In this document: positions 1-9,695 of the stretch, one piece after another | Layout of the letters: the number at the start of each line of letters is the position of its first letter | How positions within the stretch are numbered: position 1 is the first letter of the stretch | The notes under the pieces: model-generated | What the model saw: only the letters and a program-made list of their open reading frames with translations | Databases searched by the model: none | Told to the model about the DNA's origin: nothing | Virus record (IMG/VR): IMGVR_UViG_2529292907_000010 | Direction: 5' to 3' (one strand) | From: a virus | Lineage: Duplodnaviria; Heunggongvirae; Uroviricota; Caudoviricetes | DNA length: 9,695 nt | Program-made: the position numbers and the translations under genes

Positions 1-142
1 GTCGAACTTGAGCTGAAGGATCTTAAAACAGGTCTCCATAGTGCTCCTGGATTTTCTCTTTCTGGACATTGACGTCTCCACTGGTTTAAACACGGCAATG
101 GAGACTGTGGTGAAAAGAGTTAATTCCCGGAGTGACTGGCAG

Positions 143-270
143 GATGCCAATCAATGATCGGAAGCATGCTAAATCGTGATCGATTGTGATGCCAAACTGT
201 GATCGGAGATGAATGCCAAATCATGATCGATTCGAATGCCAAACTGCGATCGATTCAGATGCCATTTTGC
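143..270. repeat. Tandem direct repeat array, about 5.5 copies of a ~23-bp unit (consensus roughly GAATGCCAAAYYR-TGATCGATTC), each copy carrying a GATC site
   Basis: Read directly from sequence: GATC at 156-159, 178-181, 201-204, 225-228 and 248-251 (spacing 22-24 bp), each preceded by a GATGCCAA/GAATGCCAAA block. A sixth GATC lies at 325-328. The array sits about 200 bp upstream of the endolysin start. Confidence 0.8.
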
Positions 271-465
271 ACTCTGATTTTACCCGCTCATTTATGGCTT
301 GCAGGCATAAATCATAATTATGTTGATCGTTATGCATGGTTAATCCTCTACTGAAATTGTCAGATATATTTCAGCCATCAGGAAAAACGCCAGTGTCCTA
401 CCGCTGGCGGGCTGAAGATTTAACATATCCAGGGATTCGGAACCGATAAATCCTGATAAATATCC

Positions 466-999
466 ATGAACACCAAAATCAAATATGGCCTGTCGGCTGC
501 CGTTCTGGCGTTGATTGCCATCGGTGCGCCTGCGCCTGATATTCTCGACCAGTTTCTGGATGAAAAAGAAGGTAACCACACAACGGCATACCGTGATGGT
601 GCGGGTATCTGGACCATCTGCCGCGGTGCCACAATGGTGGATGGTAAACCTGTTATTCCGGGCATGAAACTGTCGAAGGAAAAATGCGACCAGGTTAATG
701 CCATTGAACGGGATAAGGCGCTGGCATGGGTGGAGCGCAATATTAAAGTTCCACTGACCGAACCACAGAAAGCGGGTATAGCGTCATTCTGTCCCTATAA
801 CATTGGCCCCGGTAAGTGTTTCCCGTCGACGTTTTATAAGCGGCTGAATGCTGGTGACCGCAGGGGAGCGTGTGAGGCGATTCGCTGGTGGATTAAGGAC
901 GGTGGCAGAGACTGCCGTATCCGCTCAAATAACTGTTATGGTCAGGTATCCCGTCGTGACCAGGAGAGCGCGCTGGCGTGCTGGGGAATCGACAGATAA
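466..999 (+). CDS. R: Phage endolysin, T4-lysozyme-like (glycoside hydrolase family 24), with an N-terminal signal-anchor-release (SAR) type hydrophobic segment
   Basis: 177-aa ORF. N-terminus GLSAAVLALIAIGAPAP is a Gly/Ala-rich weakly hydrophobic segment typical of SAR endolysins. Catalytic triad spacing E-x8-D-x5-T is present in EGNHTTAYRDGAGIWT. From memory it closely resembles the R endolysin of Stx/lambdoid prophages. An in-frame stop lies at 457-459, so 466 is the first possible start; no obvious Shine-Dalgarno. Confidence 0.93.
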   Translation: MNTKIKYGLSAAVLALIAIGAPAPDILDQFLDEKEGNHTTAYRDGAGIWTICRGATMVDGKPVIPGMKLSKEKCDQVNAIERDKALAWVERNIKVPLTEPQKAGIASFCPYNIGPGKCFPSTFYKRLNAGDRRGACEAIRWWIKDGGRDCRIRSNNCYGQVSRRDQESALACWGIDR

Positions 1000-1093
1000 G
1001 CAGAATATTTTGCTGAAAAATAAGGTATGGCCACGCGGGCGGATAACACGAAATCCTGCGAACTGGCGAAACGTAAGTGAATAAAAGTAAAAA

Positions 1094-1128
1094 CCCCGTT
1101 TGTTGGCACCAAGCGGGGTTTTGTGTTT
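1094..1128 (+). terminator. Rho-independent terminator-like hairpin (9-bp stem with one G-U pair, 7-nt loop, then T-rich tract)
   Basis: CCCCGTTTG (1094-1102), loop TTGGCAC (1103-1109), CAAGCGGGG (1110-1118), followed by TTTTGTGTTT. Lies between the endolysin stop and the next small ORF. Confidence 0.5.
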
Positions 1129-1155
1129 CTGACCTTGAGTAAGGCAAGGGAGAAC

Positions 1156-1338
1156 ATGGCGAAGTATAAACGAATTCTGTTGAGGTTGACTATGAAAAAT
1201 GGCCTTGAACTGAAAGCGCCTGTAACTGATGACATCAGCAGAGCACTGGCTTTTGCCATTAAGTGGGTGGCGGTCGGTGTTGCTGTGTCCCCGATGCTGT
1301 ATGGGCTGGCAAAACTGGTCATTGCGTTGAAATCGTGA
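1156..1338 (+). CDS. Small hypothetical protein (60 aa) with hydrophobic C-terminal half; candidate lysis-associated membrane protein
   Basis: ATG at 1156 preceded by purine-rich AAGGCAAGGGAGA. Product [60 protein letters not shown] has a basic N-terminus and a ~30-residue hydrophobic C-terminus. Same strand and tightly packed between R and Rz. The track's longer 1123 start is a GTG inside the terminator T-tract and is less likely. Confidence 0.45.
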
Positions 1339-1352
1339 AGGGAGGATTAAGC

Positions 1353-1484
1353 ATGTCAGACAAACTCATAACGCTGGCGAAGATCCTCTGTGTAATTGTC
1401 GGCATTTCATTTTCACTAATGCTGGTTGCTCTTTTTCTTTCCATGGCCTGGATGATGTTGTCTTCGTCGGGGTTGCTGGGGTGA
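1353..1484 (+). CDS. Small hydrophobic membrane peptide (43 aa), translationally coupled to Rz; candidate holin/antiholin-like or other lysis regulator
   Basis: Strong Shine-Dalgarno AAGGGAGGA (1338-1346) 6 nt before ATG 1353. Product [43 protein letters not shown] is almost entirely hydrophobic. Its TGA stop (1482-1484) overlaps the GTG start of Rz (1481) as GTGA. Confidence 0.45.
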
Positions 1485-1954
1485 ACATAAACCGAATGCT
1501 TTCCGCGTTTATCGTTATTCTGCTGGTGGCCTGTGGTGCGCTGTGGATGGCAACAGACCATTACCGTGATAACGCGATTACCTACAAAGCGCAGCGCGAT
1601 AACAAAGCCAGTGAACTGAAGCTGGCGAACGCAACCATTACTGATATGCAGGTGCGCCAGCGCGATGTTGCTGCGCTCGATGCAAAATACTCGAGGGAAT
1701 TATCCGATGCGAGAGCTGAAAATGAAACTCTGCGCGCTGATGTTGCCGCTGGTCGTAAGCGCCTGCGGATCAACGCCACCTGTCCAGGCTCCGTGCGTGA
1801 AGCCCCCACCACCTCCGGCGTGGATAATGCAACCGGCCCCCAACTGGCAGACACCGTTACACGGGATTATTTCACCCTCAGAGAGCGGCTGATGACGATG
1901 CACAAGCAACTGGAAGGGGCACAGGACTATATCCGCACTCAGTGCCTGAAATAA
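1481..1954 (+). CDS. Rz: Rz i-spanin (inner-membrane spanin subunit)
   Basis: N-terminal TM segment followed by [14 protein letters not shown]...[25 protein letters not shown]...[23 protein letters not shown], which matches my memory of lambda Rz closely. Start is either GTG 1481 (overlapping the upstream stop) or ATG 1496. Confidence 0.9.
1707..1892 (+). CDS. Rz1: Rz1 o-spanin (outer-membrane lipoprotein), fully nested in the +1 frame of Rz
   Basis: ATG 1707 with GAGG about 10 nt upstream. Product [61 protein letters not shown] has a lipoprotein signal with lipobox VSAC and a proline-rich mature region, as in lambda Rz1. Confidence 0.8.
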
Positions 1955-2304
1955 GTTTTGTTGATGCGCCGTATCGTCGCTGTATTCCCTCATTAACAGA
2001 GACCGCAGCCCGACAGGGAGACTCCTCTGCGCGAGTGTGCGGGGATAATCAAAAACGATACACACCGGGGTTTACCGCGTTAACGGAGCGCGGCGTTGTC
2101 CCCTCATAGTCGCCTGTCCGGTGCGATGGTGGAAGAAGCCGGATGTTTATCACTATTAATTGATGACACAGAAATGGATTCATTGAATTTCAGCACGTTT
2201 TTGTATTCGTGTTATTGAACATCTGTTTATTTTACTTTTAACATATTGATAATAAAAAGAGCTGTAAATCTTTAGATGAGTCGATTTTGTCCGGGGAAGT
2301 TCAA

Positions 2305-2445
2305 ATGGATTTTATGCTGACGGTTTCTGGTGTGGTTATCCTGTCCATTGCTTATACTGCAGATAAATATGGCTGCCATTTGTTATCACGTATTGGCGCT
2401 TATTGTTCGTTGATGCTGATTTTCTCGTCGCTTTTTTTTGAGTAA
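2305..2445 (+). CDS. Hypothetical small hydrophobic peptide (46 aa) in an AT-rich island
   Basis: ATG 2305 with GGGGAAG 5 nt upstream. Product MDFMLTVSGVVILSIAYTADKYGCHLLSRIGAYCSLMLIFSSLFFE. Below the ORF-track size cutoff; surrounding DNA is very AT-rich. No homolog recognised. Confidence 0.3.
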   Translation: MDFMLTVSGVVILSIAYTADKYGCHLLSRIGAYCSLMLIFSSLFFE

Positions 2446-2577
2446 GTTATATTAATTATAACAAATAATTTTCTGTGTTATTTTTTCAGGCTATCCCGTC
2501 AGAGGGGAAGCCTGTACTGCCGGGGAGCGAATGGAAAACTGATGTGTCCGGTAACTGCGTGTTCTGTGAACACCATG

Positions 2578-2763
2578 TTACTTAATTATGTAATTCATAC
2601 CCGAACTCTCTGTTGACAGCCTTCTTCTGCAGGCTTCAATAACCCACGCTGAAAAGTTTCCTGAACCTTTCAGATCAAGAGCGATGTTAATTTGTTCAAT
2701 CATCTGGTTTGGAAATCGGATGTTGCGGGTTGTTGTTCTGCGGGTTCTGTTCTTTGATGACAT
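2578..2763 (-). CDS. Arc/MetJ-like ribbon-helix-helix (RHH) DNA-binding protein, 61 aa
   Basis: Segment NIRFPNQMIEQINIALDLKGSGNFSAWVIEACRRRL follows the RHH pattern (beta-strand N-x-R-[FW]-P, helix A, Gly-containing turn, helix B) and aligns by eye with P22 Arc (NLRWPREVLDLVRKVAEENGRSVNSEIYQRVMESF). Inverted repeats lie upstream of its start on the minus strand. Confidence 0.55.
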   Translation of the reverse strand: MSSKNRTRRTTTRNIRFPNQMIEQINIALDLKGSGNFSAWVIEACRRRLSTESSGMNYIIK

Positions 2764-2818
2764 AATGTTTCCCCATATTCAGTGTTGCTGATTTGTATTA
2801 TCTGAAGTTGCTTTTACG

Positions 2819-2841
2819 TTAATTTGATGCAGATCAATTAA
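2819..2841. promoter_or_regulatory. Imperfect inverted repeat TTAATTTGAT-gcag-ATCAATTAA, candidate operator for the adjacent RHH gene
   Basis: Arms of about 10 bp around a central GCAG, located 56-78 bp upstream of the RHH start codon (2763, minus strand). RHH repressors commonly autoregulate through such repeats. Confidence 0.3.
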
Positions 2842-2918
2842 TACGATACCTGCGTCATAATTGATTATTTCTCGTGGTTTGATGGCGTACACACATGTTG
2901 TGATAAACCTTATATAGA

Positions 2919-2933
2919 TGATAATCATTATCA
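2919..2933. promoter_or_regulatory. Perfect 7-1-7 palindrome TGATAAT-C-ATTATCA, identical to the core of the Fur-box consensus; function unproven
   Basis: TGATAATCATTATCA read at 2919-2933 matches the central 15 bp of GATAATGATAATCATTATC. A second ATAAT-tg-ATTAT palindrome is at 2857-2868. A plausible sigma70 promoter (-35 TTGTGA 2898-2903, 16-bp spacer, -10 GATAAT 2920-2925) overlaps it on the plus strand. It lies about 40 bp upstream of cosN and may instead be part of the conserved cos flank. Confidence 0.35.
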
Positions 2934-2970
2934 TTTTCGTGGGTCCTTTCCGGCGATCCGACCGGTTACG

Positions 2971-2982
2971 GGGCGGCGACCT
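2971..2982. other. cos: cos cohesive-end sequence (cosN core, GGGCGGCGACCT)
   Basis: GGTTACG|GGGCGGCGACCTCGCGG...TATTTATGAAAATTTT matches the junction of the lambda right and left genome ends as I remember them. Position immediately upstream of Nu1 is as in lambda. Confidence 0.85.
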
Positions 2983-3020
2983 CGCGGTTTTTCACTATTT
3001 ATGAAAATTTTTCAGGGAAA

Positions 3021-3131
3021 ATCGTGTCGGTACTTCTCGAATATAACTTTTTGTTTTTTTAATATTGCATCCGTAAAGGTCCGACATGAAAGTGTCCGAA
3101 AATGCCTTTTTCTGGCGTTTTCACGTCGGGC
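3021..3131. promoter_or_regulatory. cosB: cosB-like region: four copies of a GTCGG/CCGAC-containing element in alternating orientation, with an A/T-tract between them
   Basis: CGTGTCGGTA (3021-3030, +), GGTCCGACATG (3078-3088, inverted), GTGTCCGAA (3092-3100, inverted), CACGTCGGG (3122-3130, +). The layout between cosN and Nu1 resembles the lambda R3-I1-R2-R1 arrangement. Element boundaries are approximate. Confidence 0.4.
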
Positions 3132-3157
3132 CTTGTATTTGATAATGGGTTGTTTTC

Positions 3158-3706
3158 ATGAAGGTTAATAAAAAGAGGCTTGCCGAAATTTTCAACGTGG
3201 ACCCGCGGACGATTGAACGCTGGCAGTCTCAGGGACTCCCTTGCGCCTCCAAAGGTAGTAAGGGCATTGAATCTGTATTTGATACTGCCATGGCAATTCA
3301 GTGGTATGCGCAGAGGGAAACTGATATCGAAAACGAAAAGCTCCGCAAAGAACTGGACGATTTGCGTGCGGCAGCGGAGTCAGATTTACAACCCGGCACC
3401 ATTGACTATGAACGCTACAGGCTCACAAAAGCGCAGGCAGATGCGCAGGAACTGAAAAATGCCCGTGAAGACGGAGTAGTGCTGGAAACTGAACTGTTTA
3501 CCTTCATTCTGCAACGTGTGGCACAGGAGATTTCGGGGATACTTGTGCGTGTGCCGTTGACATTACAGCGTAAATATCCGGACATTTCACCATCACACCT
3601 TGATGTGGTGAAAACTGAAATCGCGAAAGCCTCCAATGTTGCAGCTAAGGCCGGTGAAAACGTGGGCGGGTGGATCGATGATTTCAGACGCGCAGAAGGC
3701 AGCTAA
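3158..3706 (+). CDS. Nu1: Terminase small subunit (gpNu1-like), N-terminal winged-HTH cosB-binding domain
   Basis: 182 aa. [28 protein letters not shown]...[49 protein letters not shown] is near-collinear with lambda Nu1 from memory. Confidence 0.95.
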
Positions 3707-5605
3707 TGCAGCCGGTGCGATAGCTACAGGGCTTTTATCTCTCATTATTCCTGTTCCACTGACGACAGTTCAGTGGGCCAATAAACATTATTACCTTCCT
3801 AAAGAGTCGTCTTATACCCCGGGGCGGTGGGAAACACTGCCGTTTCAGGTTGGCATCATGAACTGTATGGGCAACGATCTGATTCGCACGGTTAACCTGA
3901 TTAAATCTGCCCGTGTTGGTTATACAAAGATGTTGCTGGGAGTGGAGGCTTATTTTATTGAGCATAAATCACGCAACAGCCTTCTTTTTCAGCCCACGGA
4001 CTCAGCTGCTGAAGATTTTATGAAATCTCATGTTGAGCCAACGATAAGGGATGTTCCTGCATTGCTGGAGCTGGCTCCATGGTTCGGAAGAAAACACCGC
4101 GATAATACGCTCACCCTGAAGCGTTTTTCCTCCGGTGTGGGGTTCTGGTGTCTGGGTGGTGCGGCAGCAAAAAACTACCGTGAAAAATCCGTGGATGTGG
4201 TCTGTTATGACGAGCTTTCCTCGTTCGAACCGGATGTTGAAAAAGAGGGTTCGCCAACCCTGCTGGGGGATAAACGTATTGAGGGCTCTGTATGGCCAAA
4301 ATCCATTCGCGGCTCGACGCCTAAAATCAAAGGCTCCTGCCAGATCGAAAAAGCCGCTAACGAGTCGGCACACTTCATGCGTTTTTATGTGCCCTGTCCG
4401 CACTGTGGGGAGGAGCAGTATCTGAAATTTGGCGATGATGCCTCGCCTTTCGGTCTTAAGTGGGAGAAGAATAAGCCAGAAAGTGTTTTCTACCTTTGTG
4501 AGCATCATGGCTGTGTGATCCATCAGTCTGAGCTTGACCAGAGTAACGGGCGGTGGATCTGTGAAAACACGGGCATGTGGACCCGTGACGGCCTGATGTT
4601 TTTCAGCGCCCGGGGTGATGAAATTCCGCCGCCGCGCTCCATCACTTTCCATATCTGGACGGCGTACAGTCCGTTCACCACATGGGTACAGATTGTCTAT
4701 GACTGGCTGGATGCACTGAAAGATCCCAACGGCCTGAAAACCTTTGTGAACACCACGCTGGGCGAGACCTGGGAAGAGGCTGTGGGCGAAAAACTCGATC
4801 ACCAGGTACTGATGGATAAGGTTGTGCGTTACACGGCGGCGGTGCCTGCCCGGGTGGTTTATCTGACGGCGGGCATTGACTCGCAGCGAAACCGTTTTGA
4901 GATGTATGTCTGGGGATGGGCTCCGGGAGAGGAAGCCTTTCTGGTGGATAAAATCATCATTATGGGGCGTCCCGATGAGGAAGAGACGCTGTTACGTGTG
5001 GATGCGGCGATCAACAAAAAATACCGCCATGCAGACGGAACCGAAATGACTATTTCTCGTGTCTGCTGGGACATCGGGGGGATCGATGGCGAAATCGTTT
5101 ATCAGAGGTCAAAAAAACACGGTGTTTTCCGGGTGCTGCCGATAAAAGGCGCATCTGTCTATGGCAAGCCGGTGATCACCATGCCAAAAACCCGCAATCA
5201 GCGGGGCGTGTATCTGTGTGAAGTGGGGACGGACACCGCAAAGAAATTCTCTATGCCCGTATGAAAGCCGATCCCACGCCTGTGGATGAAGCCACGTCGT
5301 ATGCCATCCGTTTTCCTGATGATCCGGAGATTTTTTCGCAGACAGAGGCGCAGCAACTGGTCGCGGAAGAGCTTGTGGAGAAGTGGGAAAAAGGAAAGAT
5401 GCGTCTGCTGTGGGATAACAAAAAGCGGCGTAACGAAGCGCTGGACTGCCTGGTGTATGCCTACGCGGCATTACGTGTGTCCGTGCAACGCTGGCAGCTT
5501 GATCTGGCTGTACTGGCAAAATCCCGGGAAGAAGAGACGACCCGGCCAACCCTTAAAGAACTGGCAGCGAAGCTGTCCGGAGGAGTGAATGGTTACAGTC
5601 GCTGA
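3678..5605 (+). CDS. A: Terminase large subunit (gpA-like), interrupted by an apparent 1-nt frameshift near 5240-5245; possible pseudogene or sequencing error
   Basis: Frame 0 (3678-5264) matches lambda gpA from ...[12 protein letters not shown] through ...[13 protein letters not shown], then stops. The homology continues in the -1 frame ([17 protein letters not shown]...[25 protein letters not shown]... to stop at 5603-5605). The switch occurs in GCAAAGAAATTC; one missing base would restore a single ~641-aa ORF. Likely start ATG 3678, overlapping the Nu1 3' end as in lambda. Confidence 0.88.
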
Positions 5606-5795
5606 ACTGCAGGCGCTGCGTCAGGCGCGCCTTGATTTATTAACCGGTAAACGGGTGGTGTCTGTCCAGAAAGATGGTCGCAGAATTGAATATACGACGG
5701 CTTCTCTGGATGAGCTTAACCGGGCGATCAATGATGCGGAGTCGGTACTGGGGACAACCCGGCGTCGCCGTCGTCCGCTGGGAGTGAGGTTATGA
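5589..5795 (+). CDS. W: Head-tail joining / head completion protein (gpW-like)
   Basis: 68 aa; LLTGKRVVSVQKDGRRIEYTTASL matches lambda gpW ([24 protein letters not shown]). GGAGG upstream; its stop overlaps the portal start as ATGA. Confidence 0.92.
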   Translation: MVTVAELQALRQARLDLLTGKRVVSVQKDGRRIEYTTASLDELNRAINDAESVLGTTRRRRRPLGVRL

Positions 5796-7384
5796 AACGA
5801 ACGCCTGTCCTGATTGATGTGAACGGCGTTCCGCTTCGTGAGAGTCTCAGCTACAACGGGGGCGGTGCAGGATTTGGCGGGCAAATGGCTGAGTGGTTGC
5901 CACCGGCGCAGAGTGCCGATGCGGCCCTGCTGCCCGCGTTGCGTCTGGGGAATGCCCGGGCAGATGATCTGGTGCGCAATAACGGAATAGCGGCTAATGC
6001 GGTGGCTCTGCATAAGGATCACATTGTCGGGCATATGTTTCTGATCAGCTACCGTCCGAACTGGCGCTGGCTGGGGATGCGGGAGACCGCAGCAAAAAGC
6101 TTTGTCGATGAGGTGGAGGCGGCCTGGTCGGAATACGCCGAAGGGATGTTTGGCGAGATCGACGTGGAAGGAAAACGCACGTTCACGGAATTTATCCGTG
6201 AAGGTGTGGGCGTTCATGCGTTTAACGGCGAAATCTTTGTGCAGCCGGTCTGGGATACGGAAACCACGCAGTTATTCCGTACGCGTTTTAAAGCCGTGAG
6301 TCCGAAACGGGTGGACACGCCTGGACACGGTATGGGGAACCGTTTTCTGCGGGCCGGTGTGGAGGTCGATCGATATGGCCGTGCCGTCGCGTACCATATC
6401 TGTGAGGATGATTTTCCGTTCTCTGGTAGTGGACGATGGGAACGGATCCCGCGTGAACTTCCCACCGGGCGTCCGGCCATGCTGCATATTTTCGAGCCGG
6501 TGGAGGACGGGCAGACCCGTGGGGCTAATCAGTTTTACAGCGTCATGGAACGGCTGAAGATGCTCGATTCCCTGCAGGCAACACAGCTTCAGTCGGCCAT
6601 AGTGAAGGCGATGTATGCAGCGACGATTGAAAGTGAACTTGATACCGAAAAGGCCTTTGAATATATCGCCGGCGCGCCACAGGAGCAGAAGGATAATCCG
6701 CTTATTAATATTCTGGAGAAGTTCTCCAGCTGGTATGACACGAATAACGTGACACTGGGCGGTGTCAAAATTCCGCACCTTTTCCCTGGTGATGATCTGA
6801 AACTACAGACTGCGCAGGATTCAGACAATGGATTTTCTGCGCTTGAACAGGCGCTGCTGCGGTATATCGCCGCCGGTCTTGGCGTTTCCTACGAACAGTT
6901 GTCCCGTGATTACTCGAAGGTCAGTTACTCAAGTGCCCGCGCCTCCGCCAATGAGTCGTGGCGCTATTTTATGGGGCGGCGAAAATTTATTGCGGCCCGG
7001 CTGGCCACGCAGATGTTTTCCTGCTGGCTGGAAGAGGCACTTCTTCGGGGGATTATTCGTCCGCCACGGGCACGTTTTGATTTTTATCAGGCGCGATCAG
7101 CCTGGTCACGGGCAGAGTGGATTGGTGCCGGAAGAATGGCCATTGACGGGCTCAAGGAAGTCCAGGAATCAGTGATGCGCATTGAGGCCGGACTGAGCAC
7201 GTATGAGAAAGAGCTGGCGCTGATGGGCGAGGATTATCAGGACATTTTCCGCCAGCAGGTCAGGGAATCTGCTGAGCGGCAAAAAGCCGGACTCTCACGT
7301 CCGGTGTGGATAGCGCAGGCGTATCAGCAGCAGATAGCGGAGAGTCGCAGGCCGGAAGAGGAGACAACACCACGTGAGACGTAA
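5792..7384 (+). CDS. B: Portal protein (gpB-like)
   Basis: 530 aa with long collinear matches to lambda gpB: GNARADDLVRNNG, FEPVEDGQTRGAN, LQSAIVKAMYAATIESELDT, LLRYIAAGLGVSYEQLSR, WIGAGRMAIDGLKEVQE. Confidence 0.96.
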   Translation: MKRTPVLIDVNGVPLRESLSYNGGGAGFGGQMAEWLPPAQSADAALLPALRLGNARADDLVRNNGIAANAVALHKDHIVGHMFLISYRPNWRWLGMRETAAKSFVDEVEAAWSEYAEGMFGEIDVEGKRTFTEFIREGVGVHAFNGEIFVQPVWDTETTQLFRTRFKAVSPKRVDTPGHGMGNRFLRAGVEVDRYGRAVAYHICEDDFPFSGSGRWERIPRELPTGRPAMLHIFEPVEDGQTRGANQFYSVMERLKMLDSLQATQLQSAIVKAMYAATIESELDTEKAFEYIAGAPQEQKDNPLINILEKFSSWYDTNNVTLGGVKIPHLFPGDDLKLQTAQDSDNGFSALEQALLRYIAAGLGVSYEQLSRDYSKVSYSSARASANESWRYFMGRRKFIAARLATQMFSCWLEEALLRGIIRPPRARFDFYQARSAWSRAEWIGAGRMAIDGLKEVQESVMRIEAGLSTYEKELALMGEDYQDIFRQQVRESAERQKAGLSRPVWIAQAYQQQIAESRRPEEETTPRET

Positions 7385-8879
7385 TCTTTCACACATTATT
7401 GCCGCAGCATTCAATGAACCGCTGCTTCTGGAGCCCGCCTATGCGCGGGTTTTCTTTTGCGCGCTCGGGCGCGAGATGGGGGCAGCAAGTCTTTCGGTAC
7501 CACAACAGCAGGTACAGTTTGATGCTCCCGGAATGCTGGCTGAAACGGACGAGTACATGGCCGGAGGTAAACGACCTGCCCGTGTTTACAGGGTGGTGAA
7601 CGGTATTGCTGTACTGCCGGTGACCGGCACGCTGGTGCACCGGCTGGGTGGTATGCGGCCATTTTCCGGAATGACAGGCTATGACGGTATTGTCGCCTGT
7701 CTTCAGCAGGCAATGGCGGATAGCCAGGTGCGGGGCGTACTGCTGGACATTGACAGTCCGGGCGGGCAGGCCGCCGGCGCGTTTGACTGCGCTGACATGA
7801 TTTACCGCCTCCGTCAGCAGAAGCCGGTCTGGGCACTGTGCAATGACACGGCCTGTTCTGCAGCCATGCTGCTGGCGTCGGCCTGCTCCCGACGGCTGGT
7901 TACCCAGACATCCCGTATCGGTTCCATTGGCGTGATGATGAGCCATGTCAGCTATGCCGGTCATCTGGCGCAGGCCGGTGTGGATATCACGCTGATTTAC
8001 TCAGGGGCGCACAAGGTGGATGGCAATCAGTTTGAAGCGTTGCCGGCAGAGGTTCGCCAGGACATGCAGCAGCGGATTGATGCGGCGCGCCGGATGTTTG
8101 CCGAAAAAGTGGCGATGTTTACCGGTCTGTCTGTTGATGCAGTCACGGGAACAGAGGCCGCCGTTTTTGAAGGTCAGTCCGGCATTGAGGCCGGGCTGGC
8201 GGATGAATTAATCAATGCGTCGGATGCCATCAGTGTGATGGCCACGGCGCTGAACAGTAATGTCAGAGGAGGCACTATGCCGCAATTAACTGCAACGGAA
8301 GCCGCCGCGCAGGAGAACCAGCGAGTGATGGGGATCCTGACATGCCAGGAAGCGAAAGGACGTGAACAGCTTGCCACGATGCTGGCAGGACAACAGGGCA
8401 TGAGCGTTGAACAGGCCCGGGCGATTCTGGCCGCGGCGGCACCGCAGCAGCCGGTGGCATCCGCGCAGAGTGAAGCCGATCGCATTATGGCGTGTGAAGA
8501 AGCGAACGGTCGTGAACAACTGGCGGCAACGCTGGCGGCGATGCCGGAGATGACGGTGGAACAAGCCCGCCCGATCCTGGCGGCTGCACCACTGGCGGAT
8601 GCCGGGCCCTCACTTCGTGATCAGATCATGGCCCTGGATGAGGCAAAAGGGGCAGAAGCGCAGGCTGAAAAACTGGCGGCCTGCCCGGGAATGACCGTGG
8701 AGAACGCCCGGGCTGTGCTGGCTGCGGGATCAGGTAAGGCCGAACCGGTCTCTGCATCCACAACCGCCCTGTTTGAACATTTCATGGCGAATCATTCACC
8801 GGCAGCGGTGCGGGGTGGCGTGTCACAGACGTCAGCAGACGGTGATGCGGACGTGAAAATGCTCATGGCCATGCCATGA
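7374..8879 (+). CDS. C: Head maturation protease / scaffold fusion (gpC-like, S49/ClpP-fold protease domain) with an expanded C-terminal scaffold region
   Basis: GTG start 7374 with GAGGAGA 9 nt upstream. N-terminal 300 aa collinear with lambda gpC (AFNEPLLLEPAYARVFFCAL, NGIAVLPVTGTLV, SPGG, RRLVTQTSRIGSIGVMM). The C-terminal part holds three tandem ~45-50-aa modules where I recall lambda having one. Confidence 0.93.
   Translation: MRRNLSHIIAAAFNEPLLLEPAYARVFFCALGREMGAASLSVPQQQVQFDAPGMLAETDEYMAGGKRPARVYRVVNGIAVLPVTGTLVHRLGGMRPFSGMTGYDGIVACLQQAMADSQVRGVLLDIDSPGGQAAGAFDCADMIYRLRQQKPVWALCNDTACSAAMLLASACSRRLVTQTSRIGSIGVMMSHVSYAGHLAQAGVDITLIYSGAHKVDGNQFEALPAEVRQDMQQRIDAARRMFAEKVAMFTGLSVDAVTGTEAAVFEGQSGIEAGLADELINASDAISVMATALNSNVRGGTMPQLTATEAAAQENQRVMGILTCQEAKGREQLATMLAGQQGMSVEQARAILAAAAPQQPVASAQSEADRIMACEEANGREQLAATLAAMPEMTVEQARPILAAAPLADAGPSLRDQIMALDEAKGAEAQAEKLAACPGMTVENARAVLAAGSGKAEPVSASTTALFEHFMANHSPAAVRGGVSQTSADGDADVKMLMAMP
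8277..8879 (+). CDS. Nu3: Nu3-like scaffolding protein, in-frame nested within the 3' part of C (internal translation start)
   Basis: In-frame ATG 8277 preceded by a strong GAGGAGG (8265-8271), at the position corresponding to the lambda Nu3 internal start (lambda ...SGGRMTKETQ vs here ...RGGTMPQLTA). Encodes the triplicated module region. Confidence 0.5.
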   Translation: MPQLTATEAAAQENQRVMGILTCQEAKGREQLATMLAGQQGMSVEQARAILAAAAPQQPVASAQSEADRIMACEEANGREQLAATLAAMPEMTVEQARPILAAAPLADAGPSLRDQIMALDEAKGAEAQAEKLAACPGMTVENARAVLAAGSGKAEPVSASTTALFEHFMANHSPAAVRGGVSQTSADGDADVKMLMAMP

Positions 8880-8915
8880 AGTCAGTGCTGACCATCAATA
8901 TGAGGTTTTAACAAA

Positions 8916-9263
8916 ATGGTGACGAAAACCATCACTGAACAGCGTGCGGAAGTACGTATTTTTGCTGGTAATGATCCGGCTCATACCGCCACAGGCAGCA
9001 GCGGGATTTCTTCTGCAACACCGGCTCTGACGCCCCTGATGCTGGATGAAGCCACCGGGAAACTGGTGGTCTGGGATGGACAGAAAGTCGGTAGTGCGGT
9101 TGGCATACTGGTACTGCCGCTTGAAGGCACAGAGACGGTGCTGACCTATTACAAGTCGGGGACCTTTGCGACGGAGGCAATCCGCTGGCCTGACAGTGTG
9201 GATGAACACAAAAAGGCAAATGCCTTTGCCGGCACAGCCCTGAGTCACGCGGCTCTGCCGTAA
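8916..9263 (+). CDS. D: Head decoration protein (gpD-like)
   Basis: 115 aa; NDPAHTATG, TPLMLDE...KLVVWDG, AVGIL, YYKSGTF, AFAGTA match lambda gpD. Confidence 0.93.
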   Translation: MVTKTITEQRAEVRIFAGNDPAHTATGSSGISSATPALTPLMLDEATGKLVVWDGQKVGSAVGILVLPLEGTETVLTYYKSGTFATEAIRWPDSVDEHKKANAFAGTALSHAALP

Positions 9264-9320
9264 CACGTTATCAGGCCACCATGGTGGCCTGACTGATTTC
9301 TGAATGAAAGGAACTGATTT

Positions 9321-9695
9321 ATGGGATTGTTTACGACCCGCCAGTTACTCGGTTATACCGAACAAAAAGTTAAATTCCGTGCGCTATTTCTGGAGCTGTT
9401 TTTCCGCCGTACGGTGAATTTCCACACCGAAGAGGTGATGCTGGACAAAATTACCGGAAAAACGCCGGTGGCGGCCTATGTCTCCCCGATCGTTGAAGGA
9501 AAAGTGCTGCGCCATCGTGGTGGTGAAACCCGCGTGTTGCGTCCGGGCTACGTCAAGCCGAAACACGAATTTAATTACCAGCAGGCGGTTGAGCGCCTTC
9601 CCGGTGAAGATCCGGCTCAGCTGAACGACCCGGCCTACCGTCGTCTGCGTATCATCACTGATAACCTCAAACAGGAAGAGCACGCTATTGTGCAG
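9321..9695 (+). CDS. E: Major capsid protein (gpE-like), 5' portion only; runs off the end of the window
   Basis: ATG 9321 with AAAGGAA upstream. MGLFTTRQLLGYTEQKVKF..LFLELFFRR...YVSPIV.G.V.R.RGG....PGYVKPKHE...RLP.EDP..L.DPAYRR.RII matches lambda gpE. No stop before 9695. Confidence 0.9.
   Translation, partial: MGLFTTRQLLGYTEQKVKFRALFLELFFRRTVNFHTEEVMLDKITGKTPVAAYVSPIVEGKVLRHRGGETRVLRPGYVKPKHEFNYQQAVERLPGEDPAQLNDPAYRRLRIITDNLKQEEHAIVQ

Follow-up and report, generated by a model that had tools for sequence, protein, structure and literature searches.

The DNA analysed here, referred to as the window, is a stretch of 9,695 nucleotides from a virus of the Caudoviricetes (IMG/VR record IMGVR_UViG_2529292907_000010). 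The features of interest are listed in Table 1. From left to right, they are the end of an insertion sequence (IS), the endolysin gene R, a hairpin, two small ORFs that we call ORF60 and ORF43, and the spanin genes Rz and Rz1. A preliminary description of this DNA placed ORF60 and ORF43 between R and Rz on the same strand, and the ORF coordinates bear this out, with all of them on the plus strand.

Table 1. Coordinates of the IS end, lysis genes, small ORFs and associated signals in the window.
Feature	Position	Strand	Evidence or remark
IS21-family left end (ISSso4-like)	1..271	-	98-99% identity to annotated IS21-family istA element ends
istA, first 13 codons	39 down to 1	-	N-terminus translates on minus strand
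Leader and terminal inverted-repeat region, ending ...TTTTGCA at 271	within 1..271		IS21-family end
Direct repeats ATGCCAAAyyrTGATCG, about 5 copies, period 23	142..264	.	TRF period 23/47
5' remnant (~22 codons) of 104-aa minus-strand hypothetical gene	272..337	-	Truncated by IS
R, SAR-type endolysin (GH24 phage lysozyme, 933W/P21 R type)	466..999	+	Pfam Phage_lysozyme, E = 2.8e-25
GC-rich 13-bp hairpin with A-tract and T-tract flanks	1090..1122	.	Terminator scan and fold; between R and ORF60
ORF60, small tail-anchored membrane protein (phrog_1115/4493; predicted)	1156..1338	+	dN/dS, codon-position pattern, AF2
Speculative σ70-like promoter, TAGTCA-18-TATACT	1163..1192	-	Consensus scan
ORF43, small single-pass inner-membrane protein (phrog_4906)	1353..1484	+	TMD ~11-33 (predicted)
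Rz, i-spanin	1481..1954	+	Pfam Phage_lysis, E = 7e-47; start GTG 1481 or ATG 1496
Rz1, o-spanin, embedded in Rz, +1 frame	1707..1892	+	Pfam Rz1, E = 4.2e-20; lipobox VVSAC

R had been called a SAR endolysin, and our results agree. The protein resembles the solved lysozyme chains 3hde/3hdf and RrrD 4zpu. Its N-terminus, MNTKIKYGLSAAVLALIAIGAPA, provides a weakly hydrophobic 19-mer (KD 1.88) and includes lysines K4 and K6. Judged by its Pfam Phage_lysozyme match and this segment, R has both elements that define a SAR endolysin: a muralytic domain and, at the N-terminus, a weakly hydrophobic signal-anchor that is rich in Gly/Ala and has few basic residues. The R protein of 933W has been used as a SAR endolysin (PMC9239132). 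Rz and Rz1 have the attributes of a two-component spanin, namely the Pfam matches, an N-terminal TMD in the hydropathy profile of Rz and the lipobox of Rz1. An overlap of the ORF43 stop codon with the Rz start, in the sequence GTGA, had also been reported. The tetranucleotide is present, but the start of Rz is uncertain. The RefSeq annotation of identical DNA begins Rz at ATG 1496, and relatives use an ATG located 7-8 nt past the ORF43 stop, a codon that is ATA in the window.

The window begins inside an insertion sequence. In hundreds of E. coli genomes, annotated IS21-family elements with istA have ends that are 98-99% identical to positions 1-276/283, and the same terminus adjoins istA and istB in a related locus, L003. 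The N-terminus of istA is present in the window; istB lies outside it and is seen with istA in L003. In IS21 elements, a series of direct repeats spaced at 23 bp makes up the terminal inverted repeat, which ends in CA (PMC10122671). Both properties are found here, in the period-23 array and the CA at position 271. On this basis the repeats are assigned as the L-repeats of an IS21-type terminus, i.e. predicted IstA binding sites. The istA 5' end, the repeat spacing and the terminal CA are all shared with the IS21 family (ISSso4-like), and no difference was seen over the left 271 bp, the sole part of the element inside the window. The tandem repeat array noted upstream of R is real, but it belongs to the end of the IS and is not an independent feature. 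The minus-strand gene cut by the element corresponds to WP_000551290.1 in relatives (annotated at 3755-4069, minus strand, in locus L001). An exact-pattern search of genome contigs, IMG/VR and metagenome contigs did not find the window's own IS/prophage junction, nor did any complete E. coli genome span positions 1-470.

The position of the IS bears on the most striking claim of the preliminary description, that the cassette has no holin in the usual place. ORF inspection confirmed that no holin-sized ORF is present between positions 73 and 465. As a trait of the phage, the claim fails. IS-free relatives match the window at 99.6-100% identity from position 269 onward, and the comparison of synteny places a P21 S-type holin gene 1263 nt upstream of R in these prophages (Pfam Phage_holin_2_1, E = 9e-33). 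The intervening spacer of ~1.26 kb holds a DUF1327/ydfR remnant and then a minus-strand ORF. The holin-less appearance arises because an IS is inserted and the window ends within it. We infer the holin of this particular prophage from these relatives; on that comparison, the gene is probably neither missing nor relocated and would lie beyond the IS, outside the window.

The closest known arrangements are the cassettes of Qin (essQ-ydfR-rrrQ-rzpQ) and of Stx phages (S-R-ant-Rz-bor in 933W-like phages such as Min27, PA2 and phi191), which have the same P21 S holin family, R family and Rz/Rz1. In K-12 Qin, a DUF1327 gene separates the holin from R, giving the same S-DUF1327-R order as in the relatives of this prophage. 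In 933W-like Stx phages, which have the same R family, S directly adjoins R. The R-Rz junction of these phages contains ant and an ORF43 homologue; here, ORF60 takes the place of ant. The cassette in the window differs from all of these in that R is preceded by an inserted IS21-family element.

The R-Rz junction itself behaves, on comparison of related loci, as a recombination slot with cargo that differs between phages. It may contain nothing, ant, a phrog_6632 ORF, ORF60, ORF43 or combinations of these, and in L003 R overlaps Rz. Exact exchange breakpoints were found at 1154/1475 (compared with locus L006) and at 1094/1353 (compared with L005). In many phages that share this R and Rz, one or both small ORFs are absent, and ORF43 is missing from the L006 cassette and from cassettes with a lambda-type Rz. 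GC content is 42-52% over positions 1051-1500 versus 50-57% in R and 51-62% in Rz, a modest gap. The ORF60 and ORF43 pair was present in 1035 of 5426 complete E. coli genomes. Both ORFs recur in hundreds of phages and genomes with coding-type substitution patterns. The proposal that they are built into the late operon was correct; the arrangement is real and conserved. Neither protein gave a Pfam, PHROG-lysis or NCBIfam holin match at E <= 1, and no PADLOC, NCBIfam or annotated Sie PHROG match was obtained. A literature search with the accessions and PHROG ids returned no paper, and a survey of Stx-phage lysis cassettes does not mention the small ORFs (PMC8136144). On these comparisons, ORF60 and ORF43 are genuine, widespread and uncharacterised membrane-protein genes that behave as add-on cargo and not as a replacement holin.

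ORF60 is under strong coding constraint. Its dN/dS is 0.12, versus 0.8 and 2.3 in the other frames, and variable sites are distributed 1/1/10 over the three codon positions. AF2 places helices at residues 2-16 and 23-59. ORF60 is predicted to cross the membrane once: its N-terminal helix is basic, and its long C-terminal helix includes the TMD. The net charge is +7 overall, the N-terminal part is basic and the C-terminus reads ...VIALKS. Two in-frame pairs of Shine-Dalgarno (SD) sequence and ATG, at 1156 and 1192, are kept in all 14 family loci inspected. The second pair, with GAGG at 1182-1185, predicts a 48-aa form. In each of the 14 loci GAGG lies 5-9 nt ahead of the internal ATG, even where the encoded residues differ, and the arginine at this site is always specified by the rare AGG codon. 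E. coli and Salmonella share exactly the same nucleotides in codons 3-14, while 28 of the 46 other codons differ. The family is small: a search of 1.84 billion proteins gave no more than 21 representative clusters. A scan of species-representative genome contigs with the ORF60 alignment found no relative, and tblastn of the L100 variant against phages gave no additional members. By these searches, this is a narrow family of tail-anchored membrane proteins, about 50-60 aa in length, from enterobacterial phages.

The hairpin upstream of ORF60, which does not figure in the preliminary description, is part of the same unit. An equivalent hairpin precedes the ORF60-like gene in 14 of 14 diverse family loci; in L102, L106 and L110 the automated search picked another structure and the equivalent hairpin was read by eye. 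Compensatory changes affect 4 of 10 pairs, and a good U-tract is present on the minus strand in all loci. We considered and rejected the simple explanation that this is the terminator of R: the hairpin travels with the ORF60-family gene whatever gene precedes it. It is most simply read as an intrinsic terminator, potentially bidirectional, that forms the conserved 5' flank of the cassette. The family travels as a compact unit: the terminator hairpin comes first, then an SD sequence, then the ORF, which contains a further SD and start codon. It is always inserted co-directionally, at various late-operon junctions in the lysis, tail and head regions. Lysis-side sites follow at least two kinds of endolysin gene (SAR/GH24 lysozyme or GH19) or ant. 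Structural sites lie between tail genes K and I, or after tail tube, tail fibre and capsid genes. At least four different holin types co-occur with ORF60 relatives. As judged from these loci, the insertion behaviour is moron-like.

ORF43 is also constrained as a coding sequence, with a dN/dS of 0.40 versus 0.81 and 1.37 in the other frames. The strong SD sequence ascribed to it was confirmed (GGGAGG, 7 nt upstream). The predicted TMD is markedly hydrophobic (KD 2.89, summed Hessa score -3.8) and is flanked by tails of only 10 aa, the C-terminus being ...SSSGLLG; there is almost no soluble domain. Full-length homologues were found in 276 phage records; most Stx phages are among them, and in many of these the gene is unannotated. 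ORF43 is a lineage-specific 43-aa protein whose gene, with few exceptions, directly adjoins the start of a Stx-type Rz. We considered whether it derives from Rz or from holin S by fragmentation or duplication; no similarity was found, and it did not align with the holin S of relatives.

Our preferred interpretation, to which we assign a probability of roughly 0.6, is that the window holds the lysis operon of a Stx-phage-like lambdoid E. coli prophage, split by an IS, with the holin beyond the IS and with ORF60 and ORF43 as accessory late membrane cargo. The IS21-family element would split the operon within the spacer that already separates S from R in this lineage. A consensus scan, which may miss weak or non-σ70 promoters, found no plus-strand σ70-like site between positions 1000 and 1156, and none was seen by eye between the hairpin and ORF60. 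Since no promoter was found there, ORF60 and ORF43 would be transcribed only when Q-modified RNA polymerase from pR' reads through the hairpin; this late-only expression is deduced from the promoter scan and the predicted terminator. Translation of the two ORFs would run on in series into that of Rz, the three being tightly coupled, and the ORF60 and ORF43 products would insert into the inner membrane late in infection. ORF60 and ORF43 are thus probably late-expressed accessory membrane proteins. They would be dispensable, most likely tuning a membrane or lysis step, and would not serve this cassette as its holin, antiholin or releasin.

Among the three roles proposed in the preliminary description, only that of a moron fits, and it fits in part. 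Presence in some relatives and absence from others, with sharp boundaries, is as in a moron. Classical morons have their own promoter and a downstream terminator (PMC3594210), and neither was found: the conserved hairpin is upstream of ORF60, and ORF43 runs straight into Rz. The ORF60 cassette is atypical for a moron because its terminator is upstream and no promoter was detected.

A membrane protein gene lies between the endolysin gene K and the spanin genes LysB/LysC of phage P2. This protein, LysA, and LydC/LydD of P1 are non-essential small membrane proteins that are encoded with endolysin and spanin genes and tune lysis. The P2 order of endolysin, membrane protein and spanin matches the placement of ORF60 and ORF43. 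Conversely, there is no homology, ORF60 and ORF43 are predicted to be single-pass, and ORF60 relatives also occur outside lysis cassettes. The recurrence of the endolysin-spanin position across unrelated cassettes, together with tight coupling to the spanin gene, could instead indicate a dedicated role in lysis. LydC and LydD act with the SAR endolysin Lyz (PMC9025707).

One such role would make ORF43 a spanin accessory, either because its TMD pairs with that of Rz or because its translation delivers ribosomes to Rz after foreign DNA broke the ancestral R-Rz coupling. In 83 of 88 copies ORF43 ends no more than a few nt from where Rz starts, whether ORF60 or ant precedes. The last ORF43 codons form a G-rich SD-like sequence ahead of Rz, and the C-terminal half co-varies with the Rz allele. 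Plain physical linkage can yield the same co-variation, however, and the cassettes noted above manage without ORF43. If coupling were the only function, the peptide-level constraint signalled by a dN/dS of 0.4 would not be expected. We regard a spanin accessory as unlikely on balance.

It is rather unlikely that ORF60, ORF43 or both are lysogenic-conversion or superinfection-exclusion morons, expressed from the repressed prophage and acting at the inner membrane to block the entry of DNA from other phages or alter the host envelope, as does HK97 gp15. Both are predicted to be small inner-membrane proteins with presence/absence polymorphism, and their GC content is slightly below that of the flanks. 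HK97 gene 15, an inner-membrane superinfection-exclusion moron in the tail operon, is likewise a small membrane gene, patchy among relatives, located between late genes and associated with an intrinsic terminator; relatives of ORF60 also occur in tail operons and after tail-fibre genes (PMC3594210). ORF60 differs from gene 15 in having no detected promoter of its own, with no plus-strand candidate in the hairpin-to-ORF gap (20-49 nt in loci where the automated search located the hairpin). Its terminator is upstream, not downstream, and, being conserved directly ahead of the gene, would silence read-through in the lysogen, where expression looks unlikely. Neither PADLOC nor the annotated Sie PHROGs, as noted, provide a tie to known exclusion proteins.

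The minus strand across the ORF60 start raises the question of antisense control. If active, the speculative promoter in Table 1, which falls inside codons 3-13 of ORF60, would yield an RNA of ~75 nt, covering the SD sequence and start of ORF60 and ending at the hairpin. Ten loci of the KY subfamily share the geometry T[AG]G[TA]CA-18-TATA[CA]T, one with a perfect TATAAT. In the KLY subfamily this geometry is lost, the spacer being 23 nt. The predicted promoter-like site and minus-strand terminator are thus correctly placed for a type I toxin-antitoxin layout in the KY subfamily only. ORF60 might, on such grounds, be a toxic holin-like or type-I-toxin-like protein, controlled by the terminator, a cis-antisense RNA and dual starts (60/48 aa), that modulates lysis timing. 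The good minus-strand U-tract of the hairpin, the identity of codons 3-14 between E. coli and Salmonella and the fixed GAGG and AGG at the internal start would all suit this proposal, and P1 provides a precedent for additional holin-like proteins acting together with a SAR endolysin (PMC9025707). Yet the KYKR codons and internal SD also explain the conserved nucleotides, and promoter-scan matches are not above shuffle expectation. No Rfam family was matched at the ORF60 region of the window and 17 related loci, the only matches being STnc100 and tRNAs upstream of holins. ORF60 has no charged C-terminal tail, unlike holins, and the variety of holins alongside the family is unlike that expected of a specific antiholin. 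We consider a toxic ORF60 very doubtful. A wider proposal is quite doubtful: that the ORF60 family comprises unrecognised, late, dual-start (60/48 aa) toxic proteins, a portable lysis-timing or depolarising module silenced in lysogens by the terminator and, in one subfamily, by antisense RNA, with ORF43 as a dedicated partner of Rz.

Two further roles suggested in the preliminary description, a relocated or non-canonical holin/antiholin pair and a Mu-type releasin freeing the SAR endolysin in a holin-less phage, are scarcely credible: the ORFs are hydrophobic, adjoin a SAR endolysin with two N-terminal lysines and are coupled into the late operon, but identical relatives have a P21-type holin gene upstream, no holin-family match or DUF2730 match (E <= 1) was found, neither ORF ends in a charged tail, many phages with the same R and Rz dispense with one or both ORFs, and ORF60 relatives accompany several holin types and extend to tail and head operons. 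The Mu releasin, gp25, has 99 aa and an N-out/C-in topology; its cytoplasmic domain, of 73 aa, is anionic, and DUF2730 spans the whole protein (PMC9239132). Like ORF60 and ORF43, it is small, membrane-tethered and encoded downstream of a SAR endolysin. The topology and charge are opposite: the N-terminus of ORF60 is basic and its TMD is C-terminal, and ORF43 has almost no soluble domain. A holin gene, absent from Mu, is present in this lineage.

Had this phage truly combined a SAR endolysin with no holin, the finding would have been important, but that claim dissolves. What the locus offers instead is a pair of small membrane-protein genes that roughly one in five complete E. coli genomes carry in a lysis operon. 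ORF43 is present in most Shiga-toxin phages, where lysis governs Stx release. The ORF60 family has an unusual and strictly conserved architecture, with an upstream terminator, two starts and no promoter, and appears to be a cassette that hops between late operons. Should ORF60 and ORF43 adjust when lysis occurs or how the spanins act, toxin release and burst size would both be affected.

E. coli TUM13773 carries a lambdoid prophage with 99.6% identity to the window, from position 269 through to the window end. Over positions 269-2200, prophages of strain 1070/13 are 100% identical and those of O104:H4 strains 99.9% identical. The ORFs of the window agree with the gene order annotated in these relatives: SASA esterase, class II holin (71 aa), truncated YdfR/DUF1327 gene, 104-aa minus-strand ORF, lysozyme, 60- and 43-aa hypothetical proteins (ORF60 and ORF43), 'lysis protein' (Rz), small ORFs, terminase, portal and head genes. 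The stretch between Rz and terS is AT-rich (31-39% GC). In lambda, bor occupies the corresponding place.

Features of the prophage segment, with positions in the window
Feature	Position	Strand	Assignment
istA N-terminus	1-39	minus	IS21 family
Repeat array, period 23	142-264		
Remnant of 104-aa gene (~22 codons)	272-337	minus	
R	466-999		Pfam Phage_lysozyme
GGACGGATAACACrAAATCC motif	1040-1089		
Hairpin	1090-1122		
ORF60	1156-1338	plus	PHROGs 1115/4493/3246
sigma-70-like site	1163-1192	minus	
Internal ATG of ORF60 (M13)	1192	plus	
ORF43	1353-1484	plus	PHROG 4906
Rz	1481-1954		Pfam Phage_lysis
Rz1, embedded	1707-1892		Pfam Rz1
AT-rich stretch	2100-2770		
46-aa hydrophobic ORF	2305-2445		no family match
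DUF3950 / YlcI-YnfO family gene	2578-2763	minus	
Large terminase gene	3636-5605		

Positions 1 to ~280 have no match in the prophage relatives. They are 98-99% identical to the ends of istA-annotated IS21-family elements in hundreds of E. coli genomes. In E. coli VTB97074v, ISSso4-family istA/istB genes separate a holin/DUF1327 remnant from a lysozyme gene. The IS type is that of the window and its terminus reads ...GATGCCATTTTGCA, which places the IS end in the window at position 271. The VTB97074v element (2241-5280 of that locus) is at another site in another prophage, and is a second, independent hit in the spacer between holin/DUF1327 and lysozyme. The terminal inverted repeats of IS21 contain multiple direct IstA-binding repeats, with 23 bp spacing and a CA end (PMC10122671). 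The repeat array upstream of R has the same period. Thus, the tandem repeats of the preliminary description exist but belong to the IS, whose left terminal inverted repeat they form, and are not a separate feature. The insertion broke the 104-aa minus-strand gene. The exact junction between IS and prophage was absent from complete E. coli genomes, genome contigs, IMG/VR and metagenome contigs. Compared with the TUM13773 prophage, the large terminase gene has a 1-nt deletion around position 5239, leaving ORFs of 542 and 114 aa. The deletion and the IS together point to a prophage in decay; alternatively, the deletion is a sequencing error in a homopolymer.

The holin of IS-free relatives belongs to Phage_holin_2_1 (phage 21 S), and the stop codon of its gene is 1263 nt upstream of the R start. 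The order S-DUF1327-R is known from the K-12 Qin prophage (essQ-ydfR-rrrQ-rzpQ). In 933W-like Stx phages S directly adjoins R, and both are the same as in the lineage of the window. Since the upstream DNA of the window itself was not found in the collections searched, we infer from the near-identical relatives that the holin lies beyond the IS. The insertion sequence, together with the edge of the window, accounts for the apparent lack of a holin noted previously.

ORF60 varies at 12 sites across 23 unique R-to-Rz haplotypes, and 10 of these sites are third codon positions. Pooled Nei-Gojobori dN/dS was 0.12 for ORF60 (alternative frames: 0.82 and 2.3) and 0.40 for ORF43 (0.81 and 1.37), with ~0.38 for each half of ORF43. 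For comparison, R gave 0.09 and Rz 0.39. Between E. coli and Salmonella, ORF60 has 16 synonymous and 14 non-synonymous codon differences, and the frame is intact. At a coverage threshold of at least 80%, the pair was present in 1035 of 5426 complete E. coli genomes. Homologues of ORF43, all full length and 65-100% identical, occur in 276 phage records; most Stx-converting phages have one, frequently without annotation. The PHROGs of both ORFs are of unknown function, and neither ORF matched Pfam, NCBIfam or PADLOC. Judging by these coding-type ratios and counts, ORF60 and ORF43 are genuine genes, as first proposed, and common.

What lies between R and Rz is variable. Homology with the Stx2a phage L006 runs through R, the spacer and the hairpin up to the SD sequence (window 1154) and is found again from 1475, just before Rz. 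The intervening DNA of L006 encodes an unrelated 45-aa hydrophobic protein (phrog_6632). With the Stx1 phages (L005), homology ends at 1094 and restarts exactly at the ORF43 start (1353); these phages have the antirepressor gene ant between the two breakpoints. The slot is empty in VTB97074v, where R and a lambda-type Rz overlap. Salmonella prophages have ant or a GH19 endolysin gene, then an ORF60 homologue, then Rz. Sequence comparison thus marks the R-Rz junction as a cargo slot. Some prophages have duplications (R-o60-o43-o43-Rz in four IMG/VR loci, R-o60-o43-o60-Rz in two), and in some there are also called ORFs (proteins P0090, P0093 and P0098) in which the ORF43 N-terminus is fused to the ORF60 C-terminus. 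Hence, rearrangement in the slot is ongoing.

Among 1.84 billion representative proteins, profile searching recovered no more than 21 clusters of the ORF60 family. These share a motif (22 residues in the window protein) followed by a TMD ending ALKS, PLI.ALK or RWW. We surveyed 14 diverse loci. In all 14 the gene is co-directional with its neighbours, which differ. It follows SAR lysozyme, GH19 endolysin or ant; in phiSTEC1575-Stx2k a 93-aa ORF separates it from an M15 peptidase gene upstream. Other contexts are a PG-binding endolysin-like protein (L103), a DNA methylase sited before Rz (L106), tail fibre or tail-fibre-assembly genes (L090, L102, L107), SASA esterase, with two tandem paralogues (L092), a tail tube gene (L105), lambda K-like (JAB/NlpC) and I-like tail genes on either side (L108, L111) and a capsid-like gene (L112). 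In L100 (2480-2837) and L103 (1501-1835), the ORF60-like gene ends RWW-stop (TGGTGGTGA, SD-like sequence). It is coupled directly to a ~60-aa lipoprotein gene (lipobox LLVGC or LLTGC; phrog_7528), with no recognisable i-spanin gene nearby. The phrog_6632 ORF of L006 also ends RWW, before Rz.

A GC-rich hairpin with flanking A- and T-tracts precedes the start in all 14 loci. The distance is 20-49 nt in the 11 loci resolved by automated search; for L102, L106 and L110 the search chose another structure and the hairpin was read by eye. Aligning 15 hairpins revealed compensatory double changes at 4 of 10 pairs. Because it is upstream of every ORF60-family gene inspected, the hairpin is part of the 5' flank of the cassette. 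It is not simply the terminator of R, since it accompanies the gene across differing neighbours. Promoter scanning detected no plus-strand promoter in the short gap between hairpin and ORF60. Upstream of the hairpin, a ~25-nt motif of the window has equivalents in L006, L088, L089 and L106; it is kept after endolysin genes of differing families but is not kept in tail operons. The Salmonella prophages L087 and L088 have two to three tandem STnc100 sRNA copies (Rfam RF02076) upstream of holin genes or lysis cassettes, and L088 also has tRNA genes upstream of its lysis cassette.

Set against the definition of morons and the HK97 gp15 precedent (PMC3594210), the ORF60 family is alike in mobility and in its presence/absence pattern. 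Conversely, the architecture is atypical, with the terminator placed before the gene and no detectable promoter on the plus strand. ORF60 and ORF43 are probably moron-like accessory genes; a moron was one of the options in the preliminary description.

In all 14 loci, GAGG or GGAGG occurs 5-9 nt before the internal ATG, which is itself conserved. This SD sequence is kept even when the encoded residues differ (LRLT, VEAN, MRLS), Arg at the site is always encoded by the rare AGG codon and many gene callers predict a 48-aa form. A second in-frame start in ORF60 is therefore likely. On a minority hypothesis, the minus-strand sigma-70-like site found by promoter scanning and the hairpin, which has good U-tracts on that strand, would generate an antisense RNA of ~75 nt that covers the ribosome-binding site of ORF60. 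The site geometry recurs in 10 loci of the KY subfamily but the KLY subfamily has lost the promoter spacing. E. coli and Salmonella have identical nucleotides in codons 3-14, although coding together with the internal SD sequence would also explain the conserved bases, and scan matches are no more numerous than in shuffles.

Unlike ORF60, ORF43 occurs in one context only. In 83 of 88 copies its stop is within a few nt of a Stx-type Rz start, with ORF60 or ant upstream. The genes are tightly packed, and the SD-like sequence ahead of Rz is formed by the G-rich last codons of ORF43. The C-terminal half of ORF43 co-varies with the Rz allele, perhaps through linkage alone; sequence comparison revealed no similarity to Rz or holin S. 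The Rz ATG of relatives is ATA in the window (1490-1492). Therefore, Rz starts at GTG 1481 or ATG 1496. The GTGA stop/start overlap described previously holds for the first; RefSeq annotates the second.

ORF43 is predicted to be a single-pass inner-membrane peptide. A strongly hydrophobic core of 23 residues (mean KD 2.89) is flanked by a short N-terminus, which contains K4 and K10, and an uncharged tail of 10 residues. ORF60 combines a basic N-terminal part with a long helix at the C-terminus (AF2 model: helices 2-16 and 23-59, mean pLDDT 75); its hydrophobic stretch is moderate (KD 1.88) and ends ...ALKS. This tail-anchored layout is the reverse of that in holins, where TMDs precede a charged C-terminus. 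Because relatives occur with at least four holin types, ORF60 is probably not tied to one holin. Hence, the earlier suggestion of a holin/antiholin pair is not upheld. The releasin alternative is not supported either: Mu gp25, a DUF2730 protein of 99 aa, is oriented N-out/C-in, has an anionic cytoplasmic domain and comes from a phage without a holin (PMC9239132), and none of these features was found.

Since the hairpin would stop ordinary polymerase, and the scan detected no promoter after it, ORF60 and ORF43 would be transcribed only by Q-antiterminated read-through from pR'. Translation would be serial into Rz, and both peptides would insert into the inner membrane at a late stage of infection. 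Both ORFs are probably dispensable, given that one or the other, or both, are absent from many phages whose R and Rz are the same. The two proteins would be late accessory membrane proteins that tune the membrane or lysis step; ORF43 may act on the spanin or on its behalf. P2 LysA is a positional precedent for an accessory membrane protein in a lysis operon. P1 LydC and LydD are further examples (PMC9025707). The chief new point is the conserved cassette of the ORF60 family, comprising terminator, SD sequence and probable dual start, which moves among late-operon junctions.

What the first reader, a model, noticed from the sequence alone, without database searches (positions are those of the whole stretch)
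143..330. 23-bp tandem repeat array with one GATC per unit, upstream of the lysis genes
Five GATC sites at 22-24 bp spacing (about two helical turns) inside ~5.5 direct repeats is a non-random arrangement. Phased GATC clusters are typical of Dam/SeqA-sensitive elements (origins, methylation-controlled promoters, OxyR- or Lrp-type epigenetic switches), and direct repeats at this spacing also resemble iterons or binding arrays for a regulator. Its place where a late promoter/antiterminator site would be expected raises the possibility that late or lysis expression is methylation- or protein-array-controlled. It could also be a degenerate remnant replacing the holin region.
Basis: seen in the sequence. 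Interest (0 to 1): 0.55.

Follow-up and report, generated by a model that had tools for sequence, protein, structure and literature searches.

The report
Insertion sequence end, not phage switch
The 23-bp GATC repeats are the transposase-binding repeats at the left end of a catalogued IS21-family insertion sequence (ISSso4-like) that has jumped into a prophage just upstream of its lysozyme gene, so this is an ordinary feature and not a phage regulatory array.

Summary
Five GATC sites lie 22-24 bp apart inside a 23-bp tandem array at window 144-264. About 0.4 would be expected by chance.

The array is not phage DNA. Window 1-271 is the istA-proximal (left) end, in reverse orientation, of a 2,639-bp IS21-family insertion sequence that PGAP names as ISSso4 family. 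The element's tip (...TTTTGCA) is at window 271. It interrupts a 104-aa hypothetical ORF that is intact in a 99.6%-identical prophage lacking the element.

Each unit carries two conserved boxes, TTTGGCAT and YCGATCA, about one helical turn apart. Three more units sit in inverted orientation at the other end of the element. Ten IstA relatives (34-47% identity) show the same tip-anchored 22-23-bp register, with 2-5 units per end.

This matches the IS21-family terminal-repeat architecture that cryo-EM of IS5376 showed to be read by the two helix-turn-helix domains of IstA. The GATC is part of box 2. In relatives the same box reads GTGATC, GAGATC, GTGACC or GTGAAC, so overlap with the Dam site is probably incidental. 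An effect of Dam methylation on IstA binding is untested.

Verdict: already known, low interest.

The parts
1..271 (-). Left (istA-proximal) end of an IS21-family insertion sequence (ISSso4-like). The window starts inside the element, and the tip ...CCATTTTGCA ends at 271.
   Evidence: It matches IS copies annotated istA/istB 'IS21-like element ISSso4 family' at 98-99% identity in many E. coli chromosomes and plasmids. The tip is fixed at 271 by four independent insertions with 6-7-bp target duplications. The window copy differs from those four at positions 34 and 170 only.
134..271 (-). Array of six 22-24-bp terminal repeat units (inferred IstA-binding sites), read inward from the tip. Each unit is box 1 TTTGGCAT, N5-7, box 2 YCGATCA, N3-4. 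GATC is at 248, 225, 201, 178 and 156. The innermost unit has box 1 at 144-150 and a degenerate box 2 (CAGTC) at 134-138.
   Evidence: Units are conserved in relatives with 79-89% IstA identity, while the spacers between boxes vary. The innermost box 2 is an intact CGATC in L006, L007, L011 and L014.
74..105 (-). Conserved inverted repeat or hairpin (GTCTCCATTG...CAGTGGAGAC) in the istA leader. Its 3' arm contains the GGAG that lies 6 nt upstream of the upstream in-frame ATG.
   Evidence: The leader folds with z = -2.76 against shuffles. The stem is kept in 8 relatives, mostly without change, with one compensatory pair.
1..69 (-). 5' end of istA. The PGAP-annotated start is the ATG at 39-37. 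A conserved in-frame upstream ATG at 69-67 would add MSRKRKSRST.
   Evidence: Searches give the annotated start. One search shows two in-frame starts 7-10 codons apart in ISSso4-like copies and in all distant relatives examined.
272..337 (-). Remnant (first 22 codons) of a 104-aa prophage hypothetical ORF cut by the IS. The IS/phage junction is at 271/272; the three bases GCA at 269-271 match both partners.
   Evidence: The ORF is intact in the empty-site prophage L025 at 2752-3066 and as orf6 in Stx2 phage 86. It has no Pfam family.
466..999 (+). Prophage lysozyme R. This is context only and not part of the IS.
   Evidence: Pfam PF00959, E 2.8e-25. It is annotated lysozyme in related phages and prophages.

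Best explanation
The array is the multiple terminal repeat of the left inverted repeat of an ISSso4-like IS21-family insertion sequence. It sits between the element's tip (5'-TG...CA-3', window 271) and the leader of its transposase gene istA, which is transcribed leftward out of the window.

Each ~23-bp unit offers two short boxes about one helical turn apart, TTTGGCAT and YCGATCA. [quoted passage not shown] The two outermost units of each end would assemble an IstA tetramer that synapses the ends and cleaves at the terminal CA. The 23-bp phasing puts successive monomers on nearly the same face of the helix and favours the superhelical wrap seen in that structure.

The inner units fill all the space up to the istA leader. 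I infer that they are accessory loading sites, autoregulatory sites over the istA promoter, or both.

The GATC is simply the core of box 2. In E. coli it will be Dam-methylated as a side effect.

What is shown: identity, position, boundaries, box structure, presence at both ends in inverted orientation, conservation among relatives, and absence from the uninterrupted prophage. What is inferred: IstA binding to these particular boxes, the role of the extra units, and any effect of methylation.
For: 1. Window 1-271 is 98-99% identical to the istA-side end of annotated IS21-family (ISSso4-family) elements at many unrelated E. coli loci.
2. The full copies encode IstA (NF033546, E 9e-85) and IstB (NF038214, E 9e-77). 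This IstA is homologous to the solved IS5376 IstA, 8B4H/8Q4D, E about 1e-13.
3. The element is 2,639 bp with tips TGCGTATT... and ...TTTTGCA, and has 6-7-bp target duplications in four independent insertions.
4. The right end carries three units of the same two-box motif in inverted orientation. The first GATC lies 19-20 nt from the tip at both ends.
5. Eight of the element's 13 GATC sites lie in the terminal 230 bp, P about 4e-6.
6. In relatives with 79-89% IstA identity the boxes are kept while the spacers diverge, and unit number varies from 4 to 6.
7. Ten IstA relatives at 34-47% identity all show a TGCGTATT-type tip followed by units in a 22-23-nt register, with two conserved boxes per unit. 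For nine of them both ends were counted: 3-5 units on the left and 2-4 on the right. For the Thauera element only the right end could be read.
8. The empty-site prophage L025 (99.6% identity to window 272-9695) and Stx2 phage 86 lack the array and have an intact ORF across the insertion point.
9. PMC10122671 reports that IS21-family terminal inverted repeats consist of multiple direct repeats (L1/L2, R1/R2) 23 bp apart. Each repeat has two conserved regions about 10 bp apart, read by HTH-1 and HTH-2 of IstA. Two complete repeats are required for integration.
Against: - No binding or transposition data exist for this element, so the assignment of boxes to HTH domains is by analogy with a distant relative. 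The phmmer alignment to IS5376 IstA covers residues 75-373, so the first HTH is outside the aligned region.
- Only 271 bp of the IS lie in the window. Whether this copy is complete, and its target duplication, cannot be checked.
- Six units is at the top of the range I saw (3-6 on the left), and the function of units beyond the outer two is unknown in any family member.
Confidence: 0.93

Rival explanations
1. The array is a Dam/SeqA- or regulator-controlled switch belonging to the prophage, governing late or lysis gene expression.
For: The array has five phased GATC sites and lies about 200-320 bp upstream of the lysozyme gene.
Against: - The array is inside an inserted IS and ends exactly at the IS tip.
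- It is missing from the 99.6%-identical empty-site prophage and from phage 86.
- Among 50,697 phage records, none matches the array beyond position 194. The only hits within it (104-194, in three Stx2 phage records) are annotated as partial transposases.
- The motif's orientation and its inverted counterpart at the other IS end tie it to the IS.
Confidence: 0.02
2. An add-on to the main explanation, not an alternative. The GATC in every unit makes IstA binding, or the istA promoter embedded in the array, sensitive to Dam methylation state or to SeqA. That would couple transposition to passage of the replication fork, as known for IS10, IS50 and IS903 (my own knowledge: Roberts et al. 1985; Yin et al. 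1988).
For: - GATC lies inside the conserved box 2 in 8 of 9 units of ISSso4. It is kept in relatives down to 79% IstA identity.
- A second, unrelated E. coli IS21-family element, ISEc12 (47% IstA identity), also has GATC in all 4+2 units.
- In IS5376, IstA reads its boxes through the major groove (PMC10122671), and that is where an N6-methyl group would project.
- Spacing of 22-24 bp suits cooperative SeqA binding (my own knowledge).
Against: - The homologous box is also GTGATC in ISBmu3 from Burkholderia and partly in a Thauera element. As far as I know, these hosts do not normally carry Dam.
- The box is GTGAAC in ISAs29, which lives in Dam-positive hosts.
- GATC is embedded in a longer conserved box, YCGATCA, as expected for a protein recognition site.
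- No paper linking Dam to IS21-family elements was found in the held library.
Confidence: 0.2
3. The array is a set of iterons at a replication origin, or a decayed remnant of the holin region.
For: Tandem ~22-bp repeats resemble iterons, and no holin gene is visible in the window upstream of R.
Against: - No initiator gene adjoins the array. The adjacent gene is istA.
- The same array travels with the IS to many unrelated sites.
- In the empty-site prophage the class II holin gene is intact about 1.1 kb upstream of the insertion point. In the window's genome it should therefore lie beyond the IS rather than being replaced.
Confidence: 0.01

Closest known systems
ISSso4 (IS21 family; name used by ISfinder and NCBI PGAP) and its copies in E. 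coli, Shigella, Salmonella and Klebsiella chromosomes and plasmids
   Same: The 271 bp held in the window are 98-99% identical to these copies. The tip, the units, the istA start and the leader are the same.
   Different: There are two private substitutions, at window 34 and 170. The change at 170 turns box 1 of unit 5 from TTTGGCAT into TTTAGCAT. This particular insertion site was not found in 5,426 complete E. coli genomes or in the viral contig collection.
IS5376 / IS21 terminal inverted repeats (L1-L2(-L3), R1-R2) bound by IstA; cryo-EM structures 8B4H and 8Q4D
   Same: Both have direct repeats about 23 bp apart at both ends. Each repeat has two conserved boxes about one helical turn apart, and the element ends in a terminal CA. 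The transposase core is homologous.
   Different: The box sequences differ. ISSso4 has 6 left and 3 right units, against the prototypical 2-3. Box 2 contains GATC. No biochemistry exists for ISSso4.
ISEc12, ISBmu3, IS1162, ISAs29, ISPsy14, ISIde2 (IS21-family relatives, 42-47% IstA identity)
   Same: All have a TGCGTATT-type tip and a 22-23-nt register from the tip, with 3-5 units on the left and 2-4 on the right. All have two in-frame istA starts.
   Different: Box 2 reads GAGATC, GTGATC, GTGACC, GTGAAC, CCGGAC or CTGGAC. Several of them (ISBmu3, IS1162, ISAs29, ISEc12) add inverted copies of the unit inside the direct array, which ISSso4 lacks.
Dam-regulated IS ends (IS10/Tn10, IS50/Tn5, IS903)
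   Same: GATC sits inside the transposase-binding terminal sequence in a Dam-positive host.
   Different: Those elements have one or two GATC sites, and a methylation effect has been demonstrated. Here there are 8 sites, nothing has been tested, and the same box occurs in elements from non-Dam hosts.

Membership tests
IS21 family insertion sequence | istA encodes an IS21-type DDE transposase | tested here: met
   The window holds only the first 13 codons (or 23 from the upstream ATG). These are identical to full copies whose IstA scores NF033546 at E 9e-85, above the curated cutoff, and matches IS5376 IstA at E about 1e-13.
IS21 family insertion sequence | istB AAA+ helper ATPase lies immediately downstream of istA | tested here: met
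   Met in the full copies L001, L003, L023 and L024 (NF038214, E 9e-77). It lies outside the window for this copy.
IS21 family insertion sequence | Termini are 5'-TG...CA-3', with short target-site duplications | tested here: met
   The tips are TGCGTATT... and ...TTTTGCA. Four independent insertions have 6-7-bp duplications. The duplication of the window's own copy cannot be checked because the other junction is outside the window.
IS21 family insertion sequence | Multiple direct repeats about 23 bp apart within both terminal inverted repeats, each with two conserved boxes | tested here: met
   There are six units on the left and three on the right in inverted orientation. The architecture is as described for the family in PMC10122671.
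IS21 family insertion sequence | IstA binds the repeats and cleaves at the terminal CA | not testable with these tools
   This needs EMSA or footprinting and a transposition assay with ISSso4 IstA/IstB.
   It is absent from the empty-site prophage L025 and from Stx2 phage 86. No phage record matches the array beyond position 194.
   This needs methylome data or dam mutant assays.
Iteron-type replication origin | Iterons lie adjacent to a cognate initiator gene, an AT-rich region or DnaA boxes | tested here: not met
   The adjacent gene is istA, and the array moves with the IS to unrelated sites.

The most novel reading that the evidence does not exclude
All eight intact IstA-binding units of ISSso4 carry a Dam site at the core of box 2, and so do all six units of the unrelated E. 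coli element ISEc12. Methylation state, or SeqA sequestration of the phased hemimethylated array, could gate IstA loading or istA transcription. That would make this a multi-site, replication-coupled control of an IS21-family element, which I did not find described in the held literature.
Probability: 0.2. Interest if true: 0.4.

Novelty: already known. Interest (0 to 1): 0.1.

Why it matters
It matters mainly for annotation. The repeat array marks the boundary of a mobile element, not a phage control region.

The insertion splits the prophage's late region. A 2.6-kb IS now sits between the holin side and the lysozyme, lysis and packaging genes, inside a small ORF of unknown function. Together with a frameshift in the terminase large subunit gene, this suggests the prophage may be defective.

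The comparative survey also gives a compact picture of how box 2 of the IstA site drifts among relatives (GATC, GACC, GAAC, GGAC) while the 23-bp register from the tip is kept. The one open biological question is whether Dam methylation affects IS21-family transposition in enterobacteria.

Tried and rejected
- I searched the phage collection for the array. Only the phage part (269-470) and partial-transposase remnants (104-194) matched.
- I searched viral contigs for the exact IS/phage junction and found none. No complete E. coli genome spans the junction either. The best hit, H31, is an ISSso4 copy at a different site in a prophage lysis region.
- Many BLAST hits extended to 274-283, which raised the question of whether the IS really ends beyond 271. 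Inspection of four copies showed chance similarity of the flanking target sequences, and the tip is at 271.
- An Rfam scan of the whole window returned nothing.
- The promoter scan gave one weak promoter-like site inside the array, no more than shuffles give.
- I could not read the Berger & Haas 2001 review because it is not held.
- A literature search for Dam plus IS21 found nothing relevant.
- Two of the most distant IstA relatives fetched (Conchiformibius L028, Acinetobacter L031) were too diverged for me to find their ends by eye. L026 and L027 turned out to be further ISEc12 copies.

Full report
**1.

GATC occurs at window 156, 178, 201, 225 and 248, with spacings of 22, 23, 24 and 23. 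Tandem Repeats Finder calls a period-23 array and a better-matching period-47 array (80% matches) over 142-264. The composite motif ATGCYAA-N3-7-GATC is found five times in the window, all in 144-251. Shuffles give a mean of 0.07, and none of 200 reaches five. Five GATC in 97 bp has a Poisson probability below 1e-4.

**2. The array belongs to an insertion sequence**

- A megablast of window 1-470 against complete E. coli genomes shows that 1 to about 271 matches, at 98-99%, the region just upstream of genes annotated 'istA: IS21 family transposase'. The matches lie at many unrelated chromosomal and plasmid sites.
- Only 269-470 matches phage DNA, at 100% to Stx2-converting phage 86.
- Full copies (L001, L003, L023, L024) carry istA followed by istB 'IS21-like element ISSso4 family helper ATPase'.
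- Their products score NF033546 (IS21 family transposase, E 9e-85) and NF038214 (IstB, E 9e-77), both above the curated cutoffs. IstA is homologous to the structurally solved IS5376 IstA (8B4H/8Q4D, E about 1e-13).
- In the window, istA starts on the minus strand at 39 and runs out of the left edge.
- ISSso4 is a named element reported on enterobacterial plasmids.

**3. Boundaries**

In four independent insertions the element is 2,639 bp. It runs from TGCGTATTCCGC... on the istB side to ...GATGCCATTTTGCA on the istA side, and is flanked by 6-7-bp direct duplications: ATTGAA, GTATGAC, GTCTGCG and CGCTGG. The corresponding tip in the window is at 271.

An uninterrupted prophage in E. coli TUM13773 (L025) is 99.6% identical to window 272-9695. 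Across the insertion point it reads ...GAGTAAGAGGCA|CTCTGATTTTACCC.... There, a 104-aa hypothetical ORF on the minus strand is intact (L025 2752-3066; orf6 in phage 86; no Pfam family). The window keeps only its first 22 codons (337-272).

In L025 the class II holin gene lies about 1.1 kb upstream of the insertion point. The holin region has therefore not been replaced by the repeats. It should lie on the far side of the IS, outside the window.

**4. Anatomy of the array**

Read inward from the tip (minus strand), the left end falls into six rows of 23 nt. Each row holds box 1 (TTTGGCAT; TGGCAT in the tip unit), 5-7 variable bases, box 2 (YCGATCA), and 3-4 variable bases. The innermost unit has CAGTCA in place of CGATCA in E. 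coli copies. It is an intact CGATCA in elements from Klebsiella indica, Serratia fonticola, Rahnella and Enterobacter asburiae.

The right end has three units of the same motif in inverted orientation. At both ends the first GATC lies 19-20 nt from the tip. Eight of the element's 13 GATC sites lie in the terminal 230 bp, P about 4e-6.

Among relatives with 79-89% IstA identity, the boxes are conserved while the spacers diverge. C at position -1 and A at position +4 relative to GATC are nearly invariant, so GATC is embedded in a longer recognition box. Unit number varies: 4 in Buttiauxella, 5 in Rahnella and E. asburiae, and 6 elsewhere. Together with the better period-47 match, this suggests expansion and contraction by one- or two-unit steps.

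**5. The architecture is general in this branch of the family**

Ten more distant IstA relatives (34-47% identity) from Pseudomonas, Burkholderia, Acidithiobacillus, Methylorubrum, Alicycliphilus, Thauera and E. coli plasmids all have a TGCGTATT-type tip followed by units in a 22-23-nt register, with two boxes per unit. For the Thauera element only the right end could be read.

| Element | Units left/right |
|---|---|
| ISSso4 | 6/3 |
| ISPsy14 | 5/3 |
| ISPpu7-like | 5/4 |
| ISEc12 | 4/2 |
| ISAs29 | 4/2 |
| ISBmu3 | 4/2 |
| IS1162 | 4/2 |
| A. caldus element | 4/3 |
| M. extorquens element | 3/4 |
| ISIde2 | 3/2 |

At the position homologous to ISSso4's CGATC, box 2 reads:
- GTGATC in ISBmu3;
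- GAGATC in ISEc12;
- GTGACC in IS1162;
- GTGAAC in ISAs29;
- CCGGAC, CCGGCC or CTGGAC in the others.

**6. Mechanism**

Spinola-Amilibia et al. (PMC10122671) report three things for the IS21-family element IS5376:
- The terminal inverted repeats are made of direct repeats (L1/L2, R1/R2) 23 bp apart.
- Each repeat has two conserved regions about 10 bp apart, contacted through the major groove by HTH-1 and HTH-2 of one IstA monomer.
- Two full repeats are needed for integration. Catalytic subunits sit on repeat 1 and structural subunits on repeat 2 of an IstA tetramer, which wraps two ends into a superhelical synapse.

The ISSso4 array has exactly this layout. The best-supported reading is therefore that the 23-bp units are IstA-binding sites. 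That the outer two units build the transpososome is inferred by homology.

The role of the further units is also inference. They occupy all the DNA between the tip and the istA leader. I consider accessory loading sites, or autoregulation of an istA promoter within the array, the most likely roles. Consecutive box 1 copies (TTGGCA) are spaced like -35/-10 hexamers. The scan found one such weak site at 195-166 on the minus strand, which is no more than shuffles give.

**7. GATC and Dam**

GATC is the core of a conserved protein-recognition box, and the same box is GTGATC in a Burkholderia element. The presence of a Dam site in each unit is therefore most simply a by-product of the IstA recognition sequence.

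It remains possible that methylation or SeqA modulates IstA binding in enterobacteria. Both E. coli-resident elements I examined other than ISAs29 (ISSso4 and ISEc12) have GATC in every intact unit. Dam control of transposase binding is established for IS10, IS50 and IS903 (my own knowledge). I found no paper addressing this for the IS21 family. I rate this add-on at about 0.2.

**8. Verdict**

The repeat array is real and non-random. It is the well-known terminal multi-repeat of an IS21-family element that is already named and catalogued, inserted into a lambdoid prophage. It is not a phage promoter, antiterminator site, origin or epigenetic switch. Novelty: already known. Interest: low.

**9. 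Seen in passing**

- The terminase large subunit gene is split into two ORFs (3636-5264 and 5261-5605). The cause is a one-base shorter A-run at 5236-5239 relative to L025.
- istA has two conserved in-frame starts, at window 69 and 39. This resembles the transposase/cointegrase pair of IS21, cited as reference 37 in PMC10122671.
- A conserved hairpin at 74-105 covers the Shine-Dalgarno sequence of the upstream start.
- The window's IS copy has a private change in box 1 of unit 5.
- Several relatives carry inverted copies of the unit inside the direct array.

Noticed in passing
window 3636-5605 (indel at 5236-5239): The lambda/phage 21-type terminase large subunit gene is split into two ORFs (3636-5264 and 5261-5605). 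The cause is a one-base shorter A-run (gcaaagaaa against gcaaaagaaa) relative to the 99.6%-identical prophage L025, where the gene is intact at 642 aa. This is either a real inactivating frameshift, meaning a defective prophage, or a homopolymer sequencing error. Three further 1-nt indels against L025 lie at window 2432, 2934 and 3053.
   Followed up: partly
window 37-69, minus strand: istA has two in-frame ATGs 10 codons apart, at 69 and 39. The upstream one would add MSRKRKSRST, and that peptide is conserved at the amino-acid level in relatives (MSKKRKARSS, MSRKKNQRTS). All distant relatives examined also have two in-frame starts 7-10 codons apart. PGAP annotates the long form there but the short form in ISSso4-like copies. 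This resembles the IS21 transposase/cointegrase pair.
   Followed up: partly
window 74-105, minus strand: A conserved 10-bp-stem hairpin or inverted repeat (GTCTCCATTG-N12-CAGTGGAGAC) lies in the istA leader. Its 3' arm contains the GGAG 6 nt upstream of the upstream ATG, so it could occlude that ribosome-binding site. The fold has z = -2.76. The stem is kept in 8 relatives but with only one compensatory pair, so an RNA structure and a DNA operator cannot be told apart.
   Followed up: partly
window 170 (and 34): The window's IS copy differs from four other E. coli copies at only two positions. The change at 170 turns box 1 of unit 5 from TTTGGCAT into TTTAGCAT. That creates a TAGCAT -10-like hexamer 18 bp downstream of a TTGGCA, which is the only promoter-like hit in the array (minus strand, 195-166).
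   Followed up: no
L019 (ISBmu3), L021 (IS1162), L018 (ISAs29), L016 (ISEc12): left ends, about 90-200 nt from the tip: In these relatives the direct array of IstA-site units is followed by 1-5 copies of the same unit in inverted orientation, for example GATCA-N6-CCGAAAC five times in ISBmu3. ISSso4 lacks these. Their function is unknown; they may be extra regulatory IstA sites over the istA promoter.
   Followed up: no
L010, L011, L014 compared with window 134-271: Unit number in the left-end array varies among close relatives: 4 in Buttiauxella, 5 in Rahnella and E. asburiae, and 6 in E. coli, Serratia and Klebsiella indica. In the window, period 47 matches better than period 23. Both points suggest the array grows and shrinks by unit or two-unit slippage or recombination.
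   Followed up: partly
L003 1633-4271 (E. coli VTB97074v): A second, independent ISSso4 insertion lies in the lysis region of another lambdoid prophage. It sits between a truncated DUF1327 gene and the lysozyme gene, at a different site with a different target duplication (GTATGAC). This may be coincidence, or a hint that this AT-rich spacer between S and R is a favoured target.
   Followed up: no

What the first reader, a model, noticed from the sequence alone, without database searches (positions are those of the whole stretch)
1955..2970. Moron-like island, partly AT-rich, between Rz and cos, with convergent small genes
The equivalent position in lambda carries accessory genes such as bor. 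Here the ~1 kb holds different content: stretches that look much more AT-rich by eye than the flanking phage genes (around 2160-2500 and 2760-2940), a 46-aa hydrophobic peptide ORF with a good SD (2305-2445), and a convergent minus-strand Arc-like RHH gene (2578-2763) with upstream inverted repeats. A small membrane peptide next to a small DNA-binding protein in AT-rich DNA could be a toxin-like peptide or abortive-infection/lysogenic-conversion module with its own regulator. Nothing here matches a family I can name with confidence, so it is a candidate for an undescribed accessory function.
Basis: partly seen in the sequence, partly recalled or inferred. Interest (0 to 1): 0.55.

Follow-up and report, generated by a model that had tools for sequence, protein, structure and literature searches.

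The report
Accessory slot between Rz and cos
This stretch is the usual "extra genes" slot of a lambda-like E. coli prophage: it holds a known, well-conserved small DNA-binding gene (YlcI/YnfO family, function unknown) and a 490-base AT-rich insertion whose 46-codon reading frame looks no different from chance, so it is largely ordinary.

Summary
Bases 2160-2500 and 2760-2940 are 33% and 32% GC against 52% for the window. The 46-codon ORF (2305-2445) and the minus-strand 61-codon gene (2578-2763) exist, and cosQ/cosN lie at 2941-2947 and 2971-2982.

- **A true insertion.** An "empty-site" relative joins ~2112 directly to ~2603, so ~2114-2602 is extra DNA in a known accessory slot. That slot carries bor-ybcV-ybcW in lambda, pchA/B/C and the sRNA HnrS in O157 Sakai, and cspI-gnsB in Qin.
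- **The DNA-binding gene has a name.** It is a YlcI/YnfO family member (Pfam DUF3950) under strong purifying selection (dN/dS 0.04-0.13). It occurs in 77% of complete E. coli genomes and in lambda itself.
- **The two ORFs are not a pair.** The cassette accompanies at most about 9% of ynfO copies and also occurs without ynfO.
- **The 46-codon ORF is unproven.** It is an E. coli-only orphan. An ORF this long appears in 44% of shuffles, its hydrophobicity fits the T-rich strand, and dN/dS is about 0.7.
- **No known system matches.** Nothing matched a defence system, a toxin-antitoxin module or an RNA family.

Verdict: an ordinary mosaic accessory slot with one uncharacterised cassette. Interest is low.

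The parts
1955..2113 (.). Segment A: GC-normal (57%) conserved left flank of the slot, apparently non-coding. It is shared with many lambdoid prophages and is a relic of the lambda bor-ybcV spacer.
   Evidence: About 94-97% identical in Sakai Sp12 and Sp15 and in L098. Window 1973-2080 is 80% identical to lambda DNA between bor and ybcV. ORF 1942-2109 hits phrog_6954, but substitutions show no third-position bias in that frame. PGAP calls no gene here.
2114..2602 (.). AT-rich (37% GC) insertion of about 490 bp, the 'cassette'. It is restricted to E. coli prophages.
   Evidence: Empty-site allele L098 joins window ~2112 to ~2603 with 6 nt between them. The cassette (queried as 2110-2577) is present in 748 of 5426 complete E. 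coli genomes at 90% identity or more. The 2144-2577 core is in only 2 of 50,697 phage records. It is in none of the GTDB species representatives. GC.
2305..2445 (+). 46-codon orphan ORF on the late-gene strand. The predicted product is a two-helix hydrophobic peptide. Coding status is unresolved.
   Evidence: WP_000347013.1. Only near-identical E. coli homologs exist. AF2 predicts helices 2-22 and 24-44 at pLDDT 72. Chance tests are. dN/dS is 0.74 against L006, from 5 non-synonymous and 2 synonymous changes. No Pfam, NCBIfam, PHROG, PADLOC or BFVD match.
2446..2577 (.). Structured spacer between the two convergent ORFs: several hairpins, no canonical intrinsic terminator.
   Evidence: RNA folding of 2440-2580 gives z -2.33 on the + strand and -2.63 on the - strand; 3 of 200 shuffles fold as well on each strand. 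It is the most variable, indel-rich part of the cassette. Only one weak terminator-like site was found, at 2559-2573.
2578..2763 (-). YlcI/YnfO family (DUF3950) gene, a predicted ribbon-helix-helix DNA-binding protein. The conserved core is codons 1-49 (2617-2763). The last 12 codons are supplied by the inserted cassette.
   Evidence: PF13132 at 9.2e-19, NF041551 at 9.1e-09, phrog_949 at 9.1e-32. dN/dS 0.04-0.13 with dS 0.49-0.85 against lambda, DLP12, Qin, Sp12, O157 and PPyecE. Core invariant, C-terminal tails hypervariable. Fold evidence.
2764..2940 (.). AT-rich cos-proximal non-coding DNA shared with lambda. It presumably carries the leftward ynfO promoter in lambda-type phages.
   Evidence: Window 2629-3011 is 88-92% identical to lambda, DLP12, Qin, Sp11 and Sp14. 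It is absent from HNH-type phages, where ynfO starts 41 bp from the HNH gene. ORF 2779-2934(-) matches phrog_9395 and is probably a spurious call.
2833..2865 (.). Inverted repeat ATCAATTAATACG-N7-CGTCATAATTGAT, a candidate operator.
   Evidence: It is identical in lambda (48373-48405), DLP12, Qin and Sp11, with one change in Sp14. It sits in the longest invariant run of the alignment (2824-2862), but a run that long arises in 15% of random placements.
2941..2982 (+). cosQ (2941-2947) and the cosN 12-nt cohesive-end sequence (2971-2982).
   Evidence: Exact matches to the lambda GGGTCCT and GGGCGGCGACCT. Alignment to the lambda right and left ends.

Best explanation
The interval is the ordinary accessory ('moron') slot between the lysis cassette and cos of a lambda-like E. 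coli prophage. It is a recombinational patchwork of four pieces.

1. **1955-2113** is a conserved, apparently non-coding relic that forms the left flank of the slot in many prophages.
2. **About 2114-2602** is a ~490-bp AT-rich insertion found only in E. coli prophages.
3. **2617-2763** is the conserved core of a YlcI/YnfO (DUF3950) gene.
4. **2764-2982** is cos-proximal DNA shared with lambda itself.

The only element shown to be under selection is the ynfO-like gene. It most likely encodes a dimeric ribbon-helix-helix DNA-binding protein. It is transcribed leftward from the cos-proximal region, against the late operon. It probably binds the palindrome 70-100 bp upstream of its start. Fold and orientation are shown here; DNA binding and autoregulation are inferred.

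The insertion provides the last 12 codons of that gene, a structured spacer and a 46-codon ORF on the late strand. I judge this ORF most likely a fortuitous or very young reading frame in T-rich foreign DNA. If it is translated at all, that would be from the Q-antiterminated late transcript, because no convincing promoter of its own was found. The peptide ORF and the RHH gene are neighbours by recombination, not a functional toxin/regulator pair.
For: **Patchwork and insertion**
- The empty-site allele L098 lacks the insertion.
- Mosaic breakpoints recur at about 1958, 2143, 2553, 2763 and 3015 in 88 related loci.
- The same flanks enclose other cargo: bor-ybcV-ybcW in lambda and DLP12, cspI-gnsB and ydfO in Qin, pchA/B/C in Sakai Sp4, Sp11 and Sp14, the 66-nt sRNA HnrS in Sp9, Sp10 and Sp12, and nothing in Sp15.

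**ynfO is a real, constrained gene**
- dN/dS is 0.04-0.13 at dS 0.49-0.85.
- It scores above the Pfam and NCBIfam cutoffs.
- It is found at 9562 places in 4184 of 5426 genomes, and lambda has an intact copy at 48109-48303.
- ylcI is transcribed convergently with ybcW in K-12 RNA-seq (PMC12288877).

**The ORF is weak**
- An ORF of at least 46 codons appears in 44% of shuffles.
- T content is 39%, 46% and 48% at codon positions 1, 2 and 3, so T is not confined to position 2. GRAVY is within the random range.
- dN/dS is 0.74 against the only diverged lineage. My tally from the variable sites listed is 6 non-synonymous to 5 synonymous.
- By the same tally, SNP density in the ORF (about 9 per 100 nt) is no lower than in the upstream non-coding 2144-2304 (6.2 per 100 nt).
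- Variants with a truncated, extended or frameshifted product exist.
- No homolog lies outside the E. coli cluster among 1.84 billion cluster representatives or the GTDB representatives.
- No sigma-70 site scoring 9 of 12 or better lies on the + strand upstream, and no clear terminator follows.

**Not a pair**
- The copy numbers differ more than tenfold, L007 carries the cassette without ynfO, and the orientation is convergent.
Against: - PGAP calls the 46-codon ORF a gene.
- Its Shine-Dalgarno-like element is as strong as those of Rz and ynfO and is kept in all variants.
- The frame stays open with the stop at the same position in the 91%-identical lineage (TAA to TGA).
- 85 of 87 sampled copies keep residues 1-45. 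Indels cluster just outside the ORF.
- The pooled non-synonymous to synonymous ratio (about 0.36 per site, my estimate) leans towards weak purifying selection. Diversity is too low for any of these tests to have power.
- A weak promoter candidate read by eye (TTGAAC 2215-2220, 18 nt, TAACAT 2239-2244; 8 of 12) cannot be excluded.
- The operator idea for the palindrome is weakened in two ways. ynfO also occurs in HNH-type phages without it, and its invariance is not statistically significant.
Confidence: 0.6

Rival explanations
1. The 46-codon ORF is a genuine orphan gene. It would encode a two-helix inner-membrane micro-protein carried by a moron. It would be made from the late transcript (modulating lysis timing or envelope events) or at low level in the lysogen (exclusion or conversion), independently of ynfO.
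For: - PGAP annotates it.
- The Shine-Dalgarno-like element pairs at -5.7 kcal/mol and is conserved.
- The frame and stop position are kept in the diverged lineage, and residues 1-45 are kept in 85 of 87 copies.
- AF2 predicts a helical hairpin at pLDDT 72.
- Small proteins on the late strand occupy the same slot in Qin: ynfQ, ynfR, ynfN and gnsB.
- The cassette has spread to 14% of complete E. coli genomes.
Against: - ORF length and hydrophobicity are expected from composition.
- dN/dS is 0.74 against the diverged lineage.
- The ORF is no more conserved than the upstream non-coding DNA.
- The C-terminus varies through T-run slippage, and one lineage deletes it.
- It has no homologs and no family or structure match.
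- No clear promoter or terminator was found.
Confidence: 0.3
2. The cassette's product is an RNA rather than a protein: a small RNA, or an antisense or 3'-UTR element acting with convergent ynfO transcription. This would parallel the HnrS cassette that occupies the same slot in O157 prophages.
For: - HnrS lies between the same two flanks in Sp9, Sp10 and Sp12.
- The best-conserved part of the cassette is the non-coding 2144-2304: 6.2 variable sites per 100 nt and no indels.
- 2440-2580 is more structured than shuffles on both strands.
- One promoter-like site lies on the minus strand, from 2268 to 2240.
- ybcW-ylcI overlap as a convergent 'excludon' in K-12.
Against: - The only Rfam match in the window at E <= 1 is a far-below-threshold miRNA model at 3024-3087, outside the cassette.
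- The cassette has no sequence similarity to the HnrS cassette.
- No intrinsic terminator lies on the minus strand.
- 2144-2290 does not fold better than shuffles (z -1.3 and +1.0).
- The structured spacer is the least conserved part of the cassette.
Confidence: 0.1
3. One reading: the hydrophobic peptide is a toxin or abortive-infection effector, and the adjacent RHH protein is its dedicated regulator or antitoxin.
For: - A small hydrophobic ORF lies next to a small RHH gene in AT-rich DNA.
- Many of the structural neighbours of the RHH model are antitoxins such as CopG-type, VapB, ParD and MazE, and there is a weak HicB-like PHROG hit at E 0.012.
Against: - The genes are convergent, not co-transcribed.
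- The ynfO core has 9562 copies in 4184 genomes against 816 cassette copies, and it sits next to entirely different cargo, including in lambda.
- The cassette occurs without ynfO.
- The YnfO C-terminal tail, which would be the toxin-binding part of a type II antitoxin, is hypervariable and set by whatever DNA abuts the core.
- There are no PADLOC hits and no RNA family match inside the cassette.
- The ORF shows no coding constraint.
Confidence: 0.03

Closest known systems
YlcI (DLP12) and YnfO (Qin) of E. coli K-12, and the unannotated lambda ORF at 48109-48303 (complement): Pfam DUF3950 / NCBIfam NF041551
   Same: The 49-residue core is nearly identical, with 4 non-synonymous differences from lambda, DLP12 and Qin. 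Position and orientation are the same: last gene before cos and Nu1, opposite to the late operon. The upstream cos-proximal DNA and palindrome are the same.
   Different: The C-terminal 12 residues (STESSGMNYIIK) come from the inserted cassette and differ from every K-12 or lambda tail. The family has no tested function.
Lambda accessory slot between Rz and cos (bor, lambdap78/ybcV, lambdap79/ybcW); 'morons' in the sense of Juhala et al. 2000
   Same: Same slot. The cargo has a composition unlike its flanks and is absent from otherwise homologous phages.
   Different: The cargo is unrelated to bor, ybcV or ybcW. No autonomous promoter or terminator was recognisable.
HnrS (EcOnc10-12) sRNA cassette of O157:H7 Sakai prophages Sp9, Sp10 and Sp12 (PMC13502914; PMC4104026)
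   Same: It lies between the same two flanks (segment A up to window 2143, ynfO core from window 2635). It is a few hundred AT-rich bases and replaces the YnfO C-terminal tail.
   Different: There the product is a 66-nt Hfq-bound sRNA with an intrinsic terminator on the ynfO strand. Here there is no sequence similarity, no such terminator and no RNA family match inside the cassette.
pchA, pchB and pchC (PerC-like LEE regulators) of Sakai Sp4, Sp11 and Sp14
   Same: They occupy the same Rz-to-cos slot. In Sp11 and Sp14 the ynfO core and lambda-type cos lie downstream.
   Different: They are 104-residue regulators with known function, on the strand opposite the late genes, and unrelated in sequence.
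Arc and Mnt repressors of phage P22, and other ribbon-helix-helix proteins (PutA N-domain, CopG-type antitoxins)
   Different: There is no antirepressor target gene in this window. Dimerisation and DNA binding are untested.
Type I toxins (Hok, Ldr, TisB, Ibs, Zor)
   Same: A short hydrophobic ORF in a prophage.
   Different: No antisense RNA, no family match and no coding constraint. Two predicted helices rather than one.

Membership tests
YlcI/YnfO family (Pfam PF13132 DUF3950; NCBIfam NF041551) | Profile match above the curated cutoffs | tested here: met
   PF13132 scores 67.5 bits (cutoff 25), E 9.2e-19. NF041551 scores 35.2 bits (cutoff 30). phrog_949 matches at 9.1e-32.
YlcI/YnfO family (Pfam PF13132 DUF3950; NCBIfam NF041551) | Conserved core containing the G-N-F-S-A-W motif | tested here: met
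   Residues 35-40 (GNFSAW) are invariant or nearly invariant in 28 aligned homologs.
YlcI/YnfO family (Pfam PF13132 DUF3950; NCBIfam NF041551) | Position next to the packaging module of lambdoid prophages, opposite to the late operon | tested here: met
   The arrangement is the same in lambda, DLP12, Qin, Sp11 and Sp14. In Sp12, O157 86-24 and PPyecE it sits next to HNH-terS instead.
Ribbon-helix-helix (Arc/MetJ/CopG) DNA-binding fold | Strand-helix-helix topology and similarity to solved RHH structures | tested here: inconclusive
Ribbon-helix-helix (Arc/MetJ/CopG) DNA-binding fold | Dimerisation and operator binding | not testable with these tools
   The candidate operator is the palindrome at 2833-2865. 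Its conservation is not statistically significant.
Moron (Juhala et al. 2000) | Extra DNA absent from otherwise homologous phages | tested here: met
   The empty-site allele L098 joins ~2112 to ~2603.
Moron (Juhala et al. 2000) | Nucleotide composition unlike the flanking phage genes | tested here: met
   37% GC against 50-57% in the flanks.
Moron (Juhala et al. 2000) | Its own promoter and terminator around the gene | tested here: not met
   No + strand sigma-70 site scoring 9 of 12 or better lies upstream of 2305. No G+C-rich stem with a T-run follows 2445, apart from a weak site at 2559-2573. Consensus scans are insensitive, so this is a weak negative.
Moron (Juhala et al. 2000) | Expression from the repressed prophage | not testable with these tools
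   No transcriptome data could be tied to this cassette. It is absent from the seven Sakai prophages examined: Sp4, Sp9, Sp10, Sp11, Sp12, Sp14 and Sp15.
Type II toxin-antitoxin or toxin-regulator pair | Co-directional operon and co-inheritance of the two genes | tested here: not met
   The genes are convergent. There are 816 cassette copies against 9562 ynfO copies, and the cassette occurs without ynfO in L007.
Type I toxin-antitoxin | Conserved small toxin ORF with an overlapping antisense RNA | tested here: not met
   No RNA family match inside the cassette, no minus-strand terminator, and dN/dS 0.74.
Known anti-phage defence systems (PADLOC-DB 2.0) | Profile match to any component | tested here: not met
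   No hit at E <= 1 for either product.
HnrS-type sRNA cassette | Sequence similarity to HnrS, or a promoter plus intrinsic terminator on the ynfO strand at the left edge of the cassette | tested here: not met
   Sp12 shares only window 1900-2143 and 2635-2772. No terminator was found.

The most novel reading that the evidence does not exclude
The ~490-bp AT-rich insertion is a functional, E. coli-restricted orphan moron. Its 46-residue two-helix membrane peptide would be a young (possibly de novo) gene, translated from the late transcript or leakily in lysogens. It would alter lysis timing or exclude other phages. Convergent transcription of the strongly constrained ynfO gene would gate its expression in an excludon-like way, as reported for ybcW-ylcI in K-12.
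Probability: 0.2. Interest if true: 0.45.

Novelty: new member of a known kind. Interest (0 to 1): 0.2.

Why it matters
As it stands it matters little. The slot, the RHH family and both ORFs are already in public annotation.

Three points are useful by-products.
1. **Insertion boundaries.** They are defined by a natural empty-site allele, which gives a clean isogenic test for whether this widespread cassette (14% of complete E. coli genomes) does anything.
2. **A recombination hot-spot with fixed flanks.** Segment A and the ynfO core enclose virulence regulators (pchA/B/C), an anti-silencing sRNA (HnrS), bor and this cassette. Scanning that interval across genomes is therefore a cheap way to catalogue prophage cargo.
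3. **An unexplained gene in lambda.** The YlcI/YnfO gene is among the most widespread and most strongly constrained small genes of lambdoid prophages. It is intact but unannotated in the lambda reference genome, and it still has no known function.

Tried and rejected
**Searches that found nothing**
- Rfam at E <= 1 returned only a miRNA model at 3024-3087, far below its threshold and outside the cassette.
- Pfam, NCBIfam, PHROGs and PADLOC gave nothing for the 46-residue product.
- PDB sequence search gave nothing useful for YnfO.
- The word-indexed protein search, the exhaustive search of 1.84 billion cluster representatives and the GTDB representative genomes found only near-identical E. coli copies of the peptide, plus a few repetitive or low-identity hits that I discount as spurious.
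- Foldseek of the peptide model against viral structures gave nothing.
- A full-text search for the peptide sequence and for WP_000347013 returned no papers.

**Leads that failed**
[quoted passage not shown] It is absent from Sp4, Sp9, Sp10, Sp11, Sp12, Sp14 and Sp15. I did not check Sp3, Sp6, Sp8 or Sp17.
- I first thought the lambda homolog was lambda 'orf-64'. That name belongs to lambdap73, between Q and S, so I dropped it.
- svsR (PMC12803456) lies at the 3' end of cI and is not relevant here.
- I expected the palindrome upstream of ynfO to be significantly conserved. The 39-nt invariant run has P 0.15 under random placement, and ynfO also occurs without it.
- RNA folding of the ynfO leader is unremarkable (z +0.3).
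- By eye, I saw no terminal inverted repeats or target duplications at the cassette ends, so there is no sign of a transposable element.
- The ylcI mutations reported in evolution studies carry no functional information.
Full report
**Setting**

The window is the late region of a lambda-like E. coli prophage. In order it holds:
- lysozyme (466-999);
- two small ORFs;
- Rz (1481-1954, Pfam Phage_lysis 7e-47), with an embedded ORF at 1665-1892 in the position Rz1 occupies in relatives;
- the interval in question;
- cosQ (2941-2947) and the cosN cohesive-end sequence (2971-2982);
- Nu1 (3158-3706, Pfam Phage_Nu1 1.9e-81), then terminase large subunit, portal and head genes.

The interval 1955-3157 is 99.3-99.8% identical to chromosomal prophages of many E. 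coli strains, including O104:H4. In total, 260 of 5426 complete genomes carry at least 80% of it.

**Observation check**

- GC is 33.1% for 2160-2500 and 32.0% for 2760-2940, against 52.2% for the window. These are the most AT-rich stretches in the 9.7 kb.
- The 46-codon ORF (2305-2445) has a GGGGA Shine-Dalgarno-like element that pairs as well as those of Rz and ynfO.
- The 61-codon minus-strand gene is at 2578-2763.
- A 13-nt inverted repeat lies upstream of it at 2833-2865.
- PGAP annotates both ORFs in near-identical genomes, as WP_000347013.1 (hypothetical protein) and WP_001329960.1 (YlcI/YnfO family protein).

**Anatomy: a patchwork with an insertion**

Comparison with relatives shows recurrent breakpoints.
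- Phage PPyecE_EH1910 and O157 strain 86-24 share exactly 1958-2763 at about 94-95% identity without gaps. Downstream of the ynfO start codon they continue with an HNH endonuclease and a different terminase.
- Lambda, DLP12, Qin and Sakai Sp11 and Sp14 share the stretch from about 2621-2629 rightwards to about 3011-3018 at 88-92% identity; in Sp11 the match continues into Nu1.
- Sakai Sp12 shares only 1900-2143 and 2635-2772.
- Sakai Sp15 shares 1900-2148 and then runs straight into its own cos.
- One assembly (L098) joins window ~2112 directly to ~2603, with six bases between them. There the YnfO protein reads into segment A (tail ...DYEGTTPRSVNAVNPGVYRF). That tail is the minus-strand translation of window 2049-2183.

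So about 2114-2602 is a real insertion of roughly 490 bp at 37% GC. It sits between a conserved left flank (segment A) and the ynfO core. Window 1973-2080, inside segment A, is 80% identical to lambda DNA between bor and ybcV.

**The slot is a known cargo site**

Between the same landmarks other prophages carry other cargo.

| Prophage | Cargo in the Rz-to-cos slot |
|---|---|
| Lambda, DLP12 | bor, ybcV, ybcW |
| Qin | cspI, ynfQ, ynfR, ynfN, gnsB, ydfO |
| Sakai Sp4, Sp11, Sp14 | pchA, pchB, pchC |
| Sakai Sp9, Sp10, Sp12 | sRNA HnrS |
| Sakai Sp15 | none |

For HnrS, I found a 66-nt sequence that is identical in all three prophages. It ends in an intrinsic terminator, lies on the ynfO strand and sits at the left edge of their cassette. 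It is 126-131 nt from the EcOnc10-12 Hfq peaks published on the older Sakai record. By my recollection of that record's length, it was 128 bp shorter than the current one. This fits the published description of HnrS: 66 nt, three identical copies, intrinsic terminator (PMC13502914; PMC4104026 Table S2). The 5' end is my inference from the published length.

**The RHH gene**

It is a YlcI/YnfO family member (PF13132 DUF3950 at 67.5 bits against a cutoff of 25; NF041551; phrog_949).
- **Selection.** Codons 1-49 are under strong purifying selection. dN/dS is 0.04-0.13 at dS 0.49-0.85 against lambda, DLP12, Qin, Sp12, O157 86-24 and PPyecE.
- **Tails.** The C-terminal tails are hypervariable; I count about a dozen unrelated tails among the 28 aligned homologs. 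They are set by whatever DNA abuts the core.
- **Distribution.** The core occurs at 9562 places in 4184 of 5426 complete genomes, up to 12 copies per genome.
- **Lambda.** It has an intact copy at 48109-48303 (complement) that the RefSeq record does not annotate. This is not lambda 'orf-64', which is lambdap73 between Q and S.
- **Function.** No paper in the library reports a function. K-12 RNA-seq shows ylcI transcribed convergently with, and overlapping, ybcW (PMC12288877).

**The palindrome upstream of ynfO**

It is identical in lambda (48373-48405), DLP12, Qin and Sp11, and lies in the longest invariant run of the alignment (2824-2862). A run that long arises in 15% of random placements of the variable sites. 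In HNH-type phages ynfO sits 41 bp from the HNH gene, with no such repeat. An operator role is plausible but not shown.

**The 46-codon ORF**

*Homologs.* Only near-identical E. coli copies exist. This holds in the 5.8-billion-sequence collection, among 1.84 billion cluster representatives read exhaustively, and in viral contigs (97 loci at 96-98% identity). GTDB species representatives have none. It has no family, defence-system or structural match.

*Chance tests.*
- 44% of dinucleotide shuffles of the cassette core (2144-2577) contain an ATG ORF of at least 46 codons.
- T makes up 39%, 46% and 48% of codon positions 1, 2 and 3, so the hydrophobicity follows from the T-rich strand rather than from position-2 enrichment.
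- 14.5% of random ORFs with this composition are at least as hydrophobic.

*Selection tests.*
- Against the only diverged lineage (L006 and L007, 91% identical) there are 5 non-synonymous and 2 synonymous changes, giving dN/dS 0.74.
- My tally of the variable sites over 54 haplotypes gives 6 non-synonymous to 5 synonymous. By the same tally, site density in the ORF (about 9 per 100 nt) is no lower than in the upstream non-coding 2144-2304 (6.2 per 100 nt).
- Variants with a deleted, extended or frameshifted C-terminus or a mid-ORF frameshift exist.

*In its favour.* The Shine-Dalgarno-like element and the stop position are retained. Indels cluster outside the frame. 85 of 87 sampled copies keep residues 1-45. 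Diversity is too low to settle the matter, and I lean towards a fortuitous or very young frame.

*Transcription signals.* No + strand promoter scoring 9 of 12 or better lies upstream, and no clear terminator follows. Translation, if any, would come from the Q-antiterminated late transcript. That step is inferred.

**Are the two ORFs a module?**

No.
- They are convergent.
- The cassette accompanies at most about 9% of ynfO copies (816 against 9562 places).
- It also occurs without ynfO, next to a different terminase module (L007).
- ynfO sits beside entirely different cargo in lambda and elsewhere.
- The part of YnfO that would bind a toxin in a type II antitoxin is the unconstrained tail.

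**RNA alternatives**

- Rfam finds no match inside the cassette.
- The spacer between the two ORFs (2440-2580) folds better than shuffles on both strands (z -2.3 and -2.6). It is also the least conserved part of the cassette.
- The best-conserved part (2144-2304) is not unusually structured.
- An RNA product is not excluded, but nothing points to one.

**Verdict**

The region is an ordinary mosaic accessory slot. The 'moron' label is right for 2114-2602. The RHH gene belongs to a named, uncharacterised family present in lambda itself. The toxin/regulator idea is not supported. The only open item is whether the E. coli-restricted cassette does anything. The natural empty-site allele makes that easy to test.

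Noticed in passing
window 3636-5605 (indel near 5240): The terminase large-subunit gene is split into 3636-5264 and 5261-5605. The cause is a 1-nt deletion in an A-run relative to the intact 1929-bp gene of O104:H4 (L002). This is either a pseudogene, making the prophage defective, or a homopolymer sequencing error.
   Followed up: partly
lambda NC_001416.1 48109-48303 (complement); locus L010: The lambda reference genome carries an intact 64-codon YlcI/YnfO homolog about 170 bp from cosN that its RefSeq record does not annotate. Another lambda record (PV340536.1) calls it hypothetical. It is not lambda 'orf-64', which is lambdap73.
   Followed up: yes
window 1156-1338 and 1353-1484: Two small ORFs sit between lysozyme and Rz: 60 aa, and 43 aa that is strongly hydrophobic. 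They are annotated hypothetical in relatives and match phrog_1115 and phrog_4906, both of unknown function. In O157 prophages the same position holds an antirepressor gene.
   Followed up: no
window 1942-2109: A 55-codon GTG ORF matches phrog_6954, labelled 'Rz-like spanin' (1.4e-16). Substitutions against a relative show no third-position bias in that frame, and PGAP calls no gene. The DNA is 80% identical to the lambda bor-ybcV spacer. The PHROG label probably comes from ORF calls on conserved non-coding DNA.
   Followed up: partly
window 2779-2934 (minus strand): A 51-codon ORF matches phrog_9395 over its full length (3.1e-39). It lies on the cos-proximal DNA shared with lambda, where the frame is shorter and starts with GTG. 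It is probably a recurrent spurious call.
   Followed up: partly
L005 (Sakai Sp12), L099 (Sp10), L100 (Sp9): A 66-nt sequence with an intrinsic terminator is identical in the three prophages. It lies at the left edge of their cassette on the ynfO strand, 126-131 nt from the published EcOnc10-12 peaks. By my recollection the older Sakai record was 128 bp shorter than the current one, which would account for the shift. This places the sRNA HnrS in exactly the slot studied here.
   Followed up: yes
L013, L012, L014 (Sakai Sp4, Sp11, Sp14): The LEE regulators pchA, pchB and pchC each sit immediately after Rz in the same slot. In Sp11 and Sp14 an unannotated ynfO core and lambda-type cos follow.
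   Followed up: partly
window 2717-2754: The first 38 nt after the ynfO start region, which encode the arginine- and threonine-rich N-terminal arm, are invariant at the nucleotide level in six diverged phages, synonymous sites included. By the same random-placement test this is not significant, but it could reflect a constraint on translation initiation or on the RNA.
   Followed up: no
window 2896-2911: Relative to lambda, DLP12, Qin, Sp11 and Sp14, the window has a 7-bp insertion about 35 bp upstream of cosQ. It creates a promoter-like TTGTGA-16-GATAAT on the + strand at 2898-2925, pointing into cos.
   Followed up: no
window 2159-2249: Four copies of ATTGA, each part of a -35-like TTGAnn hexamer, lie at 2159, 2182, 2214 and 2245 in the best-conserved non-coding part of the cassette. 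One of them (TTGAAC 2215-2220, 18 nt, TAACAT 2239-2244; 8 of 12) is a weak promoter candidate for the 46-codon ORF. This was read by eye.
   Followed up: no

What the first reader, a model, noticed from the sequence alone, without database searches (positions are those of the whole stretch)
2857..2933. Perfect Fur-box-like palindrome beside cos
TGATAATCATTATCA (2919-2933) is an exact match to the 7-1-7 core of the Fur consensus, and a second ATAAT-tg-ATTAT palindrome lies 50 bp upstream. It overlaps a plausible plus-strand sigma70 -10 (GATAAT) with a -35 TTGTGA at 16-bp spacing, so it could drive iron-repressed transcription across cos toward the head genes or regulate the island in the lysogen. 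It could also be part of the conserved packaging-termination flank (cosQ region) and only look like a Fur box. Either outcome would be informative.
Basis: partly seen in the sequence, partly recalled or inferred. Interest (0 to 1): 0.45.

Follow-up and report, generated by a model that had tools for sequence, protein, structure and literature searches.

The report
Conserved Fur-binding site beside lambda cosQ
The palindrome is a real binding site for the iron-sensing repressor Fur, already known from E. coli K-12 prophages as the nohA/nohB Fur site; it sits against the DNA-packaging signal of most lambda-like phages, and what Fur does there is still unknown.

Summary
In detail: TGATAATCATTATCA lies at 2919-2933, 7 bp left of cosQ (2941-2947) of a defective lambdoid prophage with a phage-21-type terminase. 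It is not chance; the two best Fur-consensus scores in the window overlap here (17/19 and 15/19).

It is already known. Lambda and the K-12 Qin prophage carry the identical 15-mer, and Chen et al. 2007 gel-shifted the Qin site (nohA, 22.3 bits). The DLP12 copy (nohB, 25.3 bits) came from the 1994 Fur titration assay. Fur ChIP-exo in CFT073 peaks on the homologous box, and flanking genes there rise 4-8 fold in a fur mutant.

I did not find one point in the literature. The box, extended into a Fur-type hexamer array, sits 3-8 bp left of cosQ in 18 of 29 cos lineages with unrelated left flanks, including phi80 and N15. It is not a defined cos subsite, and 11 lineages lack it.

The second palindrome is not Fur-like. 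K-12 shows no ChIP-exo peak and no derepression.

Best reading: a selected Fur operator attached to the cos module, most likely repressing or blocking local transcription. A role in packaging is not excluded.

The parts
2919..2933 (.). Perfect 7-1-7 Fur core palindrome TGATAATCATTATCA
   Evidence: Identical in lambda (L002 2784-2798, which is lambda bp 48452-48466 by offset from the annotated cos) and in K-12 Qin. Chen 2007's nohA site coordinate maps to its centre.
2920..2938 (-). Best 19-bp Fur box register, GAAAATGATAATGATTATC, 17/19 to consensus
   Evidence: It is the highest score in the window.
2914..2932 (+). Overlapping 19-bp Fur register, 15/19, shifted 6 bp
   Evidence: This matches the two overlapping sites 6 bp apart that Chen 2007 reported for nohA.
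2912..2936 (.). Extent of cross-lineage conservation: hexamer array nnnnAT|GnAAAT|GATAAT|n|ATTATC|ATTT
   Evidence: Profile over 18 lineage representatives; columns -7/-6, -3 to -1 and +16 to +18 are conserved although they were not used for selection.
2934..2940 (.). Variable spacer (TTTTCGT) between the box and cosQ
   Evidence: The spacer length is 3-8 bp across lineages, and it is polymorphic within the lambda-type lineage.
2941..2947 (+). cosQ, GGGTCCT, the packaging termination signal
   Evidence: Annotated as cosQ at the homologous position in the phage 434 record. The 7-bp definition is given in PMC4669245.
2971..2982 (+). Cohesive-end sequence GGGCGGCGACCT (core of cosN)
   Evidence: Aligns to the annotated 'cos site' of lambda DE3.
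2898..2925 (+).
   Evidence: 9/12 matches, no more than chance. The spacing is created by the insertion at about 2904-2910 and is absent from lambda, 434, DLP12 and Qin.
2904..2910 (.). 7-bp insertion relative to lambda (approximate placement)
   Evidence: Alignment gaps. It adds a GATAAA hexamer 18 bp upstream of the box, in phase with the array (10/14 to the 15-mer at 2901).
2857..2868 (.). Second palindrome ATAAT-TG-ATTAT; not Fur-like
   Evidence: At most 11/19 to the Fur consensus. It is part of the inverted repeat 2833-2845/2853-2865. It is invariant within the lambda-type lineage and lies in the lineage-specific left flank, which other lineages do not share.
2578..2763 (-). YlcI/YnfO-family (DUF3950) gene, the left neighbour, transcribed away from cos
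   Evidence: ORF. Annotated in the near-identical S88 prophage and in K-12.
3158..3706 (+). Terminase small subunit, the right neighbour; box centre lies 232 bp upstream
   Evidence: The translation is the same as the CFT073 TerS ORF. This is the same geometry as nohA at -233.

Best explanation
The palindrome is the core of a high-affinity operator for the host ferric uptake regulator Fur. It is an array of about five GATAAT-like hexamers (about 2912-2936), enough for two or three Fur dimers.

The array is an inherited, selectively maintained accessory of the left flank of the lambda-type cos site. It lies 3-8 bp before cosQ and is the same element long known in K-12 as the nohA/nohB Fur site.

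Shown: the sequence match, the homology to experimentally bound sites, and conservation across phage lineages. Inferred: in iron-replete cells Fe2+-Fur occupies the array and acts as a local repressor or roadblock of transcription in the AT-rich spacer around cos, in both directions. It would keep adjacent accessory genes and the terminase/head operon quiet in the lysogen and release them when iron is scarce.

My estimates are about 0.9 that this DNA binds Fur, about 0.7 that Fur binding is the selected property, and about 0.4 that the consequence is transcriptional.
For: The sequence scores 17/19 and 15/19 in overlapping registers, the top two scores in the window.

Homology: Qin carries the identical 15-mer. 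Its centre, NC_000913.3 position 1636600, equals Chen's 1634624 plus the 1976-bp offset between genome versions. DLP12 differs only at the central N.

Published binding: the nohA oligo shifts with 150 nM Fur and was selected in vivo. nohB is predicted at 25.3 bits (rank 3) and nohA at 22.3 bits (rank 10) among E. coli Fur clusters, and nohB is credited to the 1994 Fur titration assay.

In vivo: CFT073 ChIP-exo peak P53 (1424699-1424711, iron-replete only) lies on TGATAATTATTCTCG, 6 bp from cosQ. The flanking genes C_RS26755, C_RS07340 and C_RS07370 change by +2.9, +2.3 and +2.1 log2 in the fur mutant.

Conservation: 18 of 29 lineages defined by unrelated far-left flanks keep a match with 3 or fewer mismatches, 3-8 bp from cosQ, against 0 of 2929 control positions in the far flanks. 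Columns outside the 15-mer used for selection are also conserved with 6-bp periodicity. Within the lambda-type lineage the only common polymorphism inside the 15-mer is the central N, while the segments on both sides vary. phi80, N15 and a Citrobacter prophage carry the box.
Against: Neither K-12 site has a Fur ChIP-exo peak in MG1655 or W3110. This cannot be blamed on multi-mapping, because the two copies differ at 10 positions within 30 bp either side of the box. No peak is listed at lambda DE3's cos in BL21(DE3).

In MG1655, nohD, nohA and ybcW are unchanged in the fur mutant. In W3110, ynfO, ylcI and nohD go down, on very low counts.

No conserved -35/-10 is associated with the box on either strand. 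Eleven of 29 lineages lack the box, some of them with ordinary 21- or lambda-type TerS genes.

Derepression in CFT073 could be indirect, for example prophage induction in a fur mutant. Only one of the five genes in the terminase unit passed the regulon criteria.
Confidence: 0.5

Rival explanations
1. Packaging accessory. Fur bound just before cosQ helps terminase finish a chromosome. The motor arrives from the lysis-gene side and meets the box immediately before cosQ and cosN. A bound Fur array would slow or position it, as IHF at I1 assists cosB.
For: The box travels with cosQ/cosN regardless of what lies to its left, and regardless of whether the left gene points leftward or rightward. In N15 and phi80 a rightward gene ends at or just before the box, with N15 gp59's stop codon inside it, so it is not an operator for a leftward gene there. 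The variable 3-8 bp spacing fits a roadblock better than a phased architectural element. From my own memory, not checked here: mutations that suppress cosQ defects map to the portal and terminase and were interpreted as slowing translocation.
Against: The cos literature I could read defines termination requirements as cosQ (7 bp), cosN and I2, with nothing left of cosQ. Eleven lineages with lambda-type cosQ/cosN lack the box. fur was not among the 57 hits of the lambda Keio screen, while ihfA and ihfB were. There is no experimental link between Fur and packaging.
Confidence: 0.12
2. In this window the Fur box overlaps a real sigma-70 promoter (TTGTGA-16-GATAAT) that drives iron-repressed transcription across cos into the terminase and head genes.
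For: The hexamers and the 16-bp spacing exist here. The 7-bp insertion that creates the spacing is shared by a sub-lineage of prophages. In CFT073 one gene of the terminase-side unit is derepressed in the fur mutant.
Against: A 9/12 match occurs at the rate expected by chance. The spacing is 9 bp in lambda, 434, DLP12 and Qin, and CFT073 has a different upstream sequence altogether. So this promoter cannot explain conservation of the box. nohD and nohA are not derepressed in MG1655. The terminase large subunit here is frameshifted, so such a transcript would have no packaging function.
Confidence: 0.1
3. Fur decoy. During lytic replication, a hundred or more copies of one of the strongest Fur sites titrate Fur, as multicopy plasmids do in the Fur titration assay. 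This derepresses host iron uptake to the phage's benefit.
For: The site was discovered because cloned copies titrate Fur in vivo. It ranks among the strongest predicted Fur clusters.
Against: A decoy could sit anywhere in the genome, so this does not explain the fixed position 3-8 bp from cosQ. No data were found on Fur-regulon expression during lambda growth.
Confidence: 0.08
4. The palindrome is conserved for a reason unrelated to Fur, such as another protein or a DNA or RNA hairpin, and Fur binding is incidental.
For: There is no detectable occupancy in K-12 or BL21(DE3) chromosomes. The A-tract, palindrome and T-tract resemble a weak bidirectional terminator, and the plus-strand hairpin folds at -9 kcal/mol with z = -2.4.
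Against: Conservation follows the Fur hexamer pattern, including the free central N and the flanking GnAAAT/ATTTT hexamers. The stem is AU-only, the scan called no terminator, and the minus-strand hairpin is -3.2 kcal/mol and not significant. There is no IHF consensus and no Rfam family here. Fur does occupy the CFT073 copy.
Confidence: 0.1

Closest known systems
nohA (Qin) and nohB/nohD (DLP12) Fur sites of E. coli K-12
   Same: These are homologous DNA. The 15-mer is identical in Qin and differs from DLP12 only at the central N. The position is the same, about 233 bp upstream of the terminase small subunit homologue and 6-7 bp left of cosQ.
   Different: The window has a 7-bp insertion just upstream and a phage-21-type cosB and TerS to the right. 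The papers I could read describe the K-12 sites as promoter-region Fur sites of noh genes and do not relate them to lambda cos.
Lambda cosQ / R4 region
   Same: It is immediately adjacent and co-inherited. The phi80 GenBank feature 'cosQ; aka R4 region' (46084-46138) physically covers the box.
   Different: cosQ proper is the 7-bp GGGTCCT. The box lies outside it and is missing from 11 of 29 lineages that keep cosQ and cosN.
IHF site I1 in lambda cosB
   Same: It is a binding site for an abundant host DNA-binding protein embedded in the cos region. It is conserved in many but not all lambda-like phages (N15 has a simpler cosB).
   Different: I1 binds a different protein, lies on the other side of cosN, and has a demonstrated role in packaging initiation. 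No such role is known for the Fur box, and there is no IHF consensus at the box.
Fur box at the stx1 promoter of Shiga-toxin phages
   Same: It is a phage-borne Fur operator that makes a prophage gene respond to iron (own knowledge, not checked here).
   Different: The stx1 box overlaps a defined promoter of a defined cargo gene upstream of the lysis genes. The cos-side box has no conserved promoter or cargo gene.

Membership tests
Fur operator (E. coli Fur box) | Match to the 19-bp consensus, 7-1-7 core and hexamer array | tested here: met
   14/14 on the 7-1-7 core. 17/19 and 15/19 in registers 6 bp apart, the top two scores in the window. The array extends beyond the core in 18 lineages.
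Fur operator (E. coli Fur box) | Fur binds the DNA in vitro | not testable with these tools
   Published gel shift for the Qin nohA oligo, whose site centre maps onto the identical 15-mer. The oligo sequence itself was not available. This exact window sequence has not been tested.
Fur operator (E. coli Fur box) | Fur occupies the site in vivo | tested here: inconclusive
   Literature data re-mapped here. A ChIP-exo peak lies on the homologous box in CFT073. There is no peak in MG1655, W3110 or BL21(DE3), although the K-12 copies are uniquely mappable. In vivo titration on plasmids is positive.
Fur operator (E. coli Fur box) | Adjacent genes respond to Fur or iron | tested here: inconclusive
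   CFT073 flanking genes rise by +2.1 to +2.9 log2 in the fur mutant. MG1655 shows no change, and W3110 shows decreases on tiny counts.
Lambda cos subsite (cosQ/cosN/I2/cosB) | Belongs to a sequence defined as required for packaging | tested here: not met
   The box lies outside the 7-bp cosQ. No element left of cosQ is named in the cos literature I could read. It is absent from 11 of 29 lambda-type cos lineages. The primary cosQ papers were not available.
Lambda cos subsite (cosQ/cosN/I2/cosB) | Conserved position relative to cosN across lambda-like phages | tested here: met
   The box ends 3-8 bp left of cosQ in 18 lineages, including lambda, 434, phi80, N15 and a Citrobacter prophage.
Sigma-70 promoter | -35 and -10 hexamers at 16-18 bp, conserved among relatives | tested here: not met
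   The match is 9/12 and no commoner than in shuffles. The spacer is 9 bp in lambda, 434, DLP12 and Qin. The -35 columns carry less than 0.4 bits.
Intrinsic terminator | GC-rich stem followed by a U-tract | tested here: not met
   The stem is AU-only and is not called by the scan. The minus-strand fold is not significant. By contrast, box-less lineage 3 has a real terminator at -20.2 kcal/mol in this position.
IHF binding site | WATCAANNNNTTR consensus | tested here: not met
   No match with up to 1 mismatch lies between 2252 and 3043.

The most novel reading that the evidence does not exclude
Fur is an unrecognised host accessory factor of the lambda-type cos site. The conserved Fur array just upstream of cosQ makes a cos-linked step depend on the cell's iron state. 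The candidate steps are termination of packaging (Fur acting as a speed bump for the incoming terminase motor), passage of late transcription across cos, or handling of the right DNA end, which enters the cell first.
Probability: 0.12. Interest if true: 0.75.

Novelty: already known. Interest (0 to 1): 0.33.

Why it matters
As a Fur site it adds nothing new. The homologous K-12 sites have been in the Fur literature since 1994, and the identical core sequence has been gel-shifted.

What may be worth a small experiment is the context. One of the strongest Fur sites in E. coli sits 6 bp from cosQ in lambda itself and is kept in that place in 434, phi80, N15 and most lambda-type prophages, even where everything to its left has been replaced. 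No function is known, and I found no paper connecting it with cos.

If Fur affects packaging termination or late transcription across cos, it would link iron status, a host-environment signal, to virion production in the family that includes Shiga-toxin phages. If it only damps stray transcription, it is a minor detail of prophage housekeeping.

Tried and rejected
1. The genome-contig scan with GGGTCCT-N22-GGGGCGGCG (16 specified bases) mostly returned chance hits in high-GC genomes. Only the Citrobacter locus L039 was useful, and L009 (Klebsiella) was also a chance match.

2. I first explained the missing K-12 ChIP-exo peaks by multi-mapping between DLP12 and Qin. I rejected this because the copies differ at 10 positions within 30 bp either side of the box, and the longest shared exact run over the box is 14 bp.

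3. The idea that the box is the operator of a leftward accessory gene is rejected as a general explanation. Box-bearing lineages have either leftward or rightward left neighbours, and in N15 and phi80 a rightward gene ends at or just before the box.

4. The idea that box-less cos sites are all satellites is rejected. Lineages 5, 7, 10 and 23 have 21- or lambda-type TerS genes, and lineages 3 and 8 have another Nu1-family TerS.

5. I found no support for a weak terminator, an IHF site or a known RNA family.

6. Other prophage-located Fur peaks turned out to be unrelated to cos. CFT073 P103 lies in a lysis-cassette pseudogene, and Sakai P27 and P60 lie inside tape-measure genes.

7. Several sources were not available: both primary cosQ papers, Vassinova and Kozyrev 2000, and the supplements of Chen 2007 and Beauchene 2015. 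A search for Fur box with terminase and prophage found nothing relevant.

8. The old CFT073 locus tags C_RS07340 and C_RS26755 are no longer in the current annotation, so their strand and position could not be fixed. A minus-strand ORF for a small signal-peptide protein starting about 100 bp left of the box is a candidate.

Full report
**What the window is.** The window is part of a lambdoid prophage of E. coli and is 99.8% identical to chromosomes of many extraintestinal strains such as S88. The gene order runs from the lysis genes to a leftward YlcI/YnfO-family gene (2578-2763). Next come the non-coding cos region, the terminase small subunit (3158-3706) and large subunit, and then the head genes. 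Left of cosN the DNA resembles lambda at about 88% identity. Right of cosN, cosB and TerS diverge from lambda's. The TerS protein matches the CFT073 prophage TerS and what I recall of phage 21 gp1 (the phage 21 assignment is my own knowledge). The terminase large subunit is split into two ORFs (3636-5264 and 5261-5605). In the near-identical S88 prophage it is annotated as frameshifted, so this copy is probably defective.

**The observation.** TGATAATCATTATCA is at 2919-2933. A match with up to two mismatches is expected 0.02 times in shuffles of the window. Against the classical 19-bp consensus, the two best scores among 9677 positions overlap here: 17/19 at 2920-2938 on the minus strand and 15/19 at 2914-2932 on the plus strand, 6 bp apart. 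The box ends 7 bp before cosQ (GGGTCCT, 2941-2947) and 37 bp before the cohesive end (2971-2982). The second palindrome exists at 2857-2868 but reaches at most 11/19 against the Fur consensus. It belongs to a separate inverted repeat at 2833-2865. The promoter-like TTGTGA-16-GATAAT exists, but such matches are no commoner than in shuffles.

**It is the known nohA/nohB Fur site.** Lambda (DE3 record) has the identical 15-mer. By offset from the annotated cos site this is lambda bp 48452-48466, 6 bp left of cosQ. Phage 434 and DLP12 differ only at the central base, and Qin is identical.
- Chen et al. 2007 (PMC2189734) list nohB at 25.3 bits (rank 3) and nohA at 22.3 bits (rank 10) among predicted Fur clusters of E. 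coli K-12.
- They report two overlapping nohA sites 6 bp apart at position -233.
- They show that the nohA oligo shifts with 150 nM Fur.
- They note that nohA was recovered by the in vivo selection of Vassinova and Kozyrev 2000, and they credit nohB to the Fur titration assay of Stojiljkovic et al. 1994.

I checked the mapping. nohA moved by +1976 bp between genome versions. Chen's 1634624 therefore becomes 1636600, the exact centre of the Qin palindrome (1636593-1636607). The DLP12 coordinate maps likewise. In the window the box centre is 232 bp upstream of TerS, the same geometry.

**In vivo data are mixed.** Gao et al. 2023 (PMC10164565) did Fur ChIP-exo and fur-mutant RNA-seq in nine strains.
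- In CFT073, peak P53 (1424699-1424711, iron-replete only) lies on TGATAATTATTCTCG, a two-mismatch version of the box 6 bp left of cosQ of a prophage.
- Three flanking genes are listed as CFT073-specific Fur-regulon members, at +2.9, +2.3 and +2.1 log2 in the fur mutant. The sign convention was checked against entC and fepA.
- In MG1655 and W3110 neither cos-side site has a peak. In MG1655, nohD, nohA and ybcW do not change. In W3110, ynfO, ylcI and nohD fall, on counts of a few reads.
- No peak is listed at lambda DE3's cos in BL21(DE3).

I first put the K-12 negatives down to multi-mapping, but the two copies differ at 10 positions within 30 bp of the box, so that excuse fails. The sites bind Fur in vitro and titrate it from plasmids, but chromosomal occupancy depends on the strain or the context.

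**The box is a conserved companion of cosQ.** I collected 205 lambda-type cos sites from viral contigs and fetched loci, using the pattern GGGTCCT-N22-GGGGCGGCGACC and, separately, TerS homology. I grouped them by the sequence 45-160 bp left of cosQ, which gave 29 lineages with unrelated far-left flanks.
- Eighteen lineages have a match with three or fewer mismatches to the 7-1-7 motif, always ending 3-8 bp from cosQ. Eleven have nothing, with six or more mismatches. None of 2929 control positions in the far flanks reaches that threshold.
- Across the 18 representatives, T1, A3, A5 and T11 are invariant, and G2, T4, T13 and C14 are present in 17 of 18.
- Columns that were not used for selection are also conserved: A at -7, T at -6, AAA at -3 to -1, and TTT at +16 to +18. 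Columns further left carry less than 0.4 bits.
- The pattern nnnnAT|GnAAAT|GATAAT|n|ATTATC|ATTTT has the 6-bp periodicity of Fur operators. The hexamer and 7-1-7 models come from my own knowledge (Escolar 1998; Baichoo and Helmann 2002).
- Within the lambda-type lineage (38 unique sequences), the segment just upstream and the box-cosQ spacer are highly polymorphic. The only common polymorphism inside the 15-mer is the central N.
- phi80 has a perfect box, N15 has CGATAACTATTATCG, and a Citrobacter prophage has TGATAATTAATATCG, all directly against cosQ.
- The phi80 GenBank feature 'cosQ; aka R4 region' spans the box. Feiss's open-access papers define cos as cosQ (7 bp), cosN, I2 and cosB, and name nothing left of cosQ.

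**What it is not.**
- It is not the operator of one particular neighbouring gene. Box-bearing lineages have left neighbours in either orientation, and in N15 the stop codon of a rightward gene lies inside the box.
- It is not required for a lambda-type cos. Box-less lineages include prophages with ordinary 21- or lambda-type TerS genes.
- It is not a conserved promoter.
- I found no support for a terminator, an IHF site or a known RNA family.
- fur was not among the hits of the lambda Keio screen, whereas ihfA and ihfB were.

**Most likely mechanism.** The DNA binds Fe2+-Fur as an array of two or three dimers. This rests on homology to bound sites and on the sequence, at about 0.9. Fur binding is what selection maintains, because the conservation profile follows Fur's preferences. 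This is an inference, at about 0.7.

The consequence is least certain. I favour local, iron-dependent repression or roadblocking of transcription in the AT-rich cos spacer, in both directions. CFT073 shows derepression on both sides, and this is what Fur arrays do elsewhere. I put this at about 0.4. The K-12 data argue that any such effect is weak or context-dependent.

The fixed position next to cosQ irrespective of left-hand content is the one fact that the transcriptional reading does not explain well. That fact keeps the packaging reading alive.

**Verdict.** As a Fur site it is already known. The systematic association with cosQ across lambda-like phages is a modest, testable addition that I did not find in the papers I could search.

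Noticed in passing
window 3636-5605: The terminase large subunit is split into two overlapping ORFs (3636-5264 and 5261-5605). The near-identical prophage in E. coli S88 is annotated 'frameshifted', so this prophage is probably packaging-defective.
   Followed up: partly
L198 8860-9600; also L134, L162, L164: Two cosQ-cosN copies face each other about 500-770 bp apart. In L198, capsid and decoration genes end in a strong terminator (-20.2 kcal/mol) that abuts the first cosQ. A 515-bp AT-rich spacer with CCGGACAT repeats follows, then an inverted cos. Neither copy has a Fur box. It may be a capsid-encoding satellite.
   Followed up: partly
L005 155-481 (CFT073 NC_004431.1 1423654-1423980): The CFT073 prophage with a Fur ChIP-exo peak at its cos-side box carries a TonB-family lipoprotein-like gene (C_RS07335) about 700 bp left of the box. 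A minus-strand ORF for a small signal-peptide protein starts about 100 bp left of the box. Both look like iron-related cargo next to a Fur site.
   Followed up: no
window 2971 (cosN) as a mosaic joint: Left of cosN the window is lambda-like, about 88% identical through the ylcI-like gene. Right of cosN, cosB and TerS diverge from lambda's, so the recombination joint lies at or near cosN.
   Followed up: partly
window 2833-2865: The inverted repeat ATCAATTAATACG / CGTCATAATTGAT lies upstream of the ylcI-like gene and is invariant in 38 unique lambda-type sequences. The gene product looks like a ribbon-helix-helix protein by eye (NIRFP...NFSAWVIEACRRRL), so this could be its operator.
   Followed up: no
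window 2779-2934, minus strand: A 51-aa ORF starts just inside the right edge of the palindrome (ATG at 2934-2932). Some phage records list 'hypothetical protein' features under this stretch, possibly this ORF. It is AT-rich, its far-left sequence is not shared by other lineages, and it is probably not a gene.
   Followed up: no
NC_002695.2 915639 and 1960053; NC_004431.1 3050982: Published Fur ChIP-exo peaks fall inside the tape-measure genes of Sakai prophages Sp3 and Sp10, and inside a YdfR pseudogene in a CFT073 lysis cassette. None is near a cos, and no explanation is evident.
   Followed up: partly
NC_000913.3 580594-580608 and 1636593-1636607: Two of the strongest predicted Fur sites in K-12 bind Fur in vitro or titrate it from plasmids. 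Yet they show no ChIP-exo peak in MG1655 or W3110, although they are uniquely mappable. Occlusion in the silenced cryptic prophages is one possible reason.
   Followed up: partly

Follow-up and report, generated by a model that had tools for sequence, protein, structure and literature searches.

Phage 21 and its relatives carry their packaging and head genes in the order cos, TerS, TerL, W, portal, C, D, E. The large terminase subunit (TerL) of this type, represented by phage 21 gp2 and lambda gpA, combines a GpA_ATPase domain (PF05876) with a GpA_nuclease domain (PF20454). The C-terminal tail of lambda gpA reportedly docks terminase on the portal. General roles of the TerL domains have been described (PMC4669245). 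Inactivated terminases are known from cryptic lambdoid prophages, in which TerL is disrupted while the neighbouring genes survive. The TerL gene of CE10, for example, is truncated by a deletion, and that of GCA_964053605.1 is interrupted by an insertion element. A different kind of disruption, a change of a single base in a mononucleotide run, is familiar as an indel error of draft and error-prone assemblies. In other systems a shift of frame is programmed: IS1222 (G_CGA_AAG) and dnaX (A_AAA_AAG) need a -1 shift on A_AAG following an NNA codon (PMC5009743).

The DNA analysed here (the window, 9,695 nucleotides) is the late region of a lambdoid prophage with packaging and head genes of the phage 21 type. 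It equals, base for base, the entire contig AIFW01000011.1 of the draft assembly GCA_000249615.2 of E. coli DEC6B. The gene order is that of phage 21, with 99.6% DNA identity over 4.6 kb. An endolysin gene lies at 466-999 and a gene for an Rz-like spanin at 1496-1954. A holin gene upstream of the endolysin gene was not found within the contig, a small ORF at 223-354 gave no PHROG match, and the closest relatives used have no counterpart of positions 1-268. The alignment of the window with phage 21 begins at 2971, and on this basis the cos region was placed at 2971-3135 (+ strand) by colinearity with the annotated phage 21 genome, with the left end of cosN at about 2971, followed by cosB R3, I1, R2 and R1. 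The TerS gene (Nu1 / phage 21 gp1 type) at 3158-3706 (+ strand) is intact and is annotated in homologous loci; the exact TerS protein is very common in E. coli. Downstream of the TerL gene, intact head genes occupy 5589-9263 on the + strand: W (5589-5795), portal (5792-7384), protease/scaffold C (7374-8879) and decoration protein D (8916-9263). These assignments follow from the ORF list, Pfam gene calls and the same gene lengths in annotated relatives. The major capsid gene, on the same strand, begins at 9321 and is cut off by the end of the contig. All genes neighbouring TerL in the window are full length, and neither further lesions nor relaxed constraint, the marks of a cryptic prophage, were found in the TerL gene or in its window neighbours. 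An earlier note on this DNA, made from the sequence alone, had described the lysis, portal and capsid genes as intact. The lysis, TerS, W, portal, C and D genes are indeed intact.

In this phage-21-type prophage of DEC6B the TerL gene is split by one missing A. The gene lies downstream of cos, between TerS and W/portal, as in phage 21 and lambda, but unlike phage 21 gp2 and lambda gpA its codon 522 lacks one base and its ORF is broken into pieces of 528 and 114 amino acids. The 5' part (gpA / phage 21 gp2 type; 3678-5264, + strand), defined by translation and Pfam, starts at an ATG at 3678 that was set by annotated homologues in three related loci. It comprises 522 native codons, ending in ACC GCA AAG, then six out-of-frame codons (AAA TTC TCT ATG CCC GTA, read as KFSMPV) and a TGA at 5262-5264 (+ strand) that is the premature stop of the shifted frame. 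Homology to gpA resumes in the -1 frame with GAA at 5243 and continues to a stop at 5603-5605; this 3' part (5243-5605, + strand; translation, Pfam) holds the 120 native codons 523-642 plus the stop and codes for the final quarter of the nuclease domain, followed by the C-terminal tail. The change of frame at about 5240-5245 and the position of the frame 0 stop had thus been read correctly in the earlier note, which had also proposed a comparison with the orthologous gene in close relatives. In an alignment with phage 21 (OL657228), E. coli PapRG-06-5 and E. coli TUM13773, the relatives have GCAAAAGAA where the window has GCAAAGAA. Exactly one base is lost, in codon 522 (AAA), with 100% identity on both flanks over 110 nt. 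The run of three A residues (A3) at 5240-5242 (+ strand) is AAAA (A4) in all relatives, according to the alignment and to indel lists compared against 20 or more loci. Insertion of one A gives an ORF of 642 codons, the product of which is identical at 642 of 642 positions to protein WP_001349605.1 of PapRG-06-5 and differs from phage 21 gp2 at one residue. With the A restored the TerL gene has no other lesion or amino acid change relative to WP_001349605.1. A single ORF of about 641-642 codons is therefore absent as deposited and present once one base is put back.

The two pieces together account for the domains of a complete TerL. The GpA_ATPase domain (PF05876) covers residues 46-293 (E=5.9e-57). 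GpA_nuclease is matched by the N-terminal piece at residues 323-523 (E=1.5e-53; profile positions 3-215 of 294) and by the C-terminal piece at profile positions 230-287 (E=1.8e-11), all by Pfam. As both pieces match the same profile, the resemblance is not due to chance. A complete nuclease match (profile positions 3-286) was obtained only for intact relatives or after restoration of the A, when the domain spans residues 323-601. Through the shift after K522 the C-terminal tail is lost and the domain ends at about profile position 215 of 294. Were the deletion genuine, the TerL product would lack the last ~27% of the nuclease domain (positions ~216-294) as well as the tail. A search for a solved structure of a close TerL homologue found none. 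In the deposited annotation the TerL gene is already divided into proteins of 295 and 114 amino acids. The latter (EHV62569.1; 5261-5605, + strand; ORF list, annotation) starts at native Met529, the ATG of which overlaps the premature TGA as ATGA (5261-5264).

The A3 allele stands alone among roughly 2,950 copies. A scan of 5,426 complete E. coli genomes found A4 at 2,953 places in 1,855 records and the 71-mer of the window nowhere. A 34-nt megablast probe centred on A3, which can seed a match only where the A3 allele is present, gave no match in the same genomes. The A3 34-mer was likewise absent, by exact scan, from viral, GTDB-representative and metagenome collections, and an exact look-up found the truncated TerL proteins on the DEC6B contig only; proteins specific to DEC6B were found in no Logan assembly. 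A lesion common to related strains or to independent assemblies, as decay would leave, was not seen. The 114-amino-acid C-terminal fragment is called as a gene on 24 or more contigs, and it was considered that these share the lesion. This was rejected: an IS21-family insertion, N-gaps in scaffolds, other indels and contig chimeras are the causes, and the same ORF is called repeatedly on disrupted copies because the site of the premature stop overlaps native Met529 as ATGA. Among these contigs A3 is present only in the error-laden Logan ERR10499515, an unrelated contig with the same A4-to-A3 change and ten other homopolymer deletions. Other homopolymer indels in the TerL gene of low-quality assemblies are a shortened adjacent GAAAT run in the draft of E. 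coli 3030-1 (AFDT01000019.1), which has several more indels, and a change of A5 to A4 in the TerL gene of Logan SRR094138 at the equivalent of window position 5395. In GCA_964053605.1 an IS21-family element with IstA/IstB-like genes is inserted in the TerL gene at the equivalent of window ~5250-5262, 10-20 nt downstream of the A run, and this is a bona fide natural inactivation.

The earlier note had left a choice between a real mutation and a homopolymer-type sequencing or assembly error, and both options hold for this lesion, which removes one base from an A4 run and is confined to a single draft contig. On balance we favour, with some reserve, the explanation that the A is missing from the deposited consensus only, through a homopolymer undercall or consensus error in the draft assembly. 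The assembly would have had to separate two nearly identical prophage copies, one A of the A4 run would have been dropped from the consensus by undercall or consensus error, and the actual gene would be a normal 642-codon TerL ORF of the phage-21/lambda type in a lambdoid prophage. A second contig of the same assembly, AIFW01000031.1, carries another cos-to-head region that runs on into tail genes and is 99.75% identical to window 2918-9695, with nine substitutions and eight indel columns. Positions that tell the two copies apart include 4781 (T/C), 5057 (T/C), 5132 (G/A) and 5697 (A/G), the window having G at 5132 and A at 5697. Of the nine substitutions, six fall on known natural polymorphisms, and DEC6B therefore truly has two near-identical phage-21-type head regions. 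At the terminase site AIFW01000031.1 reads A4, and its terminase gene is without private indels. Elsewhere in its 12.3 kb it has eight private 1-nt indels against five to six private substitutions, and the indels break up the portal, C, Z and U genes. At least 8 indels among 13 private changes have a binomial P of 4e-6 to 6e-3, assuming that indels make up 9-25% of real mutations. The simplest reading of this excess is that indel-type consensus errors occur in this duplicated region of the assembly, and the A3 gap would presumably belong to the same class of error. For AIFW01000031.1 itself there are two readings, a contig rich in errors or a sister prophage in decay.

The change thus resembles known homopolymer indel errors in several respects. 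Apart from Logan ERR10499515, the altered run length is private to one assembly; it is a single-base change on one draft contig, the sister contig of which has many private indels, more than it has private substitutions; and the same change was made in an error-laden Logan contig. This contig, together with the homopolymer indels of E. coli 3030-1 and Logan SRR094138 in TerL, independently supports miscalling here in error-prone data. The evidence from the same assembly tilts the choice towards an artefact. Unlike typical homopolymer errors, however, the change affects a run of only 4 nt while longer runs of the same contig are correct. T8 at 2432, T7 at 3054, A7 at 5111, G6 at 5076 and A6 at 5016 all match relatives. 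This suggests decent read support, which would make a consensus error in a 4-mer unlikely. Also against a consensus error, the assembler assigned A3 to one haplotype contig and A4 to another, the outcome expected if the copies truly differ.

A substantial chance, though short of even, remains with the explanation that DEC6B did lose this base in one of its two phage-21-type prophages, through a very recent slippage mutation private to the strain. TerL would then be truncated after K522, and the prophage on its own could neither cut cos nor package DNA, but the near-identical second copy could complement terminase in trans. The deposited sequence does carry the deletion, and the contig is otherwise free of errors in comparison with relatives, its longest homopolymers included; its other indel differences are natural polymorphisms present in complete genomes. 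As the six natural polymorphisms mark the two contigs as genuine separate haplotypes, a difference between A3 and A4 in the two copies is credible. Natural inactivation of TerL has its precedents in the IS21-family insertion of GCA_964053605.1 and the truncation in CE10, which likewise left the neighbouring genes in place. These lesions are large, however, and cannot be base-calling errors, whereas here one base is missing and no other decay is seen. Against a real mutation stand also the singleton status of A3, a TerL gene without a second lesion or any amino acid change, the error-like indel excess of AIFW01000031.1, and Logan ERR10499515, where the identical change is an obvious artefact.

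An error of the draft assembly is a likelier source of the gap than biology, and neither outcome is out of the ordinary. In the case of an artefact, the DEC6B draft and its split-gene annotation should be flagged for indel errors in duplicated prophage regions. If the deletion is real, it would be an ordinary private null mutation that makes one sister prophage dependent on the other for terminase, and thus routine prophage decay with no new mechanism. In general, single-base frameshifts in short contigs of older drafts should not be taken as biology unless reads support them.

It is very improbable that the deletion is real and that a functional enzyme is nevertheless made, either by -1 slippage on A_AAG or from two pieces of TerL. 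In the first of these routes a low-level -1 slip of tRNA-Lys on C_GCA_AAG would remake the exact 642-amino-acid wild type, the deletion acting as a 'savior indel' that throttles terminase. In the second, the 114-amino-acid C-terminal fragment would be made by termination-reinitiation at ATGA (5261-5264), giving a two-piece enzyme. The deletion has created a minimal -1 slippery tetramer, A_AAG (5240-5243, + strand; by direct reading). No Z_ZZN tetramer shifts more readily in E. coli, and IS1222 employs this one together with a 5' NNA codon (PMC4066793, PMC5009743). A -1 shift at 5240-5243 would give ...TAKEILY..., the same as the wild type, and the ATG of an in-frame native Met codon shares two bases with the premature TGA (ATGA). 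Cases of 1-bp deletions suppressed by non-programmed means have been recorded in E. coli (PMC10861913). Tetramers without a stimulator, however, shift at about background level (0.147% versus 0.112%), and the 5.6% frameshifting figure was reached only with the IS3 pseudoknot (PMC4066793). No slippery heptamer X_XXY_YYZ is present at the shift point, where C_GCA_AAG offers the tetramer only. The downstream RNA is no more structured than shuffled sequences, without a stimulatory hairpin or pseudoknot in folds of 5244-5300, 5244-5340 and 5200-5300 (z = +1.02, 0.00 and +0.95). The shift is not conserved among relatives either, phage 21 and all intact loci examined being in frame, and nothing has therefore been selected. 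In these respects the site is unlike IS1222 and dnaX, and its motif exists only through the deletion. As heptamer, RNA structure and conservation are all absent, programmed frameshifting is rejected, as the earlier note had already concluded, and recoding at the A3 site would amount to trace leakiness at most. Reinitiation is disfavoured by the lack of a Shine-Dalgarno sequence before ATG 5261, as read from the sequence, and by the position of the break, within the nuclease fold and with loss of residues 523-528; the ATGA overlap at Met529 is a by-product of the wild-type sequence. That A3 is real and serves, through 'savior indel' slippage or an ATGA two-piece TerL, to throttle the packaging enzyme of one of two co-resident prophages is hardly credible.

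Several other differences from relatives were noted in the window. In the IHF site I1 of cosB, as placed by colinearity, the run at 3054-3060 is T7 in the window but T8 in phage 21 and most relatives, so that R3 and R2 lie 1 bp closer together. This T7 is not private, as it is also found in the complete genomes O18, PMV-1 and CE10 and in AIFW01000031.1. Position 3124, in cosB R1 (by colinearity a TerS-binding site), is C compared to T in the panel, and C occurs in 15 complete-genome records. At 2432-2439 the window has T8 and the closest complete genome, TUM13773, has T7, which alters the C-terminus of a small hypothetical ORF (2305-2445). T8 at 2432 is common in other genomes, and the T-run differences at 2432 and 2934 are both common. 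Decay of the packaging module through window-specific changes other than A3 was considered and rejected, the I1 T7, 3124C and the T-runs at 2432 and 2934 being natural polymorphisms. Position 8562, in the gene C / scaffold region, is C in both DEC6B contigs and A in 17 of 17 panel sequences, and is probably a genuine substitution of the DEC6B lineage or a sign of exchange between the two copies.

What the first reader, a model, noticed from the sequence alone, without database searches (positions are those of the whole stretch)
8277..8760. Triplicated scaffold module in the C/Nu3 region, with a strong internal ribosome-binding site
The C-terminal region of C contains three tandem copies of a ~45-50-aa module (conserved core [RD]-[VIQ]-[IM]-[AG]-x-x-x-x-EA-x-G-x-E...LA...P-x-M-[ST]-VE-[QN]-AR-x-[IV]-LAA), with the conserved Met at nt 8328, 8487 and 8628, where I recall lambda C/Nu3 having one. 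An in-frame ATG at 8277 with a GAGGAGG SD would produce a Nu3-like scaffold made essentially of these repeats. Copy number of a scaffold module could affect assembly stoichiometry, and the repeat is a likely recombination hotspot.
Basis: partly seen in the sequence, partly recalled or inferred. Interest (0 to 1): 0.45.

Follow-up and report, generated by a model that had tools for sequence, protein, structure and literature searches.

The report
Phage 21 scaffold "Tri box" triplication
The three repeated protein modules and the strong internal start site are real, but they are the "Tri boxes" and nested scaffold gene 6 that were annotated for coliphage 21 in an early GenBank record, here in a 98%-identical E. 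coli prophage, so the finding is correct but already known.

Summary
Observation confirmed. The 501-aa C-type ORF (7374-8879) carries three tandem ~45-aa modules. They are clearly homologous: pairwise alignment z = 12-16 against shuffles, and module-HMM E about 1e-21 each. An in-frame ATG at 8277 follows GAGGAGG, the strongest Shine-Dalgarno match of any + strand ATG in the window.

Lambda and phi80 have one module; phage 21 and Gifsy-1 have three; another E. coli prophage type has four. ATG 8277 aligns with the SD-preceded internal ATG of lambda C.

It is not new. The window is 98% identical to phage 21 (490/501 aa). GenBank M81255 already annotates gene 6 starting at this ATG, its RBS, and "Tri1 box / Tri box / Tri3 box" repeat regions at the same coordinates, marked "function unknown".

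The "recombination hotspot" idea is not supported. The copies are 59-68% identical in DNA, third-codon positions are near saturation, and the longest shared in-register run is 8 nt. 1870 of 1875 matching E. coli records keep at least 80% of the region.

What the module does is still unknown. It has no Pfam or NCBIfam model, yet occurs in about 1300 protein clusters, nearly always once. Interest is low.

The parts
7374..8879 (+). Gene 5 / C homologue: a head maturation protease fused to the scaffold region (501 aa, GTG start overlapping the end of the portal gene)
   Evidence: ORF list. 98% nt identity and 490/501 aa identity to phage 21 gene 5. phrog_53 'head maturation protease' E = 1e-228.
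7809..8252 (+). S49 (SppA-like) serine peptidase domain, aa 146-293. Ser162 lies in ACSAAM, which aligns with lambda NCSAGQ.
   Evidence: Pfam PF01343 E = 1.5e-34. B. subtilis SppA 3rst E = 3.5e-16. Lambda alignment. Ser162 position.
8266..8272 (+). Internal Shine-Dalgarno GAGGAGG, encoded within the C reading frame by the Arg-Gly-Gly codons
   Evidence: Sequence. Duplex energy -12.0 kcal/mol, the strongest of 221 + strand ATGs. Annotated as the gene 6 RBS in M81255 and OL657228. Conserved in lambda, phi80, Gifsy-1 and the 4-copy type.
8277..8879 (+). Nested in-frame gene 6 (Nu3 homologue): a 200-aa scaffolding protein identical to the C-terminal 200 aa of gp5
   Evidence: CDS 'gene 6' in M81255 and 'scaffolding protein' in OL657228 map exactly to 8277-8879. 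phrog_8399 'head scaffolding protein' E = 7e-34 in 3 stretches.
8310..8447 (+). Module 1 (aa 313-358, QENQRVMGILTCQEAKGREQLATMLAGQQGMSVEQARAILAAAAPQ). Contains the Tri1 box, 8344-8447.
   Evidence: HMM hit E = 6e-25. Tri1 box mapping.
8469..8597 (+). Module 2 (aa 366-408, SEADRIMACEEANGREQLAATLAAMPEMTVEQARPILAAAPLA). Contains the second Tri box, 8484-8594.
   Evidence: HMM hit E = 9e-26. Tri box mapping.
8610..8738 (+). Module 3 (aa 413-455, SLRDQIMALDEAKGAEAQAEKLAACPGMTVENARAVLAAGSGK). Contains the Tri3 box, 8625-8738.
   Evidence: HMM hit E = 4e-25. Tri3 box mapping.
8739..8876 (+). C-terminal tail (46 aa: ...TTALFEHFMANHSP...DADVKMLMAMP) that follows the last module. A tail of about 40-50 aa follows the module in nearly all relatives.
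   Evidence: Alignment A2. Tails of 52 full-length relatives: median 51.5 aa. Predicted helices at Nu3 residues 160-173 and 191-197.

Best explanation
The region is the scaffold part of a phage 21-type head gene pair carried by an E. coli prophage.

Shown:
- The long ORF (gene 5, the lambda C homologue) encodes an S49 serine protease fused to a C-terminal scaffold region.
- An in-frame ATG at 8277 follows a very strong ribosome-binding site that is conserved across lineages.
- It would give a 200-aa Nu3-type protein (gene 6) identical to the C-terminus of the protease.
- This scaffold contains three anciently duplicated ~45-aa modules, the 'Tri1-3 boxes' of the phage 21 GenBank record, followed by a 46-aa tail.
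- The copies are kept alike at the protein level, not the DNA level.

Inferred from the lambda C/Nu3 system:
- The scaffold is made in excess from the internal start.
- Because the protease shares the scaffold's C-terminal region, a few protease molecules co-assemble with the scaffold inside the procapsid.
- After shell assembly the protease degrades the scaffold and itself.

Modelled: each module is predicted to be a small helical unit of about three short helices, joined to the next by flexible Ala/Pro-rich linkers.

Hypothesis: the modules are interaction units for scaffold-scaffold or scaffold-capsid/portal contacts. Three copies would make the phage 21 scaffold multivalent where lambda has one copy plus a 36-aa low-complexity N-terminal stretch.
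For: Identity with phage 21:
- 98% nt identity over 1506 nt and 490/501 aa identical.
- The M81255 features 'gene 6' CDS, RBS and Tri1/Tri/Tri3 boxes map onto 8277-8879, 8266-8270, 8344-8447, 8484-8594 and 8625-8738.
- OL657228 annotates the pair as 'capsid protease/scaffolding protein' and 'scaffolding protein'.
- Synteny is portal - C - decoration - major capsid.

Protease: Pfam S49 E = 1.5e-34; SppA structures E about 1e-16.

Repeat homology: z = 12-16; three HMM hits in this protein against one in lambda.

Protein-level selection: identity between copies is 70-83% at codon positions 1+2 and 34-37% at position 3. The three positions are orthologously conserved in 20 relatives down to 44% identity, including Salmonella.

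Internal start:
- Duplex energy -12.0 kcal/mol, the best in the window.
- An AGGAGG-like SD 4-6 nt before an in-frame ATG is conserved in lambda, phi80, Gifsy-1, phage 21 and the 4-copy type.
- The Gly-Gly codons that encode the SD are conserved in most relatives.

Structure: AF2 with an MSA gives pLDDT 73-79 in the modules and below 60 in the linkers, with about three short helices per module.

Lambda biology from papers:
- C and Nu3 overlap (Shaw & Murialdo 1980, as cited in PMC8508860).
- C-Nu3, Nu3-Nu3 and Nu3-E interactions (PMC3224144).
- gpC is the protease (title of Medina et al. 2010, cited).
Against: - No experiment here shows initiation at 8277 in this prophage.
- RefSeq lambda annotates nu3 at a different internal ATG (5132) that has no SD. 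The true lambda start is therefore not settled by my data.
- The title of Medina et al. 2011 (seen only in reference lists) calls lambda gpNu3 'intrinsically disordered'. This cautions against the folded mini-domain model. The AF2 confidence is only moderate (mean pLDDT 68, pTM 0.27).
- The terminase gene of this prophage carries a frameshift, so the whole head operon may be non-functional in this host.
Confidence: 0.9

Rival explanations
1. The modules are not binding units. They are substrate or spacer elements: repeated recognition or cleavage sites for the S49 protease (for example the Ala-rich ...LAAAP... ends), or simply mass and length that fills the procapsid interior. Copy number would then tune scaffold removal or core volume rather than valency.
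For: Ala-rich linkers flank each module. The lambda scaffold has a 36-aa low-complexity insert where the phage 21 type has none, as if total length were being compensated. Lambda gpNu3 is reported as intrinsically disordered (title only). C is thought to degrade Nu3 (PMC3224144).
Against: The most conserved columns lie inside the predicted helices (EAKGRE, LA..LA, MT.EQA), not in the linkers. The module is the most widely conserved part of the scaffold, found in 1309 clusters. A mere spacer would not be expected to be conserved like this.
Confidence: 0.2
2. The repeat is a DNA- or RNA-level element, such as protein-binding sites, a recombination substrate or a structured RNA, and the protein similarity is a by-product.
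For: OL657228 carries two pattern-matched 'CII binding site' features on the opposite strand in this region. Short direct DNA repeats of 15-25 nt are found.
Against: Third-codon-position identity between copies is only 34-37%, against 70-83% at positions 1+2. TRF finds no tandem DNA repeat of this period. The longest in-register exact run is 8 nt. The CII features are consensus pattern matches only.
Confidence: 0.02
3. The apparent repeat is chance similarity within an Ala/Glu-rich, low-complexity helical region.
For: The region is Ala-rich, and BLAST's low-complexity filter suppresses many matches (one search found only 21 phage records).
Against: Composition-preserving shuffles never reach the observed scores (0 of 2000, z = 12-16). 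Module HMM E-values are about 1e-21. Each copy has its own orthologues across genera.
Confidence: 0.01

Closest known systems
Coliphage 21 genes 5 and 6 (head-tail preconnector gp5 / scaffold gp6) with Tri1-Tri3 boxes (GenBank M81255; complete genome OL657228, PMC9119081)
   Same: 98% nt identity and 490/501 aa identical. The GTG start, internal RBS, gene 6 start and three repeat boxes all sit at the same coordinates. Gene order is the same: portal - 5/6 - shp - major capsid protein.
   Different: There are eleven amino-acid substitutions, eight of them within residues 364-484 of the scaffold part. Here the genes lie in a chromosomal E. coli prophage whose terminase gene carries a frameshift.
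Bacteriophage lambda C / Nu3 nested protease-scaffold genes
   Same: S49 protease domain with about 60% aa identity. An in-frame internal ATG with AGGAGG 4 nt upstream at the aligned position. The same module sequence (ENSRIMGILNCEEAHGREEQARVLAETPGMTVKTARRILAAAP) and a C-terminal tail. The same synteny.
   Different: Lambda has one module, not three. It has a 36-aa low-complexity stretch between the internal start and the module that is absent here. The product from the aligned start is 131 aa against 200 aa. RefSeq places lambda nu3 at another ATG, 5132.
Salmonella prophage Gifsy-1 gpC homologue (STM2605) and the 4-module E. coli prophage allele (WP_096934546.1, 538 aa)
   Same: Same architecture and a conserved internal SD plus ATG. 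Gifsy-1 has three orthologous modules at 57% identity.
   Different: The 4-module allele has an extra copy, and its copies are 72-78% nt identical. It occurs in 106 of 5426 complete E. coli genomes.
Nested or fused protease-scaffold arrangements in other viruses: phage P2 per PMC8508860; phage Mu I/Z and herpesvirus UL26/UL26.5 from general knowledge
   Same: The logic is the same. The protease shares the scaffold's C-terminal region and is therefore carried into the procapsid. The scaffold is made separately or in excess.
   Different: These proteins belong to different sequence families. None is known to me to carry this 45-aa module, and I did not test them here.

Membership tests
Phage 21 gene 5/6 (C/Nu3-type nested protease-scaffold with Tri boxes) | Near-identity to the phage 21 head operon across the gene | tested here: met
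   Megablast gives 97.9% identity over 1506/1506 nt to M81255 and OL657228. 490/501 aa are identical.
Phage 21 gene 5/6 (C/Nu3-type nested protease-scaffold with Tri boxes) | Three Tri boxes at the annotated positions inside gene 6 | tested here: met
The M81255 repeat_region features map to window 8344-8447, 8484-8594 and 8625-8738.
Lambda C/Nu3-type head protease-scaffold | N-terminal S49 (SppA-like) serine peptidase domain with the conserved Ser | tested here: met
   PF01343 E = 1.5e-34, above its cut-off. SppA 3rst E = 3.5e-16. Ser162 in ACSAAM aligns with lambda NCSAGQ. Catalytic activity was not tested.
Lambda C/Nu3-type head protease-scaffold | In-frame internal translation start with its own Shine-Dalgarno, giving a scaffold identical to the C-terminus of the protease | tested here: met
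   The sequence feature is present and conserved in five lineages. Actual initiation is not testable with these tools.
Lambda C/Nu3-type head protease-scaffold | Position between the portal gene and the decoration and major capsid genes | tested here: met
   Window ORFs. RefSeq annotation of the 99.6%-identical relative.
Lambda C/Nu3-type head protease-scaffold | Scaffold function: transient presence in procapsids, removal by the protease | not testable with these tools
   Known for lambda from the literature (PMC3224144). Inferred here by homology.
P22-type scaffolding protein (C-terminal helix-loop-helix coat-binding domain) | Sequence or structural match to the P22 gp8 coat-binding domain | tested here: not met

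The most novel reading that the evidence does not exclude
The ~40-aa 'Tri box' module has been marked 'function unknown' since the phage 21 record and has no Pfam or NCBIfam model. It could be an autonomous interaction mini-domain shared by about 1300 clusters of lambda-like protease/scaffold proteins. Its copy number in E. coli prophages with homologous capsid genes is 1, 3 or 4 (3222, 1870 and 106 of 5426 complete genomes). That number could set scaffold valency, and through it procapsid nucleation or scaffold:capsid stoichiometry, as an adaptive and tunable parameter.
Probability: 0.25. Interest if true: 0.35.

Novelty: already known. Interest (0 to 1): 0.1.

Why it matters
As a discovery it matters little. 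The triplication, the nested scaffold gene and its ribosome-binding site are explicit features of an early GenBank record for phage 21, and this allele sits in about a third of complete E. coli genomes.

A useful residue remains. The module's function has never been assigned. It is the most widely conserved piece of lambda-type scaffolds, yet it has no curated family. Natural alleles with 1, 3 and 4 copies, plus a natural half-module deletion, form a ready-made series for testing how scaffold valency affects capsid assembly. The data also flag that RefSeq's lambda nu3 start (5132) lacks the conserved SD that precedes ATG 5342.

Tried and rejected
- Tandem Repeats Finder and direct-repeat search at the DNA level found no tandem of the module period, only short chance-like repeats. 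I therefore rejected a DNA-level repeat or recombination hotspot, as further support.
- Pfam and NCBIfam scans of the scaffold part found no family. DUF7178 at E = 0.32 is noise.
- A PDB sequence search matched only SppA/ClpP to the protease domain and nothing to the scaffold.
- Single-sequence AF2 (pLDDT 64) followed by Foldseek against PDB gave nothing at E <= 0.001.
- The search for homologous proteins with the 200-aa scaffold returned mostly partial proteins. I used them only for module counts.
- Literature: the original phage 21 head-operon paper could not be found in the library. Medina et al. 2010 and 2011 and Dyson 2023 are not held, so only their titles are cited.
- tblastn of the scaffold against phages is weakened by the low-complexity filter. 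It returned 21 records and missed lambda, so it was not used as a census.

Full report
WHAT THE WINDOW IS

The window is the late region of a lambdoid prophage. In order it carries lysozyme, the Rz/Rz1 spanins, terminase small and large subunits, W, the portal, a C-type protease, a decoration protein, and the start of the major capsid protein. RefSeq annotation of a 99.6%-identical E. coli chromosome gives the same gene list. The finding lies in the 501-aa ORF at 7374-8879. That ORF has an S49 peptidase domain at aa 146-293 (Pfam E = 1.5e-34; B. subtilis SppA structure E = 3.5e-16). It also matches the PHROG 'head maturation protease' end to end (E = 1e-228).

CHECKING THE OBSERVATION

- In-frame ATGs lie at 8328, 8487 and 8628.
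- ATG 8277 is preceded by GAGGAGG at 8266-8272, 4 nt upstream.
- The three segments align pairwise with local BLOSUM62 scores of 108, 83 and 97. Composition-preserving shuffles give about 26 +/- 5, so z = 12-16, and 0 of 2000 shuffles reach the observed score.
- A small HMM of the module finds three hits in this protein and one in lambda C.
- The 131-position PHROG scaffold profile that matches the lambda Nu3-type scaffold matches this protein in three stretches.
- The SD-antiSD duplex energy for ATG 8277 is -12.0 kcal/mol. This is stronger than any other in-frame start in the ORF and any gene start checked in the window, and it is the best of all 221 + strand ATGs.

WHAT IT IS

A megablast of the ORF against the phage collection finds coliphage 21 at 97.9% identity over the full 1506 nt. 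The proteins differ at 11 of 501 residues.

GenBank M81255 ('Bacteriophage 21 head gene operon') annotates the following features:
- gene 5 over the whole ORF;
- a putative RBS;
- a nested CDS 'gene 6';
- three repeat_regions named 'Tri1 box', 'Tri box' and 'Tri3 box', each noted 'function unknown; putative'.

Mapped to the window, gene 6 is 8277-8879 and the RBS is 8266-8270. The 2022 complete genome OL657228 (PMC9119081) annotates the same pair as 'capsid protease/scaffolding protein' and 'scaffolding protein', with an RBS. The Gifsy-1 record quotes the Swiss-Prot entry 'GP5 [Contains: Scaffold protein GP6...]'.

The triplication and the internal start are therefore on public record. I could not retrieve the original paper, so I rely on the GenBank features.

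COMPARISON WITH RELATIVES

Lambda C (439 aa) aligns throughout. It has one module, plus a 36-aa low-complexity stretch between the internal start and the module that the phage 21 type lacks.

Module counts with the HMM:
- lambda: 1
- phi80: 1
- phage 21 and the window: 3
- Salmonella Gifsy-1: 3
- an E. coli STEC prophage allele of 538 aa: 4

All five lineages keep an in-frame ATG preceded by an AGGAGG-like SD at 4-6 nt. The predicted products are 131, 137, 200, 197 and 236 aa. The SD is encoded by Gly-Gly codons of the long frame (SGGRM, LGGTM, RGGTM, TGGTM). This dipeptide is conserved in most of 20 aligned relatives, which points to a dual coding constraint.

A profile of 22 modules was searched against 1.84 billion representative proteins. 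It finds 1309 clusters at E <= 0.001. Among the best 150, a list ranked by total score and so favouring multi-copy proteins, 137 have one module, 10 have two and 3 have three. Of the 52 full-length protease-scaffold proteins in that list, 50 have one. One copy is therefore the rule, and three or four copies mark a small enterobacterial clade.

In complete E. coli genomes the three alleles occur as follows:
- lambda-type, one module: 3222 of 5426 genomes
- phage 21-type, three modules: 1870 of 5426
- four-module type: 106 of 5426

AGE AND STABILITY OF THE TRIPLICATION

Between copies, nucleotide identity is 59-68%. Identity is 70-83% at codon positions 1+2 and only 34-37% at position 3. The longest in-register exact run is 8 nt, and TRF finds no DNA tandem of this period. 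Each of the three positions has its own orthologues in relatives down to 44% identity, including Salmonella.

The duplication is therefore old and is maintained by selection on the protein. There is too little DNA identity between copies for ordinary homologous recombination. In line with this, 1870 of 1875 E. coli records with the region keep at least 80% of it.

The one length variant I examined (WP_001253887.1, 482 aa) has a 57-bp in-frame deletion inside module 2, between two CTGGCGGC microhomologies. It is not an exchange between modules. The 'recombination hotspot' suggestion is not supported for this allele. In the four-module allele the copies are 72-78% identical, with in-register exact runs of up to 21 nt, which may indicate more recent duplication.

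HOW IT MOST LIKELY WORKS

Shown by sequence:
- a protease-scaffold fusion;
- a nested, SD-driven ORF for the scaffold alone;
- three paralogous modules followed by a 46-aa tail.

Inferred by homology with lambda: the scaffold is made in excess, and the protease shares its C-terminal region and so co-assembles into the procapsid, where it later removes the scaffold. The supporting literature is:
- C and Nu3 overlap (Shaw & Murialdo 1980, as cited in PMC8508860);
- C-Nu3, Nu3-Nu3 and Nu3-E interactions (PMC3224144);
- gpC is the protease (title of Medina et al. 2010).

AlphaFold2 with a 20-sequence alignment predicts each module as about three short helices at pLDDT 73-79. The helices correspond roughly to ..RIMA....LA..LA.. 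and T-V-E-Q-A-R-x-I-L-A-A. The linkers have low confidence, and two helices are predicted in the tail.

The invariant or near-invariant columns fall inside the predicted helices and turns (A15, G17, E19, A22, A26 invariant; I9, R18, L21, L25, M31, A36, L40, A42 near-invariant), not in the linkers. I therefore favour modules as interaction units arranged like beads on a string, giving a multivalent scaffold.

This is a hypothesis. The model is only moderately confident (pTM 0.27). Fold searches give nothing specific. The title of Medina et al. 2011 describes lambda gpNu3 as intrinsically disordered. The main rival is that the repeats are protease substrate sites or length elements. DNA-level and chance explanations are rejected.

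VERDICT

Novelty: already known. Interest: low (0.1). The open point is the function of a widespread scaffold module that has no curated family, for which natural 1-, 3- and 4-copy alleles exist.

Noticed in passing
window 3636-5605 (around 5236-5239): The terminase large-subunit gene is split into two ORFs, 3636-5264 and 5261-5605. Compared with the closest E. coli relative, which has an intact gene of 1929 nt (642 codons), the window lacks one A in an A-run (GCAAAAGAAA becomes GCAAAGAAA). This is either a frameshift in a defective prophage or a homopolymer sequencing error.
   Followed up: partly
L003 (lambda NC_001416) 5132 versus 5342: RefSeq annotates lambda nu3 from ATG 5132 (201 aa), which has no SD-like sequence upstream. 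ATG 5342 (131 aa) has AGGAGG 4 nt upstream and aligns with the phage 21 gene 6 start and the conserved internal starts of phi80, Gifsy-1 and the 4-copy allele. PHROGs holds both a 131-position and a 201-position scaffold family.
   Followed up: partly
L004 (NZ_AP022287.1), equivalent to window ~8517-8573: A natural 57-bp in-frame deletion removes half of module 2 (WP_001253887.1, 482 aa). It is flanked by the 8-bp microhomology CTGGCGGC. Protein clusters P0008 and P0009 (4 and 53 members) show the same truncated module.
   Followed up: yes
L005 / L009 (E. coli GCA_032727965.1; NZ_CP041435.1 2573566-2575182): A four-module allele of the same gene (538 aa, WP_096934546.1). Its copies are 72-78% nt identical, with in-register exact runs of up to 21 nt. 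It is present in 106 of 5426 complete E. coli genomes and has a different decoration-protein allele downstream.
   Followed up: partly
window 8260-8276 and the homologous positions in relatives: The Gly-Gly dipeptide just upstream of the internal Met (RGGTM here, SGGRM in lambda, LGGTM in phi80, TGGTM in Gifsy-1) is encoded by the GGAGG of the Shine-Dalgarno. It appears to be conserved because of this dual use.
   Followed up: partly
window 8282-8295 and 8516-8529 (- strand), by transfer from OL657228: The phage 21 genome record marks two 'transcription factor CII' binding sites (pattern ttgynnnnnnttgy) on the opposite strand inside gene 6. They look like pattern matches only. I did not test them.
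   Followed up: no
window 2578-2763 (- strand): A 61-aa ORF between the lysis genes and the terminase genes. The corresponding ORF is annotated in the close relative as a YlcI/YnfO family protein. It is unrelated to the finding.
   Followed up: no
tails of P0123-P0238 (relatives): Downstream of the single module, distant relatives share a loose pattern: a short '(L/F)-D/E-x-x-M ... NP' segment, an acidic/Gly-rich linker and a variable, often basic, C-terminal helix. The module itself is the most conserved part, and the extreme C-terminus varies by clade.
   Followed up: no
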